The notes under the pieces: generated by a model
Database searches by the model: none
Told to the model about the DNA's origin: nothing
Seen by the model: only the letters and a program-made list of their open reading frames with translations
In this document: piece after piece, positions 1 through 64,000 of the stretch
Layout: every line of letters starts with the position of its first letter
Position numbering within the stretch: the first letter of the stretch is position 1
Position numbers and translations under genes: made by a program
Assembly (NCBI GenBank): GCA_041662125.1
Contig: JBAZTA010000001.1
Location: forward strand, 324,761 to 388,760
Length of the DNA: 64,000 nucleotides
Direction of reading: 5' to 3'
DNA from: Candidatus Omnitrophota bacterium
Lineage (GTDB): Bacteria > Omnitrophota > Gorgyraeia > Gygaellales > Profunditerraquicolaceae

Positions 1-872
1 ATCCCTTCAGGATAACCGGAGCCATCATAATGCTCATGATGCTGCCTGACTAAATCGATAACGCCATTTAAGAACGTCAATGGTTCTAAAATCTGAGCTC
101 CGGTGATCGGATGACGCTTCACCAATTCCCACTCTTCCGCGGTCAAAGAAGATGGTTTCATCAAAATACTATCTTCGATCCCAATCTTCCCGAGATCATG
201 CAATTCACAGGCTTCCCTGATCAATTCCGTCTCTTTAACCGACAAATGCATTTCCTGGGCGATTACCACGGCATATTTTGCAACATTCATTGAATGGCTA
301 TGCGTATAGTGATCCCGCGCATCAATAGCCTCAGCTAATGCCTTGATAGTGCGCATATAGGTCGCACGTAAATCCTGATATAAACGGGTCAGGTTAAGAG
401 TAGATTCCTCAATTCTTTTCGCAAGCAGCGTATTCTGCTTTTGCAAAGCATTATTTTGTTCTCTCTGGCCGTGGTAAGATTTCCGGGCACCGACTAAGTG
501 CGCGTGTAATTCAGCGCCCTTGTTAATCAAAAAAAGCAATTTATGCAGATCAAACGGCTTATGGATAACGCTGTAAATCCCCGTAATCGAAGCATCTTCG
601 GCTACCGAAGAATTTTTTTCATCAAGTGCCCCGATAATGACACAATCAGGGTCGATCATTCTGGCTTCTTTTAAAAACTTTGCGTCTTCCTCATCAAACT
701 CACCTATCGCATTCACCACAACATTAAAACCGCCCTGACGCAACGCCTCTAAAGCTTCTGTGTGATCGATTTTAAAAACACCGACATACCTTTTATCAAT
801 CAAGAGAGTCTCACGCACAAGGTTATTTGAAACTTCATCATTATCAATTACCAAGAACTTGACCTGCTCCAA
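1..872 (-). CDS. Response regulator with receiver domain fused to an HD-GYP c-di-GMP phosphodiesterase domain. The 3' end is truncated by the window edge; a TTG start follows a GGAGG RBS.
   Basis: Manual minus-strand translation gives LEQVKFLVIDND (receiver), then HD..HDLGK..HHEHYDGSGYPEG (HD-GYP motifs). GGAGG lies 7 nt upstream of TTG at 870-872. Confidence 0.8.
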   Translation of the reverse strand, partial: MEQVKFLVIDNDEVSNNLVRETLLIDKRYVGVFKIDHTEALEALRQGGFNVVVNAIGEFDEEDAKFLKEARMIDPDCVIIGALDEKNSSVAEDASITGIYSVIHKPFDLHKLLFLINKGAELHAHLVGARKSYHGQREQNNALQKQNTLLAKRIEESTLNLTRLYQDLRATYMRTIKALAEAIDARDHYTHSHSMNVAKYAVVIAQEMHLSVKETELIREACELHDLGKIGIEDSILMKPSSLTAEEWELVKRHPITGAQILEPLTFLNGVIDLVRQHHEHYDGSGYPEG

Positions 873-874
873 AA

Positions 875-2644
875 TTATTCCTCCGTTGTTATCCTCAAGG
901 CTTCTTCAAACGTGGTCAAACCTTCTCTTACCTTGACAAACGCGTCATCACGCAGCGTTTTCATCCCGCATTTTTCAATCGCATAAGCTTTAATCTCATC
1001 TATAGACTTCTTTTTAATGATCATTTCGCGCAAGAAATCATTGATCAACAAAGCTTCCAGGATAGCTATTCTACCACGAAAACCTGTATTATTGCAATAA
1101 CTACATCCAACCGCTTTATAAAAAATAACCTCTTTAGAAAGATCAGCTGCTCCAGAGGCATCTTTCTTATGTTTCCCCTTGGCTTCGGAATGAATAAAGC
1201 CGATACTCTCCAAGTAATCTTTGGGGAGCGTAATCGGCTGTTTGCATTTCGAGCAAATCCTGCGGCATAACCGCTGAGCGCAGACCATAATCAGGCTTGA
1301 ACCGACTAAAAAAGGCTCAATCCCCATATCAACCAAACGCGTAATACTCGTAATCGCGTCATTGGTATGCAAGGTAGAAAGGACCAACTGGCCGGTAAGC
1401 GATGCCTTGACAGCAATATCCGCGGTTTCAGAATCACGTATTTCCCCGATCATAATGATATCCGGGCTTTGGCGTAATAATGCGCGCAGGCCCGTAGCAA
1501 ATGTCAGCCCGATATCAGCTTTTACCTGTATCTGCGTTACGCCGCCAACTTGATATTCCACAGGGTCTTCAACGGTAATGATATTCCTTTCGGGAGTATT
1601 CAGCTGGGTTAATACCGAATACAGCGTTGTCGATTTACCGCTACCCGTAGGCCCGGTAACCAGGATCATCCCAAAAGGTTTAGCGATCGCCGCCTTAAAA
1701 ACATCATGCGGCGCCTGAGAAAAACCTAATTTTTCCAGGCCGATAGATAAAGTCCCTTTATCCAAGATCCTCAATACGAATTTCTGGCCGCCGGAAACCG
1801 GTAATCCCGAAACACGGAAATCAATTTCTTTACCTTCATAACGGATTTTAAACCTTCCGTCCTGGGGTATACGGTTCTCCGTAATATCCAATTCGGAAAT
1901 AATCTTAATACGCGCAATAACAGCGTTTTGTTTGCTTTTCGGGATATCAAACATCTCATGCAACGCTCCATCAATACGGAAGCGTATGCGTAACCCTTGA
2001 TCATCCGGTTCAATATGAATATCAGATGCCCTGCGTTTCAAGGCTTCAGTAATCATCAAATCAACCAATTTAACAATGAACGGCTTTTCGCTTTCCTGCA
2101 GCGCGCCAGAGATCTCAATATTCTCTTCTTTCATGACCTCGATGCTTTGTTTCTCCGTACTCCCCGCAGCATACGAGTCATCCTGCAAAAGTTGATTCAT
2201 TGAGTTTGTTTCGGCAGCATAATGAGTTTCAATAGCTTTAATAATCTCATCATACGGGCTTAATACAATATCGATATTAAAACCCGTAAGCGCCTTTAAA
2301 TCATCAAGGGCGAAGATATTAAGCGGGTCAGAGATGGCAACCGTCAAAGTTCTACCGATCTGTGAAAGCGGGATTACATTATATTGCCGGGCGATATGCT
2401 CAGGGATCAACTTGATGATTTCAACATCTACTTTATATTTCGCCAAATGGATCGTCGGGATATAGAGCTGGGTAGAGAGAAGCGAAAGCAGATTTTCTTC
2501 TGAGATAAACCCATTCTCGACTAAGACCCTGCGCAAAGAAACATGCTTCTGTTTTTGGATCAAGACAGCCTTCTCCAGCTGCTCCTGAGTCAAGTGTTTG
2601 CCCTTAATAAGTACATCGATTATCGTATCTTTGAGAGTTTGCAT
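875..2644 (-). CDS. GspE/PilB-family type IV pilus / type II secretion assembly ATPase (paralog A), with an N-terminal GSPII_E N domain.
   Basis: Walker A GPTGSGKSTT, Walker B DIIMIGEIRD and a C-terminal tetracysteine motif (CRRICSKC...GCSYC). The N-terminus carries an MshEN-like LIKGKHLTQEQLEKAVLIQ motif. Confidence 0.9.
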   Translation of the reverse strand: MQTLKDTIIDVLIKGKHLTQEQLEKAVLIQKQKHVSLRRVLVENGFISEENLLSLLSTQLYIPTIHLAKYKVDVEIIKLIPEHIARQYNVIPLSQIGRTLTVAISDPLNIFALDDLKALTGFNIDIVLSPYDEIIKAIETHYAAETNSMNQLLQDDSYAAGSTEKQSIEVMKEENIEISGALQESEKPFIVKLVDLMITEALKRRASDIHIEPDDQGLRIRFRIDGALHEMFDIPKSKQNAVIARIKIISELDITENRIPQDGRFKIRYEGKEIDFRVSGLPVSGGQKFVLRILDKGTLSIGLEKLGFSQAPHDVFKAAIAKPFGMILVTGPTGSGKSTTLYSVLTQLNTPERNIITVEDPVEYQVGGVTQIQVKADIGLTFATGLRALLRQSPDIIMIGEIRDSETADIAVKASLTGQLVLSTLHTNDAITSITRLVDMGIEPFLVGSSLIMVCAQRLCRRICSKCKQPITLPKDYLESIGFIHSEAKGKHKKDASGAADLSKEVIFYKAVGCSYCNNTGFRGRIAILEALLINDFLREMIIKKKSIDEIKAYAIEKCGMKTLRDDAFVKVREGLTTFEEALRITTEE

Positions 2645-2674
2645 ATATTAATCTTTAGTTTGACATTCTGTCCC

Positions 2675-4390
2675 CTATTCATCCGGAGCAGTGACGCGCA
2701 AAACTTCTTCCAGAGTCGTTAAACCACTTATAGCAACATCTAACCCTTGTTGCCGAAGCGTTCTCATGCCTTCTTTCCGTGCCTGCTGTTTAATCACATA
2801 TTCCTGCGCGCGTTCCAGGATCAATTCTCTGATTCGTACCGTCAGCAACAATACCTCCCCGATCCCGACTCTTCCACTATACCCCGTATTAAAACAGCGG
2901 GGACAACCTTTCCCACGGTAAAATTTCGCATTTTTTATCCCATACGCATCTAACTGAAGGCTTTGTATAACCTCATCACTAATACTATATTCTTCCTTAC
3001 AAGAAGCACAAATCTTTCGCAACAGCCTCTGCGCGACAACACATATCAAAGCAGAATTAATCAGGAACGGTTCAATACCCATATTCATCAGACGAATAAT
3101 AGCCCCACAGGCTGTCGTCGTATGCAAAGTCGATAATACCAAGTGGCCTGTCAAAGCGCTTTTGATCGCTATATCAATAGTCTCAAAATCGCGGATCTCT
3201 CCAACCATAATAACATTCGGGTCCTGGCGCAGGATAGAACGCAGAGCGCCCGCGAAAGTCAAACCGATATCAGGCCTTATCGTTACCTGATTTATTCCTT
3301 CGAGCTGAAACTCAACAGGGTCCTCTACCGTGACCAAGTTCTTATCCGGGCTATCCGTATACTTAAGGATCGAATATAATGTTGTCGTCTTGCCGCTTCC
3401 TGTCGGGCCACAAACCAGTATCATCCCGTGAGGAGACTTGGCTATCTTCTCTAACTTCGTGATCACATCTTCGGTAAATCCTAACTTTCTCACATCAAGC
3501 TTTGCCTGTGATTTATCCAACACGCGAATTGCCACTTTTTCGCCACAACTCGAAGGCAGTATTGATACCCGGAAATCAACCTCTCTTCCCATGATCTTTA
3601 CCTTAAAACGGCCGTCTTGAGGAAGCCGGTGCTCTGCGATATTCAGGTCTGACATAACCTTAATGCGGGAAACAATGGATTGATGGAGATTTTTAGGAGG
3701 GGACTGTTCCTCCTGTAAAATTCCGTCGACACGAAAACGGATACGTAATTTATTATCCCAAGGCTCAACAAGGATATCAGAAGCTTTCTTTTTAATGCCT
3801 TCCTCAAGGATCATATTAGTGATCTTAATGACCGGGGCCTCACGGCTGATAAATTTTAATTCCTGTTCACTCGGAGCGCTCTCTTTATCTTCTTTAATCA
3901 GCTCGATCGTCGAATCCGCCATCTCTTTAACCAGGCCGTCAATCATATCTTTGGTCGCCTCAGAATATGATTGTTCAAGAGCCTGCAGGATATCTTTACT
4001 GGAAGAAATAATCGGATTAATCTTGAAACCGGTAAGTGATTCTACGGTATCAATAGCAAAAATATTTAACGGGTCAGCCATGGCTAAGGTGACCGTATCA
4101 CCCATTTTAGAAACAGGGACGATTTGAAATTGTGTGGCGACATTAACGGGAATTATCTTGACAATCTCGGGGTCAATTTTGAAACGTTTGAGGTCAATAA
4201 GGGGGAAATTTAAACCTTCACTCAAGGCAGAAATAAGGTCATATTCTTTGACAAACTTCAAGTTAATAATAATATCGCTGAGCTTGCCTCCCTCTTTTTT
4301 CTGCGCTTCAATAGCCTCATTCAACTGCTCTTGAGTAAGCAGCTTATTTTTAATTAATATTTCTATGATCCTGTCTTTAAGTGAAATCAT
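2675..4390 (-). CDS. GspE/PilB-family secretion/pilus ATPase (paralog B).
   Basis: GPTGSGKTTTLYS, NVIMVGEIRD and CASC...CPRC motifs. The N-terminal domain carries ILIKNKLLTQEQLNEAIEAQ. Confidence 0.9.
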   Translation of the reverse strand: MISLKDRIIEILIKNKLLTQEQLNEAIEAQKKEGGKLSDIIINLKFVKEYDLISALSEGLNFPLIDLKRFKIDPEIVKIIPVNVATQFQIVPVSKMGDTVTLAMADPLNIFAIDTVESLTGFKINPIISSSKDILQALEQSYSEATKDMIDGLVKEMADSTIELIKEDKESAPSEQELKFISREAPVIKITNMILEEGIKKKASDILVEPWDNKLRIRFRVDGILQEEQSPPKNLHQSIVSRIKVMSDLNIAEHRLPQDGRFKVKIMGREVDFRVSILPSSCGEKVAIRVLDKSQAKLDVRKLGFTEDVITKLEKIAKSPHGMILVCGPTGSGKTTTLYSILKYTDSPDKNLVTVEDPVEFQLEGINQVTIRPDIGLTFAGALRSILRQDPNVIMVGEIRDFETIDIAIKSALTGHLVLSTLHTTTACGAIIRLMNMGIEPFLINSALICVVAQRLLRKICASCKEEYSISDEVIQSLQLDAYGIKNAKFYRGKGCPRCFNTGYSGRVGIGEVLLLTVRIRELILERAQEYVIKQQARKEGMRTLRQQGLDVAISGLTTLEEVLRVTAPDE

Positions 4391-4463
4391 GGTTTAACGT
4401 CAGGAATAGTTATAATCAAAACTTTTAACCATGGACTATAGACCATTGACCATGGACCAAGAA

Positions 4464-4922
4464 TTATTCTTTTCCTTTATAATATTTCTCAATTGCCCGT
4501 TTAATATCTGATAAGGTTGAAACAAATAATTGCACGCTGCAGCCGGAAAGCAATTCCACATCTTCTACCGCCTGTACATTCAAAGGATTAGACATTGCCA
4601 ACGTTAAATTATTTCCAATCTTATCGATGGGGATTATGAGGTATTGCCGGGCAACTCTGGCAGGAATGAGGTTGGCGATTTCAGCGCCAATCTCATAATT
4701 ACTTAAAGGAAGGTATGGAAAACCATACTGAACTGTTAACGCTTGAGCAATATCTTCTTCTTTGGCAAAACCCAATTCAACCAATACTTCGCCGATCAAG
4801 CCACCGCGTTCTTTTTGAAGATTAAGCGCTTTCTCCAGCTGGCCCTGGTTAATGATTCCGTGTTCAATAAGGACTTCACCTAACTGTTTTTTGATTATTC
4901 GCCTGATTTGCATAGCTTTCAT
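4464..4922 (-). CDS. Standalone GspE N-terminal (T2SE_Nter / MshEN-like) domain protein, a putative c-di-GMP receptor.
   Basis: The 152-aa protein has two tandem 24-residue motifs, QLGEVLIEHGIINQGQLEKALNLQ and LIGEVLVELGFAKEEDIAQALTVQ, matching the MshEN c-di-GMP-binding consensus. Confidence 0.7.
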   Translation of the reverse strand: MKAMQIRRIIKKQLGEVLIEHGIINQGQLEKALNLQKERGGLIGEVLVELGFAKEEDIAQALTVQYGFPYLPLSNYEIGAEIANLIPARVARQYLIIPIDKIGNNLTLAMSNPLNVQAVEDVELLSGCSVQLFVSTLSDIKRAIEKYYKGKE

Positions 4923-4974
4923 CTTTTCAAAGCGCCACTCCTGCCATCTCCATACAAATGCGGACGCCTTGCTG

Positions 4975-6402
4975 CTACACTAAAATACGGTTTTTGCCCT
5001 GTTTTTTTGCCTGGGCCAAAAGCTCTTCAGCTTTTGAAAGCAACTCTTCGGCAGTACTGCCATCAAGAGGATTTTCGCTTAAGCCTCCGCTGACCGTAAG
5101 CCGTCGATTCGTGTCGCTTTCTTGTTTAAAACTTTTTTCTAGATTTTCCCGAATGCCTTCGGCTATTTCTTGCGCCTGCCGTTTATTTTTCTCCGGGAAA
5201 ACAATAGCAAACTCATTATCGTCAAATCGAGCCACGCGGTCAATCTCAGTGACAGAATCCCTGATCAAATACGCGATTTTCTTTAATTGCTCATCCACTG
5301 CTGCCGCATCAACCAAGCTTCGATATTTTACAAAATCATCAATATTCAACAAGACCAAAGAACACGGCCGCTGCCTGACTATTGCCCTGCGAATTTCTTC
5401 TTGCAGCCGTATTAAAATATATGTTTTATTATATAACCCGGTAAGCGTGTCTTTGACTTCCAGCTTTTCCACACGTTGAATAAGCCTCTCATGTTCAACA
5501 GCAATAGCTATTTGCTTGGTAAAAATATCGAGCAATTCCACGTCATCTTTCGAATATGAGAAATTATCTTTGGAATTCCCGACCCCCAGTATTCCAACAA
5601 GGTTTCCTTTTACATAAACCGGCAATGCCAGGGTATTCTTAACTTGGAATCTCTCATAAAAATCTGAAGCCACCTGGTCAGGCCAAACATTATCCTTATC
5701 CAAACACAACTGTTTCCCGGATTTTATCAGAGCTTCAAACAATGGTTCAGAAGAACCCATCGTAATTTTGAATAACCCCTGATAATTTTTTCCTTCAGCT
5801 GAACGCATATACAATGTTTCTTCCAATTCATCCTTAAAGAACAAATAGGAAATTTCCGAATCGGCAAGAAAACGCGCCTTTTCAGTAACTAATTTCAGTA
5901 CCGCATCCAGCGTAACACCTTGAGAGATCAAAGAACTTATCTGTAATAAATGCGTAAAAACAAAAACATGCTGCTGGATGTTCAGGTTTATTTCACTGGT
6001 TTTCTGGCTATAACTCTCTAACTCCTCCATATTACTACGGATACGGCTGGTAAGCTGGTTTAATGTTTCTCCCAGGATACCGACTTCATCAAGAGGCGCC
6101 ATACTCACGGCATGATTGATATTTCCCGAAGATATTACCTGGGCATCCGTTGTAACAATAAGGAAACGGTTAATGATCTGATTAATCAATAAAACACCAA
6201 TACCAGCAATAAATACCGAACTCAACAAAAAAAGCATTATCTGGAAAGTAATGCCTGTTTGAGGGAAAACATAGTTTGCAAGTAAATAGATAACGACAAG
6301 AAAGGGAAGGACAAATATCAGGCAAAAAGCAATACTGAGTTTATCTTTAAGTCTTCTTGATTTTATCAACAGCTTATTGCTCTTTAACACATTTGCCTCC
6401 AC
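4975..6402 (-). CDS. Membrane sensor protein with 2 TM, HAMP, GAF and a degenerate GGDEF domain (predicted catalytically inactive). A GTG start is annotated; an internal GTG is also possible.
   Basis: TGLYNKTYI and LLNIDDF match the GGDEF fold, but the A-site reads RFDDNEF instead of RYGGEEF and the I-site RxxD is replaced by TEID. Confidence 0.8.
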   Translation of the reverse strand: MEANVLKSNKLLIKSRRLKDKLSIAFCLIFVLPFLVVIYLLANYVFPQTGITFQIMLFLLSSVFIAGIGVLLINQIINRFLIVTTDAQVISSGNINHAVSMAPLDEVGILGETLNQLTSRIRSNMEELESYSQKTSEINLNIQQHVFVFTHLLQISSLISQGVTLDAVLKLVTEKARFLADSEISYLFFKDELEETLYMRSAEGKNYQGLFKITMGSSEPLFEALIKSGKQLCLDKDNVWPDQVASDFYERFQVKNTLALPVYVKGNLVGILGVGNSKDNFSYSKDDVELLDIFTKQIAIAVEHERLIQRVEKLEVKDTLTGLYNKTYILIRLQEEIRRAIVRQRPCSLVLLNIDDFVKYRSLVDAAAVDEQLKKIAYLIRDSVTEIDRVARFDDNEFAIVFPEKNKRQAQEIAEGIRENLEKSFKQESDTNRRLTVSGGLSENPLDGSTAEELLSKAEELLAQAKKQGKNRILV

Positions 6403-6610
6403 ATACGAACAGCTTACATACCATTCATTACTTTAACAAAAAAGCTATCTTTCTACGGCCGAACCCGACTTAAAAAAACAATTTATGTATATTTATTATA
6501 CTACGCATCTTCTTTTATTTCAACAAATTAATGAAGCCATGACTTATGGAGCCATCAATTATAATTAAGCGACATAAGTCATCACTTGTAGCTTACTTGC
6601 CGGGCTGAAT

Positions 6611-6661
6611 TATCCTCCGTAGCCCTACCATCATTTTTCTTATCGATAGGCGCAGGAGGAT
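6611..6661. repeat. Repeat family C, copy 1: a stem-enclosed hairpin element about 50 nt long.
   Basis: The 40-nt core agccctaccatcatttttcttatcgataggcgcaggagga is 34/40 identical to 49574-49613. The flanking inverted repeat tcctccg/cgcaggagga covaries with ttcttcg/cgaagaa in copy 2. Confidence 0.6.
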
Positions 6662-6671
6662 CATGAAACCA

Positions 6672-8426
6672 TTACTCAGCACAATCTTTAATCTCCTGGT
6701 CAACAGCTTCCGCCTCACGCTTGAGAAAATCCTTGCCGACTCCCATATCGATAAAATCCCAAGGTAAAACCTCATCTCTGCTTCTATTCTGCAAATAAAA
6801 CTGTGGATCAATATCACACTCTCGAAAAGCATCCATCCACGTTTGAAGGTTAAAATATTCACCCCAGGCATCAAAGCGCGCGCCTTTCGAAAACGCTTTT
6901 AAGATAACAGCGCTTAGTCTGCGGTCTCCGCGCGACAACACTCCTTCCAGAAAACTCATATCCAGATGATGAAAATCAATTTTTAATCGTTTATTTCTTC
7001 CCTGCCCCCTTATATAACCCTGCTTTTCTTTGAGAGCAGCAATCGTATCCATCGCAAACCACTGAAACGGCGTATGAGGTTTAGGGATAAGAGGATTAAT
7101 ACTTATATTGACTTGCGCGGGCCCGGGGCTGAACTTTCTCTTTAATTCCGAAACCCGAGTTGCCAGTTCAATAATCCCATCCAAATCTTTTTTTTCTTCA
7201 AAGGGTAATCCGATCATAAAATAGAGCTTAACATGCCGATATCCATTGGCGTAAGCCTGTTCAAGAACCCGAAAGAATTCTTGGATATCATAATCTTTTG
7301 CCAGTATCCTTCGCAGCCTTTCACTGCCTGCCTCAGGAGCAAAAGTCAATCCTGTTTTCTTTATACTGGCGATAAGCGTTGAAAGATGCTGCAGGATAAA
7401 TTTCGGTTTTATTGAAGGCAGCGACACCGATACGGCATCTTCTTGAAACTTGCCAACCAATGACTGCAATAATATCTCTAACCCTGTATAATCGCTGACA
7501 GACAATCCCGCCAAAGAAATTTCTTCATAACCCGTGCGTTTATATAATTCACACGCCAAATGCAAGGCCTTTTCAGCATCCCGCTGCCGGAAAGGAAAAT
7601 ATTGGACCCGCGCCTGGCAAAAACGGCATCGGTTCGGGCACCCGCGCATAACTTCAAGAGTGATACGGTCATGAATAATCTGTATATACGGGATAAGCCA
7701 ATCCAGAGGATATGGGGATTTATTTAAATCTCCTACGATGCGCTTTTTAACCCTCACAGGCACTCCCGGGTATTTTGGCTTAAACTCTTTTATTACCCCG
7801 GACTCCAGAGAGGTAACCGAATACAATGCCGGGACATAAACACCTTCAATACCTGAGAGCTTTATAAGAAGCTCAATTTTTTCAGCATCACTTTTTTTCC
7901 AGGCATGATAACAATCAATGATTTCCACGATAGCCTCTTCCGCCTCACCGATAACAAAGAGATCAAAAAACTCATGCATCGGCTCAGGATTCAATACCCC
8001 CGGGCCTCCGCCGATAATCAAAGGATAGCTTTTATCCCGCGCACTCGATTGCAGAGGAATAGAGCCGAGCTGCAGCATATTGAGGACATTCGTGTAATGT
8101 AATTCATATCCCAGAGAAAAACCAACGATATCGAACTCCTTAAGCGGCCTTCCTGATTCCAGAGAGAATATTTCCTGATTCTTCTCCCGTAAGACTGCTT
8201 CTAAATCAACCGCGCAGGCAAAAAAACGCTCGCATGCCACATAGGTAAGTTTGTTGAGGATATCATAAATTATCCTGATACCAAGATTGCTCATCCCCAC
8301 ATCATATAAATCGGGAAAACATAAAGCAAATTTTACCTCAGCGCAGGAAATATCTTTTTGAGACATATTCCATTCCCTGCCGATATAACGAGCCGGCTTT
8401 CGCACTTGTAATAAGAAATCTTCCAT
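6672..8426 (-). CDS. B12-binding-domain / radical SAM protein (TIGR03960-like uncharacterized rSAM family).
   Basis: N-terminal VRKPARYIGREWN signature and a CxxxCxxC cluster, GCPNRCRFCQ. Length 584 aa. Confidence 0.8.
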   Translation of the reverse strand: MEDFLLQVRKPARYIGREWNMSQKDISCAEVKFALCFPDLYDVGMSNLGIRIIYDILNKLTYVACERFFACAVDLEAVLREKNQEIFSLESGRPLKEFDIVGFSLGYELHYTNVLNMLQLGSIPLQSSARDKSYPLIIGGGPGVLNPEPMHEFFDLFVIGEAEEAIVEIIDCYHAWKKSDAEKIELLIKLSGIEGVYVPALYSVTSLESGVIKEFKPKYPGVPVRVKKRIVGDLNKSPYPLDWLIPYIQIIHDRITLEVMRGCPNRCRFCQARVQYFPFRQRDAEKALHLACELYKRTGYEEISLAGLSVSDYTGLEILLQSLVGKFQEDAVSVSLPSIKPKFILQHLSTLIASIKKTGLTFAPEAGSERLRRILAKDYDIQEFFRVLEQAYANGYRHVKLYFMIGLPFEEKKDLDGIIELATRVSELKRKFSPGPAQVNISINPLIPKPHTPFQWFAMDTIAALKEKQGYIRGQGRNKRLKIDFHHLDMSFLEGVLSRGDRRLSAVILKAFSKGARFDAWGEYFNLQTWMDAFRECDIDPQFYLQNRSRDEVLPWDFIDMGVGKDFLKREAEAVDQEIKDCAE

Positions 8427-8455
8427 ATTTAGTAAAAAGTCTGTTTCAATTACCG

Positions 8456-9556
8456 TTATGCCCGGGAATTACTAATATTCGCCAGTATCCCGAGAGCAAC
8501 AAAAGTCACAAAAACCGATGAACCGCCGTAACTCATTAATGGCAGCGGCAGCCCTACCACCGGAGCCAGCCCTAAGTTCATCGCGATATTAATAAGAACC
8601 TGCACCCCTAACATATACGAAATACCAAAAGCCAATAACTTGCCGAACGAATCATAGGTACGTTCCGCTATTTCAATGCCCTGCTTAATTAAAAGAAAAT
8701 ATAAACCGAATAAGATAACACATCCCAAAAAACCCCATTCTTCTGAAAAAGAAGCAAATATAAAATCAGTATGGGATTCCGGCAGAAAATGCAACTGGCT
8801 TTGTGTCCCTGAAAGCCACCCCTTTCCAAAGAATCCACCGGAACCAATCGCTATTTTTGACTGAATAACGGTATAGCCGGCTCCCAGCGGATCAATATTA
8901 GGATTCATGAAAACAAGCAGGCGGTCTTTCTGATAATCCCGCAAGTAATGCCAAAAAACCGGGAGCAGCAAACAAACGCCACCCAATAACATTAAGAAAT
9001 ACTGGATCCGGACATTTGCCATAAAGAGCATCGTAACAAAAATACATAAAATCATGATACCGCTTCCTAAATCAGGCTGTTCGATGATCATTGCAACCGG
9101 CACAGCCACAAAAATAAAAGGCAAAATAAACGCCCTCCAGAGGCCAAGATTGCTTATTTTCAAAGAAACGTTATCAAGTGATTTGAGGCTGAAATACCGT
9201 GCCAGGAATACCACCACGATCAATTTCATTAATTCAGTCGGTTGAAAATTAAACCAGCTGAATTTAAGCCAACGCTGCGCCCCCAATCGTACAATGCCCA
9301 GCATAAACACTAAAAATAATAAAGAAACAGCAATACCGTATAACACATACGTCCAATCCCAAAACCGGCGATAATAAAATCGTGACATCATGAGAAAACA
9401 GACAATCCCAACAATAACCCAAAGCAATTGTTTCTGGGCAATTGACTGCCAGAGTTGGCCTTCTTTTTGATACGTACTGCTATAAATCGAAATAAGCCCG
9501 ATGCTAGAAATTAAGATAGCGATAACTAAAATTTTCAGCCCTTCTCTATTCATCAT
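8456..9556 (-). CDS. rodA: SEDS-family peptidoglycan glycosyltransferase RodA. The start is trimmed to MMNREG, and its ATG overlaps the mrdA stop.
   Basis: Polytopic FtsW/RodA/SpoVE-family sequence lying directly downstream of PBP2 and mreBCD. Confidence 0.85.
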   Translation of the reverse strand: MMNREGLKILVIAILISSIGLISIYSSTYQKEGQLWQSIAQKQLLWVIVGIVCFLMMSRFYYRRFWDWTYVLYGIAVSLLFLVFMLGIVRLGAQRWLKFSWFNFQPTELMKLIVVVFLARYFSLKSLDNVSLKISNLGLWRAFILPFIFVAVPVAMIIEQPDLGSGIMILCIFVTMLFMANVRIQYFLMLLGGVCLLLPVFWHYLRDYQKDRLLVFMNPNIDPLGAGYTVIQSKIAIGSGGFFGKGWLSGTQSQLHFLPESHTDFIFASFSEEWGFLGCVILFGLYFLLIKQGIEIAERTYDSFGKLLAFGISYMLGVQVLINIAMNLGLAPVVGLPLPLMSYGGSSVFVTFVALGILANISNSRA

Positions 9557-11265
9557 ATAATTCCTTCCTGAACCATTGATTCTATGATCTGCTTTGCGAT
9601 CAAACAAGAATAGTATCCCGGGCCTCCTCGCTCTAAGAATACACACATGACATATTTCGGTGATTTAAAAGGAAAAAACCCGCAAAACCAGGCGTGTGAC
9701 GGGCCGCCAGCAGCTTGAGCGGTACCGGTCTTGCCGGCAACCTGTACCGGAAGCGTAGATAAGATATTGGCGGTACCCTTAGGATAAGCAACAACGCCGC
9801 GTAACCCCTGGCGGATGAGTTCCATCGAGCTTTCCTTGATAGGCAGGCTAACCGATTTTCTCTGATAAACAGACACATCTTTTCCCGCGATAGCCTTAAC
9901 AATACACGGAGTAAGAAGCTTGCCTTTATTTGCAAAAACCGCCATCATTCTAACCATCTGCAAGGGAGTCACCAGAACATCACCCTGCCCTATGGAGAAA
10001 TTAGCCGTATCGCCTTCATACCAGCCTTTAAATTTGTGAATCTTTTTTAAAAGAGAGCTGGGGATATACCCGCTTAATTCATACGGCAACTCTATGTTAG
10101 TCGGCTTTGCTAAACCAAACTTTATCGCGTAATCATAGAGTGTTTGTGACCCAAGCATGAGACCGGTTCGATAAAAGAAAACATTGCACGAATGCGCGAT
10201 TGCCGCGACAATATCCTGTGAGCCGTGGGTATTCCAACACCCAAACCGTTGCCTGCCTACATACCACTGGCCCTCACAAAGAAAGGAGGTATCAGAATTA
10301 ATTTTGCCTGTTTCAAGGCCTGCAGTAGCGACGATCGGCTTAAAAATTGATCCCGGCGGATATAAACCGCTGATCACTCGATTTAATAAGGGAGACGTCG
10401 GGTCATTAAAAACGCCGGATATCTCCTGATGGGATTGTTTTATGAATATCGACGGATCAAAGCTGGGGCTGCTTGCCATTGCCAGTACTTCTCCCGTAAG
10501 AGGGTCCAGAATAACCACCCCCCCTTTTTTGTCAATCAGGCTGTTTTCAACAATCTTTTGTATCCTCAAATCAAGAGTCAATTGTATCTCTTTACCATTC
10601 TTTGGAGGCTGGAAACCAAGTACGCGCACAAACCTGCCGCGCCGGTCTACCTCTACCGATGTTCCCCCATCTTCTTCCCTCAAGAAATAATCGTACTTTT
10701 CTTCAATACCTCCAAAACCTACGATATCTTTCGTCTTATATCCGTAATCCTCCAATTTTGTCAGGCGCCAACGGTCAATCTCATTTAAATAGCCGATCAC
10801 ATGCGCGGCAAGCGCTCCGTAGGGATAATCCCGTAAAGGATGCGGCTGCACGATCACGCCGGGAAAATCTAATTTAAGCTCTTCCAGCGCTATTGCTTTT
10901 TTTATATCGATATTTTTTGCAACAACTACCGGAATACTGGAAGATACCAAATTTGCTTTAAAAGTGTTCCTCAAATCTTTTACGCTTCGTTCAAGCAGTT
11001 TTGACAAAGAAAAAAAAGTCCTATCTAAATCAAAGGCTTCTTGAGGTAAAACCAAAACATCATAGGAAAGGACACTATCAACGATCACACTGCCCTGCCG
11101 ATCAATAATCCTTCCCCTGCTTCCTGCCTGAGGGATAAGCCGGATGCAATTCTTCTTGCTTAAGACCGCATACTGCCTGCCCTGGAAAACCTGTAAATGC
11201 ACAAGACCCGCCGCAAGAAAAAGAAAAATGACTACCACTCCTATAGTTGCAACCTTTACCCTCAT
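9553..11265 (-). CDS. mrdA: Penicillin-binding protein 2 (elongasome transpeptidase).
   Basis: N-terminal TM and dimerisation domain; transpeptidase motifs SIFKP (SxxK), SCN (SxN) and KTGTA. Confidence 0.9.
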   Translation of the reverse strand: MRVKVATIGVVVIFLFLAAGLVHLQVFQGRQYAVLSKKNCIRLIPQAGSRGRIIDRQGSVIVDSVLSYDVLVLPQEAFDLDRTFFSLSKLLERSVKDLRNTFKANLVSSSIPVVVAKNIDIKKAIALEELKLDFPGVIVQPHPLRDYPYGALAAHVIGYLNEIDRWRLTKLEDYGYKTKDIVGFGGIEEKYDYFLREEDGGTSVEVDRRGRFVRVLGFQPPKNGKEIQLTLDLRIQKIVENSLIDKKGGVVILDPLTGEVLAMASSPSFDPSIFIKQSHQEISGVFNDPTSPLLNRVISGLYPPGSIFKPIVATAGLETGKINSDTSFLCEGQWYVGRQRFGCWNTHGSQDIVAAIAHSCNVFFYRTGLMLGSQTLYDYAIKFGLAKPTNIELPYELSGYIPSSLLKKIHKFKGWYEGDTANFSIGQGDVLVTPLQMVRMMAVFANKGKLLTPCIVKAIAGKDVSVYQRKSVSLPIKESSMELIRQGLRGVVAYPKGTANILSTLPVQVAGKTGTAQAAGGPSHAWFCGFFPFKSPKYVMCVFLERGGPGYYSCLIAKQIIESMVQEGII

Positions 11266-11774
11266 GCCTCTTCCACCTTAAGCTCTTCGTCAAGCGGCTT
11301 GTGAATACGCAAAAACGGACCTGATACTTTAAACACTGCCGGAAGAATCAAAGCGGTATACAGCGACTCAATGACTGCGATACGTAACAAATGCAGAAGC
11401 GCGATACCGTTTCCATCAAAGAAAAATATCATATGAGTAATAATGCCATTACAAAACGTAATGATGCCTACTGCCAGAGTGGAAAATAACCGCTGTTCCA
11501 GGGAGATCTTACGCTTAAGATGCATAATAATAAAGCACCAGAGCGGAAAAATAAGCGTATTAATCCCGACTGGATACACATTGAGAACATCTTTTATCAT
11601 ACCGGCACATACGCTTAAGAATAATGCCTGCTTTCGAGGAAAAGACATGGCAATAATAAACACAACCGCCAAAAGGATATCGGGCATAACGCCAAAAACC
11701 TTCAGGTAACTCAAGATTGTTGCCTGTGCCAAGGCAAAAACCACTATAAGAATCAAGAAAAGCCTGGTTTTCAT
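11262..11774 (-). CDS. mreD: Rod shape-determining protein MreD.
   Basis: Small polytopic membrane protein between mreC and mrdA. Confidence 0.7.
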   Translation of the reverse strand: MKTRLFLILIVVFALAQATILSYLKVFGVMPDILLAVVFIIAMSFPRKQALFLSVCAGMIKDVLNVYPVGINTLIFPLWCFIIMHLKRKISLEQRLFSTLAVGIITFCNGIITHMIFFFDGNGIALLHLLRIAVIESLYTALILPAVFKVSGPFLRIHKPLDEELKVEEA

Positions 11775-12544
11775 TGCATTATGATTAATACTTCTTCTAA
11801 ACTGGAAAGATTAACCGAGGGTTTAATAACAGCATAGCTGCTGAGGCCTACAAATTCTTTCCCAAAATCGACAACCGTGCCGATCATCAATCCTTGAGGA
11901 TAGTTTCCGGTAAGCCCGGAAGAAATCACAGGATCATTGATTTTAATATCACAATCTTTCGGCAGATATTTCATGATCAGAAAACCGCCCAAGCTTCCTG
12001 AAACAAGCCCTTCCTGCCGGCTGCGCTGATCAAGGGCAGAAACCCCAAGACTGGGGTCATTGATCAAAATGATCTTGCTGACAAAATCAGTGACTTCAAA
12101 GACCCTTCCCGCAAGCCCTGCTTCGGTAACGCAAACATACCCCTTTTTAATACCACTGGACCTGCCCTTATCGATCATAATAGCCGACGACCAATTTGAG
12201 GGGTCCCGCGCGATAACACGCGCCGCAATCATTTTAAATGAAGATTCCTGTTTCAAAGAAAGCAACCCCATTAACCGCTTATTCTCAAGTGCAACTTCGG
12301 TTGCTTCATTGAGCCTGCTTTTTAAGGCGTCAAATTCTTTTTGCAACAAGGAGTTCCTGACATAATTACGGTGATAGAAAACAATCCCGCGTATTTCCCG
12401 GGCAACTAAACTCACAACTGTTAAAGGCAGCTTCAGGATGATCAATAGCGGATTACGTAAGGCAGGGACAAACGAGGAAAGCAAAATAATGATAAACGCA
12501 GAGAATAAAAATGAAGTTATGTTTTTCTTATTAACGTTAAACAC
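11771..12544 (-). CDS. mreC: Rod shape-determining protein MreC.
   Basis: N-terminal TM, coiled coil and a C-terminal beta domain (GLAGRV...GLMIGTV); lies after mreB. Confidence 0.85.
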   Translation of the reverse strand: MFNVNKKNITSFLFSAFIIILLSSFVPALRNPLLIILKLPLTVVSLVAREIRGIVFYHRNYVRNSLLQKEFDALKSRLNEATEVALENKRLMGLLSLKQESSFKMIAARVIARDPSNWSSAIMIDKGRSSGIKKGYVCVTEAGLAGRVFEVTDFVSKIILINDPSLGVSALDQRSRQEGLVSGSLGGFLIMKYLPKDCDIKINDPVISSGLTGNYPQGLMIGTVVDFGKEFVGLSSYAVIKPSVNLSSLEEVLIIMQ

Positions 12545-12590
12545 ATTTCACTGTATTGACAGGATTACGTGAGGTTTGCCGGCTTAAACC

Positions 12591-13664
12591 TTAAGAATGC
12601 ATCTCAGATTTGACCGGAACCGTCACTTTCTTTAAATAATGGAGCTCATTTAATACTTTGCCTGTTCCGCAGACCACGGCAGTTAAAGGATCTTCAGCGA
12701 TATGGACCGGCAGGCCTGTTTCTTCCGAGATCAGTTTATCGATTCCCCGTAAGAGCGACCCGCCGCCTGCCATAACAATCCCATGTTCAATAAGGTCTGC
12801 AGCCAATTCAGGAGGCGTGCGTTCCAGAGAGATCTTGGCGATCTCAACGATCGCGCGTAAAGGTTCCTGCAACGCCTCGCGTATTTCTTCTGAGCTGATA
12901 GTTACGGTTTTCGGCAAACCAGCGACCAAATCCCTCCCCTTGACCTCCATGCTCAATTCGTCTTCCAAAGGATACGCCGATCCCAATTTTATCTTTATTT
13001 CTTCAGCAGTCCTTTCTCCTATCATTAAATTATATGTTTTCCTTAAATATTCAATGACCGCCTCATCCATTTCATCGCCGCCAATACGTATTGATTTGGA
13101 AAACACAATACCCGCAAGAGAAATAACTGCGATCTCCGTAGTGCCACCTCCGATATCAATGATCATATTGCCTATCGGTTCCTGAATAGGCAACCCCACA
13201 CCTATCGCCGCAGCGATCGGTTCTTCGATCAAAAAGACCTCCCGGGCACCGGCCCGTTCTGCGGAATCCTTGACCGCGCGTTTTTCAACTTCCGTGATAC
13301 CGGAAGGAATCGCGATCAAAATACGCGGCCTTACTAAAACCCGGCGATGGTGCACTTTTTTAATAAAATACCGTAACATGGCTTCTGTTATTTCAAAATC
13401 AGCAATGACCCCGTCTTTCATGGGCCGGATAGCCACAATATTGCCCGGAGTACGGCCGAGCATCCGTTTTGCCTCTACCCCGACTGCTAACACATTAGAA
13501 CTTCCCCTCTCAATGGCGACAACAGAAGGTTCTCGCAGTACTACTCCTTCCCCTTTTACGTAAACCAGGGTTGTAGCAGTGCCTAAATCAATACCCATAT
13601 CATTAGAGAATAAGCCTAAGATATAGTTGAAAAATGTTTTGGCTATATCTTTAATTTTTGCCAT
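12591..13664 (-). CDS. mreB: Actin-like rod shape protein MreB.
   Basis: [13 protein letters not shown] phosphate-1 motif, [11 protein letters not shown] and actin-fold motifs. Confidence 0.95.
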
Positions 13665-13877
13665 AAGACTCTCCTTGATGAGTAGAAATTTTACCTGCTT
13701 AAAGCGCTAAAGGAAGACAGAGAAACGGCAGTTACGCTTATCAGGCCACGTATGATTTGATTTAATAGAGGGATTAAACCCTTTATCAATTAAGGTGTTG
13801 TAATGAAGAAGACTATACCATATAAAAGAAAACCGGTCAAACAAAAATTTACGCTAAAAGTTATTATTCTTAAGCGC

Positions 13878-15221
13878 TTAAGGCATCATTTGCTTCAGTC
13901 GAACCAAGAAATCGGGAAAAGATTTATTCATACAGGCCACATCATCAACAATTGTTTGGCCTTCTGCCCTTAAACCAGCTACCACCATACTCATTGCAGT
14001 GCGATGATCACCAAAACTTTTAACCTTGGCACCGCGCAATCCTCTTTGGCCTTCAATAACGATATTTTCAGCCAAACCTTGCTTTTGAATAGTTATATGC
14101 GCACCCATTTTTTTTAAATTCTGCGTCATTGAGACAATCCTATCGGTTTCTTTAACCCGTAATTCCCTGACGGATTGAAACACGCTTTTACCCTGGGCAA
14201 AACAAGCAGCTACCATAAGGATCGGCAATTCATCGATCAAAGACGGCACTTCATCTTGAGTGACTGTCGTGGCTTTTAACATACGAGACTTCACCATAAT
14301 ATCAGCTACAGGCTCCTCACCCGCTGCCTGAACAGGCAGGAGAGAAACTTTCAAAAAAGCCCCCATTCTCTTTAAAACTTTCACAATACCGCTGCGGGAA
14401 GGGTTAAGGCTGACTTTCTGAATAATGATACAAGAATCAGGCACAAGCGTTGCAGCAACCATAAAAAAACTCGCGGAAGATATATCCCCGGGAACATATA
14501 TTTTCTTAGGAGAAATAAGCTCCTTATTGCCCCGGATGGATATTTTATTATGCTTGATCTTTATATCCGCTTTAAATAACGAAAATATCCGCTCTGTATG
14601 GTCACGGGTCTTAAGTGGTTCAATAACTTCAGTAACCCCTTGTTTGGTAAAAAGAGCTGCCAGCATGATCGCAGATTTCACCTGCGCGGAAGCAACCGGT
14701 AACCGGTAGTGAATAGGCTTAAGGTTTCCACCGTGTATGGTAAGGGGAGGATATTCTTCCGGGTGAGCAACATGAGGTTTATGGCGAGCGATTATCTGCG
14801 CTCCCATCATCCGTAACGGCCGGGTAACACGCAACATCGGCCTTTGTGAAAGTGATTTACCTGCTACCAACGTAACTTTAAAGTCACATCCCGCTAAAAC
14901 GCCCAGCACCAGGCGTAATGTCGTTCCGGAATCACCCACAAAAACAGGAGAAGACGGTTTCTTTAAACCAAAAATCCCTTGACCGAATACGGTTACCGTA
15001 TTACCAGTCAAGGGATTAAAGTTTTTAACTATCCTTACACCTAATTTACGTAATACTTCCAGTGTATAAAGGCAATCTTTATTTACCGGGAAGTTTTCTA
15101 TTGAAGTCTTTTCTTTTGCCAGAGCGCTGGCGATAATACACCGATGAGCTATAGATTTATCACCGGGGACACTCACGGTGCCCCGCAGATAAGGTATTGG
15201 CTTGACAACACATGACTTCAT
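13878..15221 (-). CDS. aroA: 3-phosphoshikimate 1-carboxyvinyltransferase (EPSP synthase).
   Basis: GTVSVPGDKSIAHR and VGDSGTTLRLVLGVLAG motifs; length 447 aa. Confidence 0.9.
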   Translation of the reverse strand: MKSCVVKPIPYLRGTVSVPGDKSIAHRCIIASALAKEKTSIENFPVNKDCLYTLEVLRKLGVRIVKNFNPLTGNTVTVFGQGIFGLKKPSSPVFVGDSGTTLRLVLGVLAGCDFKVTLVAGKSLSQRPMLRVTRPLRMMGAQIIARHKPHVAHPEEYPPLTIHGGNLKPIHYRLPVASAQVKSAIMLAALFTKQGVTEVIEPLKTRDHTERIFSLFKADIKIKHNKISIRGNKELISPKKIYVPGDISSASFFMVAATLVPDSCIIIQKVSLNPSRSGIVKVLKRMGAFLKVSLLPVQAAGEEPVADIMVKSRMLKATTVTQDEVPSLIDELPILMVAACFAQGKSVFQSVRELRVKETDRIVSMTQNLKKMGAHITIQKQGLAENIVIEGQRGLRGAKVKSFGDHRTAMSMVVAGLRAEGQTIVDDVACMNKSFPDFLVRLKQMMP

Positions 15222-16027
15222 TTAGCTTTTTGTATAACCTTATCGCCTTCACTCACTTTATCCTTTGTCTCGGTGGATACAAAGCCAGCCGCTGACATAG
15301 AATCGTGAATCTTTTCTATTTTAACGTCGCCGATGTAATCAGGCCCGTGATAAACGGAAAAAACATCCCCGATATCAATTCCTTCTTTTTTGCCTAAATT
15401 GGTTACCACAAAATTGTAATCTTTATTGATTACCAGGACCTTACCTTCTAATTTTGCAGAGGCATCTTTCTTGGGAACTTCGGCACCGGTTTTACCAGCA
15501 GTTGCTCCTCCAACAGCGCCTTCGGGGCTGACAACGATCTTGCCCAACTCGATCTTATGCGCTTGGTCCTCAAGCTCTTTTACCTTTTTCTCTAAAGCAA
15601 GCCGTTTTGACTCGATATCTTTGGATTGCGCCTGCATTTTAGAAAGCTCATCTGAAGTCTCATAAAACATTTTCTCCAAATAAGCTTTAGACTTCTTCTG
15701 TTCTTCTAATTGAGCATACATCTGGTCTATCTGCGAAAGAGCATCTTTTCTTGCAGATTTCTCCTGTTCTAAAGACAGCGTGATTTTCTCGCTTTGAAGA
15801 CGGGCTTCCTGCAATCTATTTTCCAGAGTAGCTATCTCTTTCTTAGCTGCTTTGAGATTTTCTAAAACTTCAAGCTCCTTGGCTTTTACGGCTTCTAATT
15901 GCTGCTGCACGCGGACTTTTTCATTACGTTCATTTTGCAATAAATAAAACGTTCCTCCCGCTAACCCCAAAGAAATTAAGATTAAAACTATTAAAATTAT
16001 TACGGAAGTCTTTCCTCTACTACCCAT
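15218..16027 (-). CDS. Hypothetical membrane-anchored coiled-coil protein with a C-terminal beta-rich domain. The start is trimmed to MGSRGKTS to remove the overlap with rluD.
   Basis: N-terminal TM (VIILIVLILISLGLAGG), about 150 aa of heptad-rich QLEAVKAKELEVLENLKAAKKEIATLENRLQEARLQ, and a C-terminal VLVINKDYNFVVTNLG...GDVFSVY domain. Confidence 0.5.
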   Translation of the reverse strand: MGSRGKTSVIILIVLILISLGLAGGTFYLLQNERNEKVRVQQQLEAVKAKELEVLENLKAAKKEIATLENRLQEARLQSEKITLSLEQEKSARKDALSQIDQMYAQLEEQKKSKAYLEKMFYETSDELSKMQAQSKDIESKRLALEKKVKELEDQAHKIELGKIVVSPEGAVGGATAGKTGAEVPKKDASAKLEGKVLVINKDYNFVVTNLGKKEGIDIGDVFSVYHGPDYIGDVKIEKIHDSMSAAGFVSTETKDKVSEGDKVIQKAK

Positions 16028-16094
16028 ACTCTCCTCCTTTTTTTCTGACCTTCGGACTACTATATCATTTCTTCTCAAAAAAGCAAGGGATTTA

Positions 16095-17018
16095 TTATCC
16101 CTTATCAAACTCAAGCTTAATAAAATCCTTAAACTCCTGAGGAATATCACAGGAGAATTCTATAAACTTGCCCGTAACCGGATGAGTAAACCCCAGAGAC
16201 CGCGCATGCAAGGCTAAACGGCTAAACTGATTATTTTGGCCGTATTTCTTGTCCCCTAAAATCGGATGGCCCATATAAGCCAGATGCACCCGCAATTGAT
16301 GAGTCCTGCCGGTAAAAGGCTCTAACTCTAGATAACTGAAAGTTTTACTTCGTTTTAGGCTGCGATAATACGTTTTGGCAAATCGAGTGTTCTCTCCAAA
16401 ATTAACGGACATATTTTGCCTTTTGTCAGGATGGCGGCCAATGGGCAATTCAATAATACTTTCATTAAATTCCATCCGCCCTTTCACCAAAGCGGCATAA
16501 TGGCGCTTAATCGTATGTTGCGCGAATTGCTTCGATAATGCCAGATGGGCAAGGTTGTTTTTTGCGACGACCAATATTCCCGAAGTATCTTTATCAAGCC
16601 GATGGACAATACCCGGCCTTTGAGGGTTAATGTCAGACAACTGTTTAAAATGATGTAAGAGCGCATTCACCAAGGTATGCTCAAGATTACCCGGTGCCGG
16701 ATGAACTACCAGCCCCGTTGGTTTATAAATAACTCCAACGTCTTTATCTTCATAAATAATATCAATAGGGATATCTTCCGGCTGCAAAAGGCTTTCTTCC
16801 TTATCCTGGACACATACCGTAATCACATCTGCGGCCTTAACTTTACCATGGGCTTTAAGAGCCGTCTCTTGAGCGAGGGAAACATTGCCTTGAGCTATTA
16901 ATTTCTGAATAAACATGCGGGAAAAACCAAGTTTTTCTTTAGCAAAAAAATCCATCAGGCACATATCCAACCGTTTTCCAGCGTTTTCGGGTAATACGGT
17001 AAGAGTGTATTCTTTCAT
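16095..17018 (-). CDS. rluD: 23S rRNA pseudouridine synthase, RluD/RluA family with an S4 domain.
   Basis: HRLDKDTSGILVVAKN catalytic motif. Confidence 0.9.
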   Translation of the reverse strand: MKEYTLTVLPENAGKRLDMCLMDFFAKEKLGFSRMFIQKLIAQGNVSLAQETALKAHGKVKAADVITVCVQDKEESLLQPEDIPIDIIYEDKDVGVIYKPTGLVVHPAPGNLEHTLVNALLHHFKQLSDINPQRPGIVHRLDKDTSGILVVAKNNLAHLALSKQFAQHTIKRHYAALVKGRMEFNESIIELPIGRHPDKRQNMSVNFGENTRFAKTYYRSLKRSKTFSYLELEPFTGRTHQLRVHLAYMGHPILGDKKYGQNNQFSRLALHARSLGFTHPVTGKFIEFSCDIPQEFKDFIKLEFDKG

Positions 17019-17055
17019 AGAAGGTAGTTATAGTGAGAAGAACAGTACGCTAAAT

Positions 17056-17511
17056 TTACTTCGAGGCAGCTGTTTTCTTAAACAATATCGCATACCCGAT
17101 CAATACCGCTCCTACCGTAATAGCGCTGTCGGCAATATTGAAGACCGGCCATATGCGAAAATCAAGGAAATCAATCACATGCCCAAAAATGATCCGGTCG
17201 ATTAAATTTCCTATCGCACCGGCAAGGATAAAACTCAAAGAAACACTCATCAAAGAAGGTTTCTTATGCTTATCACCCTTAAGATTATAATATATTAAAC
17301 CTATGGCAAACAGGGAAGTTATAATGAATAAAGGGACTTGATTCTTTAAGATTCCAAACGCTGCCCCGCGGTTATGAACAAGCGTTATATGAAAGATCCC
17401 CTTAATAACCGGAATTGACTGGTATAATGATAAACTCTTTATAACAACTATTTTGGTGAGCTGATCAAAGATAAGAACAGGCAAAACGATGATAAAGATC
17501 ATCAAAAGCAT
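17056..17511 (-). CDS. lspA: Lipoprotein signal peptidase II.
   Basis: NRGAAFG and FNIADSAI motifs with 4 TM; lies downstream of ileS. Confidence 0.9.
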   Translation of the reverse strand: MLLMIFIIVLPVLIFDQLTKIVVIKSLSLYQSIPVIKGIFHITLVHNRGAAFGILKNQVPLFIITSLFAIGLIYYNLKGDKHKKPSLMSVSLSFILAGAIGNLIDRIIFGHVIDFLDFRIWPVFNIADSAITVGAVLIGYAILFKKTAASK

Positions 17512-17514
17512 ACC

Positions 17515-17898
17515 TTACTTTTTCTCATTCTTTTCCTGGCACTTAATGCAAAACCGAGTGTAAGGGATCACCTTTAATCTTGTTTTAGAAATAACGACCT
17601 TACAATCTTCACAAACCCCGAATATGCCATCATCTATCCTCTTCATGGCATCATCTAACTCATATAACAACTCACGGTCGTTAGAAGCAAGCCCTAAGGA
17701 AAACTCCCGGTCATAGGTATCGGTAGCAACATCAGCCATATGATAGGAATAACCGGAAATATCCCCGGAAGCATCTTTTTGGGACTTTTTCAATGTTTCC
17801 TCTGAAATATGATTGATCGAATCAAGGATCTCGTCTTTCTTCTTAAGAATAAACTTCCTGAAATCTGTTAACTCTTTCTTGTTAAATTTCTTTTTCAA
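17515..17898 (-). CDS. DksA/TraR-family C4 zinc-finger protein.
   Basis: C-terminal CEDC...CIKC zinc finger and an acidic coiled-coil N-terminus. Confidence 0.7.
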   Translation of the reverse strand: MKKKFNKKELTDFRKFILKKKDEILDSINHISEETLKKSQKDASGDISGYSYHMADVATDTYDREFSLGLASNDRELLYELDDAMKRIDDGIFGVCEDCKVVISKTRLKVIPYTRFCIKCQEKNEKK

Positions 17899-17899
17899 T

Positions 17900-20725
17900 T
17901 TACGTTCCTCCTATAGCTTGTACGCATTGTTTACAGATAAGCTCATACCCCGGGATATCTTTGACATCCGGAGTATAATTCCAGCAGCGCTGACATTTCT
18001 CACCCTTGGCTTTAACTACGGTAAGGGCGATATCAGGGAAACGTGCGCTTACTGCGTATGTACCTTCAAAACTACTCTTTTTTGTCACTTCGACCTGTGA
18101 AACTTTAAAAATCTCTAAGAGATCCTTCTCAAATCCCTTTAAATATGTATACCGGTTTTCATCGTTTGTCAATATATTTATTTTAGCGTCAAACGAACTT
18201 CCGATTACAGCCTCAACCCGTTTCTCTTCAAGTAATTTTGTAATATCCGGGATCAAATGCATTATTACCTGCAATTCCTCATGATGAGCAAAAACCGGAT
18301 TAACCTGCGGCCAGCCAGATCCATGGATACTTTGAAGCCCGGAATCTTTCTTCTCCTTGGGCATATGCTGCCAGACTTCTTCAGCGGTAAAACTTAGGAT
18401 AGGAGCGATCATTCTGGCTAAAACATGTAAAACCTCATACAGGACAGTTTGAGCGGCTCTGCGTTGCGGCGAATCAGCCTTATAGGTATAAAGCCTTCCT
18501 TTAACCATATCCAAATAATACATGGATAAATCTTCATTACAAAAATCGTAAATTAATTTATACGCTTTATGAAATTCAAATTTTTCATATGCAGCGCTAA
18601 CATCCACAAGGGCGCGCTCCCGGCAGCTCAATATCCACTGGTCGATTTTCCGCAAATCTTCAGGGCCAACCCTATCTGTTTCCGGATTAAAATCATACAG
18701 GTTACTTAACATAAAACGGATCGTATTACGGATCTTCCGGTAGGCTTCCGATAAACGCGACAAGATCTGGGTTGAAATCCGGATATCTTCATTATAATCG
18801 CTGGAAGCCACCCATAACCTGATAATATCAGCGCCGTAATTCTTAATGATATCAAACGGAGAGATGACATTACCGACCGACTTTGACATCTTCCTGCCTT
18901 CGCCATCAACGACAAAACCATGCGTCAAGACTTTACGGAACGGCGCTTTCCCGTCTATGGCAACTGAGGGTATCAGGGATGACTGGAACCACCCCCGGTG
19001 CTGATCGGAACCTTCCAGGTATAATTCGACAGGCGTATCTCCAAGTTCAGGCCGCTTCTTCACCACGGCCTGATGGCTTACCCCTGAATCAAACCATACA
19101 TCAAGAATATCAGGGCTTTTAGAAAATTCTTCTGATTTGCAATAAGGGCATACCAGGCCTTGAGGTATAAAATCTTTGATATCGCGCGAAAACCAGCAGT
19201 CAGAGCCTTCTTTGGCGCTCAACTCGGCAAAAATATCTATGATCCGGCTGTCAAAAAATTCCTCTTTGCATTTCACACATACAAGAGCAGGAACCGGCAC
19301 GCCCCAATAGCGCTGCCGCGACAGGCACCAGTCAGGCCGGGACTCCACCATCGCGTTTATCCTCTCTTTGCCTGACTGAGGGATCCAGGTAACATCCTCT
19401 TCTATTATCCGTAATAACCTCTCTCGCAACGTCTGCTCATATCCTGTTTCTTTATGATCAATAAGAAGAAACCACTGTTTTGTGGCGCGGAAAATTACCG
19501 GCGTCTTGCAGCGCCAGCAGTGGGGATACGAATGCTGGATCTTTCCTTCCGCAAGAAGCAAACCTAACCCTGCCAGCTTTTCTATAATAGGTTTATTGGC
19601 ATCAAAAACGTTCATGCCGGAAAATTCTCCGGCAACAGCTTCAAATTTGCCGTGGCTATCCACAGGCATCACTATTTCTAAACCATATTTTAAACCGGTC
19701 TGATAATCTTCGCTCCCATGGCCAGGCGCGGTATGCACGAGGCCGCTGCCCTCTTCTTTAGAAACATAGCCCGCAAGAACAACCTGTCCTTTTCTCAAGC
19801 CTAAGGGATGTTCATACGTCAATCCTTCCAGCTGCCTGCCTGAAATTTCCCTGACTATTTCATTCTTTTTTATCCCTGTTTCTCCTCCTGCTTTTGCCAA
19901 AACACCCATGTATAACTCTTTGGCGAGGATCAGATTCCCGAAATCTGTTGCCACATAAACATAGGTAAGGTCAGGATGAGCAGCTACTGCTACGTTAGCA
20001 ATCAAAGTCCAGGGCGTCGTAGTCCAAATAACCAGATAGCTGTCTTTTTTAAAATCCTGGTTATCATCTAAGCGGAATTTCACAAAGATTGACGGAGAAC
20101 TGTGATTATCATATTCCACCTCTGCCTCGGCAAGCGCTGTCTCGCATTTAAAACACCAGTTCACGGGTTTTAGGCCGCGGCTGATATACCCTTTTTTGTA
20201 AAGCGCATTAAATGACCTTACTATCGCTTCTTCATAATCATGGTTTAATGTCAAATACGGATTATCCCAATCACCGAAGACCCCTAACCGTTTAAATTGC
20301 TCCCGCTGATTGACGACATATTTCATTGCGTACGCATGGGCCTTTTTCCTGAATTCCAGTTGTGCTATCTGCGACTTATGGATTTTAAGTTCCTTAAGGA
20401 GCGCGTGTTCGATCGGCAGCCCGTGGCAATCCCACCCGGGAACATAAGCAGAATCATAGCCGCACATCGTCTGATATTTCACCACGATATCCTTGAGCGT
20501 TTTGTTAAGCGCATGGCCGATATGGATATCGCCGTTTGCGTACGGAGGGCCGTCGTGCAGTATATATTTCGGTTTCCCTTTTGAATTCTTGCGGATAAAC
20601 CCGTATATATCCTGTTGCTGCCACTGCGCCAGGAGCAAAAGCTCGCGTTTCGGCAAGTCAGCCTTCATGGGAAAATCTGTTTTTGGTAAATTGAGAGTGT
20701 TTTTATAATCCATGTAAGTAAGCAA
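17900..20725 (-). CDS. ileS: Isoleucine--tRNA ligase.
   Basis: HIGH (PYANGDIHIGHAL) and KMSKS motifs with C-terminal Zn-binding cysteines; 941 aa. Confidence 0.95.
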   Translation of the reverse strand: MLTYMDYKNTLNLPKTDFPMKADLPKRELLLLAQWQQQDIYGFIRKNSKGKPKYILHDGPPYANGDIHIGHALNKTLKDIVVKYQTMCGYDSAYVPGWDCHGLPIEHALLKELKIHKSQIAQLEFRKKAHAYAMKYVVNQREQFKRLGVFGDWDNPYLTLNHDYEEAIVRSFNALYKKGYISRGLKPVNWCFKCETALAEAEVEYDNHSSPSIFVKFRLDDNQDFKKDSYLVIWTTTPWTLIANVAVAAHPDLTYVYVATDFGNLILAKELYMGVLAKAGGETGIKKNEIVREISGRQLEGLTYEHPLGLRKGQVVLAGYVSKEEGSGLVHTAPGHGSEDYQTGLKYGLEIVMPVDSHGKFEAVAGEFSGMNVFDANKPIIEKLAGLGLLLAEGKIQHSYPHCWRCKTPVIFRATKQWFLLIDHKETGYEQTLRERLLRIIEEDVTWIPQSGKERINAMVESRPDWCLSRQRYWGVPVPALVCVKCKEEFFDSRIIDIFAELSAKEGSDCWFSRDIKDFIPQGLVCPYCKSEEFSKSPDILDVWFDSGVSHQAVVKKRPELGDTPVELYLEGSDQHRGWFQSSLIPSVAIDGKAPFRKVLTHGFVVDGEGRKMSKSVGNVISPFDIIKNYGADIIRLWVASSDYNEDIRISTQILSRLSEAYRKIRNTIRFMLSNLYDFNPETDRVGPEDLRKIDQWILSCRERALVDVSAAYEKFEFHKAYKLIYDFCNEDLSMYYLDMVKGRLYTYKADSPQRRAAQTVLYEVLHVLARMIAPILSFTAEEVWQHMPKEKKDSGLQSIHGSGWPQVNPVFAHHEELQVIMHLIPDITKLLEEKRVEAVIGSSFDAKINILTNDENRYTYLKGFEKDLLEIFKVSQVEVTKKSSFEGTYAVSARFPDIALTVVKAKGEKCQRCWNYTPDVKDIPGYELICKQCVQAIGGT

Positions 20726-20738
20726 AAAAGGTTAAACT

Positions 20739-21596
20739 TTATTTAATGTATTTTCCGATAATAATTTTTAAATCTTTCTTAACTTTCGCCGGGATACGTA
20801 ATCTGTCGGTCACAATCGCGTACTCAAGAGAAGCCCCACAACCACAACTACGTTTCTCCGGGAGGCCCTGTATCGCAAAGGACAAAATCTTTTTCGCGTT
20901 TTCAATATTCTTCTGCAAATTCCTTATCACCATTTCCGCCGTTACGCTTTCATGATGAGGATGCCAGCAATCATAATCGGTAACTGCCGCCAGCGTCGAA
21001 TAACATATTTCAGCTTCCCGGGCAAGCTTTGCTTCAGGCATATTGGTCATACCAATAACATCCATGCCCCAGCTGCGATAAAGATTCGATTCGGCTCTCG
21101 TAGAAAACGCCGGCCCTTCCATATTAAGATACGTACCGCCGTTATGAATAGTAACTTTTGTTTTCTTTCCCGCGGCATAAACCATTGAACTTAATTCTTT
21201 GCATATCGGATGCGCAAAAACCATATGAGCGACAATTCCGCCGCTAAAGAACGTCATCTCACGGGATTGATTCGTACGGTCAACAAACTGGTCAACTACC
21301 ACAAAATCCAAAGGAGCCAAATGGTCTTTAAGGCTGCCGCAGGCAGTAACTGAAATAATCCGTTCAACCCCCAGTTTTTTCATGCCAAAAATATTAGCGC
21401 GGTAATTTATTTCACTCGGTGAAATACGGTGCCCTCTTCCATGCCGGGGAAGAAAAACAACCTCTTTGCCTTCTAAAATTCCGGTAATAAAAGCATCTGA
21501 AGGCTCTCCAAACGGTGTATGAACGATGCGCTCTTTAACTTTTTTGATCCCCTCAATGTTGTACAGCCCGCTGCCACCTATAATACCGATGCGCAT
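20739..21596 (-). CDS. mtnP: S-methyl-5'-thioadenosine phosphorylase (PNP/MTAP family).
   Basis: MRIGIIGGSGLY N-terminus and PNP_UDP_1 fold motifs. Confidence 0.85.
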   Translation of the reverse strand: MRIGIIGGSGLYNIEGIKKVKERIVHTPFGEPSDAFITGILEGKEVVFLPRHGRGHRISPSEINYRANIFGMKKLGVERIISVTACGSLKDHLAPLDFVVVDQFVDRTNQSREMTFFSGGIVAHMVFAHPICKELSSMVYAAGKKTKVTIHNGGTYLNMEGPAFSTRAESNLYRSWGMDVIGMTNMPEAKLAREAEICYSTLAAVTDYDCWHPHHESVTAEMVIRNLQKNIENAKKILSFAIQGLPEKRSCGCGASLEYAIVTDRLRIPAKVKKDLKIIIGKYIK

Positions 21597-21630
21597 ATAC
21601 CGTGCTCCTTTTTACAAGTACTTCCAAATC

Positions 21631-22497
21631 TTACTGCATTTCCGTATAATCGATCCTCTTTGACAGTTCTTCAGCGCGCCTGCGAGCTACTTCCACCGCC
21701 TCTTTTAATCCTGCGCCGCTATGTAAAACCTGTAAAGCAGCTTCAGTCGTTCCCCCCTTGCTAACAATTTGAGCCAGTAATTCCAGAGGGGAAAGCCCTG
21801 TTACGCTAAGCATTCCCAGGCTTCCCTCAACAGTCGCCCGAGACAACACCTGGGCCTGCTCTTCATTAAACCCGATATTTTTTGCTGCCGCTAAGAGACG
21901 GGGGAAAAAAACTTCCCAGCTGAAACGGTTAACCTCATCCATTTTCTTTAAATTAATATTTTCTTTAATCAGCAAATCATAAAAATATCCCGGGCCGCTG
22001 CCGGAAATCGCGGTTGCTGAGTTCATCATATATTCAGGGATAACCACGGTCTCTCCCAAGTGATTAAATAACTGCGTGACAAAAAGTAAATCTTGAGCAC
22101 TGGTAAACTTGCCTGCACATAAACAAGAAATGCCTTTACCGATACGGGCAGGCATGTTTGGCATGACCCGGACAACGCGAGCATCGACTAAATACTTTTC
22201 GATATATTCCATACGTAACCCGGCTGCAATAGAAATAACAAGGACATCGTGTGTGTGCCCCTTGATTCCTCCTAAAAGAGCGTCAAAATCCTGAGGTTTG
22301 ACCGCAAGTATCAACGCGACAACCCTATCTGCCACTTCTACCGCGCTACTCCCCACCTGAACATCTAAAATTTGATCGGTCTTTTTGAAATCATGGTCAT
22401 AAATGAACAATTCATAGAGATCTTTATGCTGTTTAAGCCTTTCGCCTATCACCATTCCCATATTGCCATAACCGATAATACCAATCTGCTTTTTCAT
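21631..22497 (-). CDS. proC: Pyrroline-5-carboxylate reductase.
   Basis: IGIIGYGNMG Rossmann motif and a P5CR C-terminal dimerisation domain. Confidence 0.85.
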   Translation of the reverse strand: MKKQIGIIGYGNMGMVIGERLKQHKDLYELFIYDHDFKKTDQILDVQVGSSAVEVADRVVALILAVKPQDFDALLGGIKGHTHDVLVISIAAGLRMEYIEKYLVDARVVRVMPNMPARIGKGISCLCAGKFTSAQDLLFVTQLFNHLGETVVIPEYMMNSATAISGSGPGYFYDLLIKENINLKKMDEVNRFSWEVFFPRLLAAAKNIGFNEEQAQVLSRATVEGSLGMLSVTGLSPLELLAQIVSKGGTTEAALQVLHSGAGLKEAVEVARRRAEELSKRIDYTEMQ

Positions 22498-22512
22498 GCC
22501 TTTATACGATTA

Positions 22513-23181
22513 TTATACACCGGTTTCAAAAATGACTCTGCCGAGCCGCACCAGAGAAGCGCCTTCCTGGATTGCAACCTCAAAATCACCGCTCATGCCC
22601 ATAGAAAGAATAGTTAATTGATGAATATCGTTAATTTCGTTAAACAAAGCTCTCGCTCTCTTGAAATACGGCCGCGCCGTTTCCGGATCATCTACGATCG
22701 GAGCAATCGCCATTAAACCTTTTATACGGATGTTCCCGAAACCAGAAATTTCTTTGACGATTTCAACGGCCTCTTCAGGCCTTATTCCAAATTTTGATTT
22801 ATCCCTGGAGATGTTCACCTCAACCAAAATATCCTGAATTTTATGGATCTTGGCTGCCTGCCGGTCAATTTCCTCTGCCAGGCGAAGGCTATCGACTGAC
22901 TCGATCAGATCAAAAATCCTGACCGCATCTTTTGCCTTATTGGTTTGCAGATGGCCGACCATATGCCAGGTGATAGGCGATAACGATCTGTATTTAGAAA
23001 GCGCTTCTTGTACTTTGTTTTCGCCAATATGAGTAATACCGCCAGCCACGACTTCTTCAATGCTGGCAATATCCCTGCCCTTAGAAACCGCGACTATCGC
23101 GACACTCTCGGGATCACGGTTGGCGCCGGCGCAGATTAAAGAAATCCGCTTTTTTATTCCAGCAATATTTTCTTTAATCAT
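22513..23181 (-). CDS. yggS: YggS-family pyridoxal-phosphate homeostasis protein.
   Basis: Alanine-racemase N-domain-like, 222 aa, with the VAVSKGR PLP-lysine motif. Confidence 0.85.
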   Translation of the reverse strand: MIKENIAGIKKRISLICAGANRDPESVAIVAVSKGRDIASIEEVVAGGITHIGENKVQEALSKYRSLSPITWHMVGHLQTNKAKDAVRIFDLIESVDSLRLAEEIDRQAAKIHKIQDILVEVNISRDKSKFGIRPEEAVEIVKEISGFGNIRIKGLMAIAPIVDDPETARPYFKRARALFNEINDIHQLTILSMGMSGDFEVAIQEGASLVRLGRVIFETGV

Positions 23182-23262
23182 CTTTAAACAAAGCCGGCTT
23201 TAAAACGATCACAGAAAAATGGTTTAACTGGAATATTATATACTATAAATTATCAGGGTCAA

Positions 23263-24516
23263 TTAAAAGTATTCCTGATAGATATCTTTGATTTTATTGA
23301 TTGTTTTCAGGAATGGATTCCGGGACGGCTGGATAGCCGGCAAAGCCAAAGGCTTACTTTCTCGCTGAGTAAAACAAATGATCCCCAAAGCCGCAAGATA
23401 GGATAAATATTTTTGCCCCGAGAGATTCCCCTGTTTATGGATTGCGGCTGCCAAATCAGGATTAACAATCCTTCCGAGCCGTGTTGGCACACCCAATACC
23501 TTCTCAAGCATTTCAAGAAGCCCCTCCTGCTGAAAAGCCCTCCCGCAAACGACAACCCGGTCAACTCCAGTACAAGGCATATGTTTCTCTATCGTGCCTA
23601 AAAGGCTTTGGCAAAATGATTTTGCTTTCGCGGTAAGACAATCGGTAACCATTTTTAATTTTATCGGGTTATACACAGTATCTTTTTTAATCAGGATTTC
23701 TTTATCCTGGCTCGTTTCGGGCCTCTCATCAATAACGCCATGCGTGATTTTGATCTCTTCGGCAAAATCAAAAGAGATCTTTAATTCTCGCGCCAGTTCC
23801 AGCGTAAAATCATTGCCCCCTACCGGCAAGATCTCGATGATCTTAAGAGCGTCATCCTGAAAGAACAACAACTCGGTAATATCACTGCCGACATCGCAAA
23901 ATACGGTCATGCCATGATTATCTTCCGGAGAAAACACAGCTGCACTCGTCGCAAGTCCCGAGAAAAACAGGTCTTTTATTTCGTAACCGGCCTGATTAAC
24001 CGCATGCGTGAAACTCTGTAACGCCGATAATCGCGCGCAAATCAGGTATAAATCGATTTCTAATTTATGGCTATAGAGCCCCAACGGATTTAAACAATTG
24101 CTTTTGGAATCAATATTATAACTATACGGGATCTCATGGATGATCTCTTCATCAAGGTTGGACCCCAGGATCACTGCCTGCTCCTTGACTTTTTGAATAT
24201 CTGAATTGGTAATGACCTTATTGCCGCGCTCAATAAGCGGAAGGATCGCCCGGCTATGCCTGGTAATGACTTCTTTACCGGAAAGGTTAACGTAAATGTA
24301 TTTAATCGCGATCCCGGACTTTACTTTCAGGTTTTTCAATAAAGAACTCACACCACTGACCAAGGCAACAGAATCAACAATCGCGCCATTTTTAACAGCC
24401 TGAGAAGCCACCGTATCACAAAAAACATCAACCACTCGCTTTTTCTTGACTACAACCACGGCAGCGGAAATCTTACTATTGCCGATATCCACGGCACAAA
24501 CATAATTCGTAAGCAT
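23263..24516 (-). CDS. ftsA: Cell division protein FtsA (divergent).
   Basis: VDIGNSKISAAV phosphate-1 motif and actin/HSP70 fold; lies after ftsQ. Confidence 0.85.
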   Translation of the reverse strand: MLTNYVCAVDIGNSKISAAVVVVKKKRVVDVFCDTVASQAVKNGAIVDSVALVSGVSSLLKNLKVKSGIAIKYIYVNLSGKEVITRHSRAILPLIERGNKVITNSDIQKVKEQAVILGSNLDEEIIHEIPYSYNIDSKSNCLNPLGLYSHKLEIDLYLICARLSALQSFTHAVNQAGYEIKDLFFSGLATSAAVFSPEDNHGMTVFCDVGSDITELLFFQDDALKIIEILPVGGNDFTLELARELKISFDFAEEIKITHGVIDERPETSQDKEILIKKDTVYNPIKLKMVTDCLTAKAKSFCQSLLGTIEKHMPCTGVDRVVVCGRAFQQEGLLEMLEKVLGVPTRLGRIVNPDLAAAIHKQGNLSGQKYLSYLAALGIICFTQRESKPLALPAIQPSRNPFLKTINKIKDIYQEYF

Positions 24517-24532
24517 AGCCTTTAAAAAAACC

Positions 24533-25324
24533 TCACTTATCTTTAAATCGTATCACCGGCTCTTTAAACCGCATATCTATATACTGAATCGTAGCTAAAT
24601 CGTTGTTAAACTGCGTAAATAATCCGGACAGAATACTTATCTTTTCATCGACCTTCCCGGAATTAATCCGGACTTCCAAATCCTGCATCGTTAATTCATT
24701 TTCGCTCTGAGGGTTGCTCGGCCGGCTGGCAATAGGGATAAAAAAAGAAATCATCTCTGGTTTTTTTATATCAATACGGGCGATCCGGTATGATTTGAGC
24801 ACCCTGTCCCCACGCGTTGCCTGAATAATATCCAGAGCAAAAGCAAGCTGAGGAATATGATATTGACTCCCGACATGTGGGAAAGAAAGCCTGTTTTCCA
24901 GCCCTACAATAATAGGCAAATCGGGATCTTGCGGCAGAAAATCAGCATCCCACAACGATAATTCCCTGTCAACATAATAATACCGCCCCAGCTTAACGGC
25001 AGCCAACGCAATACGCTCCTGCAAATCAACAAACAACTGGTTCGGCAAAATCCTTATTATCCTGATCTTCTTATAAACCGGATATAACTCAGAGACATGC
25101 CGGGCTATTTTCTTTAAATCAAGAACAAAGATGTTCCTGCCTTTCAGGAATGAAACATTTTCCGGCTTGTTGGCGTTAACAATAACATCTTTGACCAAAA
25201 AATAATCGCAATTTCTTATCCACCGCAGGCTATAAACTCCCAAAGCATATAACGCCAGAAAAATCATTCCCGCAGAAACCAGATATTTAAAAACTAACCC
25301 CTGAAACTTGGGAGACTTTTTCAT
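24533..25324 (-). CDS. ftsQ: Cell division protein FtsQ (POTRA domain).
   Basis: Single N-terminal TM and POTRA-like region, between ddl and ftsA. Confidence 0.7.
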   Translation of the reverse strand: MKKSPKFQGLVFKYLVSAGMIFLALYALGVYSLRWIRNCDYFLVKDVIVNANKPENVSFLKGRNIFVLDLKKIARHVSELYPVYKKIRIIRILPNQLFVDLQERIALAAVKLGRYYYVDRELSLWDADFLPQDPDLPIIVGLENRLSFPHVGSQYHIPQLAFALDIIQATRGDRVLKSYRIARIDIKKPEMISFFIPIASRPSNPQSENELTMQDLEVRINSGKVDEKISILSGLFTQFNNDLATIQYIDMRFKEPVIRFKDK

Positions 25325-26252
25325 AAGCTAATTCAAGCAACCTTGTGCAAAGCTGATTAAATCCCATCCCGGTCAACCACGCTGCCTTCGGTAAAAGGCT
25401 GGTTTCAGTAAGACCGGGGATCGTATTAACCTCCAACACAAACGGTATATGATCCTCTGTTAAAATAATATCCACCCGGGAACACCCATAACACCCCAAA
25501 AGGTTATGAGCCGATAATGCCACATCCTGCACTTTATGAACCAGCGACTCATCGATCTGTGCGGGTACTCTATACTGAGTCAGCCCCGGTTTATACTTAG
25601 CTTCAAAATCAAAAAAACGATGAGTTGGGATAATCTCAATGACCGGCAGTGCTTTATTATCAAGAATGGCTACCGTAAGCTCTTTTCCATGGATATATTC
25701 ATCAACGAGGACATGGCTATCATAACTGAAAGCAAACTCTATCGCCTTTTCTAAATCTTCTCTGCGGTCAACGATCGATAAGCCGATACTTGACCCGTGC
25801 GTAGCAGGCTTGACCACCAGCGGCAGACGAAGCTCACTGATCCGCTGCAAACTCGCAGCGCTCAACCCTTGATCCAACGCCACATATCGCGGGGTAGCTA
25901 ACCCGTGCGCATCAAAAATCTCGCGTGAAGCGATTTTATCCATTGCCAGCCTGCTGGCGATAGCGCCTGAACCGGTATACGGGATCTTCAAGTTATCCAA
26001 TAAACCCTGGAGGATCCCGTCTTCTCCAAAATGCCCGTGTAACGCCAAGAATATACAATCAAGGTGCTCTAATTTAAGCAACCGGGCATTCGCGGGGATA
26101 TCGTCCGACACAATATCGATCGGGACAACAGAACAACCCTCCTTACTCAAACTTTCATACACCGCCTTGCCTGACTTAAGAGAGATCTCCCGTTCCGTAG
26201 ACGGGCCTCCCATTAATATACCGATCCTGCCGAATTTAGATTCTCTGCTCAT
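25287..26252 (-). CDS. ddl: D-alanine--D-alanine ligase.
   Basis: ATP-grasp fold with LHGHFGEDG and EVNTIPG motifs. Confidence 0.9.
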   Translation of the reverse strand: MSRESKFGRIGILMGGPSTEREISLKSGKAVYESLSKEGCSVVPIDIVSDDIPANARLLKLEHLDCIFLALHGHFGEDGILQGLLDNLKIPYTGSGAIASRLAMDKIASREIFDAHGLATPRYVALDQGLSAASLQRISELRLPLVVKPATHGSSIGLSIVDRREDLEKAIEFAFSYDSHVLVDEYIHGKELTVAILDNKALPVIEIIPTHRFFDFEAKYKPGLTQYRVPAQIDESLVHKVQDVALSAHNLLGCYGCSRVDIILTEDHIPFVLEVNTIPGLTETSLLPKAAWLTGMGFNQLCTRLLELAYEKVSQVSGVSF

Positions 26253-26267
26253 GTTTTTAGATTATTG

Positions 26268-27197
26268 TTACTGCCATATTTTGATCTCCGGCTGTAACGT
26301 TAGTTTATATTTCTTTTTCACGGCACTTTTTACCAATCCCATTAATGCCAGGACATCAGATGCTTTCGCGTTTCCCCGGTTAAGCAGGAAATTAGCGTGC
26401 TTTCCCGAGATATACGCATCGCGGATATGTTCCCCTTTTAAACCGCAGGAATCGATCAACTGGCCTGCAGAATATGATTGAGGATTCTTAAAAACACACC
26501 CCGCAGAAGGAAACGAAAGGTCCTGGGTTTGACGCCGGTAATCTCTATAATGCCGCATAATTCTTGAAATTTCCCTCGCATCTTTTTCGCGCAGGGCCAG
26601 CCGCGCGCCAAGAACAATATATTTCGATAAACTTGACCTGCGATAACCAAAGGTAATATCTTCTTTCGACACTACCTTTAAACTTCCATTATAACTCATT
26701 ACGGTAACATTTTCCACTAAATCCCCAATATTTATTGCTGCGCGGCAATCGAAAGACGACTTCTTTGAAATCCCCGCGTTCATCACGAGCGCCCCTCCAA
26801 GCGTTCCCGGGATCCCGCTTAAGAATTCCAGCCCCGAGAACCCCCGCTTCTTTGCAGCCATAACGATCTCGCCTAGCCACCTGCCCGCGCCGGCATCAAG
26901 TACGCCTGCCTGAAAATCTAATTCTTTAAAAGCAGGTGAGCTCAACGATATCACAACCCGCTCAACGCCTTTATCAGAAACCAAAAGATTACTGCCGCCA
27001 CCTATTACTGAAAATGGTATTGTATGTTTTTTTAAAGAAACAATCAAGGCTTTTAAGTCATCACTATCTTTCGGCTCGACAAAAAAACGCGCCGGCCCCC
27101 CGATACGAAAGCTGGTATGCTTTTTAAGCGGCTCCTGTTTCTTAACGCTTCCTTTTAAGTTCTTCCACCAATTCATCGCAAACCTTGATAATGTCAC
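26268..27197 (-). CDS. murB: UDP-N-acetylenolpyruvoylglucosamine reductase.
   Basis: FAD-binding TSFRIGGPA motif and a MurB C-terminal domain. Confidence 0.9.
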   Translation of the reverse strand: MTLSRFAMNWWKNLKGSVKKQEPLKKHTSFRIGGPARFFVEPKDSDDLKALIVSLKKHTIPFSVIGGGSNLLVSDKGVERVVISLSSPAFKELDFQAGVLDAGAGRWLGEIVMAAKKRGFSGLEFLSGIPGTLGGALVMNAGISKKSSFDCRAAINIGDLVENVTVMSYNGSLKVVSKEDITFGYRRSSLSKYIVLGARLALREKDAREISRIMRHYRDYRRQTQDLSFPSAGCVFKNPQSYSAGQLIDSCGLKGEHIRDAYISGKHANFLLNRGNAKASDVLALMGLVKSAVKKKYKLTLQPEIKIWQ

Positions 27198-28515
27198 CTG
27201 CCCCCAAAGTGATAATCAGATCTCCCGCAGCACGTATCTTAAGCAAATGGCTGACTATCAGGTCTTTCGGGACAAAATGTACCTCTCTATCCGGATAACG
27301 CTTTTTTATCTTATCACACATAACAGACGCCTCAACGCCCTCACGGGGAGGTTCGCTGGCAGCATAAATATCAGTAATAATCACATAATCAGCATCGTCA
27401 AAACTTGCGCAAAATTCATCCATAAGTAATTGTGTGCGGCTATACCGGTGCGGCTGGAATACCGCGATGATCCTCTCCCGCGGCATAGCAGTAATCGCAG
27501 ACAACGTTGCCTTGATCTCAGTCGGATGATGCGCGTAATCATCAATAACCAAACACCCGTCCCCTCGAAACTTGATCTCTTGCCGACGGCAGGAGCCTTT
27601 ATAGTTCGACAGGACATTTTTAATCACATCCATGCCAATACCCAGATGCATTCCCAGAGCGATCACCGCCAAAGAATTAGATATATTATGCCTGCCTCCC
27701 AGCGCCAAATGAATCCGCCCCAGGCACGTATTATTATAATAACAGTCAAATGAAGAGGTTAAATCTTTAAACAGGATATTGCGCGGATAAATATCTGCGC
27801 GCTCATCAAGGCCAAACAAAACATATTTATTTTTATAGTCAGCCGCCAAACGCCGCAGGTTATCATCGTCATAGCAAGATATCAGAAGGCCGCCCTCGCG
27901 GATACGCCCCATGAAATCACTATACGCCTCAATGATATGCGCGAAATCACGGTAATAATCCAAATGCTCCCTGTCAATATTAGTAATGACTGCGTAGTGC
28001 GGCTTATAATATAAAAAAGTACCGTCGGACTCATCCGCCTCAGCCACAAAGAAATCCCCTTTTCCGAACGAAGCATTCGTGTCGATATTCTTAACAATGC
28101 CTCCGACTGCTATTGTCGGAGAAAGCCCTGCCTCCAATAAGAGGTACGCGATAAGAGAACTTGTCGTGGTTTTCCCGTGGCTGCCGGTAACCGCGATGAC
28201 CGTTTTATCTGCCATTAAATCAACAAGCGCCTGGGCGCGTTTGATCACGCTCACCCCTCGTTTAACCGCTTCCTGAAACTCTGGATTATCCTCTTTTATC
28301 GCGGAAGAATAAATAATGAGTTGCGCACCATCGATATTGCTGGGTTTATGCCCGATAAATATTTCCACACCCGCAAGCCTCAGGGCATCGGTCGTTTTAC
28401 TGGCCTTACAATCAGACCCGCTGATCTTAATACCGCGGCCAAGCAAAAGATACGCTATAGCGCTCATGCCAATACCGCCGATCCCGATCAAATGATATTG
28501 TTTCTGTCCGGTCAT
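27142..28515 (-). CDS. murC: UDP-N-acetylmuramate--L-alanine ligase.
   Basis: GIGGIGMSA N-terminus and the Mur ligase GSHGKTTT motif. Confidence 0.9.
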   Translation of the reverse strand: MTGQKQYHLIGIGGIGMSAIAYLLLGRGIKISGSDCKASKTTDALRLAGVEIFIGHKPSNIDGAQLIIYSSAIKEDNPEFQEAVKRGVSVIKRAQALVDLMADKTVIAVTGSHGKTTTSSLIAYLLLEAGLSPTIAVGGIVKNIDTNASFGKGDFFVAEADESDGTFLYYKPHYAVITNIDREHLDYYRDFAHIIEAYSDFMGRIREGGLLISCYDDDNLRRLAADYKNKYVLFGLDERADIYPRNILFKDLTSSFDCYYNNTCLGRIHLALGGRHNISNSLAVIALGMHLGIGMDVIKNVLSNYKGSCRRQEIKFRGDGCLVIDDYAHHPTEIKATLSAITAMPRERIIAVFQPHRYSRTQLLMDEFCASFDDADYVIITDIYAASEPPREGVEASVMCDKIKKRYPDREVHFVPKDLIVSHLLKIRAAGDLIITLGAGDIIKVCDELVEELKRKR

Positions 28516-28528
28516 TTCTTATCTACTG

Positions 28529-29311
28529 TTATTTTTTACTGGTAAGAGAACGCATCCAGGCATCACCCATCTCCGCGACACTCCCGAAACTATAGGTGCT
28601 TGCCAAGGACCTCACCAGGTCCTGCTTATCCCGTAACGCCTGGCAGAATGACACAAACCTATCCGCCCCAAACGTTCGTATGAGATAGTCGACCACATTG
28701 ACTGACTCCGCGTAAAACAACTGAACCACAGACTGATCCCCCATCATCTGCGGGTTTAACTGCACAAGCGTTTCAAAACGTATAAATACGTTCATGCGTA
28801 TTGCTTCTCTGATAAGCTGCCCTGCTGAAGCGACCCGGGATGCTTCCTGATAAGAAGCGACTCCTTCATCCAGGCAAACGGGAACCGCGCGGTTATTAAA
28901 ACCAACAAATTCCCTGAAAATAATATGCGCCATTTCGTGAGGCAGAAGCGATTCAAAAAAACCTGACGCATTGGTGAAGGTATGGATGATTTTCTCCTGA
29001 GGACGAACTGCACCGCTTACCCAGGACGGCTGTCCGGTAGCAGCATGGAAACTTCCCGCGTCATCATGGATATAGATCAGCGCCCGGTTATCCCAAAGCC
29101 AGAAATTATAACGGCGAAACCCTAATCTTTCCGTAATCCTATCATAACAGGCTTCCAGCTTCTCAATCGAGCGGTTAACAAAATCAAGAGGTGCATTCTT
29201 ATAATGAACAATAAAATGCGTGCTCTTTGCCTGCTGCCACGCCGGCTCTGCGCAAACCGCAAAGGAATGCGTAAGTGTGATACAACACAAGAGAAAAAAT
29301 AATCGTTTCAT
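28529..29311 (-). CDS. Secreted HExxH zinc metallopeptidase-like protein (Peptidase_MA_2-like), inserted between murG and murC.
   Basis: Signal peptide MKRLFFLLCCITLTHSFAVCA, then HEMAHII followed by LDEGVASY (HExxH...EG.A.Y). Confidence 0.6.
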   Translation of the reverse strand: MKRLFFLLCCITLTHSFAVCAEPAWQQAKSTHFIVHYKNAPLDFVNRSIEKLEACYDRITERLGFRRYNFWLWDNRALIYIHDDAGSFHAATGQPSWVSGAVRPQEKIIHTFTNASGFFESLLPHEMAHIIFREFVGFNNRAVPVCLDEGVASYQEASRVASAGQLIREAIRMNVFIRFETLVQLNPQMMGDQSVVQLFYAESVNVVDYLIRTFGADRFVSFCQALRDKQDLVRSLASTYSFGSVAEMGDAWMRSLTSKK

Positions 29312-30399
29312 CTTTCAAGCAGTCCAAACGCCTCAGCAACAAGAGTCACGTCAGCTTTAAGGCGGATATGACTTTCTGCATCAAACGAAGGTGTCCTGTT
29401 CTTTAAAGGACGGCGCAGGAAATCGGCAATCACCGTGCGCATCCGCGAAGCGTTTAATTGTTGTTCTTCAATAATGACCGCGCCTAAATCTTCTGCCAGG
29501 ACAGAAGCATTTTCCCGCTGATGCGCGTAGGCAAAAGGATAGGGAATAATAAGCGCCGGTAATCCAAAGAAAAGAAGTTCCGCCAGCGTAGTAGCTCCTG
29601 CCCGCGAGACGACAAAATCGCATGCACTATAGGAATACTCCATTGATTCAATAAAAGCAAAAACCCTGGCGCGCATCTTTAAATCGCGATACTGCTTTTG
29701 CACTGTTTCAAGATCCCCGGAGCCGGCAAGATGTATAACCTGCAGCTTCTCCCTTTCGGGCATCGCGGCAATAGCTTCCAAAAAACTAAGGTTGATCCGG
29801 TGGCTGCCTTGGCTGCCCCCCATCACTAAAAGTGTCGTTAATCCAGATTCAAAACCAAAAAACTCCAACGCTTTCTTTTTGTCAACCCGAACCAAACCCG
29901 AGCGTAAGGGATTACCGGTTACGACGATCTTATGGCCAGCGTTCTTGAAGAACGCTTTTGTCCTCTCAAAGGAAACAGCGATCCGATGAGCAAACCGGGC
30001 TAAGAACATATTCGCTTTTCCCGGAACCACATTCTGCTCATGCAGCATGATTTTAACCCCCGCCAAACGCGCGAAGAAAACAATGGGGATACAAACAATA
30101 CTGCCAAAAGCAACCACCAGTTCCGGGCGAAAAGAAATAAGGATTACCAGGCTTTCAAAAAAAGCACGGCATAATTGCAGCAGCGCGGCGGCATTCTGAA
30201 GGGTCAGTTTCCTACCGATAGGCACGACGGAAATAAATGCCGTTCGATAACCGCTCAAATCAAGATGCCGCTTAATACTGACGCGCGGCAAAACTAATAA
30301 AGCTTCAGGACAAGTGGGGCGTTTTTTACAGCTATCTAAAAAACTTAAAGCGGGAAAAATATGCCCGCCGCTTGCTCCGGTAACAACTAAAATCTTCAT
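29308..30399 (-). CDS. murG: Lipid II synthase MurG (UDP-GlcNAc transferase).
   Basis: TGASGGHIFPALS N-terminal motif and a GT28 C-terminal domain. Confidence 0.9.
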   Translation of the reverse strand: MKILVVTGASGGHIFPALSFLDSCKKRPTCPEALLVLPRVSIKRHLDLSGYRTAFISVVPIGRKLTLQNAAALLQLCRAFFESLVILISFRPELVVAFGSIVCIPIVFFARLAGVKIMLHEQNVVPGKANMFLARFAHRIAVSFERTKAFFKNAGHKIVVTGNPLRSGLVRVDKKKALEFFGFESGLTTLLVMGGSQGSHRINLSFLEAIAAMPEREKLQVIHLAGSGDLETVQKQYRDLKMRARVFAFIESMEYSYSACDFVVSRAGATTLAELLFFGLPALIIPYPFAYAHQRENASVLAEDLGAVIIEEQQLNASRMRTVIADFLRRPLKNRTPSFDAESHIRLKADVTLVAEAFGLLER

Positions 30400-30438
30400 A
30401 TCAAGCTACCTATGGTAATTACGCCTTGAATTCTACCC

Positions 30439-31530
30439 TTAAGGATATTCGCCCGCGCGGGCAATATTCATCAGAATACCGACGCTAATCATGTCAAAAA
30501 TAAACGAAGATCCACCATAACTGATAAAAGGCAGCGGCAGCCCTTTAGTCGGTAATACCCCGCAAGAAACCCCGATATTAACCATTGCCCGGATACTTAA
30601 CATTAACAATAATCCCAGGCTTAAGAAATAACCGAATTTATCCGGCGCGTATTTTATGACCTTGAGCCCCTGATGCACGAAAACAATAAACAGGATAATT
30701 ACCCCAATGGTACCGATCAGGCCCAATTCTTCACCAATAATGGAAAAAATAAAATCAGTATGGGCTGCGGGAAGAAAAAACAATTTTTGTTTCGAATGGC
30801 CTAACCCTACGCCGAATATCCCCCCTGACCCTAAAGCTATCTGTGATTGAATGATCTGAAAACCGCTCCCCTTCGGATCAGCCCAGGGATTCAAGAACGC
30901 CATGATACGCATCCTGCGGTAAGGAACACTGAATATCAACACATATAAAAGCGGCAGCCCCGCCAAAACCACGGACATAAGATGGGTCATCCGAACGCCA
31001 GCGATAAAAAGCATTACAAAAACTACTACCCCCAATGCCAGGGATGTCCCCAGGTCAGGCTGCAGGAGCATCAACAACACACTCCCTCCTAAAATCAACA
31101 TAATCGGCAGGAAACCCCAAACAAAAGACCGTAAAGCATCTTTCTTACGGACAATAAAATCCGCGATATAAATAATAACCGCGATATTGGCTAATTGCGA
31201 AGGCTGAAAACTGATGAATTTAAAACGGAACCAACGCTGGGCGCCTGACACTTCCCTGCCTAACCCCGGGATCAAAACTAATACCAGTAAACCAAAAGCA
31301 ATTAATAAAAAAGGTTTGGCGATCAACCTTAATTTCTTGTAATCAATCGCCATAATAAAAAACGTCAGCAACACTCCCACGAGCAGAAAAATAATGTGCC
31401 GCTTCAAAAAAAAGAAACCATCTCCGTATTTTTCCCAGGCATAGATACAGGAAGAGCTGTAAATCATCACGATGCCAATACAGATCAAAATAATGGTCGT
31501 GATAAATAATTTAATCCGGATAACGCGCAT
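30439..31530 (-). CDS. ftsW: SEDS-family divisome glycosyltransferase FtsW.
   Basis: FtsW/RodA family membrane protein between murD and murG. Confidence 0.85.
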   Translation of the reverse strand: MRVIRIKLFITTIILICIGIVMIYSSSCIYAWEKYGDGFFFLKRHIIFLLVGVLLTFFIMAIDYKKLRLIAKPFLLIAFGLLVLVLIPGLGREVSGAQRWFRFKFISFQPSQLANIAVIIYIADFIVRKKDALRSFVWGFLPIMLILGGSVLLMLLQPDLGTSLALGVVVFVMLFIAGVRMTHLMSVVLAGLPLLYVLIFSVPYRRMRIMAFLNPWADPKGSGFQIIQSQIALGSGGIFGVGLGHSKQKLFFLPAAHTDFIFSIIGEELGLIGTIGVIILFIVFVHQGLKVIKYAPDKFGYFLSLGLLLMLSIRAMVNIGVSCGVLPTKGLPLPFISYGGSSFIFDMISVGILMNIARAGEYP

Positions 31531-31536
31531 AATACT

Positions 31537-32799
31537 TTAACGTCTTGCTAATTCTGCGACTGCCTGTTTGAACACCCTGCCGCGATGTTCATAATCAGTG
31601 AACATATCAAAACTTGCGCACATAGGAGACAATAACACACTATCACCTGCCTTTGCCAAGGTATAGGCAAGACGCACCGCATCTGGCAAACTCGCTGCCG
31701 CATACACCGGCAATTGCCCCTGGAAAACAAGCTTCATTTTCTCTTGAGCTTGCCCGATCAGGATCGCATGCTTTACTTTTTGCCTGGCTAAATCAAGGAT
31801 GCTCCGATAATCATTGCCCTTATCTTTTCCTCCGGCTATTAAGATCACCGGCCCGGGTATCGAACGAAGCGCCCACATGGCTGAATCAACCGTCGTAGCC
31901 TTTGAATCATTAATAAACCTGACCTTGTTTATTTCAGCGACAACTTCCATACGATGCTCCACCCCTTTAAACTCAGCAAAAACTTCTTGCATCAAAGCTT
32001 TTTCTATTCCTAAAAGAGAACCGACTGCCATAACAGCGCAATGATTCGGATTAAAGTCATCGTTTTCATTAAAATATACGATCCGTGACCGGGCTTCCCG
32101 CTCAATCGCAACAGAAACCGGGTCACGCCGGTTTAAAACTAAATAATCCGATACCCCCTGATTTAAGAAAATACGTTTCTTAGCCTGAAGGTACGCATCC
32201 ATATCCTTGTAACGGTCAAGATGGTTGCGAGAAAAATTCAACAACACCGCGATAGCCGGCCGGAAAGTCGTTATTTTCTCCAGCTGGAACGAACTGATCT
32301 CAAGAGAAACAAAATCGCTTTCCTGCATTTTATCGACTTCCCCGGAAAAGGGGTTACCGATATTACCGCAGACAAAGACCTTTTCTCCTTTTTTCTTCAA
32401 CACCTCACCGATTAACGTCGTCACGGTTGTTTTTCCGTTTGAACCGGTTACCGCAATGACGCGCGCCGGGCAAAGCGACCAGGCAAATTCTATTTCACTA
32501 ATAACAGGAATCCCGAATTCTTTTGCCCACACCAAGGGCATTGCCTCATCAGGTATGCCCGGGGAAACCACAACCAAATCCCTCCCCTTTACTATTGCTG
32601 GAGTATGCTTGCCCAGCTCAAAGGAAATATCCCGAGAAAGCAAACGGGAAACATTAAGCCGTGTCTGCGCATCATCCTTACTATCCGTTACGCTGACTTC
32701 TGCGCCCAATCGATAAAGCAGGTTAGCACAGGCCAGGCCGCTGCGCGCAAAACCAACCACAGAAACTTTTTTATTTTTATACTGCTGTGTATTAATCAT
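31537..32799 (-). CDS. murD: UDP-N-acetylmuramoylalanine--D-glutamate ligase.
   Basis: GSNGKTTVT Mur ligase motif in the dcw position. Confidence 0.9.
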   Translation of the reverse strand: MINTQQYKNKKVSVVGFARSGLACANLLYRLGAEVSVTDSKDDAQTRLNVSRLLSRDISFELGKHTPAIVKGRDLVVVSPGIPDEAMPLVWAKEFGIPVISEIEFAWSLCPARVIAVTGSNGKTTVTTLIGEVLKKKGEKVFVCGNIGNPFSGEVDKMQESDFVSLEISSFQLEKITTFRPAIAVLLNFSRNHLDRYKDMDAYLQAKKRIFLNQGVSDYLVLNRRDPVSVAIEREARSRIVYFNENDDFNPNHCAVMAVGSLLGIEKALMQEVFAEFKGVEHRMEVVAEINKVRFINDSKATTVDSAMWALRSIPGPVILIAGGKDKGNDYRSILDLARQKVKHAILIGQAQEKMKLVFQGQLPVYAAASLPDAVRLAYTLAKAGDSVLLSPMCASFDMFTDYEHRGRVFKQAVAELARR

Positions 32800-32822
32800 C
32801 GATATACCCGCCCGCCATTACC

Positions 32823-33911
32823 CTAGCGGATTTTCAGCGTTACGATCGTCAAGAGAGCCAAGAGGCTGGCTATGATCCAAAACCTGACAATAATTTTATT
32901 TTCCTGCCAGCCGAGGAACTGAAAATGGTGATGGATGGGCGCGATCTTAAATATACGTTTTTTGGTCAAGCGAAATGATGCGACCTGCAAAATGACTGAT
33001 AAACATTCAACAACAAATATGCCGCCGACAATCACCAGTAAGAGCTCTTTCTTAATCAGGAGTGCTACGATCCCTAATGCGCCTCCCAGCGCTAAAGAAC
33101 CGACATCACCCATAAAAATCGAAGCAGGATGGCAATTAAACCACAAAAACCCTAATCCGGCCCCTAAAATACTGGCGCAAAATACCGTTAATTCCCCGCT
33201 CCCCTTAATATAGGGAATAAATAAATATTCGCTGAAGTTAATATTGCCTGAAACATAGCATAAAACGCCGAATGCTACTGACGCCATGATAACCGTTCCG
33301 ATCGCCAGGCCGTCAAGCCCATCAGTAAGGTTGACGGCATTGGAGGAACCAGTGATAACGAGAATGACAAATAAAATATAAACCATCCCTAAATTTATGG
33401 AAACATCTTTCAAGAACGGGATATCCAATCGGGTCGTATTGTTCGCATCGAAAAACAAGATGGTCCCGATGATCAGCCCGAGAATGATCTGACTGGTAAA
33501 TTTTGAGGTCGCCGTTAAGCCTCGAGAGCACTTCCTGATATGTTTCTGATAATCATCGATAAAACCGGTCACTCCCAGCCACAACGTGCCGAACAAAACG
33601 ATCAAGACATTTTTATTTAAAAAATCTGACCACAGCGCCATAGAAACAAAAATTGCCACGAGTATCAAAATTCCACCCATGGTCGGAGTCCCCTGTTTTT
33701 TGCTGTGCAAATCGTATAACTTCGCGCTCTCTTCTTTCCTGATATTCTGCCCAATCGATAAACGCGTAAGGACCTTGATCATCAACGGCCCCAAAAGCAG
33801 GCTGATAAAAAACGCGGTCACCGTTGCCATGCTGGCTCGAAAGGTTATATAACGGAATATATTGAAAAAGGAGATGACATCATGTAAGGGGTAAAACAAA
33901 TAATACAACAT
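32823..33911 (-). CDS. mraY: Phospho-N-acetylmuramoyl-pentapeptide transferase.
   Basis: GTPTMGG and NAVNLTDGLDGLA motifs. Confidence 0.95.
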   Translation of the reverse strand: MLYYLFYPLHDVISFFNIFRYITFRASMATVTAFFISLLLGPLMIKVLTRLSIGQNIRKEESAKLYDLHSKKQGTPTMGGILILVAIFVSMALWSDFLNKNVLIVLFGTLWLGVTGFIDDYQKHIRKCSRGLTATSKFTSQIILGLIIGTILFFDANNTTRLDIPFLKDVSINLGMVYILFVILVITGSSNAVNLTDGLDGLAIGTVIMASVAFGVLCYVSGNINFSEYLFIPYIKGSGELTVFCASILGAGLGFLWFNCHPASIFMGDVGSLALGGALGIVALLIKKELLLVIVGGIFVVECLSVILQVASFRLTKKRIFKIAPIHHHFQFLGWQENKIIVRFWIIASLLALLTIVTLKIR

Positions 33912-33927
33912 ACGAGTGAGCTCTCAG

Positions 33928-35337
33928 TTATTTAAAAAGGTCTTCCATTTTCATGAGGCGAGACCCCTTGATTAAAACAACATCATCTTTATCCGGGGAT
34001 ATCTTTTTAAATAAAATGTCTTTCGCCTGACATGTTGAATCACAGGTAAATATATTCTTACTATCAAAACCGCTTCTCTGGGCAGCTTGGGCCGCCAGAC
34101 GCGAAAGCTGGCCTACGGCAACAATAATATCACACACGCGCGTTGCTTCTTCTCCAGCTTTTGCATGATACAATGCTTTACCGCTGCCCAATTCCAGCAT
34201 ATCGCCCATGACAAAGATTTTCCTGCCCCGCGCCGCGCAATGAGACAACGCATCCAAAGCCTGCTTCAACGATGCAGGATTGGCATTATACGAATCATCA
34301 ATAAATGTTATATTTTTGAACTTCTTCAGTGTAAGCCGTTTATCCGGGAATTTGAAACTCGCCAAACGCGCGATAATATCCGGATACCCCATGCCAAAGA
34401 TACGGCCAAGAGTAATAGCCGCCAAAGCATTAGATACATTATAATATCCCAAGGTATTTAAAGTAAATGTATATTTTCTACGGGCAGGGGCAGCCGAAGA
34501 TGTGGCTCTCGGGTGGCGCATGCAAAACCGCAATTTTCCGCCAGCATAGCTCACGGCAGAAGCAGTAAAATCGCTGGATGCAGAAACTCCAAAACCGACG
34601 CTCAAAACATCCTCCCCCGGAGCAATGATTTTTTGATATAACGCAGCATCATCAGCGTTCAACACGGCAAGAGCCGGGCATTCTAAATGTTTGATCAATG
34701 AATATTTCTCTTCTGCCACTCCCGCTAAATCATGAAAATGTTCCAAATGCGTTGGCCCGATATTAGTGATGACTCCGATCGAAGCACGGCAAATATTCGC
34801 AAGGTTCGCCACTTCCCCAAAATGGTTGGTCCCGACTTCTAAAACCGCGATCTCATGACGGCTGGTTAATTTCAATAAAGCTAACGGTAACCCGATATGA
34901 TTATTCTGAGTCCCTTCATTCTTTAATACGCTATAACGCTCAGACAAAACCCAGGAGATCATTTCTTTGGTCGTCGTCTTTCCGTTTGAACCGGTGACCG
35001 CAATAACAGGGATCGAAAACCTTTTACGGTGGAAACAGGCAATATCACCTAACGCCTTGACCGTATTATCAACTTCCAGGATTGCCGTTCTTGATGACTG
35101 ACGGCGTATTTTCTCAGGAACAGGGTTACCCTTTTGTTTAATGATACAACCAGCCCCTTGCTTAATCGCCGCATCAATAAAATCATGTCCGTCAAAATTA
35201 TCGCCTTTGATGGCAATAAAAACCTGTCGGGGCAAAATCGTCCGGGAATCGATTGAAACCCCTTTCATGCTACCGCCTCCGCCGCCCTGGAGAACGCGGG
35301 CGCCGGTTGCTTCTCTTAGTTCATCAATTGTAAACAT
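33928..35337 (-). CDS. murF: UDP-MurNAc-tripeptide--D-Ala-D-Ala ligase.
   Basis: GSNGKTTTKE motif in the dcw position. Confidence 0.9.
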   Translation of the reverse strand: MFTIDELREATGARVLQGGGGGSMKGVSIDSRTILPRQVFIAIKGDNFDGHDFIDAAIKQGAGCIIKQKGNPVPEKIRRQSSRTAILEVDNTVKALGDIACFHRKRFSIPVIAVTGSNGKTTTKEMISWVLSERYSVLKNEGTQNNHIGLPLALLKLTSRHEIAVLEVGTNHFGEVANLANICRASIGVITNIGPTHLEHFHDLAGVAEEKYSLIKHLECPALAVLNADDAALYQKIIAPGEDVLSVGFGVSASSDFTASAVSYAGGKLRFCMRHPRATSSAAPARRKYTFTLNTLGYYNVSNALAAITLGRIFGMGYPDIIARLASFKFPDKRLTLKKFKNITFIDDSYNANPASLKQALDALSHCAARGRKIFVMGDMLELGSGKALYHAKAGEEATRVCDIIVAVGQLSRLAAQAAQRSGFDSKNIFTCDSTCQAKDILFKKISPDKDDVVLIKGSRLMKMEDLFK

Positions 35338-36836
35338 TTCTTGATCACCTTTCGGTCGTCAAAAGCTACAACGGTATTCTTTAATATCTGATAATCTTCA
35401 TGCCCTTTCCCCGCTACCAAAACAATATCTTTTGCGCCTGCGATGGATAAAGCTTTCTTTATAGCTTCACAACGGTCAGCAACCACACAATAATTATCTT
35501 TTGTGATCCCGTCAGTAATATCATCCAGGATCAAGGCAGGATCCTCAGAACGGGGATTATCACTGGTAATAATCACGTAATCCGCTAAGAGGGAAGCTAT
35601 TCTGCCCATTTTCGGGCGTTTCGCCTTATCACGCTCACCTCCGCAGCCGAAAACAACAACAATCTTTCTTTGCGCGACTTGGCGCAATGCCCCAATAACG
35701 TTTTTAAGCGCATCATCAGTATGGGCATAATCAACAAAAATACATATATCACGGTCGCAGTTTACCCGCTCAAGCCGCCCCGGCACAGATTTAAATTTCT
35801 TAAGCGCTTGTTTCATGACCCGGACATCCAGCCCCGCATGGATCCCCCAGGCAACCGCAGCGAGTATATTGTACACATTATGACGGCCAATGAGTGCGGA
35901 CTTTATTTGCATCTTGGCACCCGGGACCAAAAGCGTAAACCGGGTCGATCCCATATCCATAGAGATATCACGCGCCATAACATCTGATTTCCGCTCAATG
36001 CCATAGGTAATAACCTTCGCCTGCGTTAATCTTTTTAGTTTTCTGCCATATGGATCATCATTATTAATAACCGCGCCCGCGTGGCTTGACAATCTTTTAA
36101 ACAACTTCGATTTAGCGTGGAAATATTTCTTGAGAGTCTGGTGATAATCCAGATGGTCATGCGTGAGGTTAGTAAAAACCGCCGAAAAGAAATCTATGCC
36201 GTCGCAACGCTCCTGGTCCAGGGCGTGCGATGAAACTTCCATCACCACACTATCAACGCCGCGGCGGGCCATAGTATCAAACATTGCCTGCAACTCAAAC
36301 GGCCCCGGAGTCGTATTTTTCGACGGGATCAGGCAATCTTGAAACCGGTAATTAACCGTTCCGATCACCGCAGGAGTAGCCCCCGACTCTTTCAGGATTG
36401 CTTCTATCAGGTAGGAAACCGTCGTCTTACCATTGGTGCCGGTAATACCGGTGATTTTCATTTTTGAAGACGGATGGTGATAAAATTCAGCAGCTAATCG
36501 CGCCGCTGCTTTACGCGTATCGGTAACTTCAATAAATACCGCTTTTGTTTTTTGAGAAGAATACCGTGGCACAGAAGGACGCAAACCAGCCGCAGGCTTA
36601 AACACGATTGCAGACGCCCCGCGGTGAAGTGCCTCTTGAATAAACACATTGCCATTCTTACGAGCCCCTTGCACTGCGACAAAAACAAAATTCTTCTGAA
36701 CCGTTTTTGAATTACAGCTTATCCCGCGAACCGGCACGTTAAAAGATGGCTTCCGAAACAAAGCAGATGTGTCACAATACTGCTCTATTGATCTAACGAG
36801 TTCTCTCAGATTCATGTAACGCGGCAATTTTCTCAT
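35316..36836 (-). CDS. murE: UDP-MurNAc-L-Ala-D-Glu--2,6-diaminopimelate (or Lys) ligase.
   Basis: GITGTNGKTT and a DNPR-like C-terminal motif (TSDNPRSEDP). Confidence 0.9.
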   Translation of the reverse strand: MRKLPRYMNLRELVRSIEQYCDTSALFRKPSFNVPVRGISCNSKTVQKNFVFVAVQGARKNGNVFIQEALHRGASAIVFKPAAGLRPSVPRYSSQKTKAVFIEVTDTRKAAARLAAEFYHHPSSKMKITGITGTNGKTTVSYLIEAILKESGATPAVIGTVNYRFQDCLIPSKNTTPGPFELQAMFDTMARRGVDSVVMEVSSHALDQERCDGIDFFSAVFTNLTHDHLDYHQTLKKYFHAKSKLFKRLSSHAGAVINNDDPYGRKLKRLTQAKVITYGIERKSDVMARDISMDMGSTRFTLLVPGAKMQIKSALIGRHNVYNILAAVAWGIHAGLDVRVMKQALKKFKSVPGRLERVNCDRDICIFVDYAHTDDALKNVIGALRQVAQRKIVVVFGCGGERDKAKRPKMGRIASLLADYVIITSDNPRSEDPALILDDITDGITKDNYCVVADRCEAIKKALSIAGAKDIVLVAGKGHEDYQILKNTVVAFDDRKVIKKCLQLMN

Positions 36837-38517
36837 ATGACTGGGTTGACTTTAAATATTTCAAAACATCCGCCGCGACATTCTTAAATACCGGCGCGGC
36901 AACAACGCCTCCATAATAATACGGATGGGGCTCATCAAGAGTAACGACAATCACAACCTCCGGATCTACAGCAGGAGCAAAACCGATAAAAGAACCAATA
37001 AATTTATTGTGTGAATAGGCCCCGCTGGGCTCCAACTTCTGAGCGGTCCCTGTTTTACCAGCCACCCTCAAACCGGGGATTTTTGCCAACTGGCCTGTCC
37101 CGCTTTCAACCACGCCGGTAAGTATTTTCCTGATACGGGCTGCCGTATCGGCAGAAAGCACTTTACGGATCAAAAGAGGGAAAAAGCGCTTAATCGGCTG
37201 GCCCAGAGGATCCCTGATTTCTTTTACGATATACGGCTTCATCAAATTGCCGCCATTAGCTATAACGGAAGTCGCCGCGCATAATTGTAACAAGGTAACA
37301 CCGACCTCTTGCCCTATGGGTATCGCGGCGATTGAATTCTTTGACCAAAACCGGGGCTCTTTGAGCATCCCTGAGATCTCGCCGGGAATATCAATCCCTA
37401 ATTTTGAACCAAAACCAAAACCATTCGCATAACGATACACGATATCGCCGCCTAAAAGTTGCGCTACTTTAGTCGTTCCGATATTACTGGATTGTTCAAA
37501 GACTTCGCGAAAGCTCAACCAACCGTGCGGCGTATGGTCATGCAAAACATGGTTAGCCACGCGCCATGCCCCGTTTTCGCAAAAAAATTTATCTTCCTCA
37601 GAAGCCTTGTTTTCTTCTAAAGCGGCAGAAGCAGTAACGATCTTAAAGACTGAACCGGGCTCAAACAAATCACATATCGCGCGATTACGCCTGAGATCAG
37701 CGTGAGATCCAGAGTACTCATTCAAATCAAAGGTAGGACGGTTGGCGAGCGCAAGGATCTCCCCCGTATAAGGATTCATAACAATAATGCTCGCACCCTG
37801 CGCATTGTAATTCTTAAAAGCTTTATCAAGTTCCCGCTCGGCGATATATTGAATGACCTCATCAATAGTTAAGATGATATCATTGCCGTCAGAAGCAGCA
37901 ACCATCTTGTCAGAGAGGTCTAACTTTTTCTGACGGGCGTCCCGAATGATTAACGACCATCCGTCTTTCCCTTTTAAATACCGGTCAAAACATAACTCAA
38001 TGCCATCCAAACCGGTATTATCCAAGCCGGAGAAACCAACAATATGGCTGGCCAAATATGAATTCGGATAACATCGTTTGCTTTCCTTAAGCCAACCAAT
38101 ACCTTTACATTTAAGGTTCTTGATCTCTTCGCTCTGTTGGGGAGTTACTTTACGCGACAACCAAACAAACGATTTCTTACGTGTTAATTTTTCTTTTAAA
38201 AACTCCGCAGTGGTATTAAGGATAGGCGCTAATTTCTTAGCGATTATTTCTTTATCTTTTGCAGGGATATCGCGGGGCGAGGCATAAAACGAATCAACAG
38301 CCAGATTAACTGCCTGCGGCCGCATATTTATGTCATAAATAGTCCCGCGCCGAGGCTCTAATTCAACGAACAAACTTTGTTGTTTTCGGGCGATTTCTGC
38401 AAGATATGCGCTGCGGAAGAATTGAATGTAGAAAACGCGGGCGGCACATACGCCAAGAAACAAAAGGAATAATAAGAATACCGCCTTAACTTTGCGGCGA
38501 TAACTGAATATATACAC
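36793..38517 (-). CDS. ftsI: Penicillin-binding protein 3 / FtsI, the divisome transpeptidase.
   Basis: SVFKIV (SxxK), SSN and KTGTA motifs with an N-terminal TM. Confidence 0.9.
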   Translation of the reverse strand: MYIFSYRRKVKAVFLLFLLFLGVCAARVFYIQFFRSAYLAEIARKQQSLFVELEPRRGTIYDINMRPQAVNLAVDSFYASPRDIPAKDKEIIAKKLAPILNTTAEFLKEKLTRKKSFVWLSRKVTPQQSEEIKNLKCKGIGWLKESKRCYPNSYLASHIVGFSGLDNTGLDGIELCFDRYLKGKDGWSLIIRDARQKKLDLSDKMVAASDGNDIILTIDEVIQYIAERELDKAFKNYNAQGASIIVMNPYTGEILALANRPTFDLNEYSGSHADLRRNRAICDLFEPGSVFKIVTASAALEENKASEEDKFFCENGAWRVANHVLHDHTPHGWLSFREVFEQSSNIGTTKVAQLLGGDIVYRYANGFGFGSKLGIDIPGEISGMLKEPRFWSKNSIAAIPIGQEVGVTLLQLCAATSVIANGGNLMKPYIVKEIRDPLGQPIKRFFPLLIRKVLSADTAARIRKILTGVVESGTGQLAKIPGLRVAGKTGTAQKLEPSGAYSHNKFIGSFIGFAPAVDPEVVIVVTLDEPHPYYYGGVVAAPVFKNVAADVLKYLKSTQSYEKIAALHESERTR

Positions 38518-38557
38518 CCTGATATATGTTTAAAGGAATATGTTAATCACAATAGCG

Positions 38558-39016
38558 CTATTCCACTGCTACTTTATAAATCTTAAGATCGCGGTTCTGT
38601 GAATTTTTACCGAAATATTTAGAACGATTCGACGGAATGCCGGCTCCTGCCTCAATAGTTTGCGCCTGTGCCTGCATCTTAATGCCGAAAAGACGGGCTA
38701 AAACATTCTCACTTTTCGGCTGAACACGGCTCACTAATCCGAAATTCTCTTTTTGAGAAGCTAATTTAACCAAACAATAGCTTTCAGGCATTTGGAAATC
38801 TTTACACCCTTCGACTCTATTGCCGATATTGATCAGGGAGGTTTTACGCTTTAAATTATATCGTAAGACAGAATTATTATCAAGTGAATCCTGAAATATG
38901 GTTTGGCTCTTCTGCCCGGTATAGGCAAGACGGATAATCTCCGTTTGTTGCCAGACATACAAGACAGAGAAAAAAGTTACGAAAACAGCGATGATAAGAA
39001 ACCTGGATAGCTTCAT
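38558..39016 (-). CDS. FtsL-like small bitopic division protein, assigned by position.
   Basis: N-terminal TM (FLIIAVFVTFFSVLYVW), between rsmH and ftsI. Confidence 0.45.
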   Translation of the reverse strand: MKLSRFLIIAVFVTFFSVLYVWQQTEIIRLAYTGQKSQTIFQDSLDNNSVLRYNLKRKTSLINIGNRVEGCKDFQMPESYCLVKLASQKENFGLVSRVQPKSENVLARLFGIKMQAQAQTIEAGAGIPSNRSKYFGKNSQNRDLKIYKVAVE

Positions 39017-39027
39017 ATGGTTAAAGG

Positions 39028-39933
39028 TTATGAAACAAAAATCTTCTCAGCAACCCGAAACTTTGCACTCCGGCTCGAAGGGTTCAGCGATACTTCCTGC
39101 TGCGACGGGGTAAGCGGCTTGGGAGTAATGATCTTGATCCGCCCGCATGCTGCTTCCTTACGAAACGTTACCTTCACCGCCCGGTCTTCCAATGAATGAA
39201 ACGCGATCACGCATATCCGCCCTGCGGGAGAAAGACGCCCAATCGCTTTATTGATCGCGATATCCACCGCTTCTATTTCACGGTTAACAGCAATACGCAC
39301 TGCCTGAAACGTCCGGGTAGCCGGATGAATACGCTGGTGGCCCCGGTACCGCGGAGGGATTGCTTTAACGACAATATCGCTTAATTGTTGCGTTGTTGCG
39401 ATCGGATGTTTCTGCCTCTCGGCAACCAAATATCGGGCAATACGGTTATGCCAGCGCTCCTGGCCGAAAACCCATAAAAGAGTCGATATTTCATCTTCAT
39501 TCAGATTATTTACCAAATCATACGCACTGATATAACTGTTTTTATCCAAACGCATATCCAGAGGCCCCTGGCTCTGAAAACTAAACCCCCGTTCGGGATC
39601 CTCCAACTGATACGAGGAAATACCCAGGTCAAAAACAAAACCATCTACCTTCTGCACCTGGCAGGAATCAAGGACCGTATCGAGATCCAGAAAATTACTA
39701 TATACAAACTCACAGTGCTTACGGTAATCAGACAAACGCTCCTCTGCGCGCTTGAGCGAATCTTCATCCCGGTCGATACAAATAAGCTTACCTGCGGGTA
39801 AAATGCGCTTAATGATATTAATGCTATGGCCGGCGGTACCTACCGTTGCATCAACAATGATTTTACCGGGAGCTAAATTCAAATAATCCAAAACTTCCGT
39901 AAGCATTACGGGCGTATGTAATTTCTCTTCCAC
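39028..39933 (-). CDS. rsmH: 16S rRNA (cytosine1402-N4)-methyltransferase RsmH/MraW.
   Basis: SAM-MTase motif VDATVGTAGHS with FDLGISSYQLE. Confidence 0.9.
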   Translation of the reverse strand: MEEKLHTPVMLTEVLDYLNLAPGKIIVDATVGTAGHSINIIKRILPAGKLICIDRDEDSLKRAEERLSDYRKHCEFVYSNFLDLDTVLDSCQVQKVDGFVFDLGISSYQLEDPERGFSFQSQGPLDMRLDKNSYISAYDLVNNLNEDEISTLLWVFGQERWHNRIARYLVAERQKHPIATTQQLSDIVVKAIPPRYRGHQRIHPATRTFQAVRIAVNREIEAVDIAINKAIGRLSPAGRICVIAFHSLEDRAVKVTFRKEAACGRIKIITPKPLTPSQQEVSLNPSSRSAKFRVAEKIFVS

Positions 39934-39958
39934 GATTCTATCTTTAAACTAAGAGCCC

Positions 39959-40399
39959 TCAGGCGGGCTCGATTAATTTTTCAGCGATCTGTTCAAACGA
40001 CTGTTGCCAATTACCATAAAACTCTCCCCACTTGTCTTTTGACCAGATTTCTATCCTGTTTGAAACACCGACGACAATAATCTCTTTCTTAATTTCAGCA
40101 TAATCCTTTAAATATTGCGGCAGTAAAATCCTGCCCTGCCGGTCGGGAGTGGCCTCGATGGCGCCTGAGAAATACAAACGGTTAAAAATACGCGACTCCT
40201 GCTTGGTAAAAGAAACAGCTTTAAATTTCTGCTCTTGCGCGCGCCATTCCTCTTCCGCAAACATAAAAAGGCATTTATCTAACCCTCGCGTCACAAAGAA
40301 TTTCTCAATAAAATTCCCCTTTGCGACCTCGCGGAATCGAGAAGGCAGAATAAGCCGGCCCTTACGGTCTATAGAATGAACATATTCTCCATAGAACAT
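39959..40399 (-). CDS. mraZ: Transcriptional regulator MraZ.
   Basis: Two SpoVT/AbrB-like MraZ repeats (DRKGRLILP ... DRQGRILLP); first gene of the dcw cluster. Confidence 0.9.
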   Translation of the reverse strand: MFYGEYVHSIDRKGRLILPSRFREVAKGNFIEKFFVTRGLDKCLFMFAEEEWRAQEQKFKAVSFTKQESRIFNRLYFSGAIEATPDRQGRILLPQYLKDYAEIKKEIIVVGVSNRIEIWSKDKWGEFYGNWQQSFEQIAEKLIEPA

Positions 40400-40412
40400 A
40401 CGTACATCCCTT

Positions 40413-40436
40413 CCACTTTATACCACCTTTTACCAC
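40413..40436 (-). promoter_or_regulatory. Three direct GTGG repeats at 10-nt phasing between the promoter and the mraZ start, a putative MraZ operator.
   Basis: CCAC on the plus strand at 40413, 40423 and 40433. The minus strand reads GTGGTAAAAGGTGGTATAAAGTGGAAGG. Confidence 0.6.
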
Positions 40437-40447
40437 TTTGTATCAAA

Positions 40448-40476
40448 AGTATAGACAATAATTGATCCGTTGTCAA
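40448..40476 (-). promoter_or_regulatory. Sigma70-type promoter of the mraZ/dcw operon.
   Basis: The minus strand reads TTGACA-N17-TATACT (-35 at 40471-40476, -10 at 40448-40453). Confidence 0.65.
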
Positions 40477-40555
40477 GTTAAAAAATACATAAATTACTGG
40501 TAATACTAGGTATAGTAGTAGATAAAGCTATTGTGTGGATATATTGTGGTATAGC

Positions 40556-41467
40556 TTAGTGGAGAGCAAAAAGCGCTTTAACCTGATCAATATCGCGGAT
40601 GATTTGACGGCTCAGAGCCTGCGGTGAAGAAAATTTCTTTTCGTTGCGGATCTTCTTGAAAAATTGGACTTCGAGGTATTCCCCGTATATATCCCGGGAA
40701 AAGCCAAATATATGGACTTCGACATGAAGAGAATTTTCCGTATTGAGTTGAAATGTCGGTTTTCTGCCAATATAGCAGATACCGTTAAATAATGTATTCT
40801 GCCAGAGGATCTTCACGGCATAGATACCGGCAGGGGGAATAATCTCATGATGAGGAGAGACATTTGCCGTCGGAAAACCCAGCTTTGTAGCCACACCCGA
40901 CCCCCGCACGATCCTCCCAAAAACACTCACCGGATGAATAAGCAGCTGTTTGGCCTCTGGCAGCTTTCCGGAAAGAATAAGTGAACGGATAAAGGTGCTG
41001 CTGACCCCTCGGCCGAAAACCTTAATAACATCAAAGACTTTTAAGGTATAGCGCCCCTGCCGAGCATACGCGCGCAGCAACGCGACATTTCCGCCGGCAT
41101 TTCTCCCAAACCTGAAATCCTCTCCCACGCAAACAGCCTCTGCCCGGATCTTTTTTATGATTATTTTTTCTATAAAATCATTCGCTTTCATGCGGGCAAA
41201 AGCTTTGGTAAAACGGATGACAACACATACCTTGACCCCGAGTTCCTCGATTAATTTCAACCGGTGCGCCAAAGAATAAATGCTCTCTTTCCCTCGAGGA
41301 TGCGGATAAAACGTAATCACCAGTGCGGTCCCGCCCTTTTGCCGAGATCGTCTGAGCGCGTATCGGATAATCTGACGATGCGCCCGGTGCAAACCGTCAA
41401 AAACACCGATAGCGACAACTGGTTTAGGATATTGTTTTAATTGGGATAAACGGTAGAATACATCCAT
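40556..41467 (-). CDS. ribF: Bifunctional riboflavin kinase / FMN adenylyltransferase.
   Basis: N-terminal FAD-synthetase GVFDGLHRAH and a C-terminal flavokinase domain. Confidence 0.9.
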   Translation of the reverse strand: MDVFYRLSQLKQYPKPVVAIGVFDGLHRAHRQIIRYALRRSRQKGGTALVITFYPHPRGKESIYSLAHRLKLIEELGVKVCVVIRFTKAFARMKANDFIEKIIIKKIRAEAVCVGEDFRFGRNAGGNVALLRAYARQGRYTLKVFDVIKVFGRGVSSTFIRSLILSGKLPEAKQLLIHPVSVFGRIVRGSGVATKLGFPTANVSPHHEIIPPAGIYAVKILWQNTLFNGICYIGRKPTFQLNTENSLHVEVHIFGFSRDIYGEYLEVQFFKKIRNEKKFSSPQALSRQIIRDIDQVKALFALH

Positions 41468-42448
41468 TTATTGCAGACTGCTCTTAAGCTTACGCAGGAC
41501 CCTTCTTCTTACATCATCGAGAGGCCCGGGAATCGTAGCACCGCTTGCGGTCTTATGGCCTCCGCCTCCGAAAAACCGGGCGACGGCATTAACATCCACG
41601 CCCCCCTGAGAGCGAAAATTTACCCGTATTTCATTTCTTTTTTGCAGGTTCTCTTTAAATAATACCACGACTTCAATATCTTTAATGGACCGGGCAAAAC
41701 CCAGGATATGCTCTGAAAGATCAAAACCACCGCCAGAACTGATTTGCTTTTTAAGCATTTCTTTTTTTACGGCAACCCAAACCAATTTCCCCTGAAATTC
41801 AAGCTTCATAAAAGGTAAAACCCTGCTCAACAATTGCATATCCTTAAACGGGATATTTTCATATAATTTACTGTAGATCTGAGGAATATCCAACTGATAT
41901 TCCAAAAGCTCAGCGGTTATCCGGTGCGTGCGGCTGGTCGTATTAGAATACCGGAATGAACCCGTATCAGTTAATATACCGACGTATAATAAAAGAGCGG
42001 TTTGACGGTCTAAAGGGACGCGCATTTGTTTATATAATGCAAAAATAATTTCCGTGCATGAAGAAGCTCCCGCATCAACCAGGTTAGCTGCCCCAAACTG
42101 CAGGTTACTCACATGGTGGTCAATATTCAAAACCGGCTTTCCTTTATTATTAAGGGTATGGACTTCTCCGGTCCGTTTAAGATCAGAACAATCAAGTGCG
42201 ACAAATACATCAAATTTTATTTTGCGCGCGCTGCGGTCGAATCTTTTTATAAGGCCGGCATCCGGTAAAAACGCATACTCAGCGGGCGGATATTCTTCAT
42301 TAACAATAACCGCTTTCTTGCCTAACGCTTTCAAAAGACGATAGAATGCCAATTCAGAGCCAAGTGCATCTCCCTCAACGTTCATATGGCTGGTGACAAG
42401 AAAATTATCGTTCTCTTTTATAAAAGAAGCTACTTCCTGTAACCCCAT
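41468..42448 (-). CDS. nrnA: DHH/DHHA1 phosphoesterase NrnA (oligoribonuclease / pAp phosphatase).
   Basis: DHH motif NIDHHVSN and DHHA1 motif GGGGHKTASG. Confidence 0.8.
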   Translation of the reverse strand: MGLQEVASFIKENDNFLVTSHMNVEGDALGSELAFYRLLKALGKKAVIVNEEYPPAEYAFLPDAGLIKRFDRSARKIKFDVFVALDCSDLKRTGEVHTLNNKGKPVLNIDHHVSNLQFGAANLVDAGASSCTEIIFALYKQMRVPLDRQTALLLYVGILTDTGSFRYSNTTSRTHRITAELLEYQLDIPQIYSKLYENIPFKDMQLLSRVLPFMKLEFQGKLVWVAVKKEMLKKQISSGGGFDLSEHILGFARSIKDIEVVVLFKENLQKRNEIRVNFRSQGGVDVNAVARFFGGGGHKTASGATIPGPLDDVRRRVLRKLKSSLQ

Positions 42449-42467
42449 GCGCTTGTCTCCTTTTTCC

Positions 42468-42815
42468 CTACGCCGTATCAGATTTTTTTATTTCATCAAG
42501 GACTTTTTGGATCTGAAAGCTGTATTCCGAAGACCTGTCTTCTTTAAAAACGATTTCCGGGGTAAAGCGTAACTGCACTCGTTCGGCAATCAGTTTACGG
42601 ATATACCCTAAACTAGAATCCAAAGCTTGTTTGGTCTTCTGATGATCAGTATCTTGCCCTAAAACGCTATAAAATATCTTAGCAAACCGCAAATCTTTTG
42701 CCATTTCTACGTTAGTTATGGTGACAAAACCAAGCCGCGGGTCCTTAAGCTCGCTCTGCAGAATAATGCTTATTTCCCGTTTCAACGTTTCCTGAACTTT
42801 ATCATGCCTGGACAT
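42468..42815 (-). CDS. rbfA: Ribosome-binding factor A.
   Basis: 115-aa KH-like protein with an RbfA signature (RLGFVTITNVEM). Confidence 0.85.
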   Translation of the reverse strand: MSRHDKVQETLKREISIILQSELKDPRLGFVTITNVEMAKDLRFAKIFYSVLGQDTDHQKTKQALDSSLGYIRKLIAERVQLRFTPEIVFKEDRSSEYSFQIQKVLDEIKKSDTA

Positions 42816-42926
42816 ACGTTTATCTCCTTATTTCGGCAATCTAAGAAATTACTTTTCCTCTATGGTATAATTCTACCACAAAAAAAACTCTTATACGAGC
42901 CAATAACACAAGTGAAGGATTATCGA

Positions 42927-42979
42927 CTGCGCAGCACCCCAGCTAATAGGTATGCTGGGTGTGCCCTTTCTGGGCAAGT
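42927..42979. repeat. Repeat family B, copy 1: a two-hairpin element overlapping the 3' end of cca.
   Basis: ctgcgcagcaccccagct-aataggtat-gctgggtgtgccctttctgggcaag aligns with 54976-55029. Both stems, CCCAGC/GCTGGG and GCCC/GGGC, are preserved by compensatory changes. Confidence 0.55.
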
Positions 42980-44271
42980 TTTGCTAATTTGCGCACAAAC
43001 ATTAACTCCTCATGCCTGGTATGCAACTTACCATCCAGGCGGGCCTCTAAAACTTTTTTAAAGATGTACTGGTATGCCGGGCCAGGCGATACCCCAAACC
43101 CGCGCAAATCATGCCCAGACACAGCAATGCGCATCTCATTATGGATACTGATAAATTCATCGAGATACTGCCGAAAATTCTTATTCTTATATTTTGCCCG
43201 AAGCAAAATAATCTCTTCATAACTTAACGGCTCCAGTAACTTATAAATCCGGCTTGGCTTAACCTTAGGCTTACGTAACATCTGGAAATACTGCGGCCGG
43301 AACTGTTTAAAACTTAATATCTTTTTCCCCTCCGCCTTACGAAACACAAACTTTTCACAAATCGATTTTACCTGCGCTTCTCCCAAATGCTCCAAAAGCG
43401 CTATCAGGTATATTACCCAGACATCCAAGTGCCGACGGTGGTTATGATTCGCGGCAAACCAAGCAACTTCTTTATCAATTGCGGAAATAAGCCGGCAGGT
43501 CCCGGGAGCAAGGCAAAGGTGCGGGCTGATAAAATCCAAACATCGTAAATCCCGGATACGTTTCAACGGTTTCAGGGGAAATCGTTCTTTTAAGATCAGG
43601 ATCAGCTCATCACGCAGGCGCTGCGGTTGGATGCGCTGCAGGATGCGCTGCTTTGCCGCCCCCTTTAAAAGCGCCAAAGTTATGGGTTCTATCCGGAAAT
43701 TATACCTTTGCTCAAACCTGATCGCCCGTAAGATACGCGTCGGGTCATCAATAAAACTCTGTTCATGTAAAACACGTATCTTACCTGCCATGACATCGCT
43801 CTTACCGCCGCAAACGTCTATCAAAACTCCAAAATCACGAACAGAGATATTAATTGCCAATGAATTAATGGTAAAATCCCGCCGCACCAAATCATCTTCC
43901 AACACTCCTGCCCTGACTTCCGGAAGACTACCAGGATACGGATAGTCTTCTTTTCTGGTTGTAGCAATATCGACCTTAAGGTGAGGTTTTATGATGAGTG
44001 TCGCTGTTCCAAACCGGCGGTGAGCGATGACCTTAGCCCCGATCTTACTACCTAAGGCACGGGCAAACCTGATACCATCAGACTCAACCGCGATATCAAC
44101 ATCGAAATTCTTAACCCCTAAGATCAGATCCCGCACGAATCCGCCGACCAAAAAGACGCGGTAACCCAACTCAGTACTTACTTGCTGAGCGGAAAGAATA
44201 ATCTCCAGGATATCTGGCGGCAAGCGCTTTAAATACTCTTTCATTTTTCTTTTTATCCGTCCTTCAATCAC
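42943..44271 (-). CDS. cca: CCA-adding tRNA nucleotidyltransferase / poly(A) polymerase family, with a C-terminal HD domain.
   Basis: GGFVRDLILGVKNFDVDIAVE polymerase-beta motif and an RxxRF motif. The C-terminal ~12 codons overlap the repeat. Confidence 0.85.
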   Translation of the reverse strand: MIEGRIKRKMKEYLKRLPPDILEIILSAQQVSTELGYRVFLVGGFVRDLILGVKNFDVDIAVESDGIRFARALGSKIGAKVIAHRRFGTATLIIKPHLKVDIATTRKEDYPYPGSLPEVRAGVLEDDLVRRDFTINSLAINISVRDFGVLIDVCGGKSDVMAGKIRVLHEQSFIDDPTRILRAIRFEQRYNFRIEPITLALLKGAAKQRILQRIQPQRLRDELILILKERFPLKPLKRIRDLRCLDFISPHLCLAPGTCRLISAIDKEVAWFAANHNHRRHLDVWVIYLIALLEHLGEAQVKSICEKFVFRKAEGKKILSFKQFRPQYFQMLRKPKVKPSRIYKLLEPLSYEEIILLRAKYKNKNFRQYLDEFISIHNEMRIAVSGHDLRGFGVSPGPAYQYIFKKVLEARLDGKLHTRHEELMFVRKLAKLAQKGHTQHTY

Positions 44272-45215
44272 TATGGCCGAGGATGAAACATTTTATGTAT
44301 GGCCTTAAGCCTGTCTTTATTAATATGCGTGTAAATCTGAGTCGTAGAAATATTAGAATGCCCCAGCATCTCCTGCACTGAACGTAAGTCAGCTCCCCGC
44401 TCTAATAAATGTGTCGCAAAAGAATGCCGCAGAGTATGCGGTTTCAACGTCTTTTTGATCCTTGCCTGCCGGGCGTACCGCTTAATGATCTTCCATAAGG
44501 ATTGACGGGATATTTTCCTGCCAAACCTGCTTAAAAATAAATTTTCAGTATCCTTTTTTCCTGCGAGGGGCAAAGCCCCGGGGTTCCCAGCCGGCTGCTT
44601 CGACTTTAGAGATGGTGCCAGAAATTGATTACGGCTAACTTCTTTATACCGGATAAGGCTTATAATCGCTTTCTTGCCTAATGGAATAACCCGTTCTTTA
44701 TTGCCCTTGCCGATGCAACGCAAAAAGCCTACGTCCAGGGTAGCATCATCAGTCTTCAGATTGGATACTTCCGAAACACGCATTCCTGTCGCGTATAAGG
44801 TTTCCAGGATAGCTTTATCCCGTATCCCCTGCCTATCTCTAAGCGACGGCTGACTCAGTAATGCTTCGACTTCATTCAAAGAAAGCGTTTCCGGGATCTT
44901 CTTGGATAATTTGGGCGTATCGACTAATGTTGTAGGATCATTTTTCAAGATGCGTTCTCTCATTAAAAACCGGTGGAACATACGTATGGCAGCTAACCTT
45001 CGAGAGATAGAATTAGCCGAGATCCCTTTATCTTTCTGCGAAAACATAAAGTTTGAAACGCTGTTGCGCGTTGCTTTCGATAACGTCTCTACAGAAGAAC
45101 TTTTCAGGAAATCCAAGTAGAGCATGAGATCATTTTTATAGGAAAGAATCGTATTCTGCGCAAGGCCGCGTTCAACCGATAAGTAATTCAGAAAAACATC
45201 AATGAGTTCATGCAT
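44271..45215 (-). CDS. xerD: Tyrosine site-specific recombinase XerC/XerD family. The start is trimmed to MHELIDVF.
   Basis: The C-terminal catalytic motif HTLRHSFATHLLERGADLRSVQEMLGHSNISTTQIYTH supplies the R..HxxR..Y residues. Confidence 0.85.
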   Translation of the reverse strand: MHELIDVFLNYLSVERGLAQNTILSYKNDLMLYLDFLKSSSVETLSKATRNSVSNFMFSQKDKGISANSISRRLAAIRMFHRFLMRERILKNDPTTLVDTPKLSKKIPETLSLNEVEALLSQPSLRDRQGIRDKAILETLYATGMRVSEVSNLKTDDATLDVGFLRCIGKGNKERVIPLGKKAIISLIRYKEVSRNQFLAPSLKSKQPAGNPGALPLAGKKDTENLFLSRFGRKISRQSLWKIIKRYARQARIKKTLKPHTLRHSFATHLLERGADLRSVQEMLGHSNISTTQIYTHINKDRLKAIHKMFHPRP

Positions 45216-45837
45216 CGAAAAAAAACTGGTTACCTGATTTCTCCTGCCCGATCGTCGATGAAGGGCCATGGCCGGGGTAGACCACGGTATCATTAGGTAA
45301 TGTCAGGAGGTTTTTCTTTATCGCATCAATAAGCATTGCACCACTTGCCCCGGGGAAATCGGTCCTGCCGATACTCTGAAAAAATAAAGAATCCCCGGTA
45401 AATACCATGTTAGTATGCGGGCTTTTTAAAAGAAGCGCCATTCCCCCCGGAGAATGCCCAGGGACTTCTAAGACTTCCAGCGCTATATCATCCAAAGCTA
45501 TTATTTCATGGTTTTTTACTTCCCGCATTTCCGAAGCAACGCTTACGGCAGCAGAAGAAAAAAACGCGGAAAGATTAAGGTACGGGTCCTTTAAAAGAGG
45601 GGCATCCTTACAATGGACTAAAACAGGCACATCAAAATCGTCATCAGCGCCAATATGGTCAAAATGCCCGTGCGTATTAATAATAAACGCCGGCTTTAAT
45701 TTATGCCGCAGCAATACCTCTTTAATTTTGTCCGGCTGGCTGCCGGGGTCAATAATAATCGCGCCCGCCCCCTCTTTAGAGGCAAGGATATAACAATTAA
45801 CCTGTAATTCCCCCACACAGACGATTTCTAATAACAT
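45208..45837 (-). CDS. MBL-fold metallo-hydrolase (glyoxalase II-like).
   Basis: HGHFDHIG (HxHxDH) motif; 209 aa. Confidence 0.8.
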   Translation of the reverse strand: MLLEIVCVGELQVNCYILASKEGAGAIIIDPGSQPDKIKEVLLRHKLKPAFIINTHGHFDHIGADDDFDVPVLVHCKDAPLLKDPYLNLSAFFSSAAVSVASEMREVKNHEIIALDDIALEVLEVPGHSPGGMALLLKSPHTNMVFTGDSLFFQSIGRTDFPGASGAMLIDAIKKNLLTLPNDTVVYPGHGPSSTIGQEKSGNQFFFDA

Positions 45838-45868
45838 TGAGCACCCTAAAGCTTTATTCAGCGAAACC

Positions 45869-46407
45869 CTATTTCTTCCCCGTATCCTCTACAATATCCT
45901 TACTGATTTTGTTGTACGAAAGATCTTTTAAAATATTCCTTTTAATCTTTTCCGCCAGTAATCGAAGCGTGGACACATTATTCCCATAGGTATCACCTGC
46001 CACCTTCACCTCAAGCTCACGCATCGAGGCCAAAGAGACATCCAAAAGCGCCTGTTTTTGGCTGTTCAGCAAAGAGCGCATCTGCTGTAGATTTGCAATA
46101 GCTTCCCTGACACAATTGACCTGCCGCTTCTGATTTGCGTTATGGCCCGACAAAGAATCTATCAATTCTCCGTGCCATGATTTCCAGAATAACAGCGCTT
46201 GCCGATAGCGTTCTTGCGCTGGGCTTTTCGGCACGTCATACACAACAGGCTCAAGAACCATCTCTTGCTGCGGCAATTCTGATTTCTTAGCCTTGCGGGT
46301 AAACTTACGCACAAAAGCCTCGCAACCGCAGGTTAACAAACATATAACAACAACTCCCACCCCAAAAACGAAAATATTGGAAAATTTATCTCTCCTTATA
46401 CTATACA

Positions 46408-46408
<1 letters not shown>
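45869..46408 (-). CDS. Hypothetical membrane-anchored protein.
   Basis: N-terminal hydrophobic segment VFGVGVVVICLLTCGC with no recognisable catalytic motif. Confidence 0.4.
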
Positions 46409-48438
<2,030 letters not shown>

Positions 48439-49167
48439 CTATTTCCCGACGAGAAGGCGGTCTCCTAAAAAGCAAGGTAACCCTCGTTCAATAATTTTCT
48501 TTCTTGCAAGATGCACATCATAATCCACGCGTTTAAGCGTAACTTGTCTGGTATCAGTATCGTATATGCCATACGAAGCCCGAGCGTCAGAATCCCGCGG
48601 CTGCCCTATACTGCCGACATTAACAATATATTTACTGCCCTTTTCTATTCTCCGCGAACCGGTTTTCTGATACGCTCTTTTCCCCGCACTATCTTGAATA
48701 AATATACCTGCCTCATGAGTATGTCCAAGAAAACAAATATTACCTTCCATTAAATCAAAGCTTGATTCCAGCATCCCGGGATCTGATATATATTTAAAAT
48801 CACCCGGGCAAGCAAGGCTCCCATGCACCAAAGTCAAATCCTTATTCTGGTATGTTAACTTCAATGACCGCAAGAAATCTTGACCACTAGCGGAAATATT
48901 CTTTTTTGTCCAGGATATCGCTTTTTGAGCGTAAGGATTAAAATGAAAATCAGAAAAGAGTTCCACACTCGCCTGATCATGATTCCCCGCAACCGTGATA
49001 CGTACACAATCTTTAACTATATCAATACATGCCTGAGGATCCGCCGCGTATCCGACTATATCTCCAGCGCACAAATATTCATCAATATGTTCCAAACGTA
49101 ATGCCTGCAAGACTGCCTGGAACGCTTCAAGATTAGAATGGATGTCGCTTATTATCCCATAGCGCAT
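48439..49167 (-). CDS. Calcineurin-like metallophosphoesterase.
   Basis: MRYGIISDIHSN, GDIVGY, GNHD and GHTH motifs. Confidence 0.8.
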   Translation of the reverse strand: MRYGIISDIHSNLEAFQAVLQALRLEHIDEYLCAGDIVGYAADPQACIDIVKDCVRITVAGNHDQASVELFSDFHFNPYAQKAISWTKKNISASGQDFLRSLKLTYQNKDLTLVHGSLACPGDFKYISDPGMLESSFDLMEGNICFLGHTHEAGIFIQDSAGKRAYQKTGSRRIEKGSKYIVNVGSIGQPRDSDARASYGIYDTDTRQVTLKRVDYDVHLARKKIIERGLPCFLGDRLLVGK

Positions 49168-49178
49168 AATGCACCCGG

Positions 49179-49454
49179 TTATTCATACCCGATCTCAAAG
49201 GTGTCAAATTCTCCGGTAGCGTCCTGCCAATCAACCTGCGTATCCCGGATATAACGGGCAAAAACTTGATTAATCCTGGCTAAGAAATCTTTTAACAGCT
49301 CTTCTTCTGCTTCTGCAACAACTTCAACCTGGCCGTTAGAAAGATTCTTAACCCATCCGCTGACCTGCAATGAACGGGCTATTGATTCTGACGTAAACCG
49401 AAATCCTACACCTTGGACTTTACCGGTATACAATACATGAATCTGCTTCTCCAT
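49179..49454 (-). CDS. acyP: Acylphosphatase.
   Basis: VQGVGFR and GWVKNLSNGQVEV signatures; 91 aa. Confidence 0.85.
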   Translation of the reverse strand: MEKQIHVLYTGKVQGVGFRFTSESIARSLQVSGWVKNLSNGQVEVVAEAEEELLKDFLARINQVFARYIRDTQVDWQDATGEFDTFEIGYE

Positions 49455-49563
49455 GAGACAATGGTATTTAAGGATAAAAAACTTATAAAGGCTGGATTAT
49501 ACACGCAGTCAAAACCAAAAGAAAGGTTTTTTCTTATCAAAATCTATGAAAAAGGGAACCGGC

Positions 49564-49613
49564 TATTCTTCGAAGCCCTACCATCATTTTACTTATTGAT
49601 GGGCGAAGAAGAA
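49564..49613. repeat. Repeat family C, copy 2, immediately 3' of tRNA-Pro.
   Basis: See the copy-1 alignment. It contains a CCATCA/TGATGG hairpin and a TTCTTCG/CGAAGAA enclosing stem. Confidence 0.6.
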
Positions 49614-49688
49614 TCGGGGCGACAGGACTTGAACCTGTGACCTCAACGTCCCGAACGTTGCGCTCTAGCCAAACTGAGCCACGCCCCG
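49614..49688 (-). tRNA. tRNA-Pro (anticodon CGG).
   Basis: Minus-strand sequence CGGGGCGUGGCUCAGUUUGGCUAGAGCGCAACGUUCGGGACGUUGAGGUCACAGGUUCAAGUCCUGUCGCCCCGA. It shows a 7-bp acceptor stem, D-stem GCUC/GAGC, anticodon loop UUCGGGA, T-loop UUCAAGU and discriminator A. Confidence 0.9.
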
Positions 49689-49769
49689 TTACAAATCCGG
49701 ATAGTTCCTTATTTACTATGGAAATTTATACATCAATACGGTTTATAAGTATACCAGAAATCACACCCC

Positions 49770-50369
49770 TTAGCAAGAATTAGCAGTTACTGCTCTTAAG
49801 GATTGTTTTTTCATCAACATATCATACTCAATATTAACCTGAGCAGAAGGGCCTTTAAAACTTAACGTTGTCAATGCCAAAGTATGGGGGATAATATTTA
49901 CACTGATACAATTTGCTTTTCTGCTGGCTATTGTCAAACTGATCCCGTCAACAGCGAGAGACCCCTTTGAGACGATAAAACTCTCGGCTTCTCTGGAAAC
50001 CGCTATCTCAAAAGTCACCGTATCATTACGGTGACTTTTCTTTCGTATAATGCCTACACAATCAATATGCCCGCTTACAAAATGCCCTGATAAGCGCTGA
50101 CCAACCTGCAGGCTGCGCTCAAGATTCACCTTCTCCATAATTTTCAATGTCCCCAAATTGGTCAAAGAAAGTGTCGCAGACATAACATCAAAACTAAGAG
50201 CATCCGCTTCTATCTTAACAACGGTCAAGCAAACACCGTTAACAGCAATACTATCGCCAATTTTAGTATCGGCAATTACCTTTTTTGCTGCAACGGTTAT
50301 CACGGCAACATTCCCGCACCGCGCAATTTTCTTAACCTGCCCTAATTCTTCAACTATTCCTGTGAACAT
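49770..50369 (-). CDS. ribE: Riboflavin synthase alpha chain.
   Basis: MFTGIVEELGQV N-terminus and duplicated lumazine-binding repeats. Confidence 0.9.
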   Translation of the reverse strand: MFTGIVEELGQVKKIARCGNVAVITVAAKKVIADTKIGDSIAVNGVCLTVVKIEADALSFDVMSATLSLTNLGTLKIMEKVNLERSLQVGQRLSGHFVSGHIDCVGIIRKKSHRNDTVTFEIAVSREAESFIVSKGSLAVDGISLTIASRKANCISVNIIPHTLALTTLSFKGPSAQVNIEYDMLMKKQSLRAVTANSC

Positions 50370-50370
50370 A

Positions 50371-50506
50371 GTGAGGCCACATCTTACGTCGCCTTTTGGC
50401 GACGTAAGATGTCTCCTGTCATTTTACTTATCGGGCCGAACTATCCTGCGTAGCTCCACCGCAGCTTTGTTTGTAAACGAGCGAAGCAGGATAATGAAAC
50501 TATCCC
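50371..50506. repeat. Repeat family A, copy 1: a two-hairpin element of about 135 nt abutting the ribE start codon.
   Basis: Nearly identical to 54650-54777. Hairpin 1 is a 15-bp perfect palindrome, acatcttacgtcgcc-tttt-ggcgacgtaagatgt; hairpin 2 is the ~17-bp imperfect inverted repeat actatcctgcgtagctc...gagcgaagcaggataat. Confidence 0.8.
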
Positions 50507-50541
50507 AGATTATTTAACCTTATTTCCGAACCGTCTATTCA

Positions 50542-51636
50542 TTAAACATAACCTTCGATCAAGATATCCTCGCCGATACGCCTGTATTTTACGTTTTTAA
50601 GCTTGATTGCTTTATCAACGCGTGATATTCCTTGCCCCATGACCGAGCTGATAGCATCTTTCCCGCCAATGATTTTCGGGCTTATGAAAAACAAAACCTT
50701 GTCAACCAACCCCTCATCAAATAACGAACCGATCAACGTCCCGCCACCTTCGACAAATACGTTGGTAATTTCTAATTTTGCCAATTTTTTCATCAAATCC
50801 TTTAAATTAACCTGCCTGACTTTTTCTTTGACTTCCAGGATCATTGCCTTGTGTGCCAAAATCTTTCTGTTCTCTATTTCCTGGCCAGCTTTAGCGAGAA
50901 CGGTAGCAATGATCACTTTACTTTTATCTAAAAAGATATTCGCGTCTTGCGGAGTACTCAATTGGCTATCAATAATGATTTTAACCGGCTGATGCTTGGA
51001 AAACCAGGCATTGAGCCGGGGATTATCCCGCAATACGGTATTAACACCAACCATAATAGCATCGTAATTCTTCCTGATACGATGGCTGTATACACGGGAC
51101 TTATCTGAAGTGATCCATTTGGAATCACCGGTTTTAGCGGCAATCTTGCCGTCTAAAGATTGAGCGACTTTGACCGTAACAAACGGTAAATTCTTCGTGA
51201 TATATTTGATAAAAACCTCATTTACTTTTCTCAAACTGTCTTCAAGCACCCCTACTTCCACTTTTATTCTATTATTTCTTAAGAGCTCGATACCCCTGCC
51301 GTTATTGCACGGGTTAGGGTCGATCATGCCCACCACCACTTCTTTAACACCGCTCTCTATGATACGGGAAACGCAAGGAGGGGTCCTGCCAAAATGCGCG
51401 CACGGCTCAAGCGTAACATATAACGTAGCATTCCGGGCATTTTTACCTGCTTTATCCAAAGCAATTATTTCCGCATGCGCAAGTCCGGCTTTCTCATGAA
51501 AACCGCTGCTCACAATACGGCCGTCTTTTACTACCAACGCCCCCACCATCGGATTCGGGCTGGTCGAGCCTTTAGCTTTTAACGCGAAAGCAAGAGCTTT
51601 TTTCATAAAAAATTCATGGCCTCGTTTTATACTCAT
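50542..51636 (-). CDS. ribD: Bifunctional diaminohydroxyphosphoribosylaminopyrimidine deaminase / 5-amino-6-(5-phosphoribosylamino)uracil reductase.
   Basis: CMP/dCMP deaminase zinc motif HAEIIAL...PCAHFGRTPPC and a RibD C-terminal reductase domain. Confidence 0.9.
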   Translation of the reverse strand: MSIKRGHEFFMKKALAFALKAKGSTSPNPMVGALVVKDGRIVSSGFHEKAGLAHAEIIALDKAGKNARNATLYVTLEPCAHFGRTPPCVSRIIESGVKEVVVGMIDPNPCNNGRGIELLRNNRIKVEVGVLEDSLRKVNEVFIKYITKNLPFVTVKVAQSLDGKIAAKTGDSKWITSDKSRVYSHRIRKNYDAIMVGVNTVLRDNPRLNAWFSKHQPVKIIIDSQLSTPQDANIFLDKSKVIIATVLAKAGQEIENRKILAHKAMILEVKEKVRQVNLKDLMKKLAKLEITNVFVEGGGTLIGSLFDEGLVDKVLFFISPKIIGGKDAISSVMGQGISRVDKAIKLKNVKYRRIGEDILIEGYV

Positions 51637-51645
51637 AAGCTTTAC

Positions 51646-52473
51646 CTATTCTATCAGGCTGTCTTTCGCCTGTTTTAATTTCTCCACTAATTCATAAGGG
51701 ATTTTCATTGACCCGATCCTGACCGCGGCTTTAGCATTCCCATGGCAATCTGAACCGCCGGTAACCAGCAATTGGTACTTGTGCGCCAATTGCAAATAAA
51801 AATTAACCATTGCTTGAGAATGTTCCGGATAATGGACCTCTAATCCCATGATACCGCATGCAATAATCTTTAAAAGGGTATCATCATGCGTAATCGTATA
51901 CGGGTGTGCCAAAACAGGGATACCTCCTGCCCCTTTGATCAAAGAAACCGCTTCTTCAGGAGACAACTTAAAACCAGACACATAAGCGGGCGAACGGTCA
52001 CCGATATATTTCTTAAATGCCATCTCAACACAACTTACCAGTTTTTCTTTAACCAGAGCCCTGGCAACATGTAATCTGCCGACAGTACCGTTACCGGAAA
52101 GCGCAAATACCGCCTGAGGGTCTAACCGAACACCGATACCGTGCAGTTTTTCTATTATCTTATAAATCCGCTCAACGCGTATCTTACGCAAAGACTCAAG
52201 TTGCAGGAGTAATGCCTGATTTTGACAATCAAACAGATACCCCAGGATATGCACTTCAAGCCGCTCATACTGGGCAGTCAATTCTATGCCCGGTAAAACT
52301 TCGATACCATACTTGAGCGCATTTTCAATTATTAAGGGGATACCCTCAACCGTATCATGGTCGACGACCGCGATAGCCGAAAGGCCCGCTTTTTCTGTTT
52401 GCCGGATGAGTTCTTCGGGAGAAAATGTCCCATCAGAAAACACGGTATGTAAATGTAGATCAGCGAATTTCAT
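51646..52473 (-). CDS. PHP-domain phosphoesterase (TrpH/YciV-like) embedded in the rib operon. The start is trimmed to MKFADLHLH.
   Basis: DLHLHTVFSDG, VVDHD, GIELT and GGSDCHG PHP motifs. Confidence 0.8.
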   Translation of the reverse strand: MKFADLHLHTVFSDGTFSPEELIRQTEKAGLSAIAVVDHDTVEGIPLIIENALKYGIEVLPGIELTAQYERLEVHILGYLFDCQNQALLLQLESLRKIRVERIYKIIEKLHGIGVRLDPQAVFALSGNGTVGRLHVARALVKEKLVSCVEMAFKKYIGDRSPAYVSGFKLSPEEAVSLIKGAGGIPVLAHPYTITHDDTLLKIIACGIMGLEVHYPEHSQAMVNFYLQLAHKYQLLVTGGSDCHGNAKAAVRIGSMKIPYELVEKLKQAKDSLIE

Positions 52474-52486
52474 AGGTAAGGGGATT

Positions 52487-52903
52487 TTATTTATTCTTTT
52501 CGAGTTTAACCTTGTCCAGGATACCGTTGACGAATTTACCGGCGTTGACATCTGAATATTTCTTAGCAAGCTCAACACCTTCATTGATCGCTACTTTTGG
52601 AGGGATATCATCTCGGAATAAAAGTTCAAAACTTGTCAGGCGAAGGATATTCCTATCGACAACAGCCATTCGGTTAAGTTCCCAATTCGCAGCGTATTGC
52701 GCGATCTTTGCGTCAATTAACGCTAAATTCTCAACAACTCCCTTTACCAATTCTCCGGTAAACTGACGCACATCATCATAAATTTCTTCTTCACTATGAA
52801 CCTGCCAGAAATTATTCAAAGCAGCCTCATACTGATCATGGGTAATATCGATCTGATATAAAATCTGCAGCGCGAATTCCCGGCCTTTTGTGCGTTTACG
52901 CAT
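52487..52903 (-). CDS. nusB: Transcription antitermination factor NusB.
   Basis: 138-aa all-helical protein with RKRTKGREFALQILYQ N-terminus and a NusB signature. Confidence 0.85.
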   Translation of the reverse strand: MRKRTKGREFALQILYQIDITHDQYEAALNNFWQVHSEEEIYDDVRQFTGELVKGVVENLALIDAKIAQYAANWELNRMAVVDRNILRLTSFELLFRDDIPPKVAINEGVELAKKYSDVNAGKFVNGILDKVKLEKNK

Positions 52904-52917
52904 AATAACCTATTACC

Positions 52918-53385
52918 TTATTTTATCTGTGTAAATACGTTTACCATTTCAATAGCGCTCAAAGCGGCATCCCGGCCCTTATTACCATCTTTGGTCCCGG
53001 CACGTTCAATGGCTTGTTCGATAGTATCAGCGGTAATAACACCAAAAATAACCGGCATACCGGTACTCATGGAAACGCTGGCAATACCTTTTGAGACCTC
53101 TGCGGCAATATAGTCAAAATGGGGCGTAGAACCGCGGATAATTGTTCCTAAACAAATAACTGCGTCATAAGCCTTGGTTTGAGCTAACTTAAGCGCGGTA
53201 ACCGGAATTTCAAAAGCTCCGGGGATCCAGGTAACCAAAATGTCATCCTTATCAACTCCATGCCTGGCCAAGGTATCAATACAGGCAGCAACCAATTCTT
53301 TGGTAATAAAATCATTGAAGCGAGAGACAACAACAGCAAATTTCTTGTTTTTAGCTATCAAATTACCTTCGATTATCTTCATCAT
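52918..53385 (-). CDS. ribH: 6,7-dimethyl-8-ribityllumazine synthase.
   Basis: [13 protein letters not shown] and GAFEIP motifs. Confidence 0.9.
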
Positions 53386-53436
53386 CTTTTATTCCCTCCT
53401 TAGATTCAATTCCCCATTTTTAAAACCCCGGACAGT

Positions 53437-54648
53437 TTAGGTAATCGTAATCTGATGCCCGAGCTTCTCTTTTTTTGTCTTAAGATATTTATAATTAAGG
53501 GGATTTGGTTCAATTTCAAGGGCAATGCGCTCCACGACTTTTAATCCATAGCCCTCTAACCCCACGATCTTACGAGGATTATTCGTAATAAGCTTTATAT
53601 TCTTAAGCCCCAGGTCAACCAATATCTGTGCGCCGATTCCGTAATCACGCAAATCCGCTTTATGGCCTAACGCTTCATTTGCCTCAACAGTATCCATCCC
53701 TTTATCCTGCAAATTATATGCGCGTATTTTATCAACTAATCCTATACCGCGGCCTTCCTGGTTCATATAGAGGATAACACCTTTTTTTTCTTTCTCGATC
53801 ATCTGCATCGCGGTCTTAAGCTGCCTGCCGCAATCACAACGCAGCGACCCGAAAACATCACCGGTCAAACATTCTGAATGAACACGGACTGCTACCGGCT
53901 GGCTTTCACAATTACCCATTACTAAAGCAACATGGACTTGATTACGGGTGAGGTCTTTATACACGATCAACTGATACGTACCGTATTCAGTCGGAAGGAC
54001 AGTTTCAGAAGCCCGCTCGATCAATCGTTCAGAACGGCGGCGGTATTCAATCAGCTGAGCAATTGAAGATATCTTGAGACTATGTTTCCTGGCAAACGCT
54101 AAAAGCTGCGGCAGGCGTGCCATAGACCCGTCATCGTTCATGATCTCACAAATAACCCCCGCGGGATAAAGCCCTGCCAAACGCATCATATCTACCGTCG
54201 CTTCAGTATGTCCGGCCCTGACTAAAACACCGCCGCGGCGCGCCATTAAAGGAAAAACATGTCCCGGCCGGATTAAATCTTCCGGTTTGGACTGTGGATT
54301 AATCAGCACTTCAATGGTTCGCGCCCGGTCAAATGCCGAAATACCGGTTGTCACCCCTACTGCCGCATCAACAGAGATCATCCAAGCAGTAGAAAATGAA
54401 TCTGACTGTCGTACTAATCTGCGCGTCTCCTGCATCGGCTGTAAATCCAACTGAGACAGCCGTTCTTCCTCCATAGGGATACAAATGAGCCCGCGGCCAT
54501 AGGAAGCCATGAAATTGATATCCTGAGGCTTAACAAACGAGGCTGCCATAACCAGGTCGCCTTCATTCTCACGGTCTTCATCATCTACAACTACGACCAG
54601 CTTGCCTTTTTTTAAATCATCTAATATTTCCGGGATCGAATTTAACAT
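53437..54648 (-). CDS. ribBA: Bifunctional 3,4-dihydroxy-2-butanone-4-phosphate synthase / GTP cyclohydrolase II. The start is trimmed to MLNSIPEIL because the upstream 30 codons translate the repeat.
   Basis: DHBP synthase motifs (DEDRENEGDL) and GCH-II cysteines CDCG. Confidence 0.9.
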   Translation of the reverse strand: MLNSIPEILDDLKKGKLVVVVDDEDRENEGDLVMAASFVKPQDINFMASYGRGLICIPMEEERLSQLDLQPMQETRRLVRQSDSFSTAWMISVDAAVGVTTGISAFDRARTIEVLINPQSKPEDLIRPGHVFPLMARRGGVLVRAGHTEATVDMMRLAGLYPAGVICEIMNDDGSMARLPQLLAFARKHSLKISSIAQLIEYRRRSERLIERASETVLPTEYGTYQLIVYKDLTRNQVHVALVMGNCESQPVAVRVHSECLTGDVFGSLRCDCGRQLKTAMQMIEKEKKGVILYMNQEGRGIGLVDKIRAYNLQDKGMDTVEANEALGHKADLRDYGIGAQILVDLGLKNIKLITNNPRKIVGLEGYGLKVVERIALEIEPNPLNYKYLKTKKEKLGHQITIT

Positions 54649-54649
54649 A

Positions 54650-54777
54650 GTGAGGCCACATCTTACGTCGCCTTTTGGCGACGTAAGATGTCTCTTGTAA
54701 TTTAACTTATCGGGCCGAACTATCCTGCGTAGCTCCACCGCAACTTTTCTTATTTACGAGCGAAGCAGGATAGTGAG
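54650..54777. repeat. Repeat family A, copy 2 (full), abutting the ribBA start codon.
   Basis: gtgaggccacatcttacgtcgccttttggcgacgtaagatgtctc...actatcctgcgtagctccaccgca...gagcgaagcaggatagt. The 11 nt before the ATG (gtggcctcact) are identical to those at ribE. Confidence 0.8.
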
Positions 54778-54820
54778 AAAATACGTAATCCTAGTTCTTA
54801 TATTACTCTTATCATTTACT

Positions 54821-54890
54821 GTCGGTTCGAACTATCCTGCGTAGCTCCACCGCAACTTTTCTTATTTACGAGCGAAGCAGGATAGTGAAA
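54821..54890. repeat. Repeat family A, partial copy 3 (hairpin 2 only).
   Basis: tcggttcgaactatcctgcgtagctccaccgcaacttttcttatttacgagcgaagcaggatagtg. Confidence 0.75.
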
Positions 54891-54900
54891 CCACCTATAA

Positions 54901-54928
54901 AAATAAAACCCGAAGGAAAATCTTCGGG
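54901..54928 (-). terminator. Rho-independent terminator, the expression platform of the FMN riboswitch.
   Basis: The minus strand reads CCCGAAG-AUUUUC-CUUCGGG followed by UUUUAUUUUU. Confidence 0.75.
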
Positions 54929-54940
54929 TAATAGAATATA

Positions 54941-55168
54941 CCTTAATCTTCTTTCATCTGGACTTTAACCACCTACTGCGCAGCACCCAGCCATAAATGA
55001 TTGGCTGGTATGCCACTTTCTGTGGCACCATCGGCTCTGGAATTTAACCAGATCTGTATTCTGCTTGTGCAGAATACTCGCGGGCTATTACACCCGGCGT
55101 TATTGGAAACGCCGGTGTGCGCCTTTTGCGCTACCGCCGGTTAGGAATTACACCTTACCCCGAAGATC
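54941..55168 (-). promoter_or_regulatory. FMN riboswitch (RFN element) aptamer, unusually long because of inserted hairpins.
   Basis: The minus strand reads GAUCUUCGGGGUAAGGUGUAAUUCCUAACCGGCGGUAG...AGCCCGCGAG...AGCAGA...GGUUAAAUUCCAGAGCCGAUGGUG...AAAGUCCAGAUGAAAGAAGAU, matching the RFN consensus. Confidence 0.85.
54976..55029. repeat. Repeat family B, copy 2, located inside the FMN aptamer's 3' variable region.
   Basis: ctgcgcagcacccagccataaatgattggctggtatgccactttctgtggcacc, with stems CCAGCC/GGCTGG and GCCAC/GTGGC. Confidence 0.55.
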
Positions 55169-55177
55169 AATTCAGTA

Positions 55178-55205
55178 AGTATACCACAAAATCTTGTCTT
55201 GTCAA
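55178..55205 (-). promoter_or_regulatory. Sigma70-type promoter of the rib operon.
   Basis: The minus strand reads TTGACA-N16-TATACT, about 10 nt upstream of the aptamer 5' end. Confidence 0.6.
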
Positions 55206-55292
55206 CCGGTATAAAACAACTATAATATAGGTAAGAAAACCGAAATAGGCTTTTTTACCTATAAGGATCCACCTAAGCCATCAAATAGATCA

Positions 55293-55772
55293 ATGCAACC
55301 CACTCTCTTAGCAATACATACATTTCTCATTAAAAACCGTTTGACTCTCGCCGTAGCAGAATCATGCACAGGAGGATTAGTCTCTTCCTTATTCACCAGC
55401 CTCTCCGGCAGTTCCCGCTATTTTTTCGCAGGGATTGTCAGTTACAACAATAAAGCTAAAGAGAACCTGCTGCATATCCCACACGCATTAATTAAAACTT
55501 ACGGGGCGGTTTCCGCAGAAACTGCACAACACATGGCTCTTTCAGTCAGAAAATTGACAAAAACAGATTTTGGCATAGGAATAACCGGGATAGCCGGCCC
55601 TACCGGAGCAATTTCAGGAAAACCCATTGGCACTGTTTTTATTGCGCTAAATTCCCGACAGAAAAACCTATGCGCCAGATTTTCCTTCTCTGGAACAAGG
55701 GCTCAAATAAGGAAAAAAACAACGAGTAAAACTTTATTTATTTTAAAGAGGTTTTTACACATAAACCAATGA
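55293..55772 (+). CDS. CinA C-terminal domain protein (PncC-like nicotinamide-nucleotide amidohydrolase).
   Basis: LAVAESCTGG signature; 159 aa. Confidence 0.8.
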   Translation: MQPTLLAIHTFLIKNRLTLAVAESCTGGLVSSLFTSLSGSSRYFFAGIVSYNNKAKENLLHIPHALIKTYGAVSAETAQHMALSVRKLTKTDFGIGITGIAGPTGAISGKPIGTVFIALNSRQKNLCARFSFSGTRAQIRKKTTSKTLFILKRFLHINQ

Positions 55773-56341
55773 GAGCTTTTATAGCTATAGAAATCCCACA
55801 AGAAATCAAAGGCTTCCTGGCTGCCCTGCAAAAAGGATTACGCAGATCAAACGCTGATATAAGCTGGGTAAAACCCCATAATATTCATGTAACAATGCGA
55901 TTTCTCGGAGAAATCGAACTATTACAACAAAATGCCATTACGAAGATACTCGATACCGTTTCAAAGCGCCACTCCAGCTTTAAGCTGCGCTTATCCTCAT
56001 TAGGCGCTTTCCCCAACGCCAAATCTCCCCGGGTTATCTGGGTGGGCATTGATTTGGGAACAGAACAACTGCAGAAAATCGCCGGCGAACTCGAAACAGC
56101 GTTACAGGGAAGCGGTTTTTCTCCCGAAGAAAGGCCTTTTACCTCCCATATGACGATTGGCAGGACAAAATCAAGCCTCAACAGAAGCCTGTTGGTTAAA
56201 ATCATGGAAAACGTGAATCAGAGATTTGAAGAAGAAAAGCCGGAAATGATTGTTTCAAAGATTACCTTGTTCAAAAGCACCCTTACCCCTGGCGGGCCTG
56301 TCTACGAAGCCTTATATATTGCAAATTTGATTACCACCTGA
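55769..56341 (+). CDS. thpR: RNA 2',3'-cyclic phosphodiesterase (2H family, LigT/ThpR).
   Basis: Two HxTxx motifs, HNIHVTMRFLG and SHMTIGRTK. Confidence 0.8.
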   Translation: MRAFIAIEIPQEIKGFLAALQKGLRRSNADISWVKPHNIHVTMRFLGEIELLQQNAITKILDTVSKRHSSFKLRLSSLGAFPNAKSPRVIWVGIDLGTEQLQKIAGELETALQGSGFSPEERPFTSHMTIGRTKSSLNRSLLVKIMENVNQRFEEEKPEMIVSKITLFKSTLTPGGPVYEALYIANLITT

Positions 56342-56772
56342 AGTATACAATTGGTATAAACAGCCGCAAGCAGATCATCGCTCATAACACCCAGGCTTCC
56401 GGGAAGCTCCTGCAGTCTTTTTAACGGGAAAGGTTTCAAAATATCGAATAGGCGGAATAAAACAAAGGCCGCGATAATTATCCTGATATCGCAAGGCAAT
56501 AAGAATAAACTTACCAGCATCCCCGCGGCTTCATCAATAACGATCTGCGATGCGTCTTTTCGCGCAAAAAGCCTCTCTGCTTTCCCGCTCACCAGAAATC
56601 CCAAGATAATACATACCGCCGTTAGAAACAAACAGGAAAGAGTATCACCGCAAAACAGGTAATAGAGGCAGGCGCCGGCAATGCTGGCAGCTGTTCCAGG
56701 CATTTTTGGCACATATCCGAGATAAAAGAAAGTGCTGGATACCTTTATTAAGAATTCCCTGTGACACCTCAT
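56302..56772 (-). CDS. pgpA: Phosphatidylglycerophosphatase A. The start is trimmed to MRCHREF, and its ATG overlaps the pgsA stop.
   Basis: PMPGTAASIAGA motif matching the PgpA signature. Confidence 0.75.
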   Translation of the reverse strand: MRCHREFLIKVSSTFFYLGYVPKMPGTAASIAGACLYYLFCGDTLSCLFLTAVCIILGFLVSGKAERLFARKDASQIVIDEAAGMLVSLFLLPCDIRIIIAAFVLFRLFDILKPFPLKRLQELPGSLGVMSDDLLAAVYTNCILQVVIKFAIYKAS

Positions 56773-57365
56773 TACAACCGGGTAACGATCTTGCGGTTTT
56801 CCCAAAGATATGACAGCCCGGAATACAACGTAAGTATTACGGTCAAAGACATTAAAACAAATATACCCTGGCGGAAGAATTGCTCCCAGGCGGGATTCCA
56901 GGTAAAGAATGTTACCCGGATTTCACGCAAAAGAATAAAACTTAAAATAAAAAATATCAAGATCATCTGCGAAAACGTCTTTTGTTTTCCAGCCTTACTG
57001 GCAGATAACACCTTGCCTTTATTCAACGCGAACAAGCGAAGCGACATGATCAATATTTCACGCGACATGATAATGACAAACATCCAGGCCTCAATGATCT
57101 GCATCTGCACAAATGCCGCGAATGCCGCCAGGACAAAGATCTTATCGGCGATCGGGTCCATCAGCTTGCCGAAATCCGTTACCATATTCTTCTTTCGCGC
57201 GATCCTGCCGTCAAGATAATCCGATAAAGCGCCAAAAATAAAAACTGCCAAACTGGCGATCTTTGACCAAAAAACCCATATCCCTTTAAAAGGGAACGAA
57301 AGGAAAAAAATGAAAACAAAGGTTAAAAAAATGCGTAAGACAGTGATTTTATTGGCTATATTCAT
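56772..57365 (-). CDS. pgsA: CDP-diacylglycerol--glycerol-3-phosphate 3-phosphatidyltransferase.
   Basis: CDP-alcohol phosphatidyltransferase motif DYLDGRIARKKNMVTDFGKLMDPIADK. Confidence 0.85.
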   Translation of the reverse strand: MNIANKITVLRIFLTFVFIFFLSFPFKGIWVFWSKIASLAVFIFGALSDYLDGRIARKKNMVTDFGKLMDPIADKIFVLAAFAAFVQMQIIEAWMFVIIMSREILIMSLRLFALNKGKVLSASKAGKQKTFSQMILIFFILSFILLREIRVTFFTWNPAWEQFFRQGIFVLMSLTVILTLYSGLSYLWENRKIVTRL

Positions 57366-57373
57366 ATTTTAGC

Positions 57374-58666
57374 TTAGTTTGATACTGTTCCCACTAAATC
57401 ATATTCCAAAGTATCGTGAATACGTACGTTTACGAAATCTCCGGGAACAAATATCCGCTTATTTTTCTCTGAAGGATAGATATAAATCAAGCCGTCAACT
57501 TCAGGAGCATCACCTTGGCTTCTACCCAGGTAATAATCATCTTCTTTTTCATCGATCAAAACAGGCAGTTCTTGCCCCATGAATTTCTCATTATTCTGCA
57601 GGGATATTTCCTGCTGCAAAGCCATGACCTCGTTAAACCGCTCTACCTTTATCTTTTTAGGGACCTGTTTATCGAAATCAAAAGCGGGGGTCTCTTCCTC
57701 CCGGGAATACATAAATGCCCCCAACTTTTCAAATTTCGCCGATTTAATAAACCGAAGCAGTTCTTTAAACTCTTTATCAGTCTCTGAAGGAAACCCTACG
57801 ATAACCGATGTCCGTAATGTTACCGAAGGGATCACGTTACGTATTTTCTCAATGAGCCTTAAGATATCCTTTTTGCCGGTATTACGGTTCATTAATCGCA
57901 GGATACGCTCGTTTATGTGCTGCAACGGCACATCGATATATTTACAGATACGCGGTTCATCTTTAATCACCGCCAATAATTCATCACTGATACGGCTGGG
58001 ATATAAATAAAGAAGGCGCAGCCACGGAATATGTTTTGACTTCCCGCATATCGACCGTAGTAACTCAGGCAGCCGAAAACTTCCCCCTAAATCAATACCG
58101 TAGCCACTGATATCCTGGCCGATGATATTGAGTTCTTTTACCCCCGAGCTATCCAACTGCGCTACCTGGCGCAACAATGCCTGCTCATTGACACTTGTAA
58201 AACGCCCCTTAATCCGGGGGATCACGCAATAACTGCAATTATTGATACAGCCTTCCGCTATCTTCAAATAAGCGTAGTGCCGGGGAGTTATAGAAAATTT
58301 ATCGCGTTCAACAAACGCTGCCTTTTCTGCATTCAGCCCGGGATCTAAAGAAATCTTTCCAATAAATGCATCGACTTCAGGCAACTCTTTGCATAATTCG
58401 TCTTTATACCGTTGGGCCAGGCAACCATACACAATAACTTTCTTTAACTTACCCTGTTTCTTGAGATCGATCAGGCCTAATATTGCCTCGACTGATTCCT
58501 TCTTGGCATCCTCGATAAACGCGCAGGTATTAACAATGCCGATAGAAGCATCGCGCATATCCACAATAGAATAGCCTTTAAGGCAGAGCTGCCGTAATAT
58601 CTGCTCCGAATCAACGAGGTTCCGGGGGCAACCCAGGCTTAAGATCCCAACACTACGGCGTTTCAT
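57374..58666 (-). CDS. rimO: Ribosomal protein S12 methylthiotransferase RimO (radical SAM MTTase).
   Basis: VGILSLGCPRNLVDSE N-terminal MTTase domain, CINNCSYC rSAM cluster and a C-terminal TRAM domain. Confidence 0.85.
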   Translation of the reverse strand: MKRRSVGILSLGCPRNLVDSEQILRQLCLKGYSIVDMRDASIGIVNTCAFIEDAKKESVEAILGLIDLKKQGKLKKVIVYGCLAQRYKDELCKELPEVDAFIGKISLDPGLNAEKAAFVERDKFSITPRHYAYLKIAEGCINNCSYCVIPRIKGRFTSVNEQALLRQVAQLDSSGVKELNIIGQDISGYGIDLGGSFRLPELLRSICGKSKHIPWLRLLYLYPSRISDELLAVIKDEPRICKYIDVPLQHINERILRLMNRNTGKKDILRLIEKIRNVIPSVTLRTSVIVGFPSETDKEFKELLRFIKSAKFEKLGAFMYSREEETPAFDFDKQVPKKIKVERFNEVMALQQEISLQNNEKFMGQELPVLIDEKEDDYYLGRSQGDAPEVDGLIYIYPSEKNKRIFVPGDFVNVRIHDTLEYDLVGTVSN

Positions 58667-59502
58667 CTGTCGACTCGCAAACCGTCCTTGGTGATCACAA
58701 TATTTTTAAGCGCCTGTCCTTTTCTACCTAATGACGGAATGACCTTACTATTTAACTCCAATTCAATATTACCGACATTTCCCAAAAAAAGGTCTATTCT
58801 TTCTTTTGCCTGCCAGACTTCAAACCTTCCTTTTTTCAAAATATTCTGGAACACCGTCTTTCCATCAATCTTAAGCTGGACCCAGCAATCATCCTTAGCG
58901 TGCAATCCTAATCGAATCCCAGCAGGCGCTTCTTTTTTGACCGGCTCAGGCTGCGTTGCCGAAACAGGCACTTTTTGCTCTCCTGACGGCACGGTAACCG
59001 GCACCTTCGGCGCGGCAACTTTAACAGGAGGATTTTTCTTTTGAGACTTCACAACAGGCGCAACAACTCGCTCGACTTTCTTGGTTTGTGTATCGCGCTT
59101 AGGCAACGTAATCTTTATCTTACTGACCAAAAATACCGCCAAACCAATACCAAAAACAATTCCCGTTATTTTCAGAGTCTTTCGATTAAAATAAGGCTTC
59201 AAGAACGCTATCGTAAACGCAGCTTTTTTAGAAAACGATTCTTTCTTTTCTTTTCTCTGAGGAACAATATTTGCTATCTGAGGTTCTTTATAATCAGCAA
59301 TATAGTCTTTCGGATCAACTTCCAGGCATTGACAGTAAATTTTCAAAAACCCTTTGATATATATCGGGCTTAAATTAACCAGGTTATCTTCTTCAATGGA
59401 CTTTAAAAGATTAAGTTGTATCTTTGTCTTTCTGTGGACATCTTCAAGACTCAAACCTTTCTTTAACCGCAACTCTTTAAGGCGCTTTCCGGCAGATTCC
59501 AT
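58663..59502 (-). CDS. rodZ: RodZ-like cytoskeleton protein with HTH_XRE, a TM and a C-terminal DUF4115-like domain.
   Basis: N-terminal HTH LKELRLKKGLSLEDVHRKTKIQ, central TM ITGIVFGIGLAVFLV, a Pro/Val-rich linker and a beta-rich C-terminus. Confidence 0.6.
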   Translation of the reverse strand: MESAGKRLKELRLKKGLSLEDVHRKTKIQLNLLKSIEEDNLVNLSPIYIKGFLKIYCQCLEVDPKDYIADYKEPQIANIVPQRKEKKESFSKKAAFTIAFLKPYFNRKTLKITGIVFGIGLAVFLVSKIKITLPKRDTQTKKVERVVAPVVKSQKKNPPVKVAAPKVPVTVPSGEQKVPVSATQPEPVKKEAPAGIRLGLHAKDDCWVQLKIDGKTVFQNILKKGRFEVWQAKERIDLFLGNVGNIELELNSKVIPSLGRKGQALKNIVITKDGLRVDR

Positions 59503-61680
59503 TTATTTTTCCTTTTTCAAGATATCTTTTTCAAGCCAAGCGTCGCGGTCAACCAGAAGCTTGCGAGGCTTGCTTCCTTCATACGGGCCAACTAACCCTT
59601 CCTGCTCCATCATATCAATGATACGGGCGGCACGCGTATATCCCAAGCGCATGCGCCGCTGTAATATAGACACCGATGCCTGATTGCTCTCAATAATGAT
59701 CCTGACCGCTTCATCGTACATCTCATCTTTTTGCCCTTCAGAAATAGAAGATTTCTGCTGGTCTTTTAAGATGGCTTCATTAAATACAGGATCCCCCTGC
59801 TGTTTAATGAAAGAAACGACTTTCTCAATTTCTTTATCAGAAACCAGCGCTCCCTGGGCACGCGTCAGTTTTGCTTCTTCCGGCCGCAATAAAAGCATAT
59901 CTCCTTTTCCCAAAAGTTTATCCGCCCCATTCATATCCAATACAGTCCGGGAATCAACTTTAGAGGCGACTTTAAATGAGATACGCGCAGGCAGGTTAGC
60001 TTTAATGACACCGGTGATAACATTGACTGATGGCCGCTGCGTCGCTAAAACTAAATGTATTCCTACCGCGCGAGACAGCTGGGCCAGGCGCGTAATAGCG
60101 CTTTCGATCTGGTCCCGTGCCACCATCATCAAATCAGCGAACTCATCGATGATAACAATAATATAAGGCATAAGCGTATTTTTCTCATTATACGCTTCGA
60201 TATTTCGGGAACCCGCTTCAGCTAAAAGACGATAGCGGTCCTCCATCTCACCGACTGCCCAACCAAGCGCGATCGCCGCCTTTTTTGCATCAGTCACTAC
60301 CGGGCATAAAAGATGCGGCAAGCCGTTAAACGGAGCCAGCTCTACCATTTTCGGATCAATCATTACAAATTTAAGTTCAGCAGGTGTTGACCTGAAAAGC
60401 AACGATAATACCAACGTATTAACGCAAACGGTCTTACCTGAACCGGTTGTCCCGGCGATTAAAAGATGCGGCATTTTTGCCAGGTCAGCAAAAACAGGTT
60501 TGCCGGCGATATCTTTCCCCAGAGCTAATGTTAATTTCGACTGCGATTTCTGGAACTCAGGCGAAGCAAGTATTTCTTTTAAATAAACCAAGGTACTCTG
60601 AGAATTAGGGACTTCGACTCCCACACGCGCTTTACCGGGGATCGGCGCAACGATCCTTACCGACTGCGCCTTCATCGCCAAAGAGATATCATCCCCCAAA
60701 GCTACGATGCGGTTCAGTTTTACTCCCGGCGCAGGCTCAAGCTCATAGCGGGTAATAATAGGGCCCCGTTCAATATCGGTCACTTTAACCGCGATGCCGA
60801 AATCAGCCAAAGTATCTTCCAAAATACGCGCGTTAGTAGTCAGGTCTTCTTTAATATGCCGTGCTTCCAAAGGAGGGGGCGAATCCATTAATTCGATGGA
60901 AGGCAAACGATAATCACCGATCTTAACCGGTTCAATGCGGGCCTTAACTTCGCTGGCCATCTCAGGCGCTTCTTTAATCTTAAGTTTTGGCGCGGCAAAT
61001 TTAGCTTGGGATTCTTTCTCTATTTCTTCCGGTACGTTTATTTTTGGCTTAACCATCGAACCGGCTGATTCTCTTCTCTTTCCCTGGGCAGGCTTAAGAA
61101 ACGATGCTTTTTGTTTAATGCCGGCATTTAACTTCCCCAGGGAGCCACCCATAGCCTTAAATCTTTTTCCTACTTTACTAAAGAACGTTGATAAAAGTAT
61201 CTCGGTAACCAAAACGATAGATAAAAGGATAAACGTCACAAATAAAATGCAGGCTCCGAGTTGCCCAAAATAGGCAATAACGGCATTAGAAATCATTGTA
61301 CCTACAAAACCTGCGCGGCCAAACTTCACCGCTTCATTACTGACAGTGAAAACCCCTATTAAAGAGCTCAGGGAGAACAATAAAACAAAGATACCGGCAA
61401 TACCGGATAAACGCAAGCCAAACGGCTCATCTTTAAAGAGTCGTTTACCCAGCCACAGGATCGCTAAAGGAATGATATAGCTTGACCAACCAAAGAGGAA
61501 AAGGAATATCCACCCCAAATAAGCGCCAAATGTCCTGATCAGATTTTTAGGAGGGATATTCGGATGAGTCGTATAGAAACCCAGATCGTAAGGATTAAAC
61601 GATAGTAAGCTGGCTAATACAATGAGGCTTATTGCTATTAAAACAACACCTTTGATCTCATTGAGTCGTTTTTCTTTCAC
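59503..61680 (-). CDS. ftsK: DNA translocase FtsK.
   Basis: N-terminal TMs, Walker A LIAGTTGSGKT and a C-terminal gamma winged-helix domain. Confidence 0.9.
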   Translation of the reverse strand: MKEKRLNEIKGVVLIAISLIVLASLLSFNPYDLGFYTTHPNIPPKNLIRTFGAYLGWIFLFLFGWSSYIIPLAILWLGKRLFKDEPFGLRLSGIAGIFVLLFSLSSLIGVFTVSNEAVKFGRAGFVGTMISNAVIAYFGQLGACILFVTFILLSIVLVTEILLSTFFSKVGKRFKAMGGSLGKLNAGIKQKASFLKPAQGKRRESAGSMVKPKINVPEEIEKESQAKFAAPKLKIKEAPEMASEVKARIEPVKIGDYRLPSIELMDSPPPLEARHIKEDLTTNARILEDTLADFGIAVKVTDIERGPIITRYELEPAPGVKLNRIVALGDDISLAMKAQSVRIVAPIPGKARVGVEVPNSQSTLVYLKEILASPEFQKSQSKLTLALGKDIAGKPVFADLAKMPHLLIAGTTGSGKTVCVNTLVLSLLFRSTPAELKFVMIDPKMVELAPFNGLPHLLCPVVTDAKKAAIALGWAVGEMEDRYRLLAEAGSRNIEAYNEKNTLMPYIIVIIDEFADLMMVARDQIESAITRLAQLSRAVGIHLVLATQRPSVNVITGVIKANLPARISFKVASKVDSRTVLDMNGADKLLGKGDMLLLRPEEAKLTRAQGALVSDKEIEKVVSFIKQQGDPVFNEAILKDQQKSSISEGQKDEMYDEAVRIIIESNQASVSILQRRMRLGYTRAARIIDMMEQEGLVGPYEGSKPRKLLVDRDAWLEKDILKKEK

Positions 61681-61689
61681 CTTAATCGG

Positions 61690-63768
61690 CTATTTCGCTT
61701 CTGCTTTTTTCTTGCTGAGATTAATCCTGCCTAAATCATCAACACCAATTACCACAACATTAAACTCATCGCCAACCTTAACAACAGAATTAACGTCTTT
61801 GACAAACTGATCTGCCAATTCAGAAACGTGGACCAAGCCTTCTTTATTCGGGGCTATTTCGCAGAAAGCGCCAAACTGCACTACCCGTTTGACTTTCGCG
61901 TGAAAAATACGGCCTACCTCGATTTCATCGGTTATGGCTTTGATCAATTGAATGGCTTGCGCTGATTTCGCTGCATCAATCGAAGCAACTAAAACCGTCC
62001 CGTCATCCTGTATATCAATCGAGGCTCCTGTTTGCGCGATGATCTTTTTAATCGTCTTGCCGCTGGGACCGATAAGCTCACCGATCTTTTCCGTATTAAT
62101 CTTCAAAACACTGATACGGGGCGCGAATGCCGATAACTCAACTCGCGGAGCACTGAGTACCGCAAACATCTTATCGATAATAAAGTGACGCGCTTCTTTT
62201 GACTGCGCCAAACAGCGCTGCAGCAGGCCTAAATCAATACCATCGATCTTTAAATCCAACTGTACCGCGGTCATTCCGGTTTTGGTCCCTGCCACTTTAA
62301 AATCCATATCCCCAAAATGGTCCTCAAGGCCGGCAATATCGGTTAAAATCGCAGCTTTATCGCCTTCTTTAACTAACCCTAAGGCAATACCGCTGACAAT
62401 ACCTTTTATCGGAACACCCGCGTCCATCAAAGATAAACTTGCCGCGCATACCGTCGCCATACTTGATGAGCCATTAGACTCCAGGATCTCAGAAACAACC
62501 CGCACGGTATACGGGAATTTGTCCTTAGTCGGCATAACTGCTAAAAGCGCTTTCTCCGCCAACGCGCCGTGGCCGATATCACGACGGCCGGGGCCGCGCA
62601 TCGGAGCTGTTTCTCCAACGCTAAACGGCGGAAAATTATAGTGGAGCATAAACGATTTATATTTTTCCCCTTCCAGGGCTTCAACCATCTGCTCATCTTC
62701 ACCGGAACCCAGTGTCGTAACCGACAAACTCTGCGTCTGCCCCCGGGTAAAAAGACAGGAACCATGGGTCCGCGGTAAGAGAGAAACCTCACAGCTGATC
62801 GGACGGATCTCTGTAAATTTCCTTCCATCTATACGAACGCTATCCTCTAATATCCTTTTACGGATCTGGAATTCTTCCACTTCCACCAAAGCCATTTTGA
62901 TATCCGCAGATACGTATCCATCGGGAGTAAGTGTTGCCTCTAATTCTTTCGATAACAAATCAACGCCCTCTTCACGCTCTTCTTTTTTACTTAACGCGTA
63001 TACTTCCTTTAACCGCCCCAGCGCTAACGTTTCAACTTTCTTGAGCAAAATAGGGTCTATTTTTTTATATTCAACCTTTAACTTCGGCTTGCCAAACTCA
63101 CGGATAATTTCCTGCTGAAAACGCAAGATCTCCTGCAGGCTCTCAACGCCAAAAGTAACTGCTTCCATGTATAATTCTTCTGAGACCTCTTGCGCCTTAG
63201 ACTCAAGCATAACCACACCGTTGGCATGAGCGGCAACCACAACATCTAAACTTGAAGTTTCTAACTCAGCGTACGTCGGATTAAGAACAAATTGGTCATT
63301 GATTCTTCCCACGCGGCAGCACGCTAGCGGCCCGTTAAAAGGAATATCAGAAAGCCCCAACGCCAAAGATGCGCCGTTAACCGCAAAGATATCGGGGTCA
63401 TTTTCTCCGTCGCTCGATAAAACAACGGCTACGACCTGAACATCATTCAAGATCCCCTTTGGAAAAAGCGGCCTGATGGGACGGTCAATCAAACGGGCAG
63501 TTAAGATCTCACTTTCCGAAGGCCTGCCTTCCCGCTTAAAGAACCCTCCCGGGATACGGCCGGCAGCATAGGTTTTTTCCTGATATTCCACCGTCAAAGG
63601 GAAAAAACTCATTCCTACCCTGGCTTCTTTCGAAATACAGGCAGTGATCAAAACAACTGTCCCCCCGTACTGCACCATAACCGACCCATTAGCCTGTTTG
63701 GCTATTTTACCAGTTTCTAAAACCATATCCTGTTTTCCAAATTTAATCTTTTTTGCGTTCGCTTGCAT
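61690..63768 (-). CDS. pnp: Polyribonucleotide nucleotidyltransferase (PNPase).
   Basis: Two RNase PH domains with C-terminal KH and S1 domains; 692 aa. Confidence 0.95.
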   Translation of the reverse strand: MQANAKKIKFGKQDMVLETGKIAKQANGSVMVQYGGTVVLITACISKEARVGMSFFPLTVEYQEKTYAAGRIPGGFFKREGRPSESEILTARLIDRPIRPLFPKGILNDVQVVAVVLSSDGENDPDIFAVNGASLALGLSDIPFNGPLACCRVGRINDQFVLNPTYAELETSSLDVVVAAHANGVVMLESKAQEVSEELYMEAVTFGVESLQEILRFQQEIIREFGKPKLKVEYKKIDPILLKKVETLALGRLKEVYALSKKEEREEGVDLLSKELEATLTPDGYVSADIKMALVEVEEFQIRKRILEDSVRIDGRKFTEIRPISCEVSLLPRTHGSCLFTRGQTQSLSVTTLGSGEDEQMVEALEGEKYKSFMLHYNFPPFSVGETAPMRGPGRRDIGHGALAEKALLAVMPTKDKFPYTVRVVSEILESNGSSSMATVCAASLSLMDAGVPIKGIVSGIALGLVKEGDKAAILTDIAGLEDHFGDMDFKVAGTKTGMTAVQLDLKIDGIDLGLLQRCLAQSKEARHFIIDKMFAVLSAPRVELSAFAPRISVLKINTEKIGELIGPSGKTIKKIIAQTGASIDIQDDGTVLVASIDAAKSAQAIQLIKAITDEIEVGRIFHAKVKRVVQFGAFCEIAPNKEGLVHVSELADQFVKDVNSVVKVGDEFNVVVIGVDDLGRINLSKKKAEAK

Positions 63769-63822
63769 AATGTTCTTTTCCTTGTGTTATGATTATGTTA
63801 TTAGGCGAGAAAAAACTTCAGA

Positions 63823-64000
63823 TTATTTTCTTAGATTGAGTTTTTCCAATAGTCCCTGATATTTGGCATTATCTTTTTTCTTAAGATACGCCAGGAGCCT
63901 ACGCCGCTTTCCTACCATGCTTAACAATCCGCGACGTGAATGGAAATCTTTTTTGTGGTTTTTAAAATGGTCACTTAAGAGATTTATCCTCTCCGTCAAA
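63823..64000 (-). CDS. rpsO: 30S ribosomal protein S15 (partial; the N-terminus lies beyond the window).
   Basis: Manual translation [58 protein letters not shown]. Confidence 0.85.

Follow-up and report, generated by a model that had tools for sequence, protein, structure and literature searches.

A probable palindromic mosaic repeat at gene boundaries of Candidatus Omnitrophota, with copies abutting the ribE and ribBA start codons

The hairpin element that directly precedes ribE and ribBA in a Candidatus Omnitrophota MAG is probably a bipartite palindromic mosaic repeat of the kind that sits at gene boundaries in Candidatus Omnitrophota genomes. As we model it, each unit joins a GC-rich hairpin, A, to a long AT-rich hairpin, B, on its 3' side, the latter made up of helix P1, a TC/TC mismatch, helix P2, a bulge and helix P3. 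A reading of the element as a flavin-specific regulator is not supported. Rib-specificity is likewise not supported, because family members stand at non-flavin sites and most orthologous rib operons lack it. The first-pass annotation, which had favored a rib-specific cis-regulatory role, had also named scattered copies and element-free orthologous operons as findings that would speak against it, and that is largely what we see. All coordinates refer to the window, by which we mean the whole 64-kb stretch of DNA that was analysed; the genes in this part of it all lie on the minus strand.

Results

Two near-identical copies abut the ribE and ribBA start codons

The operon reads ribBA, ribH, nusB, a PHP-domain gene, ribD and ribE, followed by tRNA-Pro. 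Its leader carries an FMN riboswitch, and the repeats at ribBA lie between the riboswitch terminator and the ribBA ATG. The features of the leader and of the two insertion sites are listed here in the direction of transcription, with bit scores from our hairpin-repeat model, R1.

55178-55205, minus strand: near-consensus promoter TTGACA-16-TATACT with TG, from a promoter scan; not part of the repeat
54942-55171, minus strand: FMN riboswitch aptamer, Rfam RF00050, 89.2 bits against a gathering score of 66.2
54908-54929, minus strand: intrinsic riboswitch terminator, from a terminator scan
54778..54889, minus strand: distal ribBA unit with hairpin A, linker and vestigial B (R1 73.6 bits; inverted repeat; sequence); hairpin A arms 54831-54847 and 54870-54886; its tail TCTCACTAT opens the next unit
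54649..54777, minus strand: full A+B copy at ribBA (R1 150 bits; 92% identical to the ribE copy); helix A 54719-54774, P2 54713-54716 with 54654-54657, linker 54692-54712, hairpin B 54658-54691, tail 54649-54653
54648-54646, minus strand: ribBA start codon, directly downstream of the full copy
53437..54648, minus strand: ribBA, 403-aa protein MFA6216354.1 at 100% identity; ORF list
50542-50544, minus strand: ribD stop, upstream of the remnant on the next line
50499..50541, minus strand: putative degenerate linker-like remnant ACGGTTCGGAAATAAGGTTAAATAATCTGGGATAG, from by-eye comparison with the linker AGTTCGGCCCGATAAGTAAAATGACAGGAG
50370..50498, minus strand: full A+B copy at ribE (R1 143.8 bits; alignment and pair counts; fold); helix A 50440-50495, P2 50434-50437 with 50375-50378, 21-nt linker bulge 50413-50433 with AGGAG at 50413-50417, hairpin B (P3) 50379-50412, tail TCACT 50370-50374; P1, ATAGT (50440-50444) with ACTAT (50368-50372), takes in the A and T of the start codon
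50369-50367, minus strand: ribE start codon, directly downstream of the full copy
49770..50369, minus strand: ribE (riboflavin synthase), ORF list, N-terminus MFTGIV; start codon inside helix P1

Read 5' to 3' on the minus strand, the DNA before either ATG runs TCAYTAT, an imperfect hairpin A of ~56 nt, AGTTCGGCCC, a 21-nt A-rich stretch, the palindrome ACATCTTACGTCGCC-AAAA-GGCGACGTAAGATGT, GGCCTCACT and then, immediately, ATG. The two copies form a 133-nt direct repeat of 92% identity (50365-50497 and 54644-54776), and a repeat search places a partial third copy near ribBA (54822-54888), in agreement with the earlier description of two ~135-nt copies and a partial one. Equally sound were the perfect 15-bp palindrome with its 4-nt loop (50379-50412 and 54658-54691) and the second, imperfect hairpin of ~17 bp, here hairpin A, whose arms measure 15-17 nt and are 87-88% complementary. 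The spacer between palindrome and ATG had been given as 11 nt and is in fact 9 nt (GGCCTCACT), the 11-mer having counted the palindrome's last GT; the palindrome end of each ~129-nt full copy stops 9 nt short of the start codon. Exact matches to the palindrome arms number four, with none elsewhere in the 64 kb, and a search of the window allowing up to three mismatches returned seven against ~1 expected by chance. Both element RNAs fold better than shuffled sequence, with z of −4.4 and −3.9.

The true ribBA start is at 54648, where the protein begins MLNSIPEIL. A 433-aa ORF from the GTG at 54738 runs through the repeat and is a false N-terminal extension, as had been recognised before. To judge from its sequence, the segment between the ribD stop and the full copy at ribE (50499..50541) is a probable remnant of an older unit. 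Independent assemblies repeat the elements (L085 against the window, L088 against L087, L090 against L089), so they are not assembly artefacts.

Covariation defines the unit

Six full copies were aligned to define the helices. The window supplied three of them, L001 two and L002 one; L001 and L002 are relatives with a RibBA 94% identical to that of the window. Compensatory changes occur in 13 of 33 pairs, and 97% of cells are paired, against 32-43% when the columns are slid by one to three. Helix P2 is a 4-bp helix that closes hairpin B across the 21-nt stretch, with pairs GGCC/GGCC in most copies, AGCC/GGCT in the copy at 6532 and GGTC/GACC in L002. The fold adds an outer helix, P1, in which ATAGT at the end of the A 3' arm pairs with ACTAT, including the A and T of the start codon. 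The A 5' arm and the tail after B are both complementary to one segment, which results in an apparent 7-nt direct repeat, TCACTAT; in L001 tandem units meet at this repeat.

A second covariance model, R2, was built from ten linker-less B modules of other lineages. With P1 and P2 included, 12 of their 20 pairs covary, and 97% are paired compared with 28-47% after sliding. From the outside inwards, B consists of P1 (5-6 bp; ATAAGT/ACTTAT, TTAAT/ATTAA, ATAAAT/ATTTAT), a conserved TC/TC mismatch, a GC-rich 4-bp P2, a 2-nt bulge, P3 (core AAYTTAYG/CRTAARTT) and a small apical stem. Across the family P3 is 10-15 bp long. An enlarged bulge of 12-27 nt, which is the linker of the window, distinguishes the window clade (20-27 nt), L011, L010 and L091. 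The invariant motif of B is (A/T)TTC(G/A) with the TC/TC mismatch, and a GC-rich hairpin of widely varying sequence usually occupies the A position 5' of B. Covariation backs all of the helices, A, P1, P2 and P3, and together with the shuffled controls it bears out the earlier view of the element as a structured unit. Both R1 and R2 can be rebuilt from the coordinates given. The P3 5'-arm core, AAYTTATG, resembles the start-codon junction.

Such hairpins could be recognition structures of single-strand DNA transposition, either REP/RAYT or IS200/IS605-derived, with the TC/TC mismatches and the ~10-nt tail after B as cleavage and guide features. The unpaired TC/TC is indeed conserved within an otherwise freely covarying stem, the conserved tail lies 9-10 nt downstream of the hairpin foot, and clusters alternate in orientation as in BIMEs. 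Against this, the GTAG/CTAC foot is absent and the conserved motif is TTCG instead. IS200/IS605 ends usually carry similar hairpins, whereas A and B are unrelated to each other; elements of that group also insert 3' of a fixed tetranucleotide. Neither a RAYT nor a Y1 transposase appears in the gene tables of the sampled DNA, and a Pfam scan of 10 window ORFs returned no transposase and only a housekeeping XerC/D-type recombinase. We regard a transposition origin of this type as highly unlikely.

Rfam 15 held no family at or near its gathering threshold for the element, only generic miRNA-precursor hairpin matches far below it, and BLAST of the element against phage and plasmid collections found no match. 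An integron attC site was rejected by eye, there being no GTTRRRY core at the 3' end. A dif-like XerC/D site was also rejected on its wrong arm spacing, although TTATGTT resembles a XerD arm.

The family extends beyond the flavin genes

Run without filters over the 64 kb, R1 found five copies and no others. The first-pass annotation had rightly listed three of these and missed the two that lie away from the rib start codons, which are given here with the neighboring tRNA gene.

49614-49688, minus strand: tRNA-Pro(cgg), from tRNA prediction; the A-only copy starts directly after its 3' end
49553..49619, minus strand: hairpin-A-only copy, repeat family D1, R1 43 bits; abuts the tRNA-Pro(cgg) 3' end
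6532..6667, minus strand: diverged full A+B copy, R1 115 bits; sequence; same in Logan assembly L085

The copy at 6532-6667 begins 5 nt past the stop codon of a radical-SAM gene (TIGR03960), ~130 nt ahead of the next gene. Its A, P2 and B all show compensatory changes, and its tail, GGCTTCATTAAT, holds no ATG. At the matching site in L086, where the radical-SAM protein is 84% identical, there is a diverged B without an A. After tRNA-Pro, the close relative L001 has other hairpins in place of the A-only copy. The flavin gene ribF, also in the window, has no copy of the element.

To see beyond the window we used ~0.5 Mb of DNA from relatives, mostly rib-operon centered and fetched through RibBA, alongside the 64 kb of the host genome. 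A structural descriptor search and R2 located B-type modules at many other Omnitrophota loci, in both orientations, and every copy found is intergenic. In ~1.1 Mb from other phyla neither R2 (E<=1) nor the family consensus found anything; seven descriptor matches there lack the consensus and look random. Among the loci sampled, the family is limited to Omnitrophota. The window's own sequence subtype (A 3' arm plus P2) is narrower still: a metagenome-contig scan found it only in the rib locus of one relative's contig, and a genome-contig collection, from which the host species is absent, gave 0 matches.

At start codons the element recurs in one register, TCAC(T)TA followed by TG, at ribBA, ribE, nusB and two other genes in at least four lineages. 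It abuts both the ribBA and ribE starts in the window, L001 and L002, the ribE start in L011, and the starts of ribBA, ribE, nusB and a metallophosphoesterase gene in L087. In L089 it abuts the start of a xerC/D-like recombinase gene whose N-terminus aligns residue for residue with element-less orthologues. The junction at start-codon sites always includes TTATG or TATG, which is not so elsewhere.

Other copies have no start codon to serve. Modules lie against the tRNA-Pro 5' end in L016 and L018 and, antisense, against its 3' end in L010 and L017, while L015 has an antisense module upstream of tRNA-Pro and another module inside the variable loop of its FMN aptamer. In the ribBA-ribH gap of L091 the TAA stop falls within P1 of a reversed B, and a normal ribH SD follows the forward B. 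The ribH-nusB gap of L016 contains A-type hairpins of both orientations, and the leader of L023 has them reversed. Composites of the form B(rev)-A-B(fwd) are found in L087, L091, L015 and L018; the arrays of the window are direct, not alternating. Copies at the radical-SAM 3' end, the tRNA-Pro flanks and the xerC/D-like, nusB and metallophosphoesterase starts are at odds with the proposed restriction to rib genes.

A tally of independent lineage-by-site occurrences (~19) places ~10 inside rib operons, 5 beside tRNA-Pro and 4 elsewhere, with rib operons amounting to ~27% of the bases sampled. Rib operons are thus enriched ~twofold by this independent-site count, in a sample biased by its RibBA-fetched loci. 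The tRNA-Pro flank is the stronger hotspot, and tRNA proximity together with the long riboswitch leader may be the source of the twofold excess.

Since copies are found directly against start and stop codons and against either end of tRNA-Pro, the element might be thought a transcript-boundary signal, whether a terminator, a 3'-end stabiliser or an RNase processing site at gene and tRNA borders. Three copies are indeed followed by U-rich tails, namely the one at 6532-6667 of the window, that of L086 and that at L018 10896. The tail of the rib copies, GGCCUCACUAUG, lacks a U tract, a scan for terminators called none at the elements, and most relatives do without such a signal at these borders. 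Termination at the rib copies would, moreover, silence ribBA and ribE. A boundary function of this sort is extremely unlikely, and an intrinsic terminator was rejected, no site being called at 50370-50498 or 54649-54889 (tail GGCCTCACTATG). The annotation's statement that the palindrome has no U-tract and is not a terminator agrees with this. A promoter inside the element was likewise rejected: no site was called, and by eye the candidate -10/-35 hexamers are unconserved between variants.

Insertion, turnover and probable local copying

The repeat is an insertion: relatives pass directly from terminator to SD to ATG and have the ribD stop abutting the ribE ATG. Most relatives with 73-80% RibBA identity have no element at ribBA; the terminator is followed by a GGAG-type SD and the start within ~10-25 nt. 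These genomes also have a ribD stop that touches or overlaps the ribE ATG, as in TAAATG. Most orthologous rib operons thus manage with an ordinary SD or a coupled stop/start, contrary to what a dedicated rib element would lead one to expect. Presence is patchy on the RibBA identity matrix, with L087's nearest relative, L091, lacking the element at both starts, and this pattern points to several gains or frequent loss. An alignable pair of empty and filled sites that would reveal a target-site duplication was not found among the sampled loci. Many copies have TA or TTAA at both ends, and the 4-6 nt that flank them form inverted instead of direct repeats (TAAG...CTTA, TAAA...TTTA).

Turnover is also visible between close relatives. 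The window has 1.5 units at ribBA where L001 has 3, and 1 at ribE where L001 has >2; A-only and B-only units exist as well. A 68-nt palindromic insert is nested in two of the L001 A hairpins and recurs after the L001 tRNA-Pro. One 47-nt segment of B is 100% identical across all four window and L001 copies, while synonymous-site identity of the adjacent genes is 68% for ribBA and 59% for ribE (window versus L001). In L002, which is equally related, a wholly different B stem occupies the same position. Identity in some lineages with wholesale replacement in L002 is what overwriting from other family members would produce, and slow purifying selection at a single locus would not give that pattern. 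Differences of copy number and stem among relatives with 94%-identical RibBA, the use of both orientations and the empty ribF thus speak for a repeat and against the suggested rib-specific device.

The shared register still calls for an explanation. In the window clade and in L087, the copy most closely related to the one at ribE is the one at ribBA in the same genome, and vice versa, and ribBA and ribE both begin ATGTT, with a T preceding in many relatives. We infer that the common junction arose by local copying between the two sites, and that TA/TTATG at the stop-start boundary of packed operons is a preferred, or the solely tolerated, target. The identical placement had been taken as evidence against random insertion of a MITE. 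That the register is non-random stands, and the junction recurs in other lineages, but the element is probably of REP/MITE type after all.

Access to the ribE and ribBA start sites

Predicted accessibility is low at both genes. Over -20 to +15, ribBA has a mean unpaired probability of 0.24, rank 1 among 47 genes, and ribE one of 0.31, tied for rank 2, against a median of ~0.48, and the 15 nt upstream of ribBA are predicted to be 90% paired. The repeat probably lowers access to both start sites, and the translational occlusion suggested earlier is plausible to the extent that these starts are predicted to be the least accessible of the 47. From the same folds we infer that the insertions damp or insulate translation of ribBA and ribE.

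The claim that no SD is present needs to be divided. It is correct for the 9-nt spacer at both genes, but in the ribE copy of the window and of L001 hairpin B is immediately preceded by AGGAG (50413-50417 in the window). At this position ribBA copies have AAGAG, as in the window, or ATGAG, and the L011 ribE copy has AAGGAGGAGG; the L087 copies are without a linker. Folded, hairpin B is predicted to put the SD-like tract of ribE ~9-13 nt from the AUG. SD use in the genome is patchy, and the absence of an SD was rejected as an anomaly in itself because many window genes have none. A conserved upstream ORF was also rejected, the ATG of the ribE linker being ATT in the ribBA copy.

It is tempting to speculate that the sense B module has been co-opted as an RNA-level translational operator, in which P1 masks the AUG and the SD-like purine tract of the P2/P3 bulge is brought ~9-13 nt from it as a split ribosome-binding site. 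Opening or cleavage of the structure, whether by a protein, an sRNA, temperature or RNase III, would then add a step after the riboswitch that coordinates translation of ribBA and ribE, together with nusB in some lineages. Several observations are in keeping with this: one junction register at five gene starts in at least four lineages, pairing of the P1 5' strand with the A and U of the AUG alongside covarying P1 columns, and a GGAG just 5' of P3 in the linker-bearing ribE copies (window, L001, L011). The two initiation regions are the most structured in the window, the tally gives a ~twofold enrichment in rib operons, and asymmetric A-B units are mostly sense (~9 versus 2). In B(rev)-A-B(fwd) composites, however, pseudo-symmetry makes a sense 3' B automatic. 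The purine tract is only AAGAG or ATGAG in ribBA copies and the L087 copies have no linker, the stem was replaced wholesale in L002, and a plain SD or coupled stop/start suffices in most relatives. The module also occurs without any start codon, at gene 3' ends, at tRNA ends, in an aptamer loop and antisense. On balance we consider an operator unlikely.

The shared ATG register and the pairing of P1 with the AUG could reflect selection at the RNA level, a consideration that stands against the repeat reading. Also weighing against it are the absence of a transposase or RAYT partner among the 10 ORFs scanned, the lack of a clean empty/filled pair of sites, the confinement of the exact window subtype to the rib locus in the metagenome scan, and the share of insertion sites that fall in rib operons or beside the adjacent tRNA-Pro.

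Flavin sensing itself most likely resides in the intact upstream FMN riboswitch and not in the repeat. Riboswitch and repeat share a leader and the riboswitch controls the same operon, but RF00050 is a separate RNA upstream, and the repeat is dissimilar to it and lies downstream of the riboswitch terminator. RF00050 does not match the element even at E<=10, and the sole aptamer match is the one at 54942-55171. With riboswitch, terminator and promoter all intact upstream, a rib-specific flavin role for the element is not supported.

Discussion

We propose a model where the repeat behaves as repeated DNA that arrives at or beside stop, start and tRNA boundaries. Local copying would then spread it, because the ribE and ribBA copies are closest to each other, and units would be amplified in tandem, because the tail after B repeats the A 5' arm. 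Stems would be overwritten from other members of the family. Comparison with relatives shows where the rib insertions landed: at ribBA the repeat lies upstream of the ATG, behind the FMN-riboswitch terminator, and at ribE it separates the ATG from the ribD stop. In the mRNA, P1 is predicted to pair the A and U of the start codon, leaving the upstream 15 nt almost fully paired. The consequence may be constitutive damping or insulation of ribBA and ribE translation, and possibly hairpin-mediated stabilisation of mRNA segments.

The family appears to be a previously undescribed one of the kind that may be called bacterial interspersed palindromic mosaic repeats, with the habit of placing start or stop codons in its terminal helix; a literature search on Omnitrophota repeats turned up no description of it, and neither did Rfam. 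REP and BIME sequences of Escherichia coli and other Proteobacteria are short, extragenic imperfect palindromes in alternating, linker-separated clusters at gene borders. Their occupancy varies between relatives, and they are co-transcribed and affect mRNA stability and translation; typically they number in the hundreds in a genome that also encodes a RAYT. The Omnitrophota repeat likewise consists of extragenic, hairpin-backed palindromes with alternating clusters, operon gene-border sites and variable occupancy. It differs in having no GTAG/CTAC foot and a TTCG with TC/TC mismatches instead, in its unrelated sequence, in a B module of 55-90 nt with three helices, and in the many copies that overlap a start or stop codon. 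No RAYT gene was seen in the sampled DNA.

Correia or NEMIS elements of Neisseria are ~100-150 bp palindromes near gene starts that are co-transcribed as long hairpins and alter downstream expression. Their hallmarks are inverted repeats of 26 bp, duplication of a TA, an IHF site and processing by RNase III. The present repeat is similarly palindromic, close to gene starts and able to form long hairpins, but its terminal helix includes part of the start codon. B has several MITE-type traits: it is a palindrome of 55-90 nt, it is bounded by the inverted repeats of its outer arms, P1 and P2, and it contains no ORF; presence/absence polymorphism between related genomes is another.

In phage T4 genes 38 and 25, split ribosome-binding sites have a hairpin between an SD-like tract and the AUG that shortens the spacing. 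The ribE copies are comparable in their order of AGGAG, hairpin B, 9 nt and AUG. The T4 sites are single-gene features and not repeats; the SD-like tract of the present element is unconserved in the ribBA and L087 copies.

BOX elements of Streptococcus pneumoniae offer a further parallel: they vary in module number, form stem-loops, insert into transcribed regions and into each other, and give rise to 5' adducts and spurious ORFs; it has been demonstrated that they carry terminal inverted repeats and duplicate their target (PMC3049150). Both families are built of distinct modules whose number varies between relatives and both create false ORFs, here the false ribBA extension, but BOX belongs to another phylum and is apparently unrelated in sequence.

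As a mosaic repeat, the element defines a structured family in an uncultured phylum. It accounts for false N-terminal extensions and inflated intergenic gaps in the annotation of Omnitrophota MAGs, and it is a warning that repeats in riboswitch leaders are not to be taken for an expression platform. Repeated exaptation of B by Omnitrophota as a translation-initiation structure, with sister copies at ribBA and ribE (and at nusB in L087) forming a second layer after the riboswitch that sets the stoichiometry or timing of rib enzyme synthesis, strikes us as rather doubtful; if true, it would explain why unrelated lineages acquired the module in the same register at the same start codons. At ribBA and ribE the repeats have replaced an SD and a coupled stop/start, leaving essential genes with structured starts that lack an SD. 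If these genes are still efficiently translated, they would provide a natural system for SD-independent or hairpin-assisted initiation.

Repeat modules within FMN aptamers and elsewhere

The FMN riboswitch aptamer of the window (54942-55171) bears insertions of 44 nt and 65 nt in two of its peripheral loops, and further FMN leaders from Omnitrophota contain paired hairpins that resemble these insertions. At comparison locus L015, one such peripheral loop of the aptamer houses a composite of repeat modules. Evidently, the peripheral loops of the FMN aptamer tolerate repeat insertion. At a second comparison locus, L087, a B module is made up, in order, of a reverse B's 5' half, an unrelated hairpin and a forward B's 3' half, whose end is TCACTTATG. 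This chimeric structure suggests that modules have recombined with one another.

L015:2370-2533, B(rev)-A-B(fwd) composite
L087:16820-16905, chimeric B module before a metallophosphoesterase gene

The window copy at 6532-6667 lies beside a promoter that serves the downstream GGDEF gene. This promoter starts 8-9 nt past the end of the repeat and is conserved between the window and locus L086.

Window 6487-6520 and L086:7200-7232, TTGAAA-17-TATAAT promoter

Other palindromes

The ribE coding sequence contains a perfect 13-bp palindrome, AAAAGTCACCGTA-TCAT-TACGGTGACTTTT; in L001, L087 and L089 the corresponding sequence does not form a palindrome. In L092, the gap between ribBA and ribH holds a long palindrome, GGTTGTGAGGATGAGTTGTGGG...CCCACAACC..., which is a different repeat in a position of like kind.

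Window 50010-50039, ribE palindrome, flagged terminator-like on the plus strand
L092:11210-11320, GT-rich/AC-rich palindrome

L001, whose RibBA is 94% identical to that of the window, carries a second small palindromic family of two hairpins with the core CCCGAGTYTC...GARACGAGGG, seen neither in the window nor in any other fetched locus. Two A hairpins are interrupted by its insert at an identical point, and a further copy follows tRNA-Pro. At the same locus GGGGCGTGCCCCGTTACAAA occurs three times as inverted copies, a sequence that is reverse-complementary to the leader and 5' end of tRNA-Pro; the window has none.

L001:9631-9700, 14308-14381 and 15567-15614, members of the second family
L001:15255-15445, three inverted GGGGCGTGCCCCGTTACAAA copies upstream of tRNA-Pro

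ribF and the rib operon

Window ribF directly adjoins its upstream gene and carries no repeat. Within the rib operon, every Omnitrophota relative seen has a conserved PHP-domain gene that separates nusB from ribD.

Window 40556-41467, ribF (FAD synthetase/riboflavin kinase)
Window 51646-52584, PHP-domain (phosphoesterase) gene

The product of this PHP-domain gene may be the enzyme that carries out the phosphatase step in riboflavin synthesis.

Follow-up and report, generated by a model that had tools for sequence, protein, structure and literature searches.

FMN riboswitches serve as structural models and as antibiotic targets. Their Rfam family, RF00050, includes the ribD leader of Bacillus subtilis and the aptamer of Fusobacterium nucleatum (PDB 3F2Q), and the norm for its aptamers is about 130-140 nt. 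These systems have a six-helix junction with conserved junction sequences, T-loops in L2 and L5 with receptors in L6 and L3, respectively, and a site before riboflavin genes. [quoted passage not shown] Such a scheme, with a long-range antiterminator and the 3' arm of P1 as anti-antiterminator, is known for the rib leaders of B. subtilis and Lactococcus lactis (PMC8966005). A T-loop study of the FMN riboswitches in Rfam 14.0 described how the T-loops of L5 and L2 dock into receptors in L3 and L6, respectively, and found these receptors to be either terminal loops of 6-7 nt or internal loops with an extra surface helix (bioRxiv 10.1101/2022.12.26.521914). Internal-loop receptors never occurred at L2-L6, for which the authors suggest a folding cost and selection against them (bioRxiv 10.1101/2022.12.26.521914). 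The internal-loop arrangement (IL-TLR), present in FMN and cobalamin riboswitches and common in L3 of the former, has its extra surface helix between receptor position 1 (U) and ANA. Our search of the literature found nothing relevant on Omnitrophota riboswitches or on repeat insertions in aptamers.

The riboswitch described here lies in a 64-kb stretch of DNA from a Candidatus Omnitrophota bacterium (hereafter the window). It has the same six-helix junction with its conserved junction sequences, T-loop and receptor sequences in the same loops, a site before riboflavin genes and a predicted platform of the same terminator-based type, but departs from the norm in its length of 230 nt, in the two-hairpin modules that follow U1 of both receptor loops, and in the 249 nt of repeats between its terminator and the start codon. 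Furthermore, its L6 receptor would not be a terminal loop, an arrangement not found in the Rfam 14.0 survey (bioRxiv 10.1101/2022.12.26.521914). The extra surface helix between the U and ANA is shared with the IL-TLR, but in the window the arrangement would also occur in L6, and 31 of the 55 L6 inserts found in the clade place two hairpins side by side, as a three-way junction, in lieu of a single coaxial helix. Two features distinguish the locus: the two-hairpin module at both T-loop receptors, including L6, and a leader invaded by a variable tandem array of another structured repeat, a copy of which also lies before ribE.

Relatives were obtained from GTDB genomes, in which the closest ribBA genes had 73-78% protein identity and were nearly all from Candidatus Omnitrophota, and from metagenome contigs, which yielded 120 more loci when scanned with the 3' end of the clade's aptamer. 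Insert and spacing lengths were determined by anchor-based measurement in up to 92 distinct clade aptamers. Single relatives are given below by their locus numbers (e.g. L142), and window features lie on the minus strand unless stated otherwise.

The aptamer, comprising P1-P6, was located at 54942-55171 by its match to RF00050, with 89.2 bits (gathering score 66.2, E = 4.9e-19). The alignment is full-length (model positions 1-138 of 138, no truncation) and has all of P1-P6 paired, with a high posterior probability except in two inserts. An RFN-type aptamer of about 228 nt had been claimed by the first-pass annotation, which named the RF00050 covariance-model score as its check; a match of 230 nt above the gathering score bears this out. 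L3 measures 44 nt compared with 12 in the model, and L6 measures 65 nt compared with 5. With P1-P5 constrained, the RNA folded at -93 kcal/mol. The minimum-free-energy fold of the whole leader contained non-native pairings inside the aptamer and did not separate the alternatives for P6. Both T-loops are present (UGUAAUU in L2 and UUAAAUU in L5), as are the receptor nucleotides (U...UAAAGU in L6 and U...UAAUAGC in L3), each interrupted by an insert. The core junction sequences are intact, as had been claimed, although the AGCAGA listed among the conserved cores belongs to the P4 stem and the true J4/5 segment is ACAGAUC. The score of the rib aptamer (89 bits) compares with 106-110 bits in compact relatives. 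Segments of the aptamer did not recur elsewhere in the 64-kb window by blastn-short, except for one 14-mer. By every sequence-level test, then, the window element is a genuine member of the FMN riboswitch family, and its aptamer core is canonical.

The best promoter-like site of the region 49400-55400 is TTGACA-N16-TATACT at 55205-55178, a sigma-70-like promoter with 11/12 matches and a TG before the -10 hexamer. It is located upstream of the aptamer, in agreement with the earlier assignment, and its sequence and position are kept in the close relatives L142, L150 and L191 and also in more distant Omnitrophota. A divergent promoter-like site (55199-55226, plus strand) faces a pncC/cinA-type gene at 55293, and between it and the rib promoter lies an inverted repeat with 16-nt arms, TATAGGTAAGAAAACC and GGCTTTTTTACCTATA, at 55226-55263.

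The genes on the same strand 3' of the riboswitch are ribBA, ribH, nusB, a PHP-family phosphatase gene, ribD and ribE, followed by tRNA-Pro. The aptamer thus sits in the leader of the riboflavin biosynthesis genes ribBA, ribH, ribD and ribE. The first of these, ribBA (53437-54648), was identified by NCBIfam with 604.6 bits (cutoff 569) and has its ATG at 54648-54646. A version of ribBA with an N-terminal extension, starting at the GTG at 54738, was rejected: the extension is translated repeat, and the proteins of relatives begin with MFN or MLN. The PHP-family phosphatase gene (51646-52584), between nusB and ribD, has a nucleoside bisphosphate phosphatase as its best NCBIfam match (172 bits, far under the cutoff), and could be a candidate for the missing dephosphorylation step of the riboflavin pathway. 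Its listed open reading frame overlaps nusB, and the true start is probably further downstream.

The aptamer is followed by an intrinsic terminator (CCCGAAG-AUUUUC-CUUCGGG and a T-run, 54897-54928), which the first-pass annotation had also placed here. Its stem lies at 54929-54908, followed by TTTATTTTTA, and the T-run ends at 54897. [quoted passage not shown] This 5' arm resembles the 3' strand of P1 (GAAGAUU). The antiterminator pairing covaries in relatives, with CUUUGGG opposite CCCAAAG in L013, GUCUUC opposite GAAGAC in L001, and GGAGAUU shared by the 3' strand of P1 and the terminator 5' arm in L002. At the sequence level, terminator and antiterminator are mutually exclusive. The computed energies were -109.9 kcal/mol for P1 plus terminator and -101.6 kcal/mol for the forced antiterminator; because P1 plus terminator comes out as the more stable state by nearest-neighbour energies even when no ligand is bound, the switching decision would be kinetic.

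The switch is most likely an OFF switch that acts by transcription termination. In this mechanism, bound FMN would stabilize P1 (55162-55170 with 54943-54951), which would hold its 5' strand, so that the CCCGAAG/CUUCGGG hairpin and its U-run would form and the transcript would end. [quoted passage not shown]

The inserts in both receptor loops belong to one family of two-hairpin modules, family B. A covariance model built from the module (R2) matched 55091-55131 in L3 (49.5 bits), 54984-55025 in L6 (40.6 bits) and 42935-42975 (32.1 bits, E = 7e-6). The L3 module occupies 55091-55132, in the context GCGG-U^...^UAAUAGC-CCGC. In L6, the insert at 54968-55026 follows the U of UGG-U and comprises the module, the tail GCUGCGCAGU and AGGUGGU. 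The third element (42926-42975) is not part of the riboswitch but lies between rbfA and a tRNA nucleotidyltransferase gene, and was detected only by the covariance model; it has a tail (GCTGCGCAGT) in common with the copy in L6 (GCUGCGCAGU). Lengthening of the aptamer by inserted hairpins that include a family-B element, as described in the first-pass annotation, is consistent with these matches. Each module is built from a short GC hairpin with a loop of 4-5 nt, 1-2 nt of linker, and a second hairpin with an invariant ACC/GGU base, a bulged G and a loop of about AUCNNUUN, which is conserved as AUC..UU across copies with differing stems. Among 15 copies from the window and its relatives, 95.5% of the cells were paired and 9 of the 12 pairs had changed on both sides; some of these copies were chosen by a pattern that requires pairing, which inflates the paired fraction, not the covariation. 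A scan of Rfam at permissive E-values returned no family for either repeat, A or B.

Both window inserts are placed after the first U of the T-loop receptor and before (N)AAAG, and the same holds for all expanded relatives. In compact relatives these loops read GCGG-UAAAGC-CCGC (L3) and UGG-UUAAAGU-CCA (L6). The insert positions would lie at the surface of the fold, by which the receptor nucleotides (U...AAAG) would be retained; L6 would thereby become an internal-loop or three-way-junction receptor instead of a terminal loop of 6-7 nt. At its end the L6 insert has a second UGG, which also allows a native-looking local P6 hairpin (UGG-UUAAAGU-CCA), with the insert then located in J5/6, and the folds with these two candidate P6 pairings differ by 1.3 kcal/mol. 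The L6 insert is flanked by UGGU, a possible target-site duplication; none was evident at the family-B copy at 42926-42975.

Expanded aptamers are common in the clade. Aptamer length ranged from 111 to 412 nt (median 167) among the 92 distinct clade aptamers, and L6 inserts of at least 16 nt were present in 55 of them and absent in 37. L3 was without an insert in 60 of 91 clade riboswitches. The L6 inserts span 16-150 nt, with cores and terminators intact, and this class keeps the receptor nucleotides, with NAA before AGUCC. Of the 55 inserts, 24 close on themselves and 31 form two side-by-side hairpins. Outside the Omnitrophota, L6 was a terminal loop in all but one of the approximately 10 riboswitches among the loci. 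The exception, from an unclassified MAG (L060, ~2205-2329), has a 25-nt L6 insert, so the clade sampled here is not strictly alone in having such inserts. Two Omnitrophota FMN riboswitches with intact cores and terminators were found by eye (L009, ~5630-5850; L011, ~2180-2550); their L6 inserts measure ~85 nt and ~250 nt, respectively, and neither riboswitch was reported at the Rfam gathering threshold.

Family-B copies occur in L3, P4 or L6 of many relatives, and change rapidly in number and position. L3 holds two modules in L142 and L150, the nearest relatives, as against one in the window. Hairpin 2 of the window's L6 module is identical in L142, and L002 and L007 have almost the same L3 insert as the window. 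One variant (ACCAACUUUUCC...AAGUUGGGUG) occupies L3 in L142 and L6 in L191, and in L011 and L189 a module is nested in the loop of another module. Copies outside riboswitches were found not only at 42935-42975 of the window, but also beside tRNA genes in L006, L010 and L013, and in L003 and L012. In the metagenome loci, 56 copies were counted in 20 kb of aptamer compared with 11 (of which ~5 are real) in 710 kb outside, so that family B is ~180 times denser in aptamers; 49 of the 52 aptamer copies were in sense and 3 in antisense orientation. By these counts, family B does not look like a general genomic repeat, yet it is mobile or exchangeable. A third small element, a long hairpin with ..CTTAYG...CRTAAG.. 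arms and the tail GYGCTCATTAAAG, was seen in L6 of L011, L119, L124 and L189 and near the tRNA of L013, and resembles the second half of the window's composite unit described below.

The leader downstream of the terminator contains a different repeat. From the end of the T-run (54897) to the ATG of ribBA (54648) there are 249 nt, which hold two tandem composite units; the first-pass annotation had already placed about 250 nt of family-A repeats there. Unit 1 (54777-54889; R1 covariance model, 89.2 bits) consists of a family-A palindrome, a linker and a weak hairpin. Unit 2 (54649-54776; R1, 92.1 bits) consists of the palindrome, a linker, a perfect 15-bp hairpin (54659-54690) and the tail UGGCCUCACU, which abuts the ATG. 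The 57-nt core of family A is an imperfect palindrome of which there are two exact copies, at 54719-54775 and 54831-54887 (0 expected by chance). Its fold has an outer stem of 7-10 bp, a 3x3 internal loop and a 4-bp stem, then an inner stem of 4 bp that carries a GGUR bulge and is capped by an AUAAGAAAAG loop; in the composite unit, the palindrome is followed by the linker, the second hairpin and a tail ending in ...CUCACUAU. Compensatory change was observed in 3 of 11 pairs among 4 copies. In total, the 64-kb window contains five family-A palindromes, each of them intergenic and on the minus strand. Two precede ribBA and a third ribE, a fourth lies at 6601-6668, and the fifth abuts the 3' end of tRNA-Pro. 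The last of these (49554-49621; R1, 80.8 bits) is diverged; it starts at the last bases of tRNA-Pro(CGG) (49614-49688), is followed by CCCTTTTTC, and may mark the end of the transcription unit. The palindrome at 6601-6668 is part of a further composite unit (6525-6672) with a different long hairpin and the tail GGCTTCATTAAT, located between a B12-binding radical SAM gene and a GGDEF gene with no start codon adjoining.

The copy between ribD and ribE (50370-50503) ends at the ATG of ribE (50369). It is 92% identical to unit 2 over 133 nt, and both have the perfect 15-bp hairpin and end at the start codon (...UGGCCUCACU-AUG-UU). In the window ribD and ribE are separated by 172 nt (50370-50541), whereas the ribD stop of relatives is 0-3 nt from the ribE ATG. 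The layout that all the Omnitrophota relatives have in common, taken here as ancestral, is a TTGACA-N17-TAnAAT promoter, the FMN aptamer, a terminator of the CCCGAAG...CUUCGGG type, a Shine-Dalgarno sequence and the ATG. Because relatives have the ribD/ribE abutment and a Shine-Dalgarno sequence before ribBA, the repeats at both sites are insertions right before the ATG. Most relatives have 47-80 nt between the end of the aptamer and the start codon, with a mode of ~50 nt. The 294 nt of the window are the second largest distance measured (n = 69), while 22 of the 69 related riboswitches exceed 120 nt and 8 exceed 200 nt. The spacing between terminator and ATG, which had been called unusual, is thus long but not unique.

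The size of the array changes fast, from 1.5 units with a nested palindrome in L142 and L150 through 2 units in the window to 4 in L191, where one unit is interrupted. The final hairpin and tail are identical in the window, L142, L150 and L191, and at ribE, while the adjoining linker varies; this complete preservation is more conservation than expected for junk. Weaker A-like elements in reverse orientation occur between the terminator and ribBA in L019, L084, L095 and L146, which indicates that the spacer after the terminator is a recurrent landing site. The expanded aptamer and the invaded leader are typical of this Omnitrophota clade and not unique to the window locus. The first reading was correct in all its elements, but omitted the exact siting at the T-loop receptors of L3 and L6, the recurrence and fast change within the clade, and the repeat before ribE.

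No Shine-Dalgarno sequence was visible before the ATG of ribBA. Many other genes in the window also have no obvious Shine-Dalgarno sequence, so that its absence at ribBA is not alarming by itself. The AGGUGG right after the terminator (~54890-54895) may be the displaced original. In the 3' arm of the 15-bp hairpin, an out-of-frame AUG (AAGAUGUGG) opens a frame of 14 codons that overlaps the start of ribBA (54646-54690); it is probably sequestered in the stem. Neither promoter-like nor terminator-like sites were found inside the repeat array, and control by the upstream terminator should therefore be unaffected. In the proposed sequence of events, two family-A units would have been inserted before the ribBA ATG, replacing the short Shine-Dalgarno spacer of relatives. 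They are most likely selfish or neutral repeat DNA carried in the read-through transcript, and regulation by termination, acting upstream of them, would be independent of them.

In their organization, the repeats resemble REP/BIME, BOX, RUP and Correia-type elements (for general background on REP see PMC3733652 and PMC12306157). They have in common with these short, structured, palindromic intergenic repeats the modular composite units, tandem clusters, nested insertions and variation in copy number among strains. Compensatory differences in the hairpins (3/11 pairs in A and 9/12 in B) and copy-number polymorphism were both observed. Unlike REP/BIME, however, family B seems to cluster in a single RNA, the FMN aptamer, instead of being dispersed over the genome, and two of the family-A units stop precisely at a start codon. 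Among the operon genes of the window there was no associated transposase. An assignment to the GTAG/CGTC-tagged REP classes (PMC3733652) was set aside, as GTAG does occur in the tail of the L6 insert and on the strand complementary to family A, but not at the position typical of REP.

Taken together, we consider it probable that the locus encodes a working FMN riboswitch which controls the operon by premature termination, that family-B modules were added to its aptamer at L3 and L6, and that the family-A repeats ride along. A very different reading is that the riboswitch is decaying: insertions into L6, the loop that docks with L2, together with loss of the Shine-Dalgarno sequence would have inactivated regulation and left the operon constitutive or under another signal. 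Given the published absence of internal-loop receptors at L2-L6, the L6 insert could impair folding, and the Rfam score of 89 bits, below the 106-110 bits of compact relatives, points the same way. Yet the junction core, the two T-loop sequences and the receptor nucleotides have all been preserved, the complementarities of P1, terminator and antiterminator are all perfect, and no alternative promoter was found downstream. Moreover, 60% of the clade has L6 inserts alongside intact cores and terminators, and the presence of such inserts in 55 of 92 aptamers implies that they are compatible with a maintained switch. Decay is, in our judgement, very improbable. A milder departure from the probable account concerns the modules only. 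Family-B modules might have a function in the riboswitch (as an aid to folding, a timing device or a protein binding site, for example) and be kept at the T-loop receptors by selection. Their ~180-fold enrichment in aptamers over flanking DNA and their 49:3 sense orientation argue for a function, as do the invariant ACC/GGU base, the bulged G and the conserved AUC..UU loop amid differing stems, and the near-identity of the L3 insert in the window, L002 and L007 at a ribBA protein identity of only 73-77%. However, the modules are dispensable, as 37 of 92 aptamers have no L6 insert and 60 of 91 no L3 insert. They shift in number and position among close relatives: L3 has one or two, and a variant that L142 has in L3 is in L6 in L191. 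They also occur as nested copies (L011, L189) and outside riboswitches (42935-42975 of the window, beside tRNA genes in L006, L010 and L013, and in L003 and L012). We therefore regard a selected function of the modules as conceivable but doubtful.

A similar question arises for the composite unit before ribBA and ribE, whose 15-bp hairpin and UGGCCUCACU tail might be a cis-regulatory element, or an element of translation or stability, that coordinates both genes. The 133-nt unit ends exactly at the start codons of two riboflavin genes, where it replaces the ribBA Shine-Dalgarno sequence and breaks the ribD-ribE stop/start abutment of relatives; L142, L150 and L191 have the same hairpin and tail despite a varying linker, and all five family-A copies of the window are sense-oriented. 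Against this, the number of units varies and nested insertions are present, a related unit (6525-6672) lies away from any start codon and another follows tRNA-Pro, and the A-like elements of other lineages are found in either orientation. Local transposition or gene conversion would also explain two sites in one operon, and a coordinating role for the unit seems unlikely to us. The two ideas can be joined, with family B as a small self-propagating RNA module that was preferentially installed and then selected at the T-loop receptors of FMN riboswitches, and the conserved 15-bp hairpin and tail at the start codons of ribBA and ribE as an element for Shine-Dalgarno-independent translation or stability. 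This joint reading is tentative, and we think it rather unlikely.

If the family-B part of the joint reading is true, the clade would represent the first natural FMN riboswitch class in which the receptor of the L2-L6 contact is non-terminal, a configuration that was thought to be excluded and that is found here in ~60% of one Omnitrophota clade. A clade in which most members are expanded in L6 offers a natural test set for the proposed folding penalty, and bears on how far a kinetically controlled riboswitch can expand. For genome annotation, it means that riboswitches with large inserts, such as those of L009 and L011, fall under the Rfam gathering score and are being missed. Finally, the repeats in the leader mean that small structured repeats can replace the Shine-Dalgarno region of a gene without loss of the gene.
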